A stretch of 64,000 bases of DNA from Oligoflexia bacterium (GTDB lineage Bacteria; Bdellovibrionota; UBA1018). A program made the position numbers and the translations under genes. The stretch covers positions 32,001 to 96,000 of the forward strand of contig CAVWVI010000004.1 of assembly GCA_963758495.1 (NCBI GenBank), given 5' to 3'. How positions within the stretch are numbered: the stretch's first letter is position 1; each line of letters starts with the position of its first letter. The notes beneath the pieces were generated by a model that did not search any database, was not told where the DNA came from, and saw nothing but the letters and a program-made list of their open reading frames with translations. Positions 1-64,000 of this stretch are shown one piece after another.

Positions 1-253
1 TCAGTCGTGACAAAATGCTCTTTACTTGGGTTTTTGGGTATTGGCGAAGCATCTCATGTGCAATTTGGAGATGAGCTTCAGACAGGGGATCAGGGCGGGT
101 AGATACAGTCCGTGTATAAGACGGAACTGACCCACTTTTAAGATAATTTCTCACAGTCCTTTCGGACAACCCTAGTTCAATTCCAATTTCTTTTTGGGTT
201 TTGCCATCATTCCTTAGCTGAATAATCCTTTTGAACTCAGTCATTAAAATCAT
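1..253 (-). CDS. istA: IS21-family transposase IstA, N-terminal part (runs off window)
   Basis: Manual translation MILMTEFKRIIQLRNDGKTQKEIGIELGLSERTVRNYL... (N-terminal HTH typical of IstA); GGAG just upstream; not in ORF track. Confidence 0.75.
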   Translation of the reverse strand, partial: MILMTEFKRIIQLRNDGKTQKEIGIELGLSERTVRNYLKSGSVPSYTRTVSTRPDPLSEAHLQIAHEMLRQYPKTQVKSILSRL

Positions 254-388
254 ACTCCGGTTAACTCCAATAGAGCGAGTTCTACCCGAGAGACGACTGG
301 AGGCAAAACCTCCAGGTACTGTTAACTATTTCAGTTAACCGGCAAATTTAATTGGCACTGGACCGGCAAGATTCATTGGCACTAGCCA
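1..388 (-). mobile_element. IS21-like element, left end
   Basis: Minus strand starts TG at 388 followed by two tandem AGTGCCAAT-N5-TTGCCGGT repeats, as in the multiple terminal repeats of IS21-family ends; istA follows. Confidence 0.7.
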
Positions 389-413
389 TTTGCTGTCCCG
401 TCATCTTCTTCAT
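389..413 (-). pseudogene. Probable 5' stub (MKKMTGQQ) of an AbiEii toxin gene interrupted by the IS21-like element
   Basis: ATG overlaps the abiEi stop (ATGA), GGAGG upstream; reading runs into the IS end after 8 codons. Confidence 0.55.
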
Positions 414-985
414 GCCAAAACCTCCAGGTACGGTCTCAATCGATGATCTACTTTAAGTTGAACTGCCATATCCAATATTTTGCCAGGCGTAGTCTTCTTC
501 TGTTGGATGGATCTCTTAAGTGCGTCGATAAAAGTCTGCAATCCCACCAAACGACGATAAATCAAGCAGTCCACTAAAGTGCGTTCGAGCGAAGTAATCC
601 TATATCCATTCTCCTTTACTATTCCGATCTCCCACAATGGGCTTCGGCATCGTAGGAGCTTCAAATCTTTATGAGCGGTTCGTTTGGATACAGGAACCAT
701 GATCCATACTTTTCTAGGGATGGTATCTGTAAGATTGTACTGAACCAACGCTGATACGAGACAAATCGCCGATGGATACCCCATTCGCAGGGTTGCTGCA
801 TTGAGCTGATCTTCATTGGAAAATTCAGCGTTCACAGATTGATATATACCTCTCGCTACACGCTCAATTTGTCCCGACTCATATAAACTCTGCAACGTTC
901 GCTTTGATAAGCCCAATTCTTCAGCTTGCTTCACTGAAAAGAGACGTTTCCTGAGCTGTTTCGGGAACTTAATGGCGACTGTCAT
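410..985 (-). CDS. abiEi: Type IV TA antitoxin, AbiEi family
   Basis: wHTH N-terminus (IERVARGIY), CLVSAL and ITSLERTLVD motifs; start at MTVAIKF (985) just below an operator-like inverted repeat. Confidence 0.85.
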   Translation of the reverse strand: MTVAIKFPKQLRKRLFSVKQAEELGLSKRTLQSLYESGQIERVARGIYQSVNAEFSNEDQLNAATLRMGYPSAICLVSALVQYNLTDTIPRKVWIMVPVSKRTAHKDLKLLRCRSPLWEIGIVKENGYRITSLERTLVDCLIYRRLVGLQTFIDALKRSIQQKKTTPGKILDMAVQLKVDHRLRPYLEVLA

Positions 986-988
986 ATT

Positions 989-1032
989 GGTTAAAAGTTG
1001 ACACAATTTTATTTTTGTGTCAACTTTTAACC
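989..1032. promoter_or_regulatory. 18-bp perfect inverted repeat, likely AbiEi autoregulatory operator
   Basis: GGTTAAAAGTTGACACAA-N8-TTGTGTCAACTTTTAACC directly upstream of abiEi; contains TTGACA. Confidence 0.75.
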
Positions 1033-1215
1033 TATTAAAAATGAAAACTTTGAAATGTCTCGATGCTCGGGAAAAACTCGCTACGGAACGCTTGCATGAC
1101 TCCCGAAAAAAAATGAAATCGCGTCTGAAAAACATTTTGGAACCATGAATGATAAACTATTTGACAATCTGTACGACTAGTCAGACACTAAAAACGTAAC
1201 GGGGTACTTATAAAG

Positions 1216-1533
1216 ATGGCTAAAATTGCTACATCAAAAAAGCAAAAATCACCTGAGAAAAAGCCCCTCATTACCCATGTACAGGTAGAAGGTTCAGAAC
1301 TTAAGAACTCCAAGTTGGTTAGCGAAACCCTACTGGAGTGTGTCCGAACCGGGGACCTAGATTCGTTTCGCGATGTTTTAGCCACCCACATCATGAGCAG
1401 TAACAAAGTGCACCTTGCCAAGAGATCCGGTCTCGGAAGACAAACCCTCTACGATCTTATCGATCCTAAGAGAAATTTTGACCCTGCTCTATCTACCGTG
1501 TCCGCCATTGTCCGAGGGCTAGCAGAATGCTGA
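1216..1533 (+). CDS. HTH addiction-module antidote-like (HigA-like) protein, no cognate toxin seen
   Basis: LAKRSGLGRQTLYDL...PALSTVSAIVRGL HTH pattern. Confidence 0.7.
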   Translation: MAKIATSKKQKSPEKKPLITHVQVEGSELKNSKLVSETLLECVRTGDLDSFRDVLATHIMSSNKVHLAKRSGLGRQTLYDLIDPKRNFDPALSTVSAIVRGLAEC

Positions 1534-1774
1534 CCTCAATAGCCTACAATACCAGAGTCAAACACTTTGGCTATAATAGCCAAAAAAGAGACGTAAGTAC
1601 GCAGAATTGTTCAGAAAGGGTCTGTCACCCCATTTTTAAATCAGAACTGGAATTTTCCTCCGCTGTCACAAAAACAGCGGGGGCAGTTCCATCCCGAATC
1701 ACGAACTCCAGTCCCCTCATCCCATTAGAATCCAAATCACCCACCGCAATCGCGGTTCTCATCATTTCATAGTG

Positions 1775-3090
1775 GGTCCTCCTTCAAGAAGCGCTAGTGG
1801 CAAGCGTATAGCCGTCTTAAACGATAATTTTCGAAGTTCTTAAACCCGAAGGCCCGCCGCTGGACTAGCTTGGCAAGGTTGTTAAATCCTTCAGTTCTCG
1901 CATTGGTTAATTTCGTAGTAAAATAATTCAGTATTTCAGATTTCCATTTTGCAAGTGTTTCACTGAGTGTCTTGATCGGTTTAAGATTGGACTTGGAAGC
2001 AAGATCGATCAGTTTATCCATTTTCTTCTCAGCTCGGGTACGCCCGCGTGTGTTGTAGAGACGGTGGAGCCTCTAATGAAAATTGTAATACTCCTTCAAC
2101 GTCTCATTCCCTTTGAGTTGTAGCATTTGAGCGATTTGAACCTTCTGTTCATGGTCCAACTTGTCCTCCCGTTTAAATAAAAGTCTTGCACTTGGGTGTG
2201 AGGTCAGATGTCCTACCTTCTCGCGTCTACAGCGACTTAGTGGTCGCGAGATGAGCTTTAAAACGTGAAATTTGTCGATCGTTAACTTCGCATTTGGGAA
2301 GTTGTTTTTTGAGAAATTCCGGAATGCTTCGCACATGTCTATAATCACATTTTTTACGTTCTCTTTACCTGGAATTGACTCTGTCTTCTTGGTTAGAATT
2401 GATTCACTTTTACCGTCTACTGCTTCAAATATTCTTTTGTTCTTATAGTCAATAAACACTGAAGCAAACTCCACAGTCCCTTTTACTCGACGAAAAGAAT
2501 GTTCGTCGAGACCAATCGTTGCTGGCCACGGATACTGATTATTCATTCTCCTTTGAAGTTCTAGCTGTTGGTAAAAAACATTGAAAACATAGCCGGGGGA
2601 AATCCTGTACACCGATTGTACTTTTTTTAAGCTAGTGAATGTTTCACAACCCCACAGTACCGCTCTCTTAAAGCGTTCCGAGGTGCGATGCCCCTTTTTT
2701 ATTCCCACTACCGGTTCAGTAAATGGTCTCTTACAATCAGTACACCAAAAGCGCCTCTTAATTAGTTCAAGTATCACCCCTCGATTGCCAAGAGGTTCAT
2801 CACGTATTGTAACTTTCCTGCGATCATAAACGCTCATACTAGGGCTAGCGCATTTTGGACAAACTTCCATTTTTGACCTTTTGACGCCCGTCAAAATCAC
2901 CGACTTCTTTTGAAACCGTTGTCCTGTAATTTCCACTTCCTTGAATGACAAAATTTGGGTACTTAGTTGGCCGGGCATAGTTGGACTTCCTGTTAAAAAA
3001 ATTTAAGAGTTTGATCAACGAGGTCTACTATGCTTTTTTTATTTGTCAACTATTCTGCTTGCTTGAACCCACCATCAAAGTAGGAGAGCC
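1775..3090 (-). mobile_element. ISL3-family insertion sequence
   Basis: Left end GGCTCTCC at 3090 (minus); weaker GGTCCTCC end near 1775; ISL3 transposase inside; no target duplication seen. Confidence 0.7.
1794..2978 (-). pseudogene. ISL3 transposase with one in-frame TAG (2073-2075)
   Basis: Zn finger CPKC...CTDC, GLDEHS, IDKFHV, TNARTEGFN motifs; the two ORFs are in one frame. Confidence 0.9.
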
Positions 3091-3127
3091 GTTTCCTCCA
3101 CCCAACAGTGGTTGAGAACTTCCTGTT

Positions 3128-3731
3128 TTATTTTTTATAGTATTTTGGTTTACAGCCTCTCTCCAATTGAATTCTTAAATTACATTCGTCGGAAAAATAG
3201 GAAACACAACCTTTTTTTGTCTTGAACTTATCGAACGACCAAATCATCTCAGCAGTCTCGGTATCGCCTGAGTGCTTTTCCCAAAACTCTCCAGAGACAC
3301 AAAAATGTGATTCATCTTGCGTCATTTTATTAAATCGCTCTTGAAAATATTTACATGACTCTAGCCGAATTGCCCTTCGAGGGAGATAATCATGACTTCC
3401 ATCCTTTTTTGATCGAATCTCCAGAACTAAAATAACCATCATGGACTTTTCGTCTTCATCATAATCTGGATCATCGCAGCGTAGAGATGCATCTTTTGTA
3501 GAATAGCATCTCCAATAGGGAAAAACGGTGTCACCATCCAAAGAAAAAGGTACTGACTGGGTAACGTTACAGGTATTTATGGCAAGGTCCTCCTCATTGA
3601 GAATACCATAGTCATCACCAATCAATCCAAATGGATAGACTTCTTTCAATCTTTGTAGATGACTAAGCTGTTGGGAAGCACATCCAAGCCAATGTAACTA
3701 AGGTAAGCGAGAGCGCTATTAGTTTTTGCAT
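3128..3731 (-). pseudogene. Cys-rich lipoprotein, frameshifted in the signal region
   Basis: MQKLIALSLTLVTL then +frameshift to GCASQQLSHLQRLKEVYPFG (lipobox-like); start overlaps the SLT gene end. Confidence 0.55.
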
Positions 3732-4531
3732 GATTTGTACTGCTTGTAATATCTTTTAAATCTACCAATCAGCTCCTGAGCTCGGCTACGAATACTTTTG
3801 GTTTTGGCTTTTAACTTCCTCCTAAGACTCTTATATTCAGCCACGCCTTCTTCCCAAGAAGCAGTCCTTCCAAGTTTTGCTGAGGCTCGTTCACGTTTAT
3901 AAAAAAGCCATCGAATTCCAGCACAAATATTGGTACTTGGATCATTTAAGTCTTCTCTACGTTAGATCAAAGTAGTAATCTTTGAGTTCTCCCTTTTCTG
4001 TTACCCAAAATAACCCGTGTATCATCCGTAATCTGCATCAATCCTCTCGCACTTGCTGGATTTGTCAGGGTCAGCTAAACGTAATGGCTTAAAAGTTGAC
4101 TCTGACTTGATTAGTGCCTTTATTAAATTGGGATCAAGAGGCTCATCCGGTTTAAACATTTCGTTCCAATACTGAGTCCAACCAGCAATCAAATCATCAA
4201 ACTCGTTGCTTTCGTCAATTTTCGATTTAAGTGCACAAGGCTTCTTCTTGGATTTGAATGTATCCGAGTTGCCGATTTTTTTGATGTCCTGGGGACTGAA
4301 ACTAATCCTGCTACTCGCAGGATTTCGAGCGCAGTGTTCTCGTCGGATTGTAATACCCAACGGACTTTTCTCACTTGGAGACACTTTCATGGGATGCTTT
4401 TGTATCCAATGCTTACCAATCGGGCATACCTTAGACGATACTCTTTTACGCTCCTTTTTTTCTATTTTCTTCAAAGATCGACTTTTTTTTGCAGTATTTT
4501 TATTTCTAGTCTTTTTGGCTGATTTCGACAT
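3719..4531 (-). pseudogene. Lytic transglycosylase (SLT-domain) protein, about three frameshifts
   Basis: Across frames: ALIKSESTF, SARGLMQI, LNDPSTNICAGIRWL (SLT motifs); Lys-rich N-terminus. Confidence 0.75.
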
Positions 4532-4549
4532 TATGCTCTTATCTAAATT

Positions 4550-5476
4550 TTAAAAACCAAGTTTTCGTTTTAGCTTATTCAAAGAGTCTCCATGTTTCGT
4601 TCTATCCTTCTCCTTCAACAACCGAATATTCCTCAGCTTCCACTGGATCGCTGGCAACCTATCAACACCAGCAACCGCCAGCAATTTCCAATCTGGCTCA
4701 CCTTGCTTCAAACTAATCAAAAATTTACGCTCTTCGTCGCTCATGGAATTTGAAATAATCTCAATATACTCTTCTCGAACTTTTATCAGTTCATCAAGAG
4801 TCAATTCACCCTCTACCATTCCAACGAACTCTCGCTCAAACGATTGCTTTATGTCCTTCCGATTAGGCTGAATGATTTCATTGATGGGTCTATCGTGACT
4901 CGAAAGATAGACCAAAAAGGCCTTCCGAATTTCATCGGTAATTCCTTCATTTTCGAGAAGTATCTTCATATCATAAATATCCCGAGGATGCTGCCGATCC
5001 AGGGCAGCGCAAAGTTTACCACCATACAGATCAGCAAACGATAACGTTGTGATTGAAACCGTTTTCTCAAAGAGAAGTTCCGCTCGATTGCACAGCTCCC
5101 TTTCTTGAGTCGGAAAAACAAACCCTCGAATGACTTCATTAGGTTCAATTTTTATTTGAGCTTCCCTATCAATGACAACGAGTTTAGATATCCTCTGATC
5201 ACCCTTTGCTCGAGTCCGTTGCACCTTGAGATTTGGCCGGACCTTTTCAATTGAGGTAGCAATTCTATCAAGCGCTGCTGAAATATTAGCCAATGAAGTG
5301 TTCCGATCCTCAATCGGCAGATAGGTTAAGTCAAGGTCAACAGAAAGACGAGGCATATCCCGCCAGAAGAAGTTGATTGCGGTTCCACCTTTCAATGCAA
5401 AACAGTTTTCTTTAGCTACCTCTGGAATCATTTGAACCATGAGGTTAGCCTCTTTGTAAAATGGACTTTGTTTCAT
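4550..5476 (-). CDS. abiEii: AbiEii/AbiGii nucleotidyltransferase toxin
   Basis: FALKGGTAIN, RLSVDLDL, KLCAALDRQHPRDIYD motifs; start MKQSP overlaps antitoxin stop. Confidence 0.9.
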   Translation of the reverse strand: MKQSPFYKEANLMVQMIPEVAKENCFALKGGTAINFFWRDMPRLSVDLDLTYLPIEDRNTSLANISAALDRIATSIEKVRPNLKVQRTRAKGDQRISKLVVIDREAQIKIEPNEVIRGFVFPTQERELCNRAELLFEKTVSITTLSFADLYGGKLCAALDRQHPRDIYDMKILLENEGITDEIRKAFLVYLSSHDRPINEIIQPNRKDIKQSFEREFVGMVEGELTLDELIKVREEYIEIISNSMSDEERKFLISLKQGEPDWKLLAVAGVDRLPAIQWKLRNIRLLKEKDRTKHGDSLNKLKRKLGF

Positions 5477-6282
5477 CAAGTGGATTCCTTTTCTTGATCT
5501 GATAATCGGGGGGAGACCATACTCCGAGGAACGGTAATTCCATACTTCGTATTCAGCACTCCCTCTTTTTCGATCACCCTCTTTCCGCTCCCAAGATTCA
5601 CCTGAGATAGATCTAACTTTTTTACCCAAGGATGGTTGCATTCTTCTGCTAGAAAAAGAAAAAGTCGCTTTGCCTTGATCGACCGGCAGGAGACCAGGAG
5701 TTTTTGTACTATTTTGGGACGTAACGTAGTGAGTCCCTCCATTAAGAGTTTTGCTTCTTCAAATGATTCTTCATTTGGAACTAGAGAAAGAAACTCAAGA
5801 ATTGCTCTTTCAGATGCGGAGACCAAAACGGTGAATGCACCCATTTCATGTGGAGAAACACCGAATCCAGAATCTACTCGCAAAAGGTCTGAAGTGATTA
5901 ACATCGGCTTAACCCCCCAGTCATGCTTCTGAAACCAGGCAGGAAGCTTTGTATTGGGTTCGCCAAAAAGTGAGAGTATCCAGTCCTTTCCTTGCGGGAT
6001 GAAGTGCCCCTGTCCCTTCAAGAGCAACGCTGTTTTACCTCCTACGTGAATCGAGAGTTTTAATTGGGACTGGATCGCATAGAGTCCCCCAGCCCACTCT
6101 ACCTTATCTCCAGCTCGCACCACGGCTCCGTGGCCTATAGGCTTTAGCCAGCCACTCTTTCGGTACTTATAGATGAGATCAAATCCAAACCCTTGCTCAT
6201 GGAGCCAGGAACATGCAAAAACACTCTGAGGGGGCCAATGGGAAAGAAGTTGGTTTAATTTTCCTCTTTTTTCTAGACTCAT
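5476..6282 (-). CDS. abiEi: Type IV TA antitoxin, AbiEi_3-like
   Basis: KLNQLL..WP, HVGGKTAL, SERAILE, SIKAKRLFL, LGSGKR motifs; upstream of abiEii. Confidence 0.9.
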   Translation of the reverse strand: MSLEKRGKLNQLLSHWPPQSVFACSWLHEQGFGFDLIYKYRKSGWLKPIGHGAVVRAGDKVEWAGGLYAIQSQLKLSIHVGGKTALLLKGQGHFIPQGKDWILSLFGEPNTKLPAWFQKHDWGVKPMLITSDLLRVDSGFGVSPHEMGAFTVLVSASERAILEFLSLVPNEESFEEAKLLMEGLTTLRPKIVQKLLVSCRSIKAKRLFLFLAEECNHPWVKKLDLSQVNLGSGKRVIEKEGVLNTKYGITVPRSMVSPRLSDQEKEST

Positions 6283-6331
6283 GGTCTATATTTTAGTGTA
6301 AATTTAAACTAAAAACAAGGTGTGGTTTACT

Positions 6332-6691
6332 TTAGATCGAATATATAGACTTTAAGTCGATATTATCTAGTATTTTCTGAACCGATCTAGCGTGCCATGC
6401 ACCTCGCCCTGACTTTGTGGAGATTTTCATCGAATTCAGAATGTCAGCAATCTTCCAATAGCTGAATCCCTGTGTCCGAAGCTTTGTCATCTTCTCGATA
6501 TTCTCTAACTCCCGCTGATAAACGACAACCTTGCGATTACGCCACGCCTCACCATAACGGAGCTGAGATCGAGTCTTATACTCCGCATCATTAGGCCTAA
6601 TCGAAACGCCGTAGGCCTTCAAGTGGGAAGCCACCGCCGTCCTGGAGGAAAAAATTTCAGCTGCAATTTCCTGAGTCGAGAGCCTTTCCAC
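6332..6691 (-). CDS. Small recombinase-domain (serine recombinase DNA-binding) protein or remnant
   Basis: YG..., G.SYWKIADILN...TKSGRGAWHARSVQKIL pattern; no catalytic domain. Confidence 0.6.
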   Translation of the reverse strand: MERLSTQEIAAEIFSSRTAVASHLKAYGVSIRPNDAEYKTRSQLRYGEAWRNRKVVVYQRELENIEKMTKLRTQGFSYWKIADILNSMKISTKSGRGAWHARSVQKILDNIDLKSIYSI

Positions 6692-6804
6692 CTCGTTTTG
6701 TAAGGGCTTTAACTCTCTATTGGATGCATATTTTGAAGAACTCTAATGGTAAAACCTTATCTATTTGATTTTATTAATGATAGTCAATTTCTGATCTATT
6801 TATG

Positions 6805-6886
6805 TGAAAGTTAAAACTATCAACTATTTTAATTTGTGATAGTTAAAACTACCAATATATTTTCATTTTGATAGTTTTAACTTATA
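6805..6886. promoter_or_regulatory. Three palindromic operator-like boxes with 32-bp period
   Basis: Variants of TGATAGTT-AA-AACTATCA at 6805, 6837 and 6869, upstream of mystery protein A. Confidence 0.65.
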
Positions 6887-6894
6887 CTTTATTC

Positions 6895-7407
6895 ATGAAA
6901 ACCAAAAAGAAGATGCTTGTTAACCAGCGAAAAATTTTAGAAAAGAAAATTGAAGCATGGATTCCACTGCGATCAAACCGAGTACCTCCTTCAGGGTGGC
7001 TAAAGGCCATTCGAGGAGCATTGGGAATTAATGCAAGTCAAATGGCCAAATTTTTAGGGGTTACACACTCTGCCATTCGTCAGTTTGAGAAAAATGAAAC
7101 TCAACATAAAATCTCTTTAGAAACGATCGAGAAAGTTGCTCACGCTATGCACTGTAAGTTGGTCTATGCAATTGTTCCGCAAGAACCCTACTCAAATTTT
7201 GAAGCAATCATAGATGAACGAGCCACCCAAGCAGCTCGATCTGTCGTTTCTAAAGTTGACCACACTATGAAATTGGAACAGCAAGGAATAAGCAGAGACA
7301 GACTGAATGAACAGATCCGAGAAATTGCTCGCGAATTAAAAGATAATATGGACTCCACACTTTGGGAATCTGCGAAAGACCTTTCGAGGCAGAGAAAATT
7401 AAAATGA
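6895..7407 (+). CDS. Mobile mystery protein A (XRE-family HTH)
   Basis: PPSGWLKAIRGALG, HTMKLEQQ, C-terminal LW; paired with protein B. Confidence 0.9.
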   Translation: MKTKKKMLVNQRKILEKKIEAWIPLRSNRVPPSGWLKAIRGALGINASQMAKFLGVTHSAIRQFEKNETQHKISLETIEKVAHAMHCKLVYAIVPQEPYSNFEAIIDERATQAARSVVSKVDHTMKLEQQGISRDRLNEQIREIARELKDNMDSTLWESAKDLSRQRKLK

Positions 7408-8006
7408 CCAAATTTGTGATCGAATATCCACCGGGCGCTACTCCTCTCACTCCCGACGAGAGAGACGGCCTGATTCCAGATTACATTAGCACCCATGGAG
7501 AATTGAATGAACTCGAACAACGGAACATTCAAGATTGTATTCTTTGGCTCCGTAGTCGCCAGTCTTTTGATCTTCTGACACTGAGTTTTGCTTTCGAACT
7601 CCACAAACGGATGTTCAACCAGGTATGGAAATGGGCGGGGCATCCACGGAGGTCTGGCAAGAATATTGGTATAGACTGGCCTCAGATTTCAAGCCAACTA
7701 GTATTACTCATGGAAGACGCTAAGTTTTGGATCGGGAATAAAACTTTTAAGATAGATGAAATAGGAGTTCGTTTTCATCATAGGCTCGTCCAAATTCATG
7801 TCTTTCCAAATGGAAATGGAAGGCATGCTCGACTCATGACTGATCTGTTTTTAGAGATAGAAGGACGAGAGCCTTTTTCATGGGGTGCGAGGACTAGTCT
7901 TGCTCCAATGGAGACCGAAGGAGAGCACCGCAAAAAATATATATTGGCTCTTAGAACCGCAGATAAGAATCAGTATGATTTACTGCTTTCCTTTGTAAGG
8001 TCATAG
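7404..8006 (+). CDS. Mobile mystery protein B (Fic domain)
   Basis: PPGATPL, ELNELEQRNI, Fic motif HVFPNGNGRHAR. Confidence 0.9.
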   Translation: MTKFVIEYPPGATPLTPDERDGLIPDYISTHGELNELEQRNIQDCILWLRSRQSFDLLTLSFAFELHKRMFNQVWKWAGHPRRSGKNIGIDWPQISSQLVLLMEDAKFWIGNKTFKIDEIGVRFHHRLVQIHVFPNGNGRHARLMTDLFLEIEGREPFSWGARTSLAPMETEGEHRKKYILALRTADKNQYDLLLSFVRS

Positions 8007-8016
8007 GTGCAATTGA

Positions 8017-8200
8017 AATCAAGACTTGAAGGGATCCTCCTCCTTATCCAACAAGCTTTTGCCAGCTTTTGAATTTTCCATCTCAAGCTCTAGCCGAGCA
8101 TTACAGTCCAAGATTTGGGTAATAGTCCTCGCATGCCATTTACCGCCGTTCTTTGTTCTAACTCCCCCAGACTCTAATTCTAAAGCAATTACCGCTCTTC
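8017..8200 (-). pseudogene. Second recombinase-domain remnant
   Basis: Manual translation ...IALELESGGVRTKNGGKWHARTITQIL...; boundaries approximate. Confidence 0.5.
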
Positions 8201-8202
8201 TT

Positions 8203-8240
8203 AATGTAACCCCTCAACTTATTGAGGGGTTACATTTTTT
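8203..8240 (+). terminator. 15-bp hairpin followed by T-run
   Basis: AATGTAACCCCTCAA-CTTA-TTGAGGGGTTACATT-TTTT. Confidence 0.6.
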
Positions 8241-8366
8241 GATGCTGTTTTATAACCCTACGTGAGAGAGGACATTTACTTACCGTAACTATTTTCCCAA
8301 TAAACTACTCTAACTCGCCCTGAACGGCACTCCCCATGTGGGGACTGATTCCTCTTCAACGTCAGA

Positions 8367-8963
8367 CTACAATGATTTCGAGGCAGAGCTTGCTTTGGAT
8401 TTCATTCGAGTCACTACTGGAGCCTTGGCAGTTGGTTTCTTTAAAACAACCGACTTCTTCTCAACCTTTGCTGTCTCTTTATTCGCAGCCAGCATTATGT
8501 GAGCGCAGGCTAGAGCATCCGATAAGGCTTCGTGGTGTTTCAACTTAATATCTAAGTACCGACAGACGTCCGGCAACTTAGTGGGGTAAACGGCCCACTG
8601 ACTACGGGCTATTTGCATCGTACATTTAAAGGGCAGCGTCGGCATTGCAATCCTGTACCGCGCACAGCAAGCCTTAAGAACGCTGGAGTCAAATTTAGCA
8701 TTATGCGCGGCTAGAAAGTCGATGCCATCAAAATGACCGGCGATATCCTTCCATAGTTCTTTGAATGTCGGCTCGGAAGCAACATCCTTCCAACTAATGC
8801 CGTGGATGTAGGTAAACATGAAATCTCGGTATGGGGGCTGGATTAAATAGACAGCCTTGTGAACGACTTTATTTTTCTCAACCCTTACCAGTCCGATTGA
8901 GCAGGCGCTATCACGACTTTGGTTTGCAGTTTCAAAATCAATAGCTAGAAAATTGCCACTCAT
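8367..8963 (-). CDS. DEDDh 3'-5' exonuclease (DNA pol III epsilon-like) with basic tail
   Basis: AIDFETAN, AHNAKFD, HHEALSDA motifs. Confidence 0.9.
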   Translation of the reverse strand: MSGNFLAIDFETANQSRDSACSIGLVRVEKNKVVHKAVYLIQPPYRDFMFTYIHGISWKDVASEPTFKELWKDIAGHFDGIDFLAAHNAKFDSSVLKACCARYRIAMPTLPFKCTMQIARSQWAVYPTKLPDVCRYLDIKLKHHEALSDALACAHIMLAANKETAKVEKKSVVLKKPTAKAPVVTRMKSKASSASKSL

Positions 8964-9194
8964 CGCTGTCTCCCTAATGTGTCGACCTATCGTTGGAGCC
9001 TTGACAATCGACTATAGGAGAGCGTCCGTCAAGGATTTATTCCGAATGGACCACCCGACTTCGGGAGCTAGATTGAAACCAGCACCACCTAGATTTCTCT
9101 CACTCATTACAGTAAATGTAGGCTAATAAATTCTTTTCAAACGCCTTCAAATGACATCCTCAAAATAGAAAAATGACAAAGTTTCCCACGCAGC

Positions 9195-19241: not shown

Positions 19242-19924
19242 GTGATAGTTGTTCAGCCTTGTATTTCAGAGAAGCTAGATACGCCGACCGCAAGAACCGT
19301 GACCGCTTCCCAGACGGCCTCATTGCAAGAAGTAGAACGAGCCCTTCGTCAGGTAAGTGACTCCAAGGTGAAACTCTCGAATCCTGCATGGGTATCTCGA
19401 TATCGAGTACACCATCGCCTGGCTAAACAATACGGCGTCAATCGAGTCTTTTTAGCAGATGACGTGGCACATATTCATAGCCCGGCAGGAGGCCAGGGAA
19501 TGAACACGGGACTTCAAGACGCCGCAAACCTCGTTTGGAAATTAGTACTCGCGATACGAGGGCACGATCCACTGAAACTCCTTGCTACATACAATTCCGA
19601 ACGACGCCCCATCGGAGAGAACCTCTTGGCGTCAACGGATCGAATTTTTGGAATGGTGAGCTCACCGTCAAGATGGGGCTTAGTGGTTCGAAACGTGGTA
19701 TTCTTGGACGTCGTCTGTCCCAACATCATCCTAGAATGATTGACGCTATCTCGACGGAGATTTTTTACCGTTATGGATTGGACGACCCAAATGGAACAGG
19801 CCTATATCTGGTCCGACCCGATGGACATATTGCCTTTCAAACTTCAGGACTGAGAGTGAGCGAGTTTCAGAAATTCCTTGCCAGATTTTCTGCCGGGAAG
19901 ATGACAGGCAAGACTGCGGCTTGA
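19242..19924 (+). pseudogene. FAD-dependent monooxygenase remnant
   Basis: RVFLADDVAHIHSPAGGQGMNTGLQDA and LVRPDGHI in different frames; N-terminus absent. Confidence 0.8.
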
Positions 19925-19935
19925 AGCAGTCAGCA

Positions 19936-21402
19936 TCATTTCTTGAGTTTGCCCAGTTCGTAATTTCCTCGTGGCTTTTGCAACGTCTCTGCATAAACCC
20001 GCCAGAAAAGAGCCGCAACATACCCGCGCCACGGACTCATTTTTTCAATGACTTCGCTCGGATGTTTCTCTAGGGCTCTAGCCAATATCAAGTCGCTTGA
20101 CGGAAAGGTGTCCGTGTTACGCAAGGCTTTGAGGGCCATATACTGTGCGGTCCATGGCCCAATGCCTTTAATGGTCGATACCTTTTTTATGAATTCATCA
20201 ACATCTTGAGTCGGTTCCAATGAAATTCGGTCTTCGCTGACAGCTTTACAGAAATCAACGAGGGTTTGCTTCCGGGCACCCGTAGTCTTCAAGCTTGTTA
20301 AATCTGCTTCAATGATGGTCCTTGCCGAAGGAAAGAGCTTCACGGCTTTTCCGTCGACGACTAGGTTTGACTCTTGGCCTGCTATTTCGATCAGGTCGTG
20401 AACCAAAACACGACCACGGTCTACGCTGACAAGCTGGCCAAGGATGGCTGAAATAGCGATCTCGAACGAATCCCACCCAGAAGGGAGACGAACGCCTAGA
20501 TTTCGCTTGAGAAGCTTTTTGAGCTCAGCATCTGATTCAATTGCGTTTGCGACAACCACCGGATCTGAGTTTAGATCGAAGAGATTCCTCACCCGCATAA
20601 TGATCATATGAATGATGGACGTGTCGGGAAAGTCGATCTCGACAACTAGCGATGAATTTATCGGGTCATTGGAGATCGCAATCTGTCCGACCTTTCCGTT
20701 CATTGTTACCACTCGGTGCATCTTTCCATTTTCAAACCACTCCAGATTTCCCATGCGATGGCTTTCGTAGGACTTCATAAGCCCCTCGAAGTCAAACGGT
20801 GGCCGATAAGGCACAAGAATCTTTAATCCTTCACCAACAGCCAAGGCACTTTTATTACGACGGGTTTCGCTCGGGCTATTTTTGAAACGCTCTTTGAACG
20901 CGTCGTTGAATCTGCGAATAGAGGAAAAACCGGAAGCAAAAGCAATTTCTGTGATGGAAAGGGCGGTCTCATTGATGAGCTTTCTGGCAAGATTCAAACG
21001 ATTTTCAAAAGAGAGCTGTTTAGGAGTTTTTCCGATCTCCTCTACGAACAGACGCCTAAGATGCCTGGCTGTTACGCCAAACTGATCGGCAAAACGGTCT
21101 TCATTAAAGTCGATTGTGTCTTGTGAATTTAGGATTTTTATAGCTCTTTGAACAACCGCCGACTTCCCGACCCATGCGGGCGACTGTGGTGCACTTTCGG
21201 GGCGGCATCTCATGCATGGGCGATAGCCCGCCTTCTCGGCTTCAAGGTGGGACTGAAAAAACTCAACGTTTTCTCTCTTTGGTTTTGCAGGACATATTGG
21301 ACGACAGTAGATACCTGTAGTTTTAACGCCGACGAAAAACTTCCCGTCGAATCGATAGTCCCTTGCCAACATCGCCTGGAAATAAATGTCCTCGCGCTTC
21401 AT
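19936..21402 (-). CDS. alkA: Ada-AraC/AlkA DNA-3-methyladenine glycosylase
   Basis: GIYCRPIC, RPCMRCRP, AraC HTH, GIGPWTAQY, PWRGY. Confidence 0.92.
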   Translation of the reverse strand: MKREDIYFQAMLARDYRFDGKFFVGVKTTGIYCRPICPAKPKRENVEFFQSHLEAEKAGYRPCMRCRPESAPQSPAWVGKSAVVQRAIKILNSQDTIDFNEDRFADQFGVTARHLRRLFVEEIGKTPKQLSFENRLNLARKLINETALSITEIAFASGFSSIRRFNDAFKERFKNSPSETRRNKSALAVGEGLKILVPYRPPFDFEGLMKSYESHRMGNLEWFENGKMHRVVTMNGKVGQIAISNDPINSSLVVEIDFPDTSIIHMIIMRVRNLFDLNSDPVVVANAIESDAELKKLLKRNLGVRLPSGWDSFEIAISAILGQLVSVDRGRVLVHDLIEIAGQESNLVVDGKAVKLFPSARTIIEADLTSLKTTGARKQTLVDFCKAVSEDRISLEPTQDVDEFIKKVSTIKGIGPWTAQYMALKALRNTDTFPSSDLILARALEKHPSEVIEKMSPWRGYVAALFWRVYAETLQKPRGNYELGKLKK

Positions 21403-21523
21403 AAAACCATTGTGACCTATGCTCTCAATTGATGCTAGCTGTTTTCGGACATGATCATTTCTTGGAGAAAACCCATATATTTCTTAGAAATAGAGAAATT
21501 ATAGAAGAACCGCTTATTAAGAG

Positions 21524-22222
21524 TTAGGCAGAGTAATGGTGCACGCGAACCTTCTCTTCCGTGACAAGAAAGCCTTGAAGTAGAGGGCGTACTTGATCTA
21601 AAAGTTGATGGACCCGTTCCTCTGTATCTACGATTTCCAGAATAACCGGTAAATCCGTCGACAGTCGAAGAAGCTTATCCTTATGAATGATACTGCTTGC
21701 TCCAAATCCAGAAATTCCACGTAGAATCGTACATCCCGCAATTCCGAGCGAATGCGCTCTTTCGAGAATCACAAAATGGAGGGGCTTATGCCCAATCTTG
21801 TCTGACTCTCCTACATAGATCCGCAATAAAATTTGATCTCCATCGAGAACTCTGTGTTCACGTTGCATTTGCTCTACATTCTGATGTGAATAATAATGAA
21901 CATAAACTGTCTCCTCAGTAACTAAAGATCCCTGAAGCATCGGCTTCACGACTTCAAGGTATTTTTGAATTCTTTCAGCCTCGTCTATACACTCAACCAA
22001 AATGGGGCGTTCTCCAGCTCCTTCCATGGCCATTTCGGTGTGGATAGAGCGACCGGCGCCATATCCTTCAAATGCTCGAAAGACCGTGCAACCCGCCAAA
22101 TCCGTTGCTCTCGCGTGGTCAATTAGGCTCTGATAAAGTGAATGATGATGATATTTATCAAAATCACCTATAAAGATTCGTAATAGTGAATGCACTCCAC
22201 TGTGAAGATTACGATGACTCAT
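21524..22222 (-). CDS. Tandem DUF190 (PII-like) protein
   Basis: Two repeats of LLRI..G..D...LAG.T..R...G.G. Confidence 0.85.
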   Translation of the reverse strand: MSHRNLHSGVHSLLRIFIGDFDKYHHHSLYQSLIDHARATDLAGCTVFRAFEGYGAGRSIHTEMAMEGAGERPILVECIDEAERIQKYLEVVKPMLQGSLVTEETVYVHYYSHQNVEQMQREHRVLDGDQILLRIYVGESDKIGHKPLHFVILERAHSLGIAGCTILRGISGFGASSIIHKDKLLRLSTDLPVILEIVDTEERVHQLLDQVRPLLQGFLVTEEKVRVHHYSA

Positions 22223-22306
22223 GCTGTCCCTCCGCTAATGAGTCGCCTTATAAGATACATCTCGCAAAAGGTAGACCCAAAACCTAAAGGTGATTGATCT
22301 TTCAAT

Positions 22307-23443
22307 TCAGATCAGCACTTTCGAGAGCATTTTTACTAGTTCGCGGATGGGAATTTCGACGAGCATGAGTAACAACAAGGGAAAGACGATGAGTGTGACT
22401 AGGCCAAGGAAGCAACTACGGTTCATGAGAAAAGGAGTCATCTTCTCGACATTGCTATAGCTACTGTTCAGGTCACAATCAGTGCTGATATCCTGATTTC
22501 CAAGTGGGCTTGGGCCGGAGATAGCCGACACATTCGACCAGTGATTCTCGAAATCGAGTGCAAATCGCGACCCGAAGTGCCCATAACTCTTGAGACCCTT
22601 TTTTTTTGCGACTATCAGGGATGGGGTAAACGAGGACAAAGGGAGAAAATATACGAGGCAACTGATCACAAAATATGCACAAAGACTGGGTACGAATTCC
22701 GTAAGATGGTGCCCTTCTTGTAATACAAGCTTCGCCACATTAGCCGCGAGCACGATCGAAATTGCGGTTGCAACCAATCCGAAAGCCAGATGCTGCGAAA
22801 GTAAGAAGCCCAATCCACCTGCGCGATCCGGGTGATGACTCTGCGGCCTAATGCTGGATTTTGCAATGAGTAGAAGGAAATACGACCAGAGGATATATTT
22901 CCATATCCACCGTAGAAGAATAAAATTATAAGCTAGAAGACTTATCCAGCGATACCAGAATTGTTCGAGGGCGTTGACGGCCCTTAAGGGTGGCATGTAC
23001 TTTAGAATAGCCAAAGTCATACAAAAAATAACAACATCGGCGATCTTCGAGCGCACCAAGGTCCGGATTCGGACGACTGCACGCATGGCAAGAGCTGCAT
23101 TTTCGGATTGCACCAATCCTCGTTCGAGAAATTCGGGTATCAGTCCGCGCATGCTTTTTTCGATGGGCTCTTCCAAGATGATCAACATCACCATAGCCAG
23201 CAGGAATCTGAAGTGGATGGGAAAGTTCTGAATGACCGTGACTTGGAAATCATGCTTGCCACCGATGAGAGATAGGACCATGAGTGGTAGCCACGTTAGG
23301 GTAATCCAGAAAAGAACCCGACGAGGAAGTCGGTCTTTAAGCTTGGCTTGCTTCAGTAACTGATCCATCCTATCTCCAGAGAAAAGAGTGAGGGATGGCA
23401 GGACGGCAGGTGGGGTCGTATTGAACTCACGCTTCTGCTGCAT
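22307..23443 (-). CDS. Polytopic membrane protein of unknown function
   Basis: Multiple TM segments; HPDRAGGLGFL motif. Confidence 0.7.
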   Translation of the reverse strand: MQQKREFNTTPPAVLPSLTLFSGDRMDQLLKQAKLKDRLPRRVLFWITLTWLPLMVLSLIGGKHDFQVTVIQNFPIHFRFLLAMVMLIILEEPIEKSMRGLIPEFLERGLVQSENAALAMRAVVRIRTLVRSKIADVVIFCMTLAILKYMPPLRAVNALEQFWYRWISLLAYNFILLRWIWKYILWSYFLLLIAKSSIRPQSHHPDRAGGLGFLLSQHLAFGLVATAISIVLAANVAKLVLQEGHHLTEFVPSLCAYFVISCLVYFLPLSSFTPSLIVAKKKGLKSYGHFGSRFALDFENHWSNVSAISGPSPLGNQDISTDCDLNSSYSNVEKMTPFLMNRSCFLGLVTLIVFPLLLLMLVEIPIRELVKMLSKVLI

Positions 23444-23606
23444 TGGGTCTCCTTTTGAGGAAGTAAACAGCTACTTGGTTTTTTTCGTGACTTAAGAAAG
23501 TGCAAAGTGCGAACCGGTAAATGATACTCAGCGGAGACTCCGAGTCCGTAATTTGCATCACTGAATCTCGGACAGTTAAAAAATAGGACGGAATCAGGAG
23601 GCAACG

Positions 23607-24134
23607 ATGAAACCAGCAGCGGTCGTCATCCCAAAACATGACGACAGCTTGGAAAAAGGGAAGTACGGCCCCATTTGGCGCAAAACTCCTGCTTGTTACG
23701 GATTTACTCTCATTGCGAACGTCAAAGTCGGAAAAGCTGATGTCATTCGTAGCTATGGAAACAAGCTAGCGAAGGCCCTAGAAACCGACCCTGAATTACT
23801 TGCTCCGCTCAAGCTCCACTACCTACGCTGGGTACTCTTCGACAACGACACTCGTTTTATGTACCAAGGAATTTTTGACACGAATTTCGATAAATACACC
23901 GAGGATGCGGTAGCTCTCTTCAAGAAGGCTGGCGTCGATACGGTCTTCGAAAATCTCGAAGACTTTCCAATGGACTGGAAGACGAACCCTGAGGCATTTA
24001 TCAAGTTTGTCCGAGACCACCACTGTCCGAGCTTCATCGAGTATGGTGAGTATCCCTATGTTTCTTCCGACGAGATCAAAAAAGCTCTCAAAATCAAGGA
24101 AGCCTTCTCCGTAATACTCGATCAACTGCAATGA
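23607..24134 (+). CDS. Conserved hypothetical protein, Dyp-associated
   Basis: LHYLRWVLFD..FDT.FDKY; first gene of three-gene run. Confidence 0.75.
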   Translation: MKPAAVVIPKHDDSLEKGKYGPIWRKTPACYGFTLIANVKVGKADVIRSYGNKLAKALETDPELLAPLKLHYLRWVLFDNDTRFMYQGIFDTNFDKYTEDAVALFKKAGVDTVFENLEDFPMDWKTNPEAFIKFVRDHHCPSFIEYGEYPYVSSDEIKKALKIKEAFSVILDQLQ

Positions 24135-24158
24135 TGTCCTCGCGCCAAGGAGACAGTC

Positions 24159-25235
24159 ATGAAAGAACCTGCACGAACTTATAACCAAAATCACGTGCCG
24201 AGAAAATACATTCCCAATCAACGCCGAGTAAGTATCTACATTTCTTGGAGCTACCCCGCGGAAGCTAATCACGATGTGACCGAGATGGATAACCGTTTCT
24301 CAACCATGACCGAAGTGCGAAGGGTGCTCTGGCCAGAATATGAGTCCCCCCGGTTTGCGGATCCAATGATGTTTCAACAGGGAATCGCTGGATCTCTTGA
24401 GCTATTCTTCTGGGCTTGGGTGCGGTTTCAGGATGTCGTTAGAGAGACGACAGGATATCCAGTCCCTGTGTTTCAGCGAGTCGACCAGGCGGGTTTTCCT
24501 CTTCCTCTTGACGAGCGCGTGCTTGGTGATGCTGATACTCTCATGGTGTTTGGTTTGGACCATCGAGTTACAGAGCAGGAAGCGTCCTCGGAAGAGATCG
24601 AGGCTGTTCGAGAGTTTCTCAAACGAGAAGGGACCTGCTTAGTCATTGGCCCACATCACGATGTCGGAGCCTCTCCCGATCTGAAGGAGCGCGCCATTGA
24701 ATATGCCCACCATGGTGACGCATTAGTACCCCGTCAACAGCGATTCGGGCTCTACACACGCTCACTTATGAAGGGACTCGGAATTCCCGTCGAGAACCGA
24801 TACGGCCTTCGTCCAGCTTTGGCGTCTTCTGCCCCCAGCTCTCCCGGAACAAACCGAGTCGCTCCTCTGAATATTGCGAGAGACCTGGATACACGAGGTT
24901 GGCTTGATGGAGTCACGAACTTCAATTTTCACCCTCATCTCCCCCACTATGCAGTAACTCTATCAGACGTACAATCCATCCACGTTCTTGCCAAGCAGCC
25001 GATCAATTTGTCCAAACCGCATCCATTTACTTTGGCGGGAAACACTGAGTTCAACTCTCTAGTTTGGATATCACCCAAAGCCGACAGAGCTGGCGACGTG
25101 TTGGTAGCTGATTCCACGATCTTTAGCACCTTGTTCGGACAGGATGAGAGTCTGGAACGATTTTGGAAGAATATCGCGACAGCCCGAGAAGGAAGGAAAA
25201 GACATGGACTCCAAAGAGGCCATCGTGCAGCTTGA
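24159..25235 (+). CDS. Conserved hypothetical protein, Dyp-associated
   Basis: Long ORF with GPHHDVG, HHGD, HPHLPH; overlaps Dyp start. Confidence 0.75.
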   Translation: MKEPARTYNQNHVPRKYIPNQRRVSIYISWSYPAEANHDVTEMDNRFSTMTEVRRVLWPEYESPRFADPMMFQQGIAGSLELFFWAWVRFQDVVRETTGYPVPVFQRVDQAGFPLPLDERVLGDADTLMVFGLDHRVTEQEASSEEIEAVREFLKREGTCLVIGPHHDVGASPDLKERAIEYAHHGDALVPRQQRFGLYTRSLMKGLGIPVENRYGLRPALASSAPSSPGTNRVAPLNIARDLDTRGWLDGVTNFNFHPHLPHYAVTLSDVQSIHVLAKQPINLSKPHPFTLAGNTEFNSLVWISPKADRAGDVLVADSTIFSTLFGQDESLERFWKNIATAREGRKRHGLQRGHRAA

Positions 25236-26550
25236 ACTGGACGATATCCAGAGTGGAGTTTTACGTCCCCGTCCCAATCCATACGCTGCGACTTATATTC
25301 TTATTAGAATTGATGACCGCAAAGCGGGACAAGAACTCATGCGTCGCCTAAGTACGGTGGTGGCCTCGACGGCTCATACGACAAGCCCGGCTGGCGACAC
25401 TTGGCTCAGTGCCATGCTGACCTTTGAGGGGCTCAAAAGGCTTAAAGTACCACAAGCGTCGCTTGACAGCTTTTCCTGGGAATTTAGACAAGGAATGGCC
25501 AATCGGGCTGATGCTCTGGGAGACACAGGTGAAAGCAGTCCCGAGTATTGGGAAAAACCACTCGGGACTCCGGAAGTCCACGTAGTGCTTGTCGCCCTCG
25601 CGCCAGATTCCAAGCGTCTGGAATGGGCGATAGAGGGGGCACGCAAAGCGTTCAAAGAACTGCCGGGTGTTGTCCCTATTTGGCGCCAAGACTGTCATGC
25701 ACCACCTCATCAGCGGGAGCCTTTCGGATTTCGCGACGGCATCAGTCATCCCGCCATCGAAGGAAGCGGTATTCCCGGAAGCAATCCTCAAGAGAAGCCG
25801 CTCAAAGCAGGTGAATTCGTCTTGGGATATCCAGATGAGATGGGAGATTCTCCTCCCATACCGCAACCAGATAGACTGGGGCGAAACGGAACCTATGTCG
25901 CTTTTCGTAAATTGCATCAGCGAGTGGCCGCATTTCGTCAGTATTTAAAAGAGAATTCTTCGAACTCAGACGAGGAAGAATGGATAGCAGCCAAGATGAT
26001 GGGACGTTGGCGAAGTGGCGCACCCTTGGCTCTTTGCCCGTTCCACGACGATGACGATGACGAATCCGACTTGGGAGCCGATCCACGACGCAACAACGAC
26101 TTTCTCTATCAACAAGACACGACAGGATACCAAACCCCGTTAGGGTCTCACATTCGAAGAGCAAATCCACGAGACTCATCGGTGGCAGGTGTAGTGAGAC
26201 TGCATCGAATGATCCGTCGTGGCACGGCTTACGGTCCGCCTCTTCCCGAAGGTACGTTGGAAGACGATGGCGCTGATCGTGGACTCATGTTCGCCTTTGT
26301 CGGCGCCCATCTAGGAAGGCAATTTGAATTCGTACAGTCGGAATGGGTCAACAGCGGGGAATTTCTTGGGCTTGGAGACGTAAAAGATCCTGTCGCCGGT
26401 GCACAGGAAAGAGAGGGAACCTTTTCAATTCCGAGTCGGCCAATACCAAAGCGTTTACGAGGGTTGAGTCGATTCGTGATCACCCGGGGCGGTGACTATT
26501 GTTTCATGCCAGGATTACATGCCTTGCGCTGGCTTTCAGAGCTCAAATGA
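25204..26550 (+). CDS. Dyp-type peroxidase
   Basis: FGFRDGISHP, GSHIRRANPR, RRG, QFEFVQ, GGDYCFMPG. Confidence 0.9.
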   Translation: MDSKEAIVQLELDDIQSGVLRPRPNPYAATYILIRIDDRKAGQELMRRLSTVVASTAHTTSPAGDTWLSAMLTFEGLKRLKVPQASLDSFSWEFRQGMANRADALGDTGESSPEYWEKPLGTPEVHVVLVALAPDSKRLEWAIEGARKAFKELPGVVPIWRQDCHAPPHQREPFGFRDGISHPAIEGSGIPGSNPQEKPLKAGEFVLGYPDEMGDSPPIPQPDRLGRNGTYVAFRKLHQRVAAFRQYLKENSSNSDEEEWIAAKMMGRWRSGAPLALCPFHDDDDDESDLGADPRRNNDFLYQQDTTGYQTPLGSHIRRANPRDSSVAGVVRLHRMIRRGTAYGPPLPEGTLEDDGADRGLMFAFVGAHLGRQFEFVQSEWVNSGEFLGLGDVKDPVAGAQEREGTFSIPSRPIPKRLRGLSRFVITRGGDYCFMPGLHALRWLSELK

Positions 26551-26596
26551 TCGAGATGATTCATACTGTCCCTCCGTACTTCAAGAGAGCTAAACC

Positions 26597-27043
26597 TCAA
26601 AGCTCAATCGAAAACCATTTTTGAAGGGTTGCTGGGCCCAATTGATCGTAAACATAGGATGAGAAACGACTCAACTCTTCTTCAAATTGTTCCATTGGAA
26701 TGGCAATTAGATCTTCGTCATCCGTTGGGTAGTGATGACGGAACTTGCCGAAATAGGTCTGACAAAAATCAGAATAATCCGGAGTAAATAGTATGAATGT
26801 ATGCCACATGTGATCGATGTTCACCATTTCTTCGTGGATTGCACATTTGAATTTGAGCGATTCATCTTCAGGCCTAATTTTGACATCGAGAGAATGCTTC
26901 TCTCCGAGCCACAAAAACTTCAACATTTCGGTAAATAAGTCCTGAGCTTGTTCAGCTTTCTCTGGAAAGTCTTTTTTAAAACGTCGAACGATCTTCGGGT
27001 TTTGGTAGGCTAGTATTTCCGTAAGCGTTGGGCATTTTGACAT
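26597..27043 (-). CDS. Glycine-rich-domain (GRDP/DUF1399)-like protein
   Basis: IDHMWHTFILFT.DY..FC..YFG.F.HH.P motif. Confidence 0.7.
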   Translation of the reverse strand: MSKCPTLTEILAYQNPKIVRRFKKDFPEKAEQAQDLFTEMLKFLWLGEKHSLDVKIRPEDESLKFKCAIHEEMVNIDHMWHTFILFTPDYSDFCQTYFGKFRHHYPTDDEDLIAIPMEQFEEELSRFSSYVYDQLGPATLQKWFSIEL

Positions 27044-27067
27044 AATATATTTAATATGAATAAATAG

Positions 27068-27099
27068 CCCCAGGGCTGCCTTTCGACTCAGCCCTGGGG
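27068..27099 (-). terminator. 11-bp GC-rich hairpin after small peptide gene
   Basis: CCCCAGGGCTG-N10-CAGCCCTGGGG; weak U-tract. Confidence 0.55.
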
Positions 27100-27106
27100 A
27101 GAAATA

Positions 27107-27193
27107 CTAATAACAATAAAAATAGCAATAAAGAGCCTTCTCTGTTTGAAGGCGTTTCTTTTCTAAGATTTTAGTAATGAGTGCTGACTTCAT
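27107..27193 (-). CDS. 28-aa peptide MKSALITKILEKKRLQTEKALYCYFYCY (candidate RiPP precursor or leader)
   Basis: Strong RBS GAGGAGGA upstream of ATG; below ORF-track cut-off. Confidence 0.7.
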   Translation of the reverse strand: MKSALITKILEKKRLQTEKALYCYFYCY

Positions 27194-27319
27194 GTATCCT
27201 CCTCAATTTCTAAGTCCATTAATTTTTAACTCCGTTTGATGCGAGATGGATGCATGAGTAATGCCGAAGTGAGTTAAGCTGCCTAGTAAGACTCCAGTGC
27301 CATTTTCCTAGGGTCCTCA

Positions 27320-27928
27320 TCAAGCCTTTGTGGCAACAACTGCGACCACTGCAACGGGCTTCATCATCTTCCTTTCAATTTGGATATTCTTAAGTCCAGC
27401 TTGGCGCAATGATTCCGCAATTTCGTTGCCTTTTGCAAACGCATCCTCATCGGTTGCACCAGGATATCTTGGCAGATAGGCAGTCACAACCTCTCCGCCT
27501 GATTTCAATAAGCTACGCAGTCTCCCAAAAATCGAACCTGGGCTCTCCCAAAACTGAACAACATTCACGGAGTATATTTTGTCAAATAGGCCGAGGGTGT
27601 TGTCTAGTTCGCCTGCCGACCCTAAAAAAAGCTTCAGTTTCTCTTTTCTAATTAACTCTTTGTTACGACGGGTAGCCTGATTGAGCATGACTATTGAATG
27701 ATCAATTCCAACAACTTCAGCGGCGATTTTAGCGGCCTTTCCTATAGCGATGCCAGGTCCAAACCCAATTTCTAGAATTCGATCTGTCGGCTTGATTTTA
27801 AGAAGTGAGAGAGTCCAATCGCTTCGTTCGATATTAGATCGACGAGTGGCCATGATATGGCCAATTAACCTACCCAATATGCCATACGGCTTTTCAAATT
27901 GACCACTCACGTGATGGAAAATATTCAT
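27320..27928 (-). CDS. Class I SAM-dependent methyltransferase
   Basis: ILEIGFGPG motif I; FDKIYSVN. Confidence 0.88.
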   Translation of the reverse strand: MNIFHHVSGQFEKPYGILGRLIGHIMATRRSNIERSDWTLSLLKIKPTDRILEIGFGPGIAIGKAAKIAAEVVGIDHSIVMLNQATRRNKELIRKEKLKLFLGSAGELDNTLGLFDKIYSVNVVQFWESPGSIFGRLRSLLKSGGEVVTAYLPRYPGATDEDAFAKGNEIAESLRQAGLKNIQIERKMMKPVAVVAVVATKA

Positions 27929-28080
27929 AGACTCTCACCTCATGCAAAATCGGCGTAGTGTGCTTCCATCGATTTCAAAGTCATCCGACTCATGCTCCCT
28001 TGTTTTTCTTTTTATTTTTGCTTAATCCTTAAGTGAGTTCTTTCTATTCCACCATTCAGAAATAATAAGGAATGTAGCTC

Positions 28081-28965
28081 ATGATTGACTCGACTCCAGA
28101 TCACAGCAAGATCAGTCCGACTGCAAAAATAGTCGCCTATTGGCGCCAGTTTAGCGACATACCTTTTGCTCATGAAGTAGCCAAAATGGTGCGTGCCGAC
28201 GAGATCTTTAAAACATTTCTTGAAGATTCACACTGGGTCGTCGAAGACATATCTTGGTTTGCCATGATGATTGAGGCGCGGTATAAAAGCATGGTCAACG
28301 CCATCCGACGCGAAAATATTAAGCAGGTCTTGGAACTAGCAAGTGGTGTTTCCCTCCGAGGCTTTGCGATGACTTCAGATCCAGAAATGATCTATGTTGA
28401 AACAGATTTGCCTGAGATCTCTTCTGAGAAGATAGCAATTATCCAAAGTATACGAGAAAAAAAGAACATCCCAGAGAGAGCCAACCTTTTTTTTAACGAA
28501 CTGAATGTCCTGAATTTGATTGAATTCGAAAAAGCCACCCGTCCCTTTCTTGCTAGTAGCCCGATCGCAATTATTCACGAGGGATTATTCCAGTATCTTT
28601 CCATTGAAGAGAAAAGACTGGCAGCTACCCATATTCATATTGTTCTCGAAAGATTTGGTGGTGTATGGCTGACACCTGATCTGACCACCAAAAGTGACAT
28701 TGATATGCGACAGCATCCTTCTGCGACTATGAAAAAAATTACAGAAAATGTTCAAAAAACGACTCAAAGAGATTTTAGGGAATTAGCTTTTGAAAACGAA
28801 ACCCATATTCAGGAATTTTTCAACGAACTTGGGTTTAAAATCCAAGAATCCTCACAGATTGACAATACCTTTGCACTGACCTCAGTTAAGAAACTGAATA
28901 TCTCGCAAGATATTGTTAATTCTTACTCGAATAATCTTAAGATTTGGAGCCTGCGAGTAAAATAA
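28081..28965 (+). CDS. SAM-dependent methyltransferase (leucine-carboxyl-MTase-like)
   Basis: QVLELASG, YVETDLP, EGLFQYL. Confidence 0.75.
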   Translation: MIDSTPDHSKISPTAKIVAYWRQFSDIPFAHEVAKMVRADEIFKTFLEDSHWVVEDISWFAMMIEARYKSMVNAIRRENIKQVLELASGVSLRGFAMTSDPEMIYVETDLPEISSEKIAIIQSIREKKNIPERANLFFNELNVLNLIEFEKATRPFLASSPIAIIHEGLFQYLSIEEKRLAATHIHIVLERFGGVWLTPDLTTKSDIDMRQHPSATMKKITENVQKTTQRDFRELAFENETHIQEFFNELGFKIQESSQIDNTFALTSVKKLNISQDIVNSYSNNLKIWSLRVK

Positions 28966-28995
28966 TTTCCATCAAACTATCTAGATCGTTTGGGT

Positions 28996-30726
28996 TCATG
29001 CAGCCCTCTTCAAATCGAGAAACTGTCTCGATTTCAACCCGCTCAAGTATTGATGCACCCATTGAATCACAATAGACCCCTCACCCACCGCTGAGGCCAC
29101 TCGTTTTACTGATTCCGAGCGGACATCGCCTACCGCAAAAATTCCTGGCTCAGCCGTCTCGTATGGAGAGCGTAAAGGTGATCCTGCCTTTGTTTTTCCG
29201 GTAAGAACAAATCCTTTTGGATCGAGTGCGATACACTTTCGGAGCCAATCCGTGTTTGGAATGGCTCCTATCATAACAAACACGTTTCGGATGGGCTTTG
29301 TCCAGTGTCGATGGTTCGCTGACGATTTCCATTCTACTTCCTCAAGGAACTTTTGGCCCGATAGCCCTGATAAACGGGTGATTTCGGTTTCGTAGTAAAT
29401 CTGAACTTTGGATGAGGCCTGAATACGTTCGACGAGATAGTTTGACATTGTCTCGGAAAGAGCCTTGCCTCTGACCAGCATGTGAACTTTCGCGGCCGAT
29501 TGACTCAGATAAATGGCAGCTTGCCCCGCTGAATTACCTCCTCCCACTACCACGACCTCTTCTCCGGAACAAAGCTGGGCTTCCATTGCCATTGCCGCGT
29601 AGTAGATCCCTCGTCCCTCAAATTGCTGGTAATTGGGGAGATCGAGTTTTCGATATCTAGCACCTGACGCCACGACCAACGCACGCGTGCGCACTTTCGT
29701 CTGGTCGCACAATAAAACTTCAAATACCCCATCTTGCGCCCTGGTGACGTCGGTGACGGCTCTAGCGATCGCCATATGCACGCCAAACTTTAAGGCCTGG
29801 ACTTGTGCACGAGAGGCAAGCTCAACGCCTGAGATCCCGTTAGGAAACCCAAGATAGTTTTCGATACGAGAGCTTGTTCCTGCCTGACCACCAGGTGCGA
29901 GAGCTTCGAGTACTACTGTATCCAGCCCTTCGGAAGCAGCATAAACAGAAGCTGCCAGTCCTGCCGGGCCACCCCCTACAATCCCCACATCATAAGTGTG
30001 CTCAAGAGGAAATGCCTCCAAAAGACCAATTTCAGCGGCAAGTTGATGAAGACTAGGATTTTTAAATAAACTATGTTTTGAATCCACAACGACTGGAAGA
30101 TCCTCCAAACGCAATGATAAAGATGTAAGAATAGAACGTCCATCTTCTCCTTTTGCGTCGGGAGGAATGAACCGATAAGGGTAAGCGTTACGTATCAGAA
30201 ATTGCCGAATACGAAGTAAATCAGGATCCTGAGTCGCTCCAATCAGAGTGACGCCCGCCGTCCCATGACGGATAATACTACTTCGACGAAGAACATAGGC
30301 TCGAAGAATGAGTTCTCCTAGTTCAGGTTCTGCCACAAGCATTCGTCTAAAGTCTTTATACTGAACTCTGAGAACACGTGTAGGAGTTGAAGTTCGAGCA
30401 TTGATCAAACTCTTACGTCCGCTAAACTGGCTCATCTCACCGGGGAAATTACTAGCTTTATGAATTACAAGCACTCGATCTTTGCCGCAGTTATCTGTCT
30501 CGTAAGCCTCAATAGCTCCTTGGAGCACGACGTAAAAGTCGACATTCCGATCTCCACGCTGATAGAGAATATGACCAGTTGGAAAATCTGCCTCTTCTCC
30601 GAATGAACGAATTGCGTTCAGGTGATCAGTTGTCAGCTTAGGAAACGCCTCAGCAAGTCGAAACGTATCCAATGAACCATCTGAATTCTTTAGAAAAAAT
30701 ATATTCTGCCAAATATCTAAGTCCAT
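28996..30726 (-). CDS. cNMP-domain thioredoxin-reductase-like FAD oxidoreductase
   Basis: cNMP N-terminus; GGGPAG, GGQAGTSSRIENYLGFP, GGGNSAGQ, GDVR. Confidence 0.88.
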   Translation of the reverse strand: MDLDIWQNIFFLKNSDGSLDTFRLAEAFPKLTTDHLNAIRSFGEEADFPTGHILYQRGDRNVDFYVVLQGAIEAYETDNCGKDRVLVIHKASNFPGEMSQFSGRKSLINARTSTPTRVLRVQYKDFRRMLVAEPELGELILRAYVLRRSSIIRHGTAGVTLIGATQDPDLLRIRQFLIRNAYPYRFIPPDAKGEDGRSILTSLSLRLEDLPVVVDSKHSLFKNPSLHQLAAEIGLLEAFPLEHTYDVGIVGGGPAGLAASVYAASEGLDTVVLEALAPGGQAGTSSRIENYLGFPNGISGVELASRAQVQALKFGVHMAIARAVTDVTRAQDGVFEVLLCDQTKVRTRALVVASGARYRKLDLPNYQQFEGRGIYYAAMAMEAQLCSGEEVVVVGGGNSAGQAAIYLSQSAAKVHMLVRGKALSETMSNYLVERIQASSKVQIYYETEITRLSGLSGQKFLEEVEWKSSANHRHWTKPIRNVFVMIGAIPNTDWLRKCIALDPKGFVLTGKTKAGSPLRSPYETAEPGIFAVGDVRSESVKRVASAVGEGSIVIQWVHQYLSGLKSRQFLDLKRAA

Positions 30727-30893
30727 TCTCAAGTCTCCCTTCTCTTTTTTCCATATGAATCGCCATTGCAAGAGTAAAACCGTTACAATAATGTAAATGC
30801 ATCTACCCTGCAAAAAAGGCTTCGCTCCTCCATCCTATTGATGCTTTGAGATATGAATAAAAAATCTCCAAACTAATTGTGACAAACGAGTCA

Positions 30894-31046
30894 CTAAGGC
30901 AATGGCTTGCGCCCACGAATAATTCTGAGAATGACCACAATGATGGCAATGACTAGAAGAATATGTATCAATCCACCTAAGGTATAGCTGGTAGCGAACC
31001 CCAGAATCCACAAAAGAACCAAGATGACCACAATTGATTCAAGCAC
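30894..31046 (-). CDS. lmo0937-family small membrane protein
   Basis: Manual translation MLESIVVILVLLWILGFATSYTLGGLIHILLVIAIIVVILRIIRGRKPLP. Confidence 0.8.
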   Translation of the reverse strand: MLESIVVILVLLWILGFATSYTLGGLIHILLVIAIIVVILRIIRGRKPLP

Positions 31047-31331
31047 AAGTCTCTCCCGAGGCATATGCCCCTTATGGTTCCCCTAAGGTTTGCAATTTTC
31101 ATTCTATAGGATAAATCTTGCGGCGTAGGTCAAATGTTGCATACATGCAGCCCACCCCCTTCAGCCATATACACCACATATTAGCTTGGTTTGAACACTC
31201 CCTTATCAACCTTCTTGAAATATAACTCATTTCAAGTGCCGCAGCATAATACGTCAATAATGCTATAGATTTTTTATTATTTATAGGTAATATAAATCAT
31301 TCAATTAATCTTTTTTGAGGAGAAAAAGAAT

Positions 31332-31895
31332 ATGAAGAAGTCCATTAGGATGAGTGGGATATTCTTAATACTATTTGCAGCTTCCATGCTTCAAGCAAGT
31401 TCTCTAGAAACTGCGACGTTTTCAGCAGGCTGTTTTTGGGGAACTGAAGAATTTTTTAGAAAAGTGCCAGGTGTGATTGAAACACGAGTTGGCTATACAG
31501 GCGGCTCCGGAAGAGTTTCTTACGAAGAAGTAAGTTCCGGAAATACAGGTCATACGGAGTCGGTTGAAATCCAGTTTGATTCCAAAAAAGTGACTTATCG
31601 GGACCTACTTGTTCTTTTCTTTAAGATGCACGATCCGACAACCCGAAATCAACAGGGGAACGACCACGGAACTCAATACAGGTCGGCTATATTCACCCAC
31701 TCTGAGAAACAACGAAAGATCGCAGAAGAATTGACGGCAAAAATCAACAAGTCCGGGGCGTGGAAAAAACCTCTGACAACTGAGATCACAAAAGCAAACA
31801 CGTTCTATCCGGCAGAGGAATACCATCAAAAATATCTTGTAAAGCACCCTGATGGCTATGACAACCACTACCTGAGAGATTTAAAATTTGAATGA
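31332..31895 (+). CDS. msrA: Peptide-methionine (S)-S-oxide reductase with signal peptide
   Basis: GCFWG, GTQYRS, AEEYHQKY. Confidence 0.95.
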   Translation: MKKSIRMSGIFLILFAASMLQASSLETATFSAGCFWGTEEFFRKVPGVIETRVGYTGGSGRVSYEEVSSGNTGHTESVEIQFDSKKVTYRDLLVLFFKMHDPTTRNQQGNDHGTQYRSAIFTHSEKQRKIAEELTAKINKSGAWKKPLTTEITKANTFYPAEEYHQKYLVKHPDGYDNHYLRDLKFE

Positions 31896-31961
31896 ATGAA
31901 CAAATTTATTATTCGCTGGCCACCCGTTGACTTGAAAAAACAAATGTGAAATAATTTTAGT

Positions 31962-32882
31962 ATGAACAAACCAAGCTCAATTGAACTCAACTCCGGAGAG
32001 AGAATTGAGAGAAGCCAAATCAATTGGAACTTGGTTTATTATTTTTCAGAAATTGCAGCAGCAGGTTCGATTAAAGATGCTGCCGATAAGCTTGAATTGA
32101 GTCCATCCACACTCAGCTCCCATCTCTCCCAACTAGAAAAAGACCTCTCTGTACAATTGTTCTATCGACAGCATCGCAAACTCACTCTTACTCCTGAAGG
32201 TAACCGACTCTATTTTCGTGCAAAGGAAATGTTCGAGGCAGGACAAAGACTCCTCAATGTCGTTGCTCCTGTACCTCTGGGGTGCTATCCGATCTCAATT
32301 GGACTGGTCCCAAGCCCGTCCATTCAGGTTGCTTACCGCATTATCGGCGAATGCTTGCGTCGTCAAAAACACTTGAACATGAAGTTATTCCATTCAGGTT
32401 ACAACGATCTTGAGACCGGACTGGTAAGCTCCAAATATGACTTTGGCTTTTCTGACCGTATTCCAGAACGAAAAGATCTGATCTGCCACCGGATTTCCCA
32501 CTCTCCCATAAAGTTCTTTGTTTCGGATAAATGGGCAAATACTTCATTTTCAGAACTGCTTTCGCAACTTCCGCTTCTGATCTGTAACGCAGAACCCTCA
32601 CAGAGGAGCTTTGCTGAACAGGTCCTCATTGAGGCAGACCTCACACCCTCATCTGTAGTCACATCCGATTATCCAAGCGCACTCCTTGATCTTTGTCAGG
32701 ATGGACTAGGGATTGGAGTATTCAGTGAAGCTGAAGGGCTGAAGTCTTTACGAGTACCCAGAGATGCTCCAAAACTACAAGATATTCTGTACATTCTATG
32801 GTCAAATGAAGCCGAAAATACTGCGGCCGTTCGACTTCTAAAATCAATAACACCTTTAGAAAAAGCCTTTGGAACCAGTTAA
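31962..32882 (+). CDS. LysR-family regulator (NhaR-like)
   Basis: N-terminal LysR HTH; paralog of 37468-38409. Confidence 0.88.
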   Translation: MNKPSSIELNSGERIERSQINWNLVYYFSEIAAAGSIKDAADKLELSPSTLSSHLSQLEKDLSVQLFYRQHRKLTLTPEGNRLYFRAKEMFEAGQRLLNVVAPVPLGCYPISIGLVPSPSIQVAYRIIGECLRRQKHLNMKLFHSGYNDLETGLVSSKYDFGFSDRIPERKDLICHRISHSPIKFFVSDKWANTSFSELLSQLPLLICNAEPSQRSFAEQVLIEADLTPSSVVTSDYPSALLDLCQDGLGIGVFSEAEGLKSLRVPRDAPKLQDILYILWSNEAENTAAVRLLKSITPLEKAFGTS

Positions 32883-33010
32883 GTTTTTAGTCATCAGGAA
32901 GTTCAACAATGCGGTAGAATTTTGGAGAACCATCCAAGAAAGGGCCCGAATAGCATGAACCAAAAAACAGCCACTTTCATTGTTACGGTGATTACTGGAT
33001 TTAAGTGCAC

Positions 33011-33826
33011 ATGAAACCTCTTTTCCGCAAGATCGTATACCTGCTTTTGATACTTGGAATGGGCGGAGCTTTCTACTATGGGTACAATTACATTCAGCAG
33101 AAAGCTCCGACGATTTCAGAAGTTCAAAAGCAAATTCCTAGTAAGCCTTCAAGGACGATTCAATATCCTGTTCCCTCTGAAAGTGGGCAATCAGGTTTCG
33201 CCAGTCCAACTGTCAATGGTGCGCCGCCCGTAGATAAGAGTGACCCCACCATCGAAAATGCGTTGAGTACTCTTTTAGGAAAGGAACTATTCGCTTCTCT
33301 CTTCCACCTCAATAATATCGTACGAAGAATTGTTGTTACGGTTGATAATGCAACTCAACATGCTCAACCGTCATGGGAAATGTCGCCTCTCAAACCATTG
33401 GAATCAAGCTTTATTGCTACAAGACGGAACAATGACAGAATAATTGCTCCTGCTAATTTTCAGCGTTACACTCCCTATGCAAACCTTGCCCGAACTGTTG
33501 ATCCAAAAAAATTAGTTGAAGTCTATGTGCATTTCTATTCTTTATTCCAAGCAGCCTACCAGGACCTAGGAACAGAGAAGTATTTTAATGACCGTCTAGT
33601 CGAAGTAATCGACAACGTCTTGAAAGCACCTGAAATAAGGGACTCGATCAAAGTAGAAAGACTTACTCCCCACAATAGATATAAGTACGTTGACAACTCG
33701 CTAGAAAGTCTTCCATCCGGCCAAAAGGCATTAGTTCGAATGGGCTACGACAATATTCGCACTATCAAAGAAAAACTGCGCCAAATTCGCGTGCTCCTTA
33801 CTCACCTCGAAGGAACAACACGATGA
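33011..33826 (+). CDS. DUF3014-like membrane-anchored protein
   Basis: RRIVVTVDN, YFNDRLVEVID, LE.L..GQK.L.RMG. Confidence 0.8.
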   Translation: MKPLFRKIVYLLLILGMGGAFYYGYNYIQQKAPTISEVQKQIPSKPSRTIQYPVPSESGQSGFASPTVNGAPPVDKSDPTIENALSTLLGKELFASLFHLNNIVRRIVVTVDNATQHAQPSWEMSPLKPLESSFIATRRNNDRIIAPANFQRYTPYANLARTVDPKKLVEVYVHFYSLFQAAYQDLGTEKYFNDRLVEVIDNVLKAPEIRDSIKVERLTPHNRYKYVDNSLESLPSGQKALVRMGYDNIRTIKEKLRQIRVLLTHLEGTTR

Positions 33827-33883
33827 ATGTAGTAAGAGCTCTCTTGCTGGAATTATTTTTGTGAGGTTGGAGCACAATTCGTA

Positions 33884-35722
33884 ATGGCCTTGCAGTTTAG
33901 CAGCCTAACTTCTAGATTGTGCAAAATAGTCATAGTTTTGACCTTCCTTTGTGGAGCATGCTCTTCTCGAAGCATTTCTCCAAATCTAGACGACATGATC
34001 AAGCTAACGCCTAGCCAAGGGATTCAAGAAAGTGAAGTAACTGGCTGCAAATCCATGTTGGACTCCTACTGTGACTTACTTTATTCACCTACAAACAATG
34101 GAAACCTGAGTATTAAAAAATCCAACGGATCTTTTTCTATTCTACAAGGTGAAACCAATAATGACTTCTCCATGGTTTATTTTGAGTACGCAAAAGCAAA
34201 GTTAAAAAACCAAGACTCCTTTCCGACCGACTTTCGAGATACTCTGAATAGTCGTAACTATTTCCAAAAGCTCCAGCTTTTCTTATTGCGCAAATCGAAA
34301 GAAAAAATGACATTTTTCGAACGAACTCAATCTATCAGACAAGGACATGACCTCGATAGTATTTGGGCATCGGCAATCGAAGAAACTATCTTAAAGAGGC
34401 TAGAAAAAAAGTATGAAGGCTTTCACAAGCTCAGGGAAGACTACATTCCACTTGAACTCGCTCTTGAGAGGAAGCGCATTCGACGTATCTTGATTTCAGA
34501 AATCTCCCAATCCATATGGAAAAGTCATCCAAATTGGAAAAGAGTTCAAGAAAACTTCGAAACATTAAGAATTCACTTTATTTCCGTTATCAGCAAATTA
34601 GCGATTCCCCAAGAAATCCAGAATGCCTGGATTCAGCGGGTACTTTCAGTCAATCTCGCACTACCTGGAGCCTTGGCTGAAATTTCAGACAATGAGTGTT
34701 CCAGTACCGTGATAAACGCATACTATTATCCTCATCTAAATATTCTCACGGTCTGTGCAGGAGACTTTAATAGCGAAGACATTTTAGAAACCATAGCTCA
34801 CGAATTGGGACATGCTCTTGACTTGGACCGATCTCGGTACATCTTCCAAATTAACTCTCTCTTTGGAAAGGAACTTGCGAATCTGAGAAATCAGATTTGC
34901 TCCAAGGAAACTTTCTCGTGTGCTCACTGGTCTCAATTCAAAAATGATTTTCAAAGAAATCTTACCGAATTGCGGAAATATATTCCGGAACTTCCTCAAT
35001 TCCAGCAATGTTTAAAATACAAATCCACTCCAAATCGTCTGACCGAGAGTGACATTTATCGTCTAGCAACTTCTATAGTCAATAATAAGATTGCCAGCCT
35101 AGCTGACACTGGAACTTTTCTGCGGGTGACTAAAAGTAATATTCCCCTGTCCAATGGGAGAATTCAGGCAAATCCATACTATCTGAACCCTTGCAGCTAC
35201 TATCTCTCTAGTCATGGAAACGAGCCAATCGATGATGAGTTGACAAGTCTCATCTTCTTTACAGCCGAATACCAGTGCAACAACAGTGAGGAGATCGAAA
35301 AATTTAAGCTTGCAATCGAATTGGCCAAAACCATGAGCACCGCCGTTGAAAGCGCAGTGATTAGAATGGAAGGTGAGTTTTCAGGAAAAGAAGAACTTCA
35401 ATCAGGTGGATATGCCGCCTCTCCTTCTGAACGTTTTGCAGATGTAATAGGAAGCTACGCATTTGCTGATTTGTTAAATTCGACACCGTCAGTAAGCGAC
35501 CGAAGGAAGATCTTCCTTGCAAGTAGCTCATGGCAATGCTCTAAACCTTCACTTGCCACTCGATTTCCTGCTGAAAACGCTATTCAAAGTTTGTTCTCAC
35601 TAGATAATCATGCGGACCCAAGTCAAAGAAAAATGGAATTTTTCTCTGCTCCGGTGCGAGATTCATTAAACTGCAGTAGAGACTTTTCATTCAGCTCATG
35701 CGAACTACAATTTCAAAAGTAA
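33884..35722 (+). CDS. Lipoprotein with M13/gluzincin-like zinc peptidase motifs
   Basis: Lipobox-like CGAC; NAYYYP, AHELGH, ERFAD. Confidence 0.6.
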   Translation: MALQFSSLTSRLCKIVIVLTFLCGACSSRSISPNLDDMIKLTPSQGIQESEVTGCKSMLDSYCDLLYSPTNNGNLSIKKSNGSFSILQGETNNDFSMVYFEYAKAKLKNQDSFPTDFRDTLNSRNYFQKLQLFLLRKSKEKMTFFERTQSIRQGHDLDSIWASAIEETILKRLEKKYEGFHKLREDYIPLELALERKRIRRILISEISQSIWKSHPNWKRVQENFETLRIHFISVISKLAIPQEIQNAWIQRVLSVNLALPGALAEISDNECSSTVINAYYYPHLNILTVCAGDFNSEDILETIAHELGHALDLDRSRYIFQINSLFGKELANLRNQICSKETFSCAHWSQFKNDFQRNLTELRKYIPELPQFQQCLKYKSTPNRLTESDIYRLATSIVNNKIASLADTGTFLRVTKSNIPLSNGRIQANPYYLNPCSYYLSSHGNEPIDDELTSLIFFTAEYQCNNSEEIEKFKLAIELAKTMSTAVESAVIRMEGEFSGKEELQSGGYAASPSERFADVIGSYAFADLLNSTPSVSDRRKIFLASSSWQCSKPSLATRFPAENAIQSLFSLDNHADPSQRKMEFFSAPVRDSLNCSRDFSFSSCELQFQK

Positions 35723-35757
35723 CTCTTATAAACCCGCGACTATGGCTACACCTCTTT

Positions 35758-36129
35758 TTAATTTTGCACAATGACAACTGAACTCTGGCAAGCCGAACAA
35801 AGATCATGGATTGGCCATTTCAATGAGGCTTTCACAATGGTGAACTCCTTCTCACAATTTGGACAATTTCCAGTGCCGCCTGCAATCGTACTCACTACCT
35901 GATAAATGCGAAAAGCTACAAACGGACCTGCCAATAGAAAGGCTGGGACCAAAATGAAATGTGCGAGTGGAATGAGAACTGACACTATAGCCAATCCCCA
36001 AGAGATCCCGAGAGCTTTCAAAGCCCGTCTCAGTCTCTCTTTTTGATTCCACTCTTGAATCCAAACGATTCCTTGTGTTTTCTTTTCATCTGACGAAATG
36101 AGGGTCACTCGGCAAACATTCTGAATCAT
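35758..36129 (-). CDS. Small membrane protein with C-terminal Zn ribbon
   Basis: Two TM helices, CPNC...CSAC; overlaps ClC stop. Confidence 0.7.
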   Translation of the reverse strand: MIQNVCRVTLISSDEKKTQGIVWIQEWNQKERLRRALKALGISWGLAIVSVLIPLAHFILVPAFLLAGPFVAFRIYQVVSTIAGGTGNCPNCEKEFTIVKASLKWPIHDLCSACQSSVVIVQN

Positions 36130-37394
36130 CCCTCCTCGTGCCTTCCTGCCAGAAAACTATATAATGGTGCCGGCATAATCCATTTACCGATCCCTTGAGC
36201 TAGAAAGGCTGCTATCATGAATGGCAGAATGAGCATGTGTTCATCTGTCATTTCCATCACAATAATAACCGCAGTCAGTGGAGCTTGAACGACCGCCGCA
36301 AAAAAGGCCACCATGCCCATCAAAGCGCAAGCTTGAAAATTCTGAAAATGGGCAAGTTTAGCAATCGAGACGCCCAGCCCTGCACCAATAGAAAGGCAAG
36401 GGGAAAAAATTCCACCTGCCATTCCAGACAGGTAGGAAAGAACCGTAGTACCAAGTTTGTAAACTGGGAAAAGCAGACTCGCATTTTCCGGAGTTGCAGA
36501 TTCGAGAGTTTTTCTCGTAACTTCATAACCGGATCCAATGGTATCCCCATGAGTAAGAAATCCGATGAGTGCACAAAGAAGTCCGCAGATAAGCGCACGA
36601 GGCCACCAATTCTCAGGAAGCCGAGTTAATTTTGGATACGCCAGTAGCTTTGCGAACGCGCCACCGAAAAGACCTCCTATAATCCCGATCAGGAAAGCTT
36701 CAGGAATAACCATTAAATTGGATTTGGAGAATACGGGATGTCCAAAATACAGATAATCCCCAAGAAGTGCCTGAGCTGTAATACCGGAAATAATTACAGC
36801 TAACATCACAGTTTGGCGAAAGGGACCAAAAGCCCCATCCGCGATTTCCTCAAGGGCAAATGTAATTCCAGCAAGAGGCGTATTAAATGCCGCGGCCACA
36901 CCCGAAGCTGCTCCTGCAATCAGATAGGTCTGAAAATCTATATGAGGAACATATTTATTCAGGCGTCTTCCCACCCATGCGAATCCGGAAGATGCAATTT
37001 GTACAGTAGGCCCCTCCCTCCCAATTGATGCACCTCCAAGAATGCCGACAATTGAAGATAGAACTTTAATGGAAGCCGTTTTTATAGAAACTAACTCGGT
37101 ATACCAGACATCTTTTGAATCAGGTGATTCTTTAGCAACCTCAATTGCCTGCAGCACTTGCGGGATTCCACTCCCCTTTGCATCTGGAGCAAATCGGCGA
37201 ACCAGGAAAGTTGCAAAGACAAAAGCCAGAGGGGAATACAATGATACAAAATAGGAATGAGACTGAAACCAATGGAAATAGTACTCCTGAGCAAGAGCAA
37301 CGACTCTCGCATAGAGAACCGCAGCAAGACCCACAATTATGGCTCCTACCCACACTGAAGCATGTTGATATGTCCTACTTTTGATATGATGCAT
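36126..37394 (-). CDS. ClC-family chloride channel/H+ antiporter
   Basis: GSGIP, GREGP, GGIFSP motifs. Confidence 0.92.
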   Translation of the reverse strand: MHHIKSRTYQHASVWVGAIIVGLAAVLYARVVALAQEYYFHWFQSHSYFVSLYSPLAFVFATFLVRRFAPDAKGSGIPQVLQAIEVAKESPDSKDVWYTELVSIKTASIKVLSSIVGILGGASIGREGPTVQIASSGFAWVGRRLNKYVPHIDFQTYLIAGAASGVAAAFNTPLAGITFALEEIADGAFGPFRQTVMLAVIISGITAQALLGDYLYFGHPVFSKSNLMVIPEAFLIGIIGGLFGGAFAKLLAYPKLTRLPENWWPRALICGLLCALIGFLTHGDTIGSGYEVTRKTLESATPENASLLFPVYKLGTTVLSYLSGMAGGIFSPCLSIGAGLGVSIAKLAHFQNFQACALMGMVAFFAAVVQAPLTAVIIVMEMTDEHMLILPFMIAAFLAQGIGKWIMPAPLYSFLAGRHEEG

Positions 37395-37467
37395 AATTTA
37401 AATTCTTAAAAACTAAAATAAAGAGTAACACGTTGATTTGGCTTTTCCAATGTGTAATAGTATTTAT

Positions 37468-38409
37468 ATGGTTTCTCCAATTCGATCAATCTTAGGGACC
37501 TCTTCAAAAAAGAAGAGGGACGAAAAGACCAAAGGTCGTCCTATCAATTGGAACCAGGTATTTTATTTTTCTGAGGTTGCAGCCATCGGTTCGCTTAAAG
37601 ACGCTGCAATTAAGCTCCATCTTCATCCTTCCACTCTCAGTGAACATATCTCTCAACTTGAGACTGACCTCAATACGACGCTTTTCTTACGGCAGCATCG
37701 TAAGCTGGTCCTCACTCCGGAGGGAAACCACCTTTACTTGCGTGCAAAGGAAATGTTCGAAGCCGGCCAGAGACTCGTAGATATTGTTTCCCCGGTTCCC
37801 CTTGGCTGTTACCCCGTATCCATCGGACTAGTACCTACTCCTTCAATTCAGCTTGCCTATCAGGTCATTGGAGACTTTCTTGAGAAAAATGGACCTGTCA
37901 ACATGAAGCTCTTTCACGCTGGCTATTCTGAATTGGATAGCGGTATATCCAAGGGGCACTTTGATTTTGGCTTTTCAGATCGCGTGTCGGATCTCAAGAA
38001 CCTTTCACATCGGCTCATTTCCGCTTCGTATATTAAATTTTATGTATCTGGGAAATGGGCGGAAAAGCGATTTTCTGCGCTGCTACAATCCCTCCCTCTT
38101 CTCATTTGTAATGCAGAACCTTCAACTCGAACCTTGGCTGAACAAGCGTTATCTGACACGGGCTTAGTTGCACCAGCAATCATTACTTCAGACTACCCGA
38201 GTGTCTTGGTTGAACTCTGCAAAAGAGGAATTGGAATTGGGGTTTTTAGTGAAGAAACCATAAAAAAAGAAACAGAAGTTCTGAAGGCATTTCGAGTTCC
38301 GAAAGGTGCTCCAAGGCTTCAAGATAAGTTCTATGCAATTTGGGCAAAGGAAAGTGAAAATCGGGAAGCAGTAAAACTACTTATAAAATTGATTCCGTTA
38401 GAAAATTAA
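37468..38409 (+). CDS. LysR-family regulator (NhaR-like)
   Basis: LysR HTH; divergent from ClC gene. Confidence 0.88.
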   Translation: MVSPIRSILGTSSKKKRDEKTKGRPINWNQVFYFSEVAAIGSLKDAAIKLHLHPSTLSEHISQLETDLNTTLFLRQHRKLVLTPEGNHLYLRAKEMFEAGQRLVDIVSPVPLGCYPVSIGLVPTPSIQLAYQVIGDFLEKNGPVNMKLFHAGYSELDSGISKGHFDFGFSDRVSDLKNLSHRLISASYIKFYVSGKWAEKRFSALLQSLPLLICNAEPSTRTLAEQALSDTGLVAPAIITSDYPSVLVELCKRGIGIGVFSEETIKKETEVLKAFRVPKGAPRLQDKFYAIWAKESENREAVKLLIKLIPLEN

Positions 38410-38439
38410 AATTGAAATCACTCGAAAGGGACCTGTTCT

Positions 38440-38946
38440 ATGAAAATTAGAGAATTAAATAAAAACCAATATTGTGCATTTGCTGTTTTATTAACTCTGA
38501 TTGCAATCACCGGCTGTGCGAAAAAGACGAAGCCAGAAGAGTCCGTCATTTCTACTGCCCCTTCAATTGAGGAAAATGCACTAGGAGACTCGGACTCAGG
38601 CAGGGCACTCGGTCTCAATACCATTCACTTTCCATTTGATTCAGCTCTACTAGATGAGAAAGCAAAAGCAGAAATAAACTCAAATTACCAAATTCTAAAG
38701 GAGAAGCCCAGTCTCAAAGTCCAAATAGAAGGGCACTGTGATCAACGTGGAGGAATACAATACAATATTGCGTTGGGTGAGAGACGAGCCAAATCCGTAT
38801 TGCACTACCTAACGAATCTAGGAATTCCTTCAGACCGCATCAACATCATCAGCTATGGAAAGGAAAGACCCATAGATCGGGCTAATACCGAAGAAGCTTA
38901 TGCTAAGAATCGGAGAGCAAATTTCGCTATTACCTCCAGAATGTAG
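38440..38946 (+). CDS. pal: Peptidoglycan-associated lipoprotein (OmpA/Pal)
   Basis: Lipobox ITGC; IEGHCDQRG, YNIALGERRA, SYGKERP, NRRA. Confidence 0.88.
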   Translation: MKIRELNKNQYCAFAVLLTLIAITGCAKKTKPEESVISTAPSIEENALGDSDSGRALGLNTIHFPFDSALLDEKAKAEINSNYQILKEKPSLKVQIEGHCDQRGGIQYNIALGERRAKSVLHYLTNLGIPSDRINIISYGKERPIDRANTEEAYAKNRRANFAITSRM

Positions 38947-39096
38947 AACTTATGCTTGTCATTTTTCTGCTCCTACTTTTATCACCTATAGCGTTAGCGG
39001 ATAATTTTTGGGGTAGTTCTACCTATCAAAGCCATTCTCCTTATCAAGGGTATTCCTCCTCTAAAATTATGCACTTACTTCATCGACATCAGAAGG

Positions 39097-40872
39097 TCAT
39101 AGTTTCTCGCCATTCTCTAGCGGATTTCTTCCCAAGATGGGAAATCGGAGAATTGAAAATCGAAAAGTGACCCCTTGACCAAGTGCGCTTTCAGCCCAAA
39201 TACGACCACCATGTGCCAGGATGATGTGTCGGCAAATATAGAGTCCAAGGCCGTGACCTTTTTTTTCGGAATGTTTAGCTTGCCAGAATCGATCAAAGAG
39301 ATACTGCATCGCTTCAGGAGAAATCCCAGGCCCAGTATCTTTTACGAAAAATATAGCTTCCTTATCTGAACTGTTAAAACCAATGCTAATATGACCGCCC
39401 TCAGGCGTAAACTTGAGGGCGTTTCCGATCAGGTTTGACATGACTTGAAAAATTCGCGCTCGATCGCAAGCTACAAGAACTTGTCCTGGTGAAGCTTCGA
39501 TATCCAGAGAAATTGACTTTTCCAACGCTAAATCCTGAAAACATTTGGCCGCCTCCTGGATAATAGAATGAGCATCCTCCGGCTTTCTCTCAATAGATAG
39601 ATTACCGGCCTCCATTTTCGCTGAGTCCAGTAGATCCGTAATCAAATTCTGCATCTGCTGACAACTACTCAAGACCTTTCTTGCCCGATCAAGAATCTTG
39701 ACTTTAGATTCCGTGATCCCTTGTTCCGATGTCAGGAGTTTCTCAATAAAACCAGCACAGAGCTTAATATTTGCTATCGGATTTTTAAGATCATGAGAAA
39801 CAATGGCCAGAAATTCCTCTTGGTCCCGGATCATCTTATTTAAGGCAGCTGCCATAGACGCGAAAGTTCTGGCAAATTGCTGAATTTCAAAGGGCCCCTG
39901 AACTGGCACAGGACTGTCCATATCTCCAGCCTCAAGAGCATAAACACGTTTTGCCAAAACGTTTATGGGTGAAAGCACTCTATTCGACAAAAAGTAGGCT
40001 AATAGTGCAGCGAGAAGCAAAAAAATAAGGATCAAGCTAAAGACTTCAAGCTTCATAGTGCTCAGAGGTGCCAGAAGCTGGGACTCAGGGACAAAAGCCT
40101 TGATGCAGCCGCCTCCAATTTCCGGAACATAACGGAATGCATGAATCGCTGGAACACCATGGTAATCGAGTGCAATCATCGATCCACTCTTTCCAGAGAG
40201 ACATTCCCGTGTAGCTTGACTCAGATTCGCATTATGCGTCTCCTCAAACTGCTCTGGAGTTATAAACTCACCTTGAGAATTGATAAGAAAAGTCTCTCCC
40301 TGTTCTCCAAGTTCGGGAGGTTGTTTAAAAATTTTCTTCAAAGTTGTGAAATTATAAGACACGGTAAGTTCAGCATCATCTGTTTTTACCTGAATCACAT
40401 AGTAAGACTGTCCTCTATCATCAAATCGAAACGTAGCAAGGGAGTTCGCCCCAGAAGGCTGCTCCAAAAGCGAAAGTTTTCTATTCCATGAAACGATTGA
40501 TTGTAAATTTTTATATTTGAGCACTGCAGAACGTGCGAGATCTGATGCCACGAAATTTTGAAATAAATTTAATACACATTTTTTATCTATTTTATTTGTC
40601 GATTTACAGACTAGGTTGAGCCTAGAGAGAAGACCTCGGGCACGTTCTTGATGTCCTTTCAGAGCGCGAATGAGCATAGTTTGACGTGTCTCCGCAGTCA
40701 TGCTAACTAGCCGACTGCCGTCTCGCTGAAGAACTGCCCCAAGCCTTTGGAGTGTTGCAAATCCAATCGCTGTAGCAGTAAGGATGACAACTCCTAAAGC
40801 AAGAACCAAAATTTGTGCACGCAGAGTCCTTAACACGAGCAAATCTATACCATATTGCGACCCAGACTCCAT
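39097..40872 (-). CDS. Membrane sensor histidine kinase (Cache/HAMP)
   Basis: Two TM, HAMP, SHDLKNP, NLIGNALKF, DTGPG, GLGL; start uncertain. Confidence 0.9.
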   Translation of the reverse strand: MESGSQYGIDLLVLRTLRAQILVLALGVVILTATAIGFATLQRLGAVLQRDGSRLVSMTAETRQTMLIRALKGHQERARGLLSRLNLVCKSTNKIDKKCVLNLFQNFVASDLARSAVLKYKNLQSIVSWNRKLSLLEQPSGANSLATFRFDDRGQSYYVIQVKTDDAELTVSYNFTTLKKIFKQPPELGEQGETFLINSQGEFITPEQFEETHNANLSQATRECLSGKSGSMIALDYHGVPAIHAFRYVPEIGGGCIKAFVPESQLLAPLSTMKLEVFSLILIFLLLAALLAYFLSNRVLSPINVLAKRVYALEAGDMDSPVPVQGPFEIQQFARTFASMAAALNKMIRDQEEFLAIVSHDLKNPIANIKLCAGFIEKLLTSEQGITESKVKILDRARKVLSSCQQMQNLITDLLDSAKMEAGNLSIERKPEDAHSIIQEAAKCFQDLALEKSISLDIEASPGQVLVACDRARIFQVMSNLIGNALKFTPEGGHISIGFNSSDKEAIFFVKDTGPGISPEAMQYLFDRFWQAKHSEKKGHGLGLYICRHIILAHGGRIWAESALGQGVTFRFSILRFPILGRNPLENGEKL

Positions 40873-40955
40873 GCGCCAACAAACAGTATTGAATCTCTTG
40901 CACTCAGTGCAGTAAAAGGGGCTTTTGATGGCTTGTAAAGAGGATAGCAATACCC

Positions 40956-41852
40956 ATGTACTTTAGACAAGTTTCGGTTTCTTTCTATGGACTCCTTTTG
41001 TTCTTCTTGAACTCCCTCTTGAGCGGCTCTGGCTTTTGCTTCGATGAAAAACCGGAGATCCGATTTGCCGCTATTGGTGATTTCGGGACTTCCGATAAGA
41101 ATGAAGCAGCCGTTGCCGGACTCGTCCAGAGCTGGAATCCCGATTTTATTATTACCCTAGGGGACAATAACTATCCGAATGGGGAATTAAAGACGATTGA
41201 TCAGAATATAGGAAAGTACTTCCACAATTATATCCAAAATTATCACGGGGCCTTTGGCAAAGGTTCTCTCAGCAATCGGTTCTTTCCCTCTTTAGGTAAC
41301 CATGATTGGAACTGTGAGAGCTGTATTACTTCCCCAAAACCTTACTTGGATTATTTTAGCCTGCAAAACTCCCAACGATACTATGATTTTGTGAAGGGTC
41401 CAGTACACTTTTTTGCCTTAGATAGCGACTCCCGCGAACCCGATGGAAACCAAGCTTCATCGATCCAAGGGCAATGGCTCAAAGGAAAACTCAAGGCCTC
41501 ACAATCCCCTTTTCGATTTGTCTACTTCCATCATACACCTTACTCAAGCGGAAACCATGGAGAGACTCAGAACATGCAATGGCCTTTTAAGGAGTGGGGA
41601 GCCAGCGCTGTCTTCGCGGGCCATGAACACATTTACGAACGATACGACATTCAGGGTGTTCCCTATTTCGTAAATGGAATGGGAGGAAGAACGATCACCC
41701 CCCTGGGAAAATGTAAGGGCGCTTGTAAAATGCAGTATAATAAGGACTTTGGAGCCATGTTGGTATCAGCATCCAGAAGTATCGCCCGTTTTGAATTCTA
41801 TACGAAAGGGAATGTTAAAATAGATCAACTTCTACTAGCCGCCCCTAGATGA
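40956..41852 (+). CDS. Secreted calcineurin-like metallophosphoesterase
   Basis: GDFG, GDNNY, GNHDW, GHEH. Confidence 0.9.
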   Translation: MYFRQVSVSFYGLLLFFLNSLLSGSGFCFDEKPEIRFAAIGDFGTSDKNEAAVAGLVQSWNPDFIITLGDNNYPNGELKTIDQNIGKYFHNYIQNYHGAFGKGSLSNRFFPSLGNHDWNCESCITSPKPYLDYFSLQNSQRYYDFVKGPVHFFALDSDSREPDGNQASSIQGQWLKGKLKASQSPFRFVYFHHTPYSSGNHGETQNMQWPFKEWGASAVFAGHEHIYERYDIQGVPYFVNGMGGRTITPLGKCKGACKMQYNKDFGAMLVSASRSIARFEFYTKGNVKIDQLLLAAPR

Positions 41853-41922
41853 CTTTGAAAAAGTCGACTGAGATCGTCTATAAAAGTCCTGTAAAATAAC
41901 AACGAGCACCCATAAATCATAG

Positions 41923-42086
41923 ATTGTGCGCCTGCCACGAAGGATGAACTCAAGCTAAGTCATCATGATGACATCGCCTTTATTAATGACTGTATGGTGA
42001 GTGGGCTCATATCGTCATTTTGCTTGGATGAGTATTTGAATTTTTTATGGATTTTCGCAATTCATCCTTCGTGACAGGCGCACAAT
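41923..42086. repeat. ~164-bp MITE-like element, copy 2 (core inverted relative to copy 1)
   Basis: Same terminal arms as 11243-11405; interior matches copy 1 as reverse complement. Confidence 0.85.
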
Positions 42087-42110
42087 GAAATCATACCAGT
42101 CTTGGCTCAT

Positions 42111-45100
42111 TCATTGCCGTATGGAACCGTTTTTAGCCAGTCGAGCGATCACACGAGCAAACTTCTCACTATCGACTGGTTTGGCCATGTGTTCTTGAAA
42201 TCCGGCTGCAACGGCAAGCTCGATGTCATGATGTGCCGCATACGCAGTCAGTGCTATGGCTGGGACGAGTCCCCCTTTCTCGATGGGAAGAGCACGGATC
42301 TGCCGAATGAGCCCGTAGCCATCCTCAAAAGGCATCGCTATATCACTTACAACTACGTCAGGTCGGAACCTGCCAAATGCAGTCATGGCATCGTGGACTG
42401 AACTACATTGAATTGGCTTTCCTCCAAAGGATTTTATGATTGCAGCAAATGCTTCTAAAGAACCAGGTTCGTCATCAACTATAAGTATTCGCAAGCCAGA
42501 GAGATCCGGTGGTGCCGGTTTGGCAGTTTGCTTGGATCCCTCCAATGGGAGCGCTGCTCGTAGCTCTCCTTCGCGGACCATAGGAAGAAGCACAGTAAAA
42601 GTCGCACCTTGTCCCGGTCCTTGACTTTCCGCCTTAACGCTCCCGCTGTGAGACCTAACTAGATCTCGCACAAGGGCTAATCCAATCCCAAGTCCACCAT
42701 GAATGCGTGTGCTCGTGCTGTCTTGTTGGCTAAAGCGCGTGAAAATATCGGGCAGAAAAGCCAGATCAATGCCTTTGCCATGATCGACCACACGAATTGA
42801 CACATACATATGACCGTACTCTTGAACCTTGGCGATATGAACTTCGACTTTGCTACCCTCGGGTGAGAATTTGAGCGCATTCGTGAGCAGATTCCAAATA
42901 ATTTGCTGTAACCTTGCAGGATCACCCTGAACCTTCCCGTTAGCGCCATCAAACATTTGGATGACGATTTTCTTACTTTCAGATCGAGGGCGAAGCGACT
43001 CGATCGCTGCGCGCACAATGTCATCTGGACTCACTTCAACTAATGTGAGGGATAGTTTTCCAGACTGGATTCTGGAAATATCCAATAAATCGTTGATCAG
43101 TTGTTCTTGAGCAAGTGCGTTCTGTTCGATAATCTCCAAACCGTGCCCAGCCTTTTCAGGACTCACTTGCCTGCGCTGTAGAAGCTGTGACCAAGAGAGG
43201 ATTGAAGTCAAAGGAGTGCGTAGCTCGTGTGATAAGGTTGCGAGAAACAAGTCCTTGGCCTGGTTGGCGCACTCGGCCTCTGCTTTGGAATTTTCGGCCT
43301 CTGCTTTGGCGTGTTCAGCCTCTGCACGAGCTTCCTTTTCCTGTTTCAAAAGCCTCTTACTCTCCGTGACGTCTTCGATCGACAACAGCATTGCTTTCGG
43401 CATCGTATCTTGCCACCTGATCTGTTGGGCATTCATGAGCATGATTCGATTTCCCATTTCAGGGAAATCATATTCGATCTCGAAGTTCTTGAGTTCCCGA
43501 TCTTCAGTGATGACCTCGACCAAGAGCTGGCGAAGATGAGAAATTTCCCATCCCTTACCTCCGAGAACACTCATCAAATCTGATCCAATGTCCTTGTCAG
43601 GCTCAATTCCAAACATTCGGATAGAACCTTGGTTCGCCGACAGAAGATGCAATTGTCTATCGAGGACCACCAGCGGCAGTGGAAGCGTGTCTGCGACAGC
43701 TGTCGCATATTTCAGCGCGGTTTGGCTTTCGGTGAGATGCTCCTTTAAAAGAGTAATATCGATCAACGAAATGACTGCGCCATCGATTCTGTTATCTATC
43801 GTCTTGTAGGGACGTGCCTGGAGGCGATACCATTGTACCTCGCGACTGCAGACCTCCTGCTCTTTAACTGTGATTGTTTCCATCACATCGGAGACGAGGG
43901 TTTGCAAATCAGGTCCTTCAAAATCGGGTCTAATATCTCCAATGGGACGTCCCACATCGCTTGGACGCAGGTTCAGCAACTTTCCCGCCGTGGGTGTGAA
44001 ACGTCGGATTCGGCCATCGGCTCCTACCATGATAATAGGGAAATCGACGGCTCCTAGAAGATTAATAAGATCGTTGTTGACCTGCATGAGATCGATGTTG
44101 CGATTCTGTAATTCGTCGTTGACCGTGGTCAACTCCTCATTCATGGACTGAAGCTCTTCTTTGGCTGTCTCCAGCTCTTCATTCGTGCTCTGGAGTTCCT
44201 CATTGGTGCTTTGCAGCTCTTCGTTCGCGGATGTGATCTCATCCTGGGTGGCTTCGTGATCTTCCGCCAGTGCTTGCTGATAGGCCCTGGTCTCGGCCAG
44301 TTCTCGTTCAAGTTCCTTAATTCGCCGGTCTTTCACATCAGAGATTTTCCTCACAGAGCGTTTCCCTCGTCCGTATGTGGCTTTCGACTCTGGTGACTCT
44401 AGAGATTCAAGGGATAGCAGTTCTGAAGCTTGCTCGAAGAGAATCCAAAAGTGGCGTTCTCTGTCCCCGGGTTCTATTCTAATAGGAATCACGCTGATAT
44501 TAAGAAACCTCTGCTGGTCTCCATCGAGAATGCTCAATCCCTCCTTTTTAACGCGGATATTTTTCTTTTTTGCTGCCTGTATTGCCATGCGAAGATCTGG
44601 GACAAGCTCCGACCTCGCCATCTTGAAGAGGTTGAGGCTAACCTGTCCCATCGGCAGTTTGAAATAAGGTGAGGTATCTCCTCTGGCCAGAATGATCTCC
44701 ATGTTACTGTTGACCACCACACCCGGTGGCGCGTACTCAGAGATTAGGACTTGTTCGGTTTTACTTTGAAAGTCGGGCAATCCCAGTGTTTTTCGCGACG
44801 ACTTCGATGCTGTGGATTCTAGGTTTTCGAGCAAATAGGAACTAGCCCCGAACTGCACTCGGGGCAGGACTGGAGCGGTGCCGCGCAAGTAGAATTTTTT
44901 GGCCTTGTCGATAACCTGGAACAACACCGAGAGGTCACCCACCGACTCCGAAGTACCCAGCCAGAGAAAGCCACCGGGATTGAGAGCGTAATTTAAAATT
45001 GGGAGGACTCGCTTTTGCAAAGCAGAGTCGAAATAGATGAAAAGATTTCGGCAGCAAATAAGATCAAGCTTCGCAAATGGGGGATCGCTCGTTACATCAT

Positions 45101-45785
45101 GCCGTGAGAAAAGACACATTTCCCGGATGAACTTATTGATCTTATACCCAGTCTCAGTTTTGACAAAAAATCGCTTCAGCCGTTCCTCAGAAACATTCTT
45201 CCGAATGCTCTCTGAGTATACACCCGCCCGAGCTTTTTGGATGGCTTTTTCACTGATATCCGTAGCAAAAATCTGAATTGCCCTCTTTTGAGCAGTGTCT
45301 CCAAGAAGTTCCAGTAAAGCGATCGCTACAGAATAGGCTTCTTCTCCGGTGGCGCAACCGATGACCCAGATCCGGATGGGTGAACCGGCCGCTCTATTCT
45401 TGATGATTTCTGGCAAAACCCGCTTCTTCAGAGCCACGAAAATATCCGGATCGCGAAAAAATTCCGTTACATTGATGAGAATGTCAGCAAAGAGATCTCG
45501 TACTTCCTGCGGGTTCGATTGCAAATAGCTGACGTAATCTTCGAGTTTCTTCTTTTTCTGAAGAACCATTCTCCGAGCAATACGCCTTTTGACAGTTGTG
45601 TGCTTGTAGTGGGTGAAATCAACATGAGATTGGTTTCGTAGTAGCGCGAAGATCTTGGTCAGACTGTCGCCTTCGACTTTGGCAAGTCCTTCGAATGAAG
45701 GCGTTTTTGTTTTCCCCTGACGAGCCAGGAGTGGATGGCGTCCAAAAGTGGATTTACTAACATTTCTTTTTTTCAATTTAGCCAT
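42111..45785 (-). CDS. CheR methyltransferase-PAS-histidine kinase-receiver hybrid lacking CheB
   Basis: GCATGEEAYS, CRNL.IY, NEELQS repeats, SHELRTP, receiver domain. Confidence 0.9.
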   Translation of the reverse strand: MAKLKKRNVSKSTFGRHPLLARQGKTKTPSFEGLAKVEGDSLTKIFALLRNQSHVDFTHYKHTTVKRRIARRMVLQKKKKLEDYVSYLQSNPQEVRDLFADILINVTEFFRDPDIFVALKKRVLPEIIKNRAAGSPIRIWVIGCATGEEAYSVAIALLELLGDTAQKRAIQIFATDISEKAIQKARAGVYSESIRKNVSEERLKRFFVKTETGYKINKFIREMCLFSRHDVTSDPPFAKLDLICCRNLFIYFDSALQKRVLPILNYALNPGGFLWLGTSESVGDLSVLFQVIDKAKKFYLRGTAPVLPRVQFGASSYLLENLESTASKSSRKTLGLPDFQSKTEQVLISEYAPPGVVVNSNMEIILARGDTSPYFKLPMGQVSLNLFKMARSELVPDLRMAIQAAKKKNIRVKKEGLSILDGDQQRFLNISVIPIRIEPGDRERHFWILFEQASELLSLESLESPESKATYGRGKRSVRKISDVKDRRIKELERELAETRAYQQALAEDHEATQDEITSANEELQSTNEELQSTNEELETAKEELQSMNEELTTVNDELQNRNIDLMQVNNDLINLLGAVDFPIIMVGADGRIRRFTPTAGKLLNLRPSDVGRPIGDIRPDFEGPDLQTLVSDVMETITVKEQEVCSREVQWYRLQARPYKTIDNRIDGAVISLIDITLLKEHLTESQTALKYATAVADTLPLPLVVLDRQLHLLSANQGSIRMFGIEPDKDIGSDLMSVLGGKGWEISHLRQLLVEVITEDRELKNFEIEYDFPEMGNRIMLMNAQQIRWQDTMPKAMLLSIEDVTESKRLLKQEKEARAEAEHAKAEAENSKAEAECANQAKDLFLATLSHELRTPLTSILSWSQLLQRRQVSPEKAGHGLEIIEQNALAQEQLINDLLDISRIQSGKLSLTLVEVSPDDIVRAAIESLRPRSESKKIVIQMFDGANGKVQGDPARLQQIIWNLLTNALKFSPEGSKVEVHIAKVQEYGHMYVSIRVVDHGKGIDLAFLPDIFTRFSQQDSTSTRIHGGLGIGLALVRDLVRSHSGSVKAESQGPGQGATFTVLLPMVREGELRAALPLEGSKQTAKPAPPDLSGLRILIVDDEPGSLEAFAAIIKSFGGKPIQCSSVHDAMTAFGRFRPDVVVSDIAMPFEDGYGLIRQIRALPIEKGGLVPAIALTAYAAHHDIELAVAAGFQEHMAKPVDSEKFARVIARLAKNGSIRQ

Positions 45786-45877
45786 AGAATTTCTCAAAAC
45801 AAAGAGTATCACGTAGGAGATGAACCTCAGTGAACTTTTCTGGTTTGTCTCCAAAAATACGCGTATACTTGACTCTT

Positions 45878-47710
45878 ATGAAACTCTTGCGTAAGTGCCT
45901 GATAAATGTGGAGATAGCCGCAGGGATATTTTTTATTCTTCAGCTCTCTCTTTTCTCGCTTTCACCACCTGCAACGCTCAATTCCTTACATTTCATGGGG
46001 CCTTTGTTGATCGGCATCAACCTGATCGTGATTCATCTCATTCTCACTTTTTTTCGATTTCTTTCAGGAAAAGCATGGTTTGCGAACATGATGGGCTTTT
46101 TGCTGAGTCTGATATTTTGCCTTGTGAATTATAAAAAAATCTCATTGACTGGGCTGGCACTTTCTCTCACTGATCTGTTCGCGTTTGGACGCATGGGCAT
46201 CCTACTCCGTTATATCGACCTCAAGGATATCCTGATTGTATCGGTATCGTTGATGGCCATATCCGTAGTATTTTTTATCTATTCTCAGTTGCATAGAAAT
46301 AAAGTGACCTCCATTGAAAACCCAGGAAAGCGTGGATCTATTTTCATCGCAGTGATGAGCGTTGCTCTCATTCTTTGCATTGTATTTGCTAGAAACCTTG
46401 GCCTGGAAAACCGCATTAACGCTCTAGGGCTCGGTAATTTGAGCTATTCAGACCATCTTGGCAATTATAAAAAGAATGGGGTGCTACTCAGTAGTCTGCT
46501 ATCCCTAACCTATAGTTTCGTTGTCCCGCCTCAAGAATACAGCCGTGAACACGTTCTGAATCTATTCGATCAGTCCTGGGCTAGTTCCCAAAGTACGCAC
46601 CCAAATGAAGACCAGGAGGCTATCAGCGTTATTGTTTATATGATGGAGGCATTCTGGGACCCTCAGAGGCTGGGGGTATCATTCAATCAAGATCCGACTC
46701 CCATTTTTCACCAAATCCAACAGGAAGGTGAGAAAGGCAATCTAGTGGTTCCTGTATATGGAGGTGGGACAGCAAATACCGAATTTGAAGTCCTGACGGG
46801 ACTGTCTAATTATTTCATCTCGTCCGACCGGGTCCCTTATGCTCAGATGGAAAAACCGGTACCCAGTCTGGCTGAATTTTTAGGGCGCAAGGGATACAGG
46901 TCCATTGCTGTCCATAATTACAACCCAATTTTCTATCAACGTTATCAAGCTTATCCTTTTCTTGGATTTGAACATTTCTATTCGCTAGATGAGATGGGGC
47001 CGTACCAGGAGCGACGAGGATACCCTACTGATGAAATTCTGGTTCAGAAACTGACTCAACTCATCTCAGAAGCTCACTCTCCGCTTTTTATTCACGCGGT
47101 AACGATGGAAGCCCATGGTCCTTACGACATGCCTAAAGAGGGACCGATTCGCACCCTCGAATCTCATCTCCCCCAGGATCTTAAAAACCAACTTGAGACC
47201 TATACGAATACCCTATGGTATGCTGATCAGTCACTTGGAAGATTAATTAAAACTCTCTCCGGACTAAAAAGAAAGGTAGTCTTAGTTGCTTTTGGAGACC
47301 ATCTCCCCGCGCTAGGGCCAGATTATAATACCTATGTGGATTCAGGATACATTTCAGAGACTGACTCAGACTATTGGTCTCCTGAAGAATGGAAAAAAAT
47401 GAGGTCAACTCCATTGGTGATCTGGAACAACTTCAAAACTGAACATCGTGACCTCGGTTTTCTAAGTACGAACTGCATGACTCCCCTAATCCTAGAACGA
47501 GCTGGCATCAAGCTGAGTGGTTTTTATCATTTCTGCTCAGAGTTCTGCAAAAAAATCCCTGTCTTTTCACCCAATCTTATAATAGATCAAAGTTCCAATT
47601 TTATTCAAGCTGGAAAGCGACTCCCAAATGCGCAACCTCAAATGGTTCTCAACTATCACGAACTTATTTATGATCGATTTTTTGGAGCAGGATATTCAGC
47701 GCAGAACTGA
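45878..47710 (+). CDS. LTA synthase-family (sulfatase-fold) membrane protein
   Basis: TM N-terminus; EAFWD, GGGTANTEFE, HGPY, FGDHLP. Confidence 0.88.
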   Translation: MKLLRKCLINVEIAAGIFFILQLSLFSLSPPATLNSLHFMGPLLIGINLIVIHLILTFFRFLSGKAWFANMMGFLLSLIFCLVNYKKISLTGLALSLTDLFAFGRMGILLRYIDLKDILIVSVSLMAISVVFFIYSQLHRNKVTSIENPGKRGSIFIAVMSVALILCIVFARNLGLENRINALGLGNLSYSDHLGNYKKNGVLLSSLLSLTYSFVVPPQEYSREHVLNLFDQSWASSQSTHPNEDQEAISVIVYMMEAFWDPQRLGVSFNQDPTPIFHQIQQEGEKGNLVVPVYGGGTANTEFEVLTGLSNYFISSDRVPYAQMEKPVPSLAEFLGRKGYRSIAVHNYNPIFYQRYQAYPFLGFEHFYSLDEMGPYQERRGYPTDEILVQKLTQLISEAHSPLFIHAVTMEAHGPYDMPKEGPIRTLESHLPQDLKNQLETYTNTLWYADQSLGRLIKTLSGLKRKVVLVAFGDHLPALGPDYNTYVDSGYISETDSDYWSPEEWKKMRSTPLVIWNNFKTEHRDLGFLSTNCMTPLILERAGIKLSGFYHFCSEFCKKIPVFSPNLIIDQSSNFIQAGKRLPNAQPQMVLNYHELIYDRFFGAGYSAQN

Positions 47711-47910
47711 GAATCCTACATCAAAAAAACCAGCCAACTGTTTAATTCTAAATCAGCCACTCACCCCCTCCTTTAATCACTCATCACAAGCCCTGCGATG
47801 AACAAGTCAAGTTTTAAAAAGAAAAAGACTTTGAAATACCAGTCCGAATAAATCCCTTTACCAGGCATTGATCTGTGCTATGACTTCCCCTACTAGCGAG
47901 GACGAAAACA

Positions 47911-49497
47911 ATGGCATCAAAGGAAATGGAATTAATGGGAAAGGTGATTCATTCTGAAGTTGCTCCTTCAAAAATATTATCACAATACTTGTTTTTTTAT
48001 AAAACATCCTGGGTTTTTATTTCGGTGCGTTTATTAGCCTCTTACATCGCTATACCTAGCTTTTTGTTTGCAGCATTAGGCAAACATTTTTACATGATCC
48101 ACCCGCTCGTGAATGCAGACTATATCCTATTGGGAGTAGTTTCTCCGTGGCTCCCGTTTCCGGCTCTGTTGGGTAGTTACTTCTTGCTCCTTCTAAATGA
48201 GATTATTGTCAACGTCGCGCCGATGTACAACTTCAGCATTGGAGAGTTCATTTTGTCATTCCGCTATATTGGACTTCTCAATCATAAAATCATTGGAGAG
48301 TATGAAATCTCCATTCTAATCGGTTCTGTTCTGATGAGTTACTTTGCCGTTAAAATCAGTAAAATTAATGTAAAAAAGATTTCACTTAGATCACTACTCC
48401 CAGCCGTTTTGGTTCTTTTTATTTCTGGAGTGGGTATTTGTGCCCTGGATGTCCTAAATGGTACGTCTTTTATTCCTATAAAAGAATCACGAGCATTTGC
48501 TAACGTGAACTTTGCCTACTCAGGACTTCGTAGAACAATTCTATCTTTGAATGCAGCCCTTCAAAACAATCAAGCGGTTTTTCGCCCTCTAGGCCCAAGT
48601 GAGATTGCTACAGGATCTCTCTTTGATGAGATCAGTCACTCCGAAAGTGTCCGACAGGAAAACATTGTTCTCATTGTGATTGAATCGATGGGCAAGTATT
48701 TAGACCCTCAAAGCCAAAGCCTCATGCTTCAACCCATTGAAAATTCTGCTGTCAAACAAAGATATTCAGTCCATATTAGAGAGGTTCCGTTTCATGGTTC
48801 GACAATTCACGGCGAATTTCGTGAGCTTTGCGGTGTGCGTTTAGAACTCTATGGCGATAAGCTTCCGACTCATTGCTTGCCAGATCTTTATAAAGAGAAA
48901 CACTTTGAAACGCTTGCATTTCATGGCTTTAGCAATCAATTTAATGCCCGCTATCAATGGTATCCCAAACTCGGTTTTGATCAGATTTTTTTTGCTGAGG
49001 ACCTCCAAAAACTAGGAATCTCAAAATCTTGCGGGGCAAGCTTTACAGGCATTTGCGATACAGACGTGTTGGCTCAGATTCGGAGTAGTCTCATCGAACA
49101 TAACGAAAATAATCCTAAATTCCTCTACTGGATGACCTTGAATTCGCACCTTCCTGTGAGCACTAGCGAAGGATTAGATAGCCAACTGGATTGTTCAAAG
49201 AGCAAGGTCATGAGCGAAAGTCCGACCCTTTGCACCTATGCACATCTCATTGATCAAGTCATTTCCGGCGTTGCGGAGCTGGCGATGGACCCGGCACTTC
49301 TTCCCACTCGATTTATCTTGGTGGGTGATCATGCCCCTCCTTTCAAGAGTCTGGAACATAGAGGCCATTTTTCCAATGAAACAGTCACGTCTATTGAATT
49401 AGCTCCGCGTGATCTATCGAAATTCCGTTCTTTTAAGCTGAGTAAAGGAACTTTAACTCCAGACAATTCACCCGGTAACATAGTGGCAGTTCATTGA
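47911..49497 (+). CDS. Sulfatase-like membrane hydrolase/transferase
   Basis: VIES, GST..GE.RELC, TLNSH, VGDHAPP. Confidence 0.8.
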   Translation: MASKEMELMGKVIHSEVAPSKILSQYLFFYKTSWVFISVRLLASYIAIPSFLFAALGKHFYMIHPLVNADYILLGVVSPWLPFPALLGSYFLLLLNEIIVNVAPMYNFSIGEFILSFRYIGLLNHKIIGEYEISILIGSVLMSYFAVKISKINVKKISLRSLLPAVLVLFISGVGICALDVLNGTSFIPIKESRAFANVNFAYSGLRRTILSLNAALQNNQAVFRPLGPSEIATGSLFDEISHSESVRQENIVLIVIESMGKYLDPQSQSLMLQPIENSAVKQRYSVHIREVPFHGSTIHGEFRELCGVRLELYGDKLPTHCLPDLYKEKHFETLAFHGFSNQFNARYQWYPKLGFDQIFFAEDLQKLGISKSCGASFTGICDTDVLAQIRSSLIEHNENNPKFLYWMTLNSHLPVSTSEGLDSQLDCSKSKVMSESPTLCTYAHLIDQVISGVAELAMDPALLPTRFILVGDHAPPFKSLEHRGHFSNETVTSIELAPRDLSKFRSFKLSKGTLTPDNSPGNIVAVH

Positions 49498-49686
49498 ACC
49501 CCCAATGACTCCGCAAAACCTTTTCTAGAAAATCCACCGAACGAAAAACAAATGTGCTAATTCAATTTGCTGATCTTTTTATTTTATAGATTTCTATATT
49601 TTTTAAACGGTATTGGCTATAGAGTGACCATAATAGTTTACTTAGATATGGATAGAGGCTAACTGGCCTGCTCGGGGGAGTGAAAA

Positions 49687-50391
49687 ATGAAAATAGTTAA
49701 AGAATATATTATTAAGAAGCAAACAGAATTTAGAGCCCACTCTTTCTTTCATGAGGTAGCTAGTGAATCAGAATACTCGCGGACTCTCGCTTTTGCGTCG
49801 GGTCTGACATTTTGGATTATGGCGTTCCAAGATGTTTTACGACTCAATGAAAAGCTTATTCAGGATCAGGAACTGAAGAAACTTGCCAAGCACCATAAGA
49901 TTGAAGATACAGGCCATGATCGTTGGTTCTTGGAAGATTTAAAACTTATAGGCCAAGCCGAGTTGTCCTTGAGCGACCTTTTTTCAAAAAAAATGCAAAA
50001 CTGTCGTGATGCAACCTACATGCTGATGTCTGAGATTTTCCGCACAAATGATGACATCATACGGATCATTCTTGTTCTTGTCCTTGAATCGTCTGCGGGT
50101 GTTTTTTTTGAACAGGTAGCAAACCGCGGTTCAAAATTCAAGGCCGCCTCACCCCTCAAGTATTTCTCTCATCACCATTTGGATGTGGAGAAGGGGCATG
50201 AACTTTTCGAAAATGAATTAGAAGAGCAAATCTATTCTAGAATTCTTACGGAAAAACAACGTGAGGAGGCATTTGCGATGGCTGATCGAGCCTATGAAGC
50301 ATTTAGCCTTTTACTTAAAAGTGTCTTACCAGAACAAATTCAGCTAGGTCAAAAAAATGCGTCCACTTATGATCTGAACTCACTGAAATAA
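49687..50391 (+). CDS. Heme-oxygenase-like diiron (TenA/HDO-fold) protein
   Basis: HKIEDTGH, LE, YF..H...E..H helical metal-ligand pattern. Confidence 0.6.
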   Translation: MKIVKEYIIKKQTEFRAHSFFHEVASESEYSRTLAFASGLTFWIMAFQDVLRLNEKLIQDQELKKLAKHHKIEDTGHDRWFLEDLKLIGQAELSLSDLFSKKMQNCRDATYMLMSEIFRTNDDIIRIILVLVLESSAGVFFEQVANRGSKFKAASPLKYFSHHHLDVEKGHELFENELEEQIYSRILTEKQREEAFAMADRAYEAFSLLLKSVLPEQIQLGQKNASTYDLNSLK

Positions 50392-50518
50392 TCATAGAAG
50401 CTGAACTTGGCAAGCTTATAGATGACTTCATTTGACATTCAAGAAGCATGCAAATTTGAGAAAATTGCCACAGCATTTTAGATGATTAAATGAACTAAAA
50501 GAGACACATTAAATTCAT

Positions 50519-53161
50519 ATGGTGGGTAAGAAAAAGGATCTTGTCTATCGGCACACTGAACTATTGTTCCAATTCGCTCAGGCTCCGACCGAGACCATAC
50601 CCCGGTTCCTGAGGACCAGTAGAAGGGGCTTGACCGATATCGAGGCCGAAAGACGACTCAAAGAGTATGGAACGAATGAAATCGCCCGCGAGAAAAGTGA
50701 TTCAGTTTTTAGTCTCATTTTCAAAGCGCTTTGGAATCCCTTTAATCTCCTAGTTTCTTCACTGGCCCTAGTTTCCTATCTTACTGGAGATTTAAGGGCC
50801 GCAATTTTAATGAGCGCCATGGTTGTACTGAGCGCTGGAATCACTCTATTTCAAGGATTTCGTTCTGGCCGTGCTGTCGACTCATTACGTGCGATGGTGA
50901 CTTCCAGCGCTACGGCAATACGTCGTACCGTCAGTTCAGAAAGTGATTCGCACCTCCCTGGAAGTCAACGTGAAATCCCAATGTCTCAGCTTGTTCCGGG
51001 AGATATTATACGTCTATCCGCCGGCGATATGATCCCAGCAGACGTTAGACTCCTCACAGCAAAGCACCTTTTCGTAAGCCAAGCTGGAGTTACAGGTGAA
51101 TCTCTTCCAGTCGAAAAATCTGCCGAGCCCTTTAAAACCATCACTCAAGATCTCGCTGAAATTCGCAATATCTGCTTCATGGGAACCAATATCGTAAGTG
51201 GTTCAGCAACGGCAGCTATCATCAAAACCGGAAGTGAGACCTTTGTCGGCTCACTTGCAAAGAGTGTAGTTGGACAGTCTGTCGTAACAAGCTTCGATCG
51301 TGGTATCCGCCGCTTTGTCAACCTCATGCTTATTTTTATGGCGGTTATGGTTCCACTCGTCTTTCTGATCAACGGTTTCACCAAGCACAATTGGTCTGAC
51401 GCCTTCCTTTTTGCGATTGCAGTTGCAGTCGGACTCACTCCAGAAATGCTGCCTATGATCTTGACCGTCAACCTTGCCAAAGGTGCGATGGCAATGGCAC
51501 GGAAGAAAGTGGTCGTCAAGAAACTGAATGCCATCCAGAACTTTGGTGCGATGAATATCTTATGCACGGATAAGACTGGGACACTCACACAGCATGAAGT
51601 CATCGTGGGTGGTTCAGTAGATGCGATGGGAAAAGATGATGCTACGGTCATGCATCTTGCCTATTTAAATAGTTTCTTTCAGACAGGACTCAGGAACTTC
51701 ATGGATGAGGCGGTTGTGCTGCACGTTCGGAACACGGCCCAAAATCTCACAGAGGGGCGCACTCTGCCTTATACTCTTATCGACGAGGTCCCTTTCGACT
51801 TCGAGAGAAAGTGCATGTCAGTACTTATCGAGCACAAAGATGGACTACGTCAACTCATTTGCAAGGGTGCGGTTGAGGAAGTACTTCAACACTGTGTGGC
51901 GTTTCAAACTCTTGGGACGCGTATACCCATGTGCACCGAGAAGCGAAATCATATCTATGAAACGGCGAAGGAATTGAACCGAAAAGGGCTACGAATTCTC
52001 GCAGTCGCGGTAAAGGAAATGCCATCGACTCAGGATGACTGCTCAGCCTCAGACGAGACCCATCTCACGCTTCTTGGCTATATCAGTTTCCTTGATCCAC
52101 CTACCAAAGATTCAGCACTTCTGGCAATACGTGCCTTATCGAACTACGGCATCGCCGTTAAGATTCTCACAGGTGACAATGAACGGGTAACCGCTCGAGT
52201 GGCAGCAGAAGTTGGACTTCCATCAGAAAAATTCCTTCTGGGTCATCAGATCGAAGGGATGTCTAACGACGAATTACGTCATGCCGTCGAAGAGATCACG
52301 ATCTTTGCAAAACTAAATCCTGCTCACAAACAGCGCATCGTTCAGGTACTACGAAAAGCTGGGTACGTCGTGGGTTTCTTAGGAGATGGGATCAACGATG
52401 CGCCTGCGCTTCGGGCTGCAGATGTAGGGATCTCGGTTAACAACGCAGTGGATGTGGCAAAGGAATCAGCCGATATTATCCTGCTCGAAAAAGACCTACT
52501 TGTCCTCGAAGAAGGGGTCGTGGAGGGAAGAAAGGTTTTTGGCAACATCATCAAATATATTAAAATGGGAGCAAGTTCAAACTTTGGAAATGTCTTTAGC
52601 GTTCTTGGTGCCAGCTGCTTCCTTCCATTTTTACCTATGATGCCAGTACAGCTTCTCACACAAAACTTCCTTTATGATATTTCTCAAGCCGGTATTCCGT
52701 TCGATCAAGTCGATCGAGAATATCTTGAAAAACCAAGACGCTGGGAAATCGGTGACATAGGACGCTTCATGCTCTTCATGGGTCCTATTAGCTCCCTCTT
52801 TGATTACGCTACCTTCTCACTCATGTGGTTCTACTTTGGTGCAAATCATCCCGAAATACAGAATCTATTTCAATCAGGGTGGTTCATCGAAGGGCTGCTT
52901 TCGCAAACTCTTATAGTACACATCATACGGACGAGAAAAATTCCATTCTTCCAAAGCAGGGCTTCCATTGCGTTAAGTCTGACCACTGCCTCCGTAATGA
53001 CAGCCGGCATCTGGATCCCTTTTTCTCAGTTCGGACGATCTCTCGGTTTTGTCCCACTTCCATGGGCTTATTTCCCTTGGCTCATCGTTATTCTCATGTC
53101 GTACTGCGTGTTAGCACAATTAGCGAAGACCTGGTTCATTCGAAAATTTGGATATAATTGA
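50519..53161 (+). CDS. mgtA: Mg2+-transporting P-type ATPase
   Basis: TGES, PEMLP, DKTGT, GDGIND, SSNFGN. Confidence 0.93.
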   Translation: MVGKKKDLVYRHTELLFQFAQAPTETIPRFLRTSRRGLTDIEAERRLKEYGTNEIAREKSDSVFSLIFKALWNPFNLLVSSLALVSYLTGDLRAAILMSAMVVLSAGITLFQGFRSGRAVDSLRAMVTSSATAIRRTVSSESDSHLPGSQREIPMSQLVPGDIIRLSAGDMIPADVRLLTAKHLFVSQAGVTGESLPVEKSAEPFKTITQDLAEIRNICFMGTNIVSGSATAAIIKTGSETFVGSLAKSVVGQSVVTSFDRGIRRFVNLMLIFMAVMVPLVFLINGFTKHNWSDAFLFAIAVAVGLTPEMLPMILTVNLAKGAMAMARKKVVVKKLNAIQNFGAMNILCTDKTGTLTQHEVIVGGSVDAMGKDDATVMHLAYLNSFFQTGLRNFMDEAVVLHVRNTAQNLTEGRTLPYTLIDEVPFDFERKCMSVLIEHKDGLRQLICKGAVEEVLQHCVAFQTLGTRIPMCTEKRNHIYETAKELNRKGLRILAVAVKEMPSTQDDCSASDETHLTLLGYISFLDPPTKDSALLAIRALSNYGIAVKILTGDNERVTARVAAEVGLPSEKFLLGHQIEGMSNDELRHAVEEITIFAKLNPAHKQRIVQVLRKAGYVVGFLGDGINDAPALRAADVGISVNNAVDVAKESADIILLEKDLLVLEEGVVEGRKVFGNIIKYIKMGASSNFGNVFSVLGASCFLPFLPMMPVQLLTQNFLYDISQAGIPFDQVDREYLEKPRRWEIGDIGRFMLFMGPISSLFDYATFSLMWFYFGANHPEIQNLFQSGWFIEGLLSQTLIVHIIRTRKIPFFQSRASIALSLTTASVMTAGIWIPFSQFGRSLGFVPLPWAYFPWLIVILMSYCVLAQLAKTWFIRKFGYN

Positions 53162-53182
53162 CGGTGTTAGAAAGGATCATAA

Positions 53183-53884
53183 ATGAACGAAGACGTTACC
53201 TTTATAGTTGACCTTCTCCTTTCCATGCTACTGGGCTCTCTCATTGGATTTGAGCGACAGTGGCATCAACGCTTGGCTGGGCTCAGAACCAATGCCCTCG
53301 TTTGCACGGGAGCCTGTCTTTTTACCTGCTTTTCGAAAGTTGCTCAGACTTCAGATGAGTTGCGCGTGGCCGCTCAGGTTGTAACCGGAATCGGTTTTTT
53401 GGGAGCAGGAGTCATTATACGTGAAGGGTCCTCTGTTCGCGGACTCAATACGGCGGCTACTCTCTGGTGCTCGGCGTCCATCGGCACTCTTGCAGGGTTC
53501 GGTTACAGAAAATGGGCTTTAATCGGCACACTGAGTATCCTCACTTGCAATATTCTCCTTCGCCCACTTGCACTCAAGCTCTCTCGGCAAAATGTTGAAA
53601 CCGAGTCAGAGTTCCTTTACGTCATTCGGATCACTTGCGAGTCTAACGTGGAGGAGACTTTAGTGCGCACCCTCCTCCTTCAGGCGATCAGCACCAGTAA
53701 TTTAGTCTTAAAATCAATTGAGAGTGACAGAAATCTCTTGAATCATCCCGGACTGGAGATCCGCGCCGAGCTTTTTAGTGACTCCAAGCGTGATAGTGTG
53801 GTGGAGCAGGTCGTAAATCGCCTCAGCGTTGAAAAGGGCGTAAATAGCGTCAGGTGGAAAGTGGAGCGAGGGGAAAATGTTTGA
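53183..53884 (+). CDS. mgtC: MgtC/SapB family protein
   Basis: ERQ...AGLRT, QVVTGIGFLGAG, GLNTAATLW. Confidence 0.93.
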   Translation: MNEDVTFIVDLLLSMLLGSLIGFERQWHQRLAGLRTNALVCTGACLFTCFSKVAQTSDELRVAAQVVTGIGFLGAGVIIREGSSVRGLNTAATLWCSASIGTLAGFGYRKWALIGTLSILTCNILLRPLALKLSRQNVETESEFLYVIRITCESNVEETLVRTLLLQAISTSNLVLKSIESDRNLLNHPGLEIRAELFSDSKRDSVVEQVVNRLSVEKGVNSVRWKVERGENV

Positions 53885-53989
53885 AAGAATCGACGCGCCG
53901 ACGCGATAGACTACTCGCCAAATGAGTACTGCATTGGATTAGCCTTTGGTGAGCCTTTTGCAATATATTGCGCCAAATGGAGCTTCACC

Positions 53990-55702
53990 ATGCATTATTT
54001 GGCTCTTGCCACTGATTATGATGGTACTTTGGCTACAAACGGCCAAGTTGAAAAAACTACAATCAAAGCACTTCAAAACTTCCGTCAATCTGGACGGAAG
54101 TTGATCCTCGTCACGGGCCGCCTCTTGGATGATCTCCTTCATATTTTTTCGAAGTATAATCTTTATGAGCTATTTGACCAAGTCGTCGCTGAAAATGGAG
54201 CTGTGCTTTATAGTCCCATCACAAAAAAAGAACGGCTCCTCACAGAAAGGGCGAACAAAGACTTTATTCGTGCGCTTGAAAAACAAAAACTGAAGCCATT
54301 GTCTGTGGGGCGTTCAATCGTCGCGACCTGTGAGCCAAATGAAGTGAATATTCTCGAGACCATTCGTAAGCTCGGCCTCGAACTCGAGGTCATCTTTAAT
54401 AAGGGAGCTATTATGGTTCTTCCTGCCGGCATTAACAAGGAAACGGGACTGAAGTCTGCGCTCTCTGAAATGGGCCTTTCTCTTCAAAACGTGGTGGCTG
54501 TAGGTGACGCCGAAAATGATCATGCATTCCTCAAGCATTCGGGATGCTCCGTAGTGGTAGCAAATGCTATTGATTCACTCAAGGCAGAGGCCGACTTCTG
54601 CACAGCGAAATCAGAAGGTCCAGGTGTTATTGAACTCATTGAAATGATCTTAAAAGATGATCTTCAAAAAATCTCTCGAAAGATCAACCGACATCAAGTG
54701 TTGATTGGCAAAAATAGCGAAGGTAAAAAAATTCGTTTTAATCCCCATTATTCCTGTGCTCTCTTAGCGGGTCCTTCAGGAAGCGGTAAGACCACTGCGA
54801 CCACAGCAATTCTGGAACGAGTGTTCGAAAAGGGTAATCAATTCTGTGTAATCGATCCAGAGGGAGATTATCAAAATTACCCATTTTCCGTTCCCTTAGG
54901 GGGGCCCCACGATGTTCCTAGAATTGATGAAATCATTAACTTACTTGAACACTTTGAAAATCCAGTCGTGAATCTTCTAGGTATCTCCTTGATGGATAGG
55001 CCCGCCTTTTTTGCGAGTCTGCTCATAAAACTTCAAGAGTTTAAAATGCGAACTGGACGCCCACATTGGATCGTAATTGATGAAGCTCATCACCTTTTTC
55101 CTAAAAAGTCTGATCTATTTTCTACTATCCCTTCCAATCTATTTTCTGGTTCTTTACTGGTGACCGTTCATCCTGATAAGGTCTCAAGCGCCATCCTTTC
55201 AAAAGTGAATTTGATCTTAACTCTAGGAGATTCGCCTCGTGAGACTATTGGACAGTTTGTCGAAGCACGAGGAGGTCAAACCCCATTCATACCTCAACGC
55301 AAAATGAAAACGCTGAATGCTGTAGCTTGGTTTTGTAATGAAGGTGAAAACCCTTTTTACCTTCGAGTTGAGCCAGGAACATTCGAACATGACCGTCATC
55401 GACGAAAATATGCTCATGGCAATCTTGAGGAAGATTCATTTTATTTTCGAGGTCCAGAAAATAAACTCAATCTTCGTGTGCCAAATTTAGAACTCTTCAT
55501 TTTGATTGGAAAAGGCGTTGACGATGATACTTGGCTTTTTCACTTAAAGAGACATGATTACTCACGGTGGATAGGTAAAGCAATTCAGGACAATGACCTA
55601 GCTAGTAAAATAGAATGGATTGAAAGTAAGAAATTTTCACCCCAAAAAAGCCGAGACGAAATTTTTACACTCATAGAAAAGACTTACACGGCTAATTCTT
55701 GA
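53990..55702 (+). CDS. HAD hydrolase fused to P-loop ATPase
   Basis: DYDGT, GDAEND; GPSGSGKT, IDPEGD, IDEAH. Confidence 0.85.
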   Translation: MHYLALATDYDGTLATNGQVEKTTIKALQNFRQSGRKLILVTGRLLDDLLHIFSKYNLYELFDQVVAENGAVLYSPITKKERLLTERANKDFIRALEKQKLKPLSVGRSIVATCEPNEVNILETIRKLGLELEVIFNKGAIMVLPAGINKETGLKSALSEMGLSLQNVVAVGDAENDHAFLKHSGCSVVVANAIDSLKAEADFCTAKSEGPGVIELIEMILKDDLQKISRKINRHQVLIGKNSEGKKIRFNPHYSCALLAGPSGSGKTTATTAILERVFEKGNQFCVIDPEGDYQNYPFSVPLGGPHDVPRIDEIINLLEHFENPVVNLLGISLMDRPAFFASLLIKLQEFKMRTGRPHWIVIDEAHHLFPKKSDLFSTIPSNLFSGSLLVTVHPDKVSSAILSKVNLILTLGDSPRETIGQFVEARGGQTPFIPQRKMKTLNAVAWFCNEGENPFYLRVEPGTFEHDRHRRKYAHGNLEEDSFYFRGPENKLNLRVPNLELFILIGKGVDDDTWLFHLKRHDYSRWIGKAIQDNDLASKIEWIESKKFSPQKSRDEIFTLIEKTYTANS

Positions 55703-56055
55703 GGTTCATTTCGCGACAAGTTCAGCGAGTGAAAGGCCGTGGTCCCATTGCTTTGTAATCAGATCCTATAGAAGGGAGCTATGGCAACGGCTGCCTCCTC
55801 GCTCTACTGTAGGACCTGTGCAATTAAAGGGAGAACCAATTCAACGTCTCAGTACCCCAATCCTTCTCAAAGGAAACCAAACGAGGCTCTCCTTCCCTAT
55901 TGAGGATCCCGATCCCGATCCCGATTTATTGCAAAGGCGGTTCTTGAAATGTCTCACCCGCAGCGAAGCCTAAGCCCCGCCATGACTGCTCTCGAAGTGC
56001 GCAGAGTTGAGCTTGATTGCAGTCTGGGCCACACTGAGTCTTGGCTTGTCTGGAG

Positions 56056-56787
56056 CTAAGTGCGGCCACAGATCTCCTGATAAGCTGGAGGTTCAGTCCG
56101 GGCATCGTCTTGCCGATAGCCAATTAGCCTGAGCTTTCTAAGGAGTGGAAACGTCTTGCTATAATTTTTATCGTATTTGACCCGAGCTCTGATTTTAGGA
56201 AAAAATTTTCCGCCATCTGAATACACGGCTTCTACAGTTCCATCGCCACCATATTCGTGGAAAACTCTGGAACCCTTTTCGTAGGAACCAAAAGAAGGAA
56301 TCTCTTTAAATAATTTATTAATTCTTGAATATCCAGTACTACCGTCAGTTAATCGAACCGAGGCCCATCCTCCTGAATAAATATTTTTTATTGATCCAAA
56401 ACTGGTGACCTTTAAAAGTGTATAATCGCGCGGCCCACAATTCATGTCCGTCCATGATGTAAAACCAGTGCTGAAATTCCCATGGACTTGGTTATTCACT
56501 TTAAATCCATTATAAGACGGGATCAGTTTGTGCAATTGCCGCATATTTATTATGCGTATTTTACCATTTCTGAGGGTGATCTTGGCTTTTCCGTTAGAGT
56601 ATGCTTCTAACACCGTTGATTCAGCCCGGTAGCGTTCATAACGGTAGAAGTAGCTCACCGTACGATCAATTAACACGCTGTCCGTAAAATCATAGAACAC
56701 TTTATCGCCTGTCTTCACCTTGCCCGCAAAGGCCGTGGACGCCATCACAAAAAATGCTAAAATAATTCCAAAGTTAAATTTATTCAT
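56056..56787 (-). CDS. Secreted protein with three SH3/KOW-like repeats
   Basis: Signal peptide; repeated ..V....G....YS.G...V.. units. Confidence 0.65.
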   Translation of the reverse strand: MNKFNFGIILAFFVMASTAFAGKVKTGDKVFYDFTDSVLIDRTVSYFYRYERYRAESTVLEAYSNGKAKITLRNGKIRIINMRQLHKLIPSYNGFKVNNQVHGNFSTGFTSWTDMNCGPRDYTLLKVTSFGSIKNIYSGGWASVRLTDGSTGYSRINKLFKEIPSFGSYEKGSRVFHEYGGDGTVEAVYSDGGKFFPKIRARVKYDKNYSKTFPLLRKLRLIGYRQDDARTEPPAYQEICGRT

Positions 56788-56986
56788 ATTTTATTTCTAG
56801 TAAAACCGTCTATTTTGATTACATGCGTTATACGCCATTTGTTCCAAATATTATATTTAATGTCAAGCATGTATTTAAAATTTGCCAACGACTCCAGTGG
56901 GGTTGCTCACTCAGCTTCTTGCCTGGAAGTTCGTGCGAATCATCTAAACAGGAAAGCCTTACTTAATCACAAGCGGAGCTATGGAT

Positions 56987-57802
56987 TCACCGAAGCAGAT
57001 TGGCTTTGACCACGCGGTCAAACACCTTTTGATAGGCCCTGGCCGAAAGTAGGCGTTTGAACGCCCATGCCAGTTTTCCTTCTGAGTGAGTCAGAATAAG
57101 AAAATCGCGCTTTTGAACTCCCCTGTAAATCAGGTCGGCAACTTCCGAGGAACTTTTCTTCGCTTGGGTCACGAGTCTTTTCGCAAGCTGCTCATTTATG
57201 GCATCGGATGAACGCAGATTTTCGGTCAAGTGCGTCCGGAAAAAACTAGGACAGGATACGGAAATACCGATTCCGTCTTTCTTTAATTCAAAAGCCAGTG
57301 TTTCAGAGAGAGCAACGACTCCTGCCTTGGTCGCGTTATAGGGAGCCATGAATGGAGGGTGTACAAGTCCGGCCATCGAGGCGATGTTTACGATGTGACC
57401 ATGACCTTGGCGTTTGAAAATGGGGATGAAGGCTTTGCATCCTCTTACGACTCCCAGAAGATTGATATCAATAATCCACTGCCAATCCGCAAGAGGGGTG
57501 TCAGCAACCCAGCCACTCACTGCGACTCCAGCATTGTTAATGATCACATCAACACCATTCCAATTCTCTTCGAGCCACTTTGAGGCGGAAACCAAATCTG
57601 ATTCCTGGGTCACGTCACAGAGAAGAAAATGTGAGTGAACACCCAAGACCGAAAGATCCTCACAGATTCTTCGCCCGCGCTCCTCTTGAATATCTCCGAC
57701 ACAAACCTTCCAACCCGCCTTTGCGTATCTTAATGCGAGAGCCTGCCCAAGCCCGCTGGCTCCTCCCGTGATAAATATCCGTCGAACCTCATTGTGTGAC
57801 AT
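56987..57802 (-). CDS. SDR oxidoreductase
   Basis: TGGASGLG, NNAG, YNATK. Confidence 0.92.
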   Translation of the reverse strand: MSHNEVRRIFITGGASGLGQALALRYAKAGWKVCVGDIQEERGRRICEDLSVLGVHSHFLLCDVTQESDLVSASKWLEENWNGVDVIINNAGVAVSGWVADTPLADWQWIIDINLLGVVRGCKAFIPIFKRQGHGHIVNIASMAGLVHPPFMAPYNATKAGVVALSETLAFELKKDGIGISVSCPSFFRTHLTENLRSSDAINEQLAKRLVTQAKKSSSEVADLIYRGVQKRDFLILTHSEGKLAWAFKRLLSARAYQKVFDRVVKANLLR

Positions 57803-59252
57803 GATAATTTCCCTTTCGAAAGGACAATACGGTACGCCTGAAGCTACCCACCGAACCTGGCCAAAGCGACGAGTTGCGACCCGTCCTATCCAAGTACCAG
57901 CTCTTGCATCCACCCGAAAGCCACACGGTTTCCCTCGAGCTTCGATCCACTTCCTGAATGAATTGCTTTTCGGCTCCCGCGCGCACCTCAATCGACCGAA
58001 AGTTATTTTCAGTTGCGTAGCGTAGCGATTGAATCATGTGCTCAATCTGCGCTTCGATCATCAGAACCACCGAGTTGTGACCCAAGCCCGTGTTGGGTCC
58101 AAGGAGAAAAAATAAATTCGGAAAACCGCTGCAGGAAGCTCCTAAAAAAGCTTGAGGGCTCCCACCCCACTTCTTCTCGAGAGAGGTCCCCGACTTTCCG
58201 TAAACCTGTTTCGCAAAGGCGCACTCAGTGACTTTAAATCCCGTTCCAAGGATAATGGCGTCGACCGTTCGTTCAACCCCATCAGAGCCGATGATAGACG
58301 TCGCTTTCACTTCACGAATCCGCTCAGTAACGACCTCTACGTTCTTTTTCGCCAGGGCCGGGTAATAATCATTGGAGAGAAGCACCCTCTTACAGCCGAT
58401 GGTATAGTTCGGAATGAGTTTATTCTGAAGCTCTGGATCATAAATGGCCTTTTTCAGATGCCTGACAGCAAATAGTCTCCCTAGCCCGATCCATCTTTTG
58501 TTCCGAAAGGTCACCCCAAATAGCTCACGAATCCAATAGTAGCGAATTCTCGAAAGCTTCTGCAAAGCAGGAAACATCTCAAATAGTTTACGTTCGTATT
58601 TTCGGATCGGACGATCCCCCTTCGGCAAGACCCATGGAGCCGTTCTTTGAAAAATGTGAAGACTTTTTACCTTAGGTTGAATTTCCGGAATAAATTGAAT
58701 GGCGGACGCTCCCGTGCCGACCACCGCAACTCGACGATCCTTCAGATCGTACTCATGGTCCCACCACGCGGAGTGAAACACCTTGCCTTGAAATCCGCTC
58801 AAACCGGGAATATCTTTGTCACCAGGGACCAAAGGCTCACTAAATGCTCCCAGTCCCATGATTAAAAAACGAGATGTCAGCATTCCCTTTGAAGTCTTGA
58901 TTTTCCATATCTGGTTTTGCTGATCCCAATACGCCTGCTGAAAGTCATGCCCAAAACAAACTTTGCGCCTGATGTCGAACTGATCCGCACAGCTCCTCAG
59001 ATACTTCCAGATCTCCTTTTGTCCCGAGAAGACCTGACTCCATTGCGGATTGGGCGCAAATGAAAAGGAGTAGAGATGCGATTCTACGTCACAAGCGCAG
59101 CCTGGGTAGGAGTTATCCCGCCAAACGCCGCCCAAGTCCATCGCACGCTCCAGAATGACAAAATCCTGAAAGCCATTTTGCTTGAGCCGGATCGCCATCC
59201 CAATCCCACTAAAGCCTGCTCCGACGATCACGATTTGATAGTCGGGGTTCAT
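57789..59252 (-). CDS. Baeyer-Villiger-type flavin monooxygenase
   Basis: GAGFSG, WRDNSYPG, FQGKVFHSAWWD, GTGASA. Confidence 0.92.
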   Translation of the reverse strand: MNPDYQIVIVGAGFSGIGMAIRLKQNGFQDFVILERAMDLGGVWRDNSYPGCACDVESHLYSFSFAPNPQWSQVFSGQKEIWKYLRSCADQFDIRRKVCFGHDFQQAYWDQQNQIWKIKTSKGMLTSRFLIMGLGAFSEPLVPGDKDIPGLSGFQGKVFHSAWWDHEYDLKDRRVAVVGTGASAIQFIPEIQPKVKSLHIFQRTAPWVLPKGDRPIRKYERKLFEMFPALQKLSRIRYYWIRELFGVTFRNKRWIGLGRLFAVRHLKKAIYDPELQNKLIPNYTIGCKRVLLSNDYYPALAKKNVEVVTERIREVKATSIIGSDGVERTVDAIILGTGFKVTECAFAKQVYGKSGTSLEKKWGGSPQAFLGASCSGFPNLFFLLGPNTGLGHNSVVLMIEAQIEHMIQSLRYATENNFRSIEVRAGAEKQFIQEVDRSSRETVWLSGGCKSWYLDRTGRNSSLWPGSVGSFRRTVLSFRKGNYHVTQ

Positions 59253-59911
59253 ACGGATACTGCTATTCCAGCTAGAGCTTTAAGCTTCGTTAAGACGGAT
59301 CTGGCTACACCCTTCAAAATACCTGAGCCGCTAAACGCGAAGACAAGCTGCCGCAAGATTAATTTTCCCAATTCTTCACGGGAAATATTCCTACCCACGA
59401 GCCAGTCCTGACACGCACCCTCCGCAAAACCAATCCAGCCACGCAACGCGATTTTTTGATAATCAGTCGGGTGGTCGAGTCCCAGGGCATCCCAAAATAG
59501 TTGCATGATGCGCTCCCGAACAGACTCGATGATTCTCGAGACTTCGGGATCGACTCCCACACCGCTCTTGAAGAGGCTCAGATAAGCTTTTGAGTTCTCT
59601 TCCGCATATGTAAGATATTGATCAACGCTACCGCTTAGCTTCAGGATCGGGGAGACATTCTGCAGATTTTTTTCGAGCTTCTCGATCAGCTCCTCCGCGC
59701 CGGCACGTACAGTCGCTACATAGAAATCCTTTTTCGTGGGAAAATAATGATACAAAAGCCCCTTTGAAATTCCTGCTCTCTCCGCAATATCGGAAATCAA
59801 AAGAGCATCGTAACTGCACTCTCCGAACAGTTTTTTCCCGAGCTTTAACAAGTCTTCTCGTCTGGTATCGTTTTCAAGCCTAAGGCGAGGTTTGGGGTTA
59901 CTATTGACCAT
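59249..59911 (-). CDS. TetR-family regulator
   Basis: IAERAGISKGLLYHYFPTK. Confidence 0.92.
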   Translation of the reverse strand: MVNSNPKPRLRLENDTRREDLLKLGKKLFGECSYDALLISDIAERAGISKGLLYHYFPTKKDFYVATVRAGAEELIEKLEKNLQNVSPILKLSGSVDQYLTYAEENSKAYLSLFKSGVGVDPEVSRIIESVRERIMQLFWDALGLDHPTDYQKIALRGWIGFAEGACQDWLVGRNISREELGKLILRQLVFAFSGSGILKGVARSVLTKLKALAGIAVSV

Positions 59912-59949
59912 AAGTCAATAGTATGCCATTATTGACTTATGGTCAATAG
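59901..59949. promoter_or_regulatory. Double TetR operator
   Basis: CTATTGACCATAAGTCAATA-N9-TATTGACTTATGGTCAATAG; each arm itself palindromic. Confidence 0.85.
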
Positions 59950-59961
59950 GAGTTCCTTATA

Positions 59962-64000: not shown

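Follow-up and report, generated by a model that had tools for sequence, protein, structure and literature searches.

A short cysteine-bearing peptide gene paired with a PF27765-family gene suggests a two-gene RiPP-type system

Within the window, by which we mean the whole 64,000-nucleotide stretch of DNA that was analysed, a gene for a 28-aa peptide lies ahead of a gene for a 148-aa protein of the uncharacterised family PF27765 (UCP032817-like), to which its homologues also belong. The tie between peptide and partner holds across phyla, the peptides are under selection at the protein level, and in them a conserved leader and a variable Cys core are set a nearly constant distance apart. We lean towards reading the pair as a substrate and the enzyme that modifies its Cys, an enzyme that would depend on the leader and probably use a metal; such a pair would make a new RiPP-type class of two genes. 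The catalytic step is one that we infer. Dozens of the peptide genes are too short for annotation, and the protein family has accordingly passed for a hypothetical protein that stands alone. The family libraries and papers that we searched attach neither a function nor a partner peptide to PF27765, and the literature, mostly outside subscription journals, yielded no paper on the domain as a peptide partner.

Table 1. Positions of the features discussed. Plain numbers refer to the window; L numbers denote loci from other genomes.
Feature	Position	Strand	Basis
28-aa peptide gene	27107..27193	(-)	sequence; leader HMM from other genomes matches, E 6e-4
Shine-Dalgarno GAGGAGG of the peptide gene	27198..27204	(-)	sequence
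11-bp hairpin between peptide and partner gene	27068..27099	(-)	folding
148-aa PF27765 (UCP032817-like) all-helical protein, candidate maturase	26597..27043	(-)	family match, model, alignment
Class I SAM methyltransferase, co-oriented, 126 nt upstream of the peptide gene	27320..27928	(-)	family match
LCM-family methyltransferase, divergent	28081..28965	(+)	family match
Cys-Cys peptides of the distant paralogue	L175:2314-2391, L176:2280-2357, L179:1726-1803, L180:2008-2097		

A single-copy peptide gene with a strong ribosome-binding site

The earlier note had singled out the 28-aa ORF for its strong ribosome-binding site, and both are real, with GAGGAGG standing 4 nt ahead of the ATG. The peptide consists of a basic amphipathic leader (approximately residues 2-15), a spacer, and a core with Cys23 and Cys27 that ends in YCYFYCY and is encoded by a low-complexity run of TAT/TGT/TTT-type codons. 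The 3.66-Mb genome has 662 ORFs of 12-60 aa led by a ribosome-binding site, and no other one of them closes with seven residues that are each aromatic or Cys. The peptide is present there as a single copy; a candidate second copy at C4:565712 was rejected as a chance match, being weak and having neither a start codon nor Cys. The aromatic core had been taken as a feature to look for in homologues, but it is peculiar to the window copy, the most aromatic of 65 aligned peptides. Only 4 of the 65 have two or more Tyr, and it is Cys that is conserved, being present in all 65.

The peptide accompanies the PF27765 gene at related loci

Loci around homologues of the partner were collected from genomes (80) and from metagenomes (73), and a leader profile was built from 35 leaders (residues 1-18) of the genome loci. 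The window peptide belonged to the first seed that chose the training leaders and is absent from the final model. The held-out metagenome set comprised 65 loci, 7 duplicates and 1 locus without a domain call having been removed. At E≤0.1, a leader was found no more than 700 nt from the domain gene in 25 of these 65 loci, and the 331,521 nt of held-out sequence contained no match farther away. A few of the held-out loci are, however, close kin of training loci. Of 31 held-out loci in which a close homologue had 300 nt or more of DNA upstream, 19 passed at the same threshold.

Over the genome and metagenome sets together, a peptide adjoins 89 of 98 close homologues, with 74 recognized by HMM (E≤10 plus a Cys) and 15 by eye, two of the latter looking frameshifted; none was found near the other 9. 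Short ORFs with Cys/aromatic ends upstream of homologues were what the earlier note had proposed to look for, and with adjacent peptides at this frequency its preset refutation test was passed. The 6 of 24 distant homologues with a peptide are to be read as a floor, because a distant paralogue proved to own a CC-ending peptide. Three true homologues occur among 40 relatives of the window genome, and all three have a leader-like CC peptide upstream, as judged by eye. In one bacterial family that was sampled, 28 genomes matched the domain strongly, and the peptide was matched in 22 of them, as against 0 of the 121 others; 9 of the 22 positive genomes had been met earlier in the analysis, and two genomes went unscored. 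Twenty-seven of the 31 peptide matches in this sample adjoin a domain gene, and 3 of the 4 that do not are intact stand-alone peptide genes.

Stand-alone peptide genes were seen at L171:1810-1899, L172:1418-1498, L174:1469-1597 and L173:652-765, where the DNA collected contained no gene for the domain; the genomes concerned carry the domain elsewhere.

Selection acts on the encoded peptide. In 15 related 29-aa genes, pN/pS was 0.29 in frame, as against 1.16 and 1.44 in the shifted frames, and it was low in both parts of the peptide (leader, 0.34; core, 0.21). The leader follows the consensus MKxxLIxKIxxKK and is succeeded by a spacer and then by Cys, the first of which lies 17-18 residues past the LI motif in 42 of 60 peptides. 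At least two Cys are present in 60 of the 65 aligned peptides; the number in the core ranges from 1 to 11, their spacing is variable, and His is common. Two traits of a RiPP system can be recognized here, namely a gene-encoded precursor with a conserved leader and a variable core, and the genetic tie of that precursor to a candidate modifying protein. No Pfam or NCBIfam precursor family (NHLP, Nif11, SCIFF, bufferin and others) was matched by more than 2 of the 65 peptides. At L092:1973-2164 and L098:450-656, the same leader is followed by long, repeated Arg/Ser/Cys cores with 10-11 Cys.

The domain has a distant paralogue that is widely kept and is accompanied by an unannotated peptide of its own, 25-29 aa long, which ends in Cys-Cys and overlaps the start of the paralogue gene. 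In 3 of 4 loci (L175, L176, L179, L180), this pair lies between ahpC/ahpD and a dotU-type gene.

A hairpin separates the two genes where they are not closely spaced

The hairpin reported to follow the peptide ORF is real. Its stem is perfect, begins 7 nt past the peptide stop and ends 24 nt ahead of the next ATG, and it folds at -26.2 kcal/mol (z -3.3), a value equalled by 1 of 200 shuffled sequences. It lacks a U-tract, and terminator calling gave no terminator there. Across loci, hairpins part the peptide and partner genes when these are not close together: 31 of 45 loci with a spacer of at least 30 nt fold at z<-2, as against 2 of 21 with a shorter spacer and 7 of 66 upstream control stretches. 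The structure of the stems is conserved and they share no common sequence. Stems located 3' of a precursor gene usually give precursor in excess over enzyme; our literature search on hairpins behind precursor genes found nothing. In the window, the partner gene has no Shine-Dalgarno site, and promoter calling gave no sigma-70-like promoter for the minus strand. The layout of precursor, hairpin and enzyme that had been proposed from the window stands as regards the adjacent peptide and the hairpin, which recur at homologues, and is still conjectural as regards the enzyme.

The same arrangement could be that of a leader peptide which senses Cys or Tyr and thereby attenuates the gene that follows; a Tyr/Cys-sensing leader had been named as the alternative. 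Mycobacterial polycysteine sORFs are such attenuating leader peptides, according to the accessible part of bioRxiv 10.1101/834739. Cys codons near the 3' end, a hairpin past the stop and the placement of 78 of 83 peptides upstream of the domain gene on the same strand would all suit this function. An attenuator, however, would always lie in cis and upstream, would conserve its sensing codons only and would have an alternative RNA structure over a terminator or RBS, and this is not the pattern of the loci. The N-terminal half is conserved as protein (the leader pN/pS given above), and the Tyr codons are not conserved. Peptide genes also lie downstream (L080, L132), on the opposite strand (L025, L040, L048), alone, or fused to the domain, and are duplicated in L009 and L088. 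Moreover, 21 of 66 lie within 30 nt of the next gene, 19 of these without a hairpin, and the window stem has no U-tract. We regard attenuation as the least probable of the explanations discussed here, and return to the reading of the ORF as a precursor.

The partner is a small helical protein with conserved Asp, His, Tyr and Cys residues

The partner had been described as a His-rich, GRDP/DUF1399-like enzyme. It matches PF27765.1 in precomputed family models (Atlas 0.97, 233/256 features) and gave no match to PF07173, the GRDP-like family, at E≤0.1. At E≤10, PF07173 was matched nowhere in the window genome, and control genomes gave no match either; it is also absent among the families listed (25 of 33) for 141 partner homologues. 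Kinship with GRDP is a lead only, because it stems from one Atlas cluster, scoring 0.89, that carries both PF27765 (54%) and PF07173 (18%). GRDP-like/DUF1399 proteins and the plant glycine-rich domain proteins have a Gly-rich C-terminal region, whereas the window partner has none and ends right after the domain; some of its distant relatives carry Cys-rich tails. Nor does "His-rich" describe it well, with 6 His, three of them conserved.

An alignment of 141 homologues has D77, W80 and Y90 in every sequence, H81 and H104 in 140, H103 in 132 and C94 in 124; H78 is not conserved. The residue types, together with the i, i+4 positions that D77 and H81 hold on a single helix, suggest a metal site. 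An AlphaFold2 model of the protein is all-helical and of high confidence (pLDDT 95, pTM 0.90). No solved structure resembling the partner was found by sequence, and comparison of the model with solved structures gave a best E of 1.2 in Foldseek and a best Z of 3.7 (rmsd 4.5, 85 aligned) in VIA-align against 48,161 chains. The absence of a fold match does not prove a new fold.

PF27765-type homologues are numerous: one search gave 1,154 proteins and another, at E≤0.001, 4,790 representatives; viral contigs queried with the window partner gave no match. Their distribution is patchy, and one two-gene unit lies on a plasmid. Such patchy, two-gene units, along with a median net charge of +5 for the peptides, could also be expected if the peptide were a small cationic bioactive agent and the domain an immunity protein or antitoxin masking its N-terminal helix. 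Stand-alone peptide genes and fused forms speak against this, as do expression signals weighted towards the peptide rather than the partner and the presence of tailoring enzymes, and we consider an immunity function very improbable.

Several proteins unite the two components, in keeping with a substrate-enzyme pair. In P0229 and P0260 the domain is followed by a linker, a leader-like helix and a Cys-rich end, and in P0149 a leader stands N-terminal to the domain (leader HMM E 0.002 among 83 extensions). The likeness of the C-terminal helices to the leader was judged by eye, the HMM giving E 3.5 for P0260 and no match for P0229. In the predicted structure of P0260 (pTM 0.87), pLDDT is 66-73 in the linker, 95-96 in the leader-like helix (residues 171-190) and 49-65 in the Cys tail. 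A docked leader and a free core would be expected to produce such a pattern of confidence, although a helix of high pLDDT is no map of contacts.

The domain is found in other architectures as well. It ends glycosyltransferase-like proteins (L084:1370-3139 by Pfam, P0254 by likeness), is N-terminal to a domain without assignment in P0121, and is duplicated in P0134 and P0169, one of which has Cys-rich tails. Relatives encode proteins of 520-530 aa (L006:1231-2823, L007:1276-2841) with a weak N-terminal domain match and no Pfam match, each behind a possible short ORF and ahead of a solute-binding-like gene.

Accessory genes in other lineages suggest a modified peptide

Genes for second enzymes accompany particular core types. 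A CsiD/TauD-type dioxygenase gene is present in 8 loci with CHPCIGC-type cores, and a P450 gene in 5 loci (4 co-oriented) with cores ending in the CC-x-H type. These loci are not independent, because they are mostly kin in the homologue tree, which was made by a quick method and has many open forks. The position of the window protein near the P450-linked group was weakly supported in this tree and was not used as evidence. A TehB-like methyltransferase occurs in 12 loci, and TPMT adjoins the domain gene or is fused to the domain, the fusion occurring in 3 proteins (P0122, P0127 and P0130). The groups that TPMT and TehB modify are thiols or chalcogens, so that a sulfur-centred product fits. Methyltransferases account for 16 of 243 genes adjacent to the domain and 1 of 765 others. 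We take this count as a hint only, for it is circular: adjacent genes supplied the seeds of the models, and one family makes up 12 of the 16. A MurJ-like gene lies near 14 loci in varied orientation, an ABC transporter near 5, and HxlR or LysR regulators near some. Clusters of neighbouring genes included no conserved protease or exporter, and no MurJ or ABC transporter gene stands beside the window cassette.

Binding of the pair could also serve a different end, the peptide being a Cys peptide of metallothionein type that stays unmodified and the domain its chaperone, metal loader or redox partner. The free variation in Cys number and spacing, the frequency of His in the cores and the lack of a conserved protease are all compatible with such a function. 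So is the genomic setting: genes for copper resistance lie beside several loci (multicopper oxidase/CopB in L012, L083 and L101; RND efflux in L016), the distant paralogue with its CC-ending peptide lies beside ahpC/ahpD, and the window region has genes for DyP, thioredoxin reductase, MsrA and a chromate transporter. Against it, the leader-to-Cys distance is nearly fixed, and the P450 and dioxygenase genes directly behind the domain, with core types to match, would be difficult to account for if the peptide stayed unmodified. A core that combines bulky aromatics with one or two Cys, as the window core does, chelates poorly unless modified. We judge an unmodified peptide to be unlikely, though to be kept in mind, and prefer a Cys-modifying domain.

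Comparison with known peptide-maturation systems

MNIO (DUF692) systems, which include bufferins, oxazolins, methanobactins and TIGR04222, are likewise small clusters in which Cys is the likely target, and are likewise found in a metal-stress context and in Legionellales, according to the part of PMC12452194 available. That part treats MNIO-linked Cys precursors and does not bring in the PF27765 domain. The systems differ in that the 168 PF27765 loci contain no MNIO or MNIO partner gene, the unit has a 148-aa helical domain in place of the MNIO enzyme, and the peptides, judged from their composition, lack a Sec-type hydrophobic signal. The adjamnio-IV group (119-146 aa, CxxCC; Fig. S3 of PMC12452194) could include tailed members of the PF27765 family.

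The domain might instead be a leader-binding scaffold, like the MNIO partner proteins, with the chemistry performed by an enzyme encoded elsewhere, such as DUF692/MNIO. MNIO substrates are mostly Cys peptides (PMC12452194, accessible part), and an MNIO gene is present in 35 of 47 cassette genomes as against 14 of 41 relatives of the window genome, a comparison that is no matched control because the taxa differ. However, tblastn with an MNIO and its partner as queries found no match in the 168 loci, and MNIO was not seen in 12 of the 47 cassette genomes, many of them MAGs of which completeness is not given, including one (G050) with two cassettes. The single MNIO of the window genome has a precursor and partner of its own, and the invariant His, Asp and Tyr residues suit an active site better than a scaffold. 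A purely scaffolding domain is quite improbable in our estimation, and an enzymatic one is preferred.

A separate MNIO cluster was noted on another contig of the window genome (L164:764-2672, contig C3), consisting of a signal-peptide-like precursor with two Cys, a DUF692 enzyme and a partner gene.

Split and fused routes are known for burpitides (accessible part of PMC11253845). As in burpitides and in borosins (bioRxiv 10.1101/2021.12.24.474128, accessible part), the PF27765 domain too occurs with a separate precursor or with a fused Cys tail. We found no sequence or fold link of PF27765 to BURP domains or to borosin methyltransferases, and the comparison concerns the manner of working.

A model for the two-gene unit

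In the model that we favour, the strong ribosome-binding site and the hairpin would yield more peptide than partner. The basic leader helix would dock on the helical PF27765 domain, as the predicted structure of the fused relative suggests, and docking would set the first Cys at a putative cluster of the conserved Asp/His/His/His/Tyr/Cys. This cluster may bind a metal and modify the Cys, most likely oxidatively, and candidate products are of the thioether cross-link or thio-heterocycle/thioamide type. In some lineages a second enzyme (P450, CsiD-type Fe/2-oxoglutarate dioxygenase or thiol-type methyltransferase) might then decorate the product. The peptide would most likely serve in metal or thiol stress, either in the cytoplasm or after export; this is the weakest step.

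More broadly, and tentatively, PF27765 proteins may be metalloenzymes of a new fold that modify Cys, in split and in fused, self-modifying forms, and may define a RiPP class spread over many phyla with P450, dioxygenase and S-methyltransferase sub-classes. If so, the distant GRDP/DUF1399 proteins with Cys-rich tails would also acquire a testable function. Were the domain to modify Cys, RiPP chemistry would be enriched by an enzyme fold and a peptide class that are both new, and a leader that tolerates very different cores would be useful for peptide engineering. For a large, uncharacterised family without a solved fold, it is hard to conceive of a test system much smaller than a 148-residue protein and a 28-residue peptide.

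Genes flanking the cassette in the window

Both methyltransferase genes reported beside the cassette are present as claimed. A conserved unit of four genes including them was rejected, for neither has a counterpart in the 168 related loci; one earlier search of such loci with the window genes gave a single 21% match (E 9e-4). The unit is therefore taken as two genes and a hairpin. The LCM-like gene has a 66% identical paralogue in the same genome (L170, G000:C3:1562958-1563824). Neither this paralogue nor two orthologues have a cassette within their 1.5-kb flanks, and one genome with an orthologue is without any domain match. The LCM-family gene is probably a bystander. An unrelated gene of the LCM family flanks the cassette in L016/L021. 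It is doubtful that the co-oriented methyltransferase belongs to the unit and plays a TPMT/TehB-like part.

The DyP peroxidase was considered as a Tyr cross-linker and rejected, as its gene is convergent, lies last in a distinct run of three higher-GC genes and is without a counterpart in the 168 related loci. This run, on the (+) strand at 23607-26550 (GC approximately 0.52, against 0.42), encodes two proteins without a Pfam family and then the DyP-type peroxidase, which has a short Asp run. The wider region from 17842 to 32882 is rich in stress genes, with a chromate transporter, Ada/AlkA, tandem DUF190, DyP, MsrA, a thioredoxin reductase with a cNMP domain and a LysR regulator.
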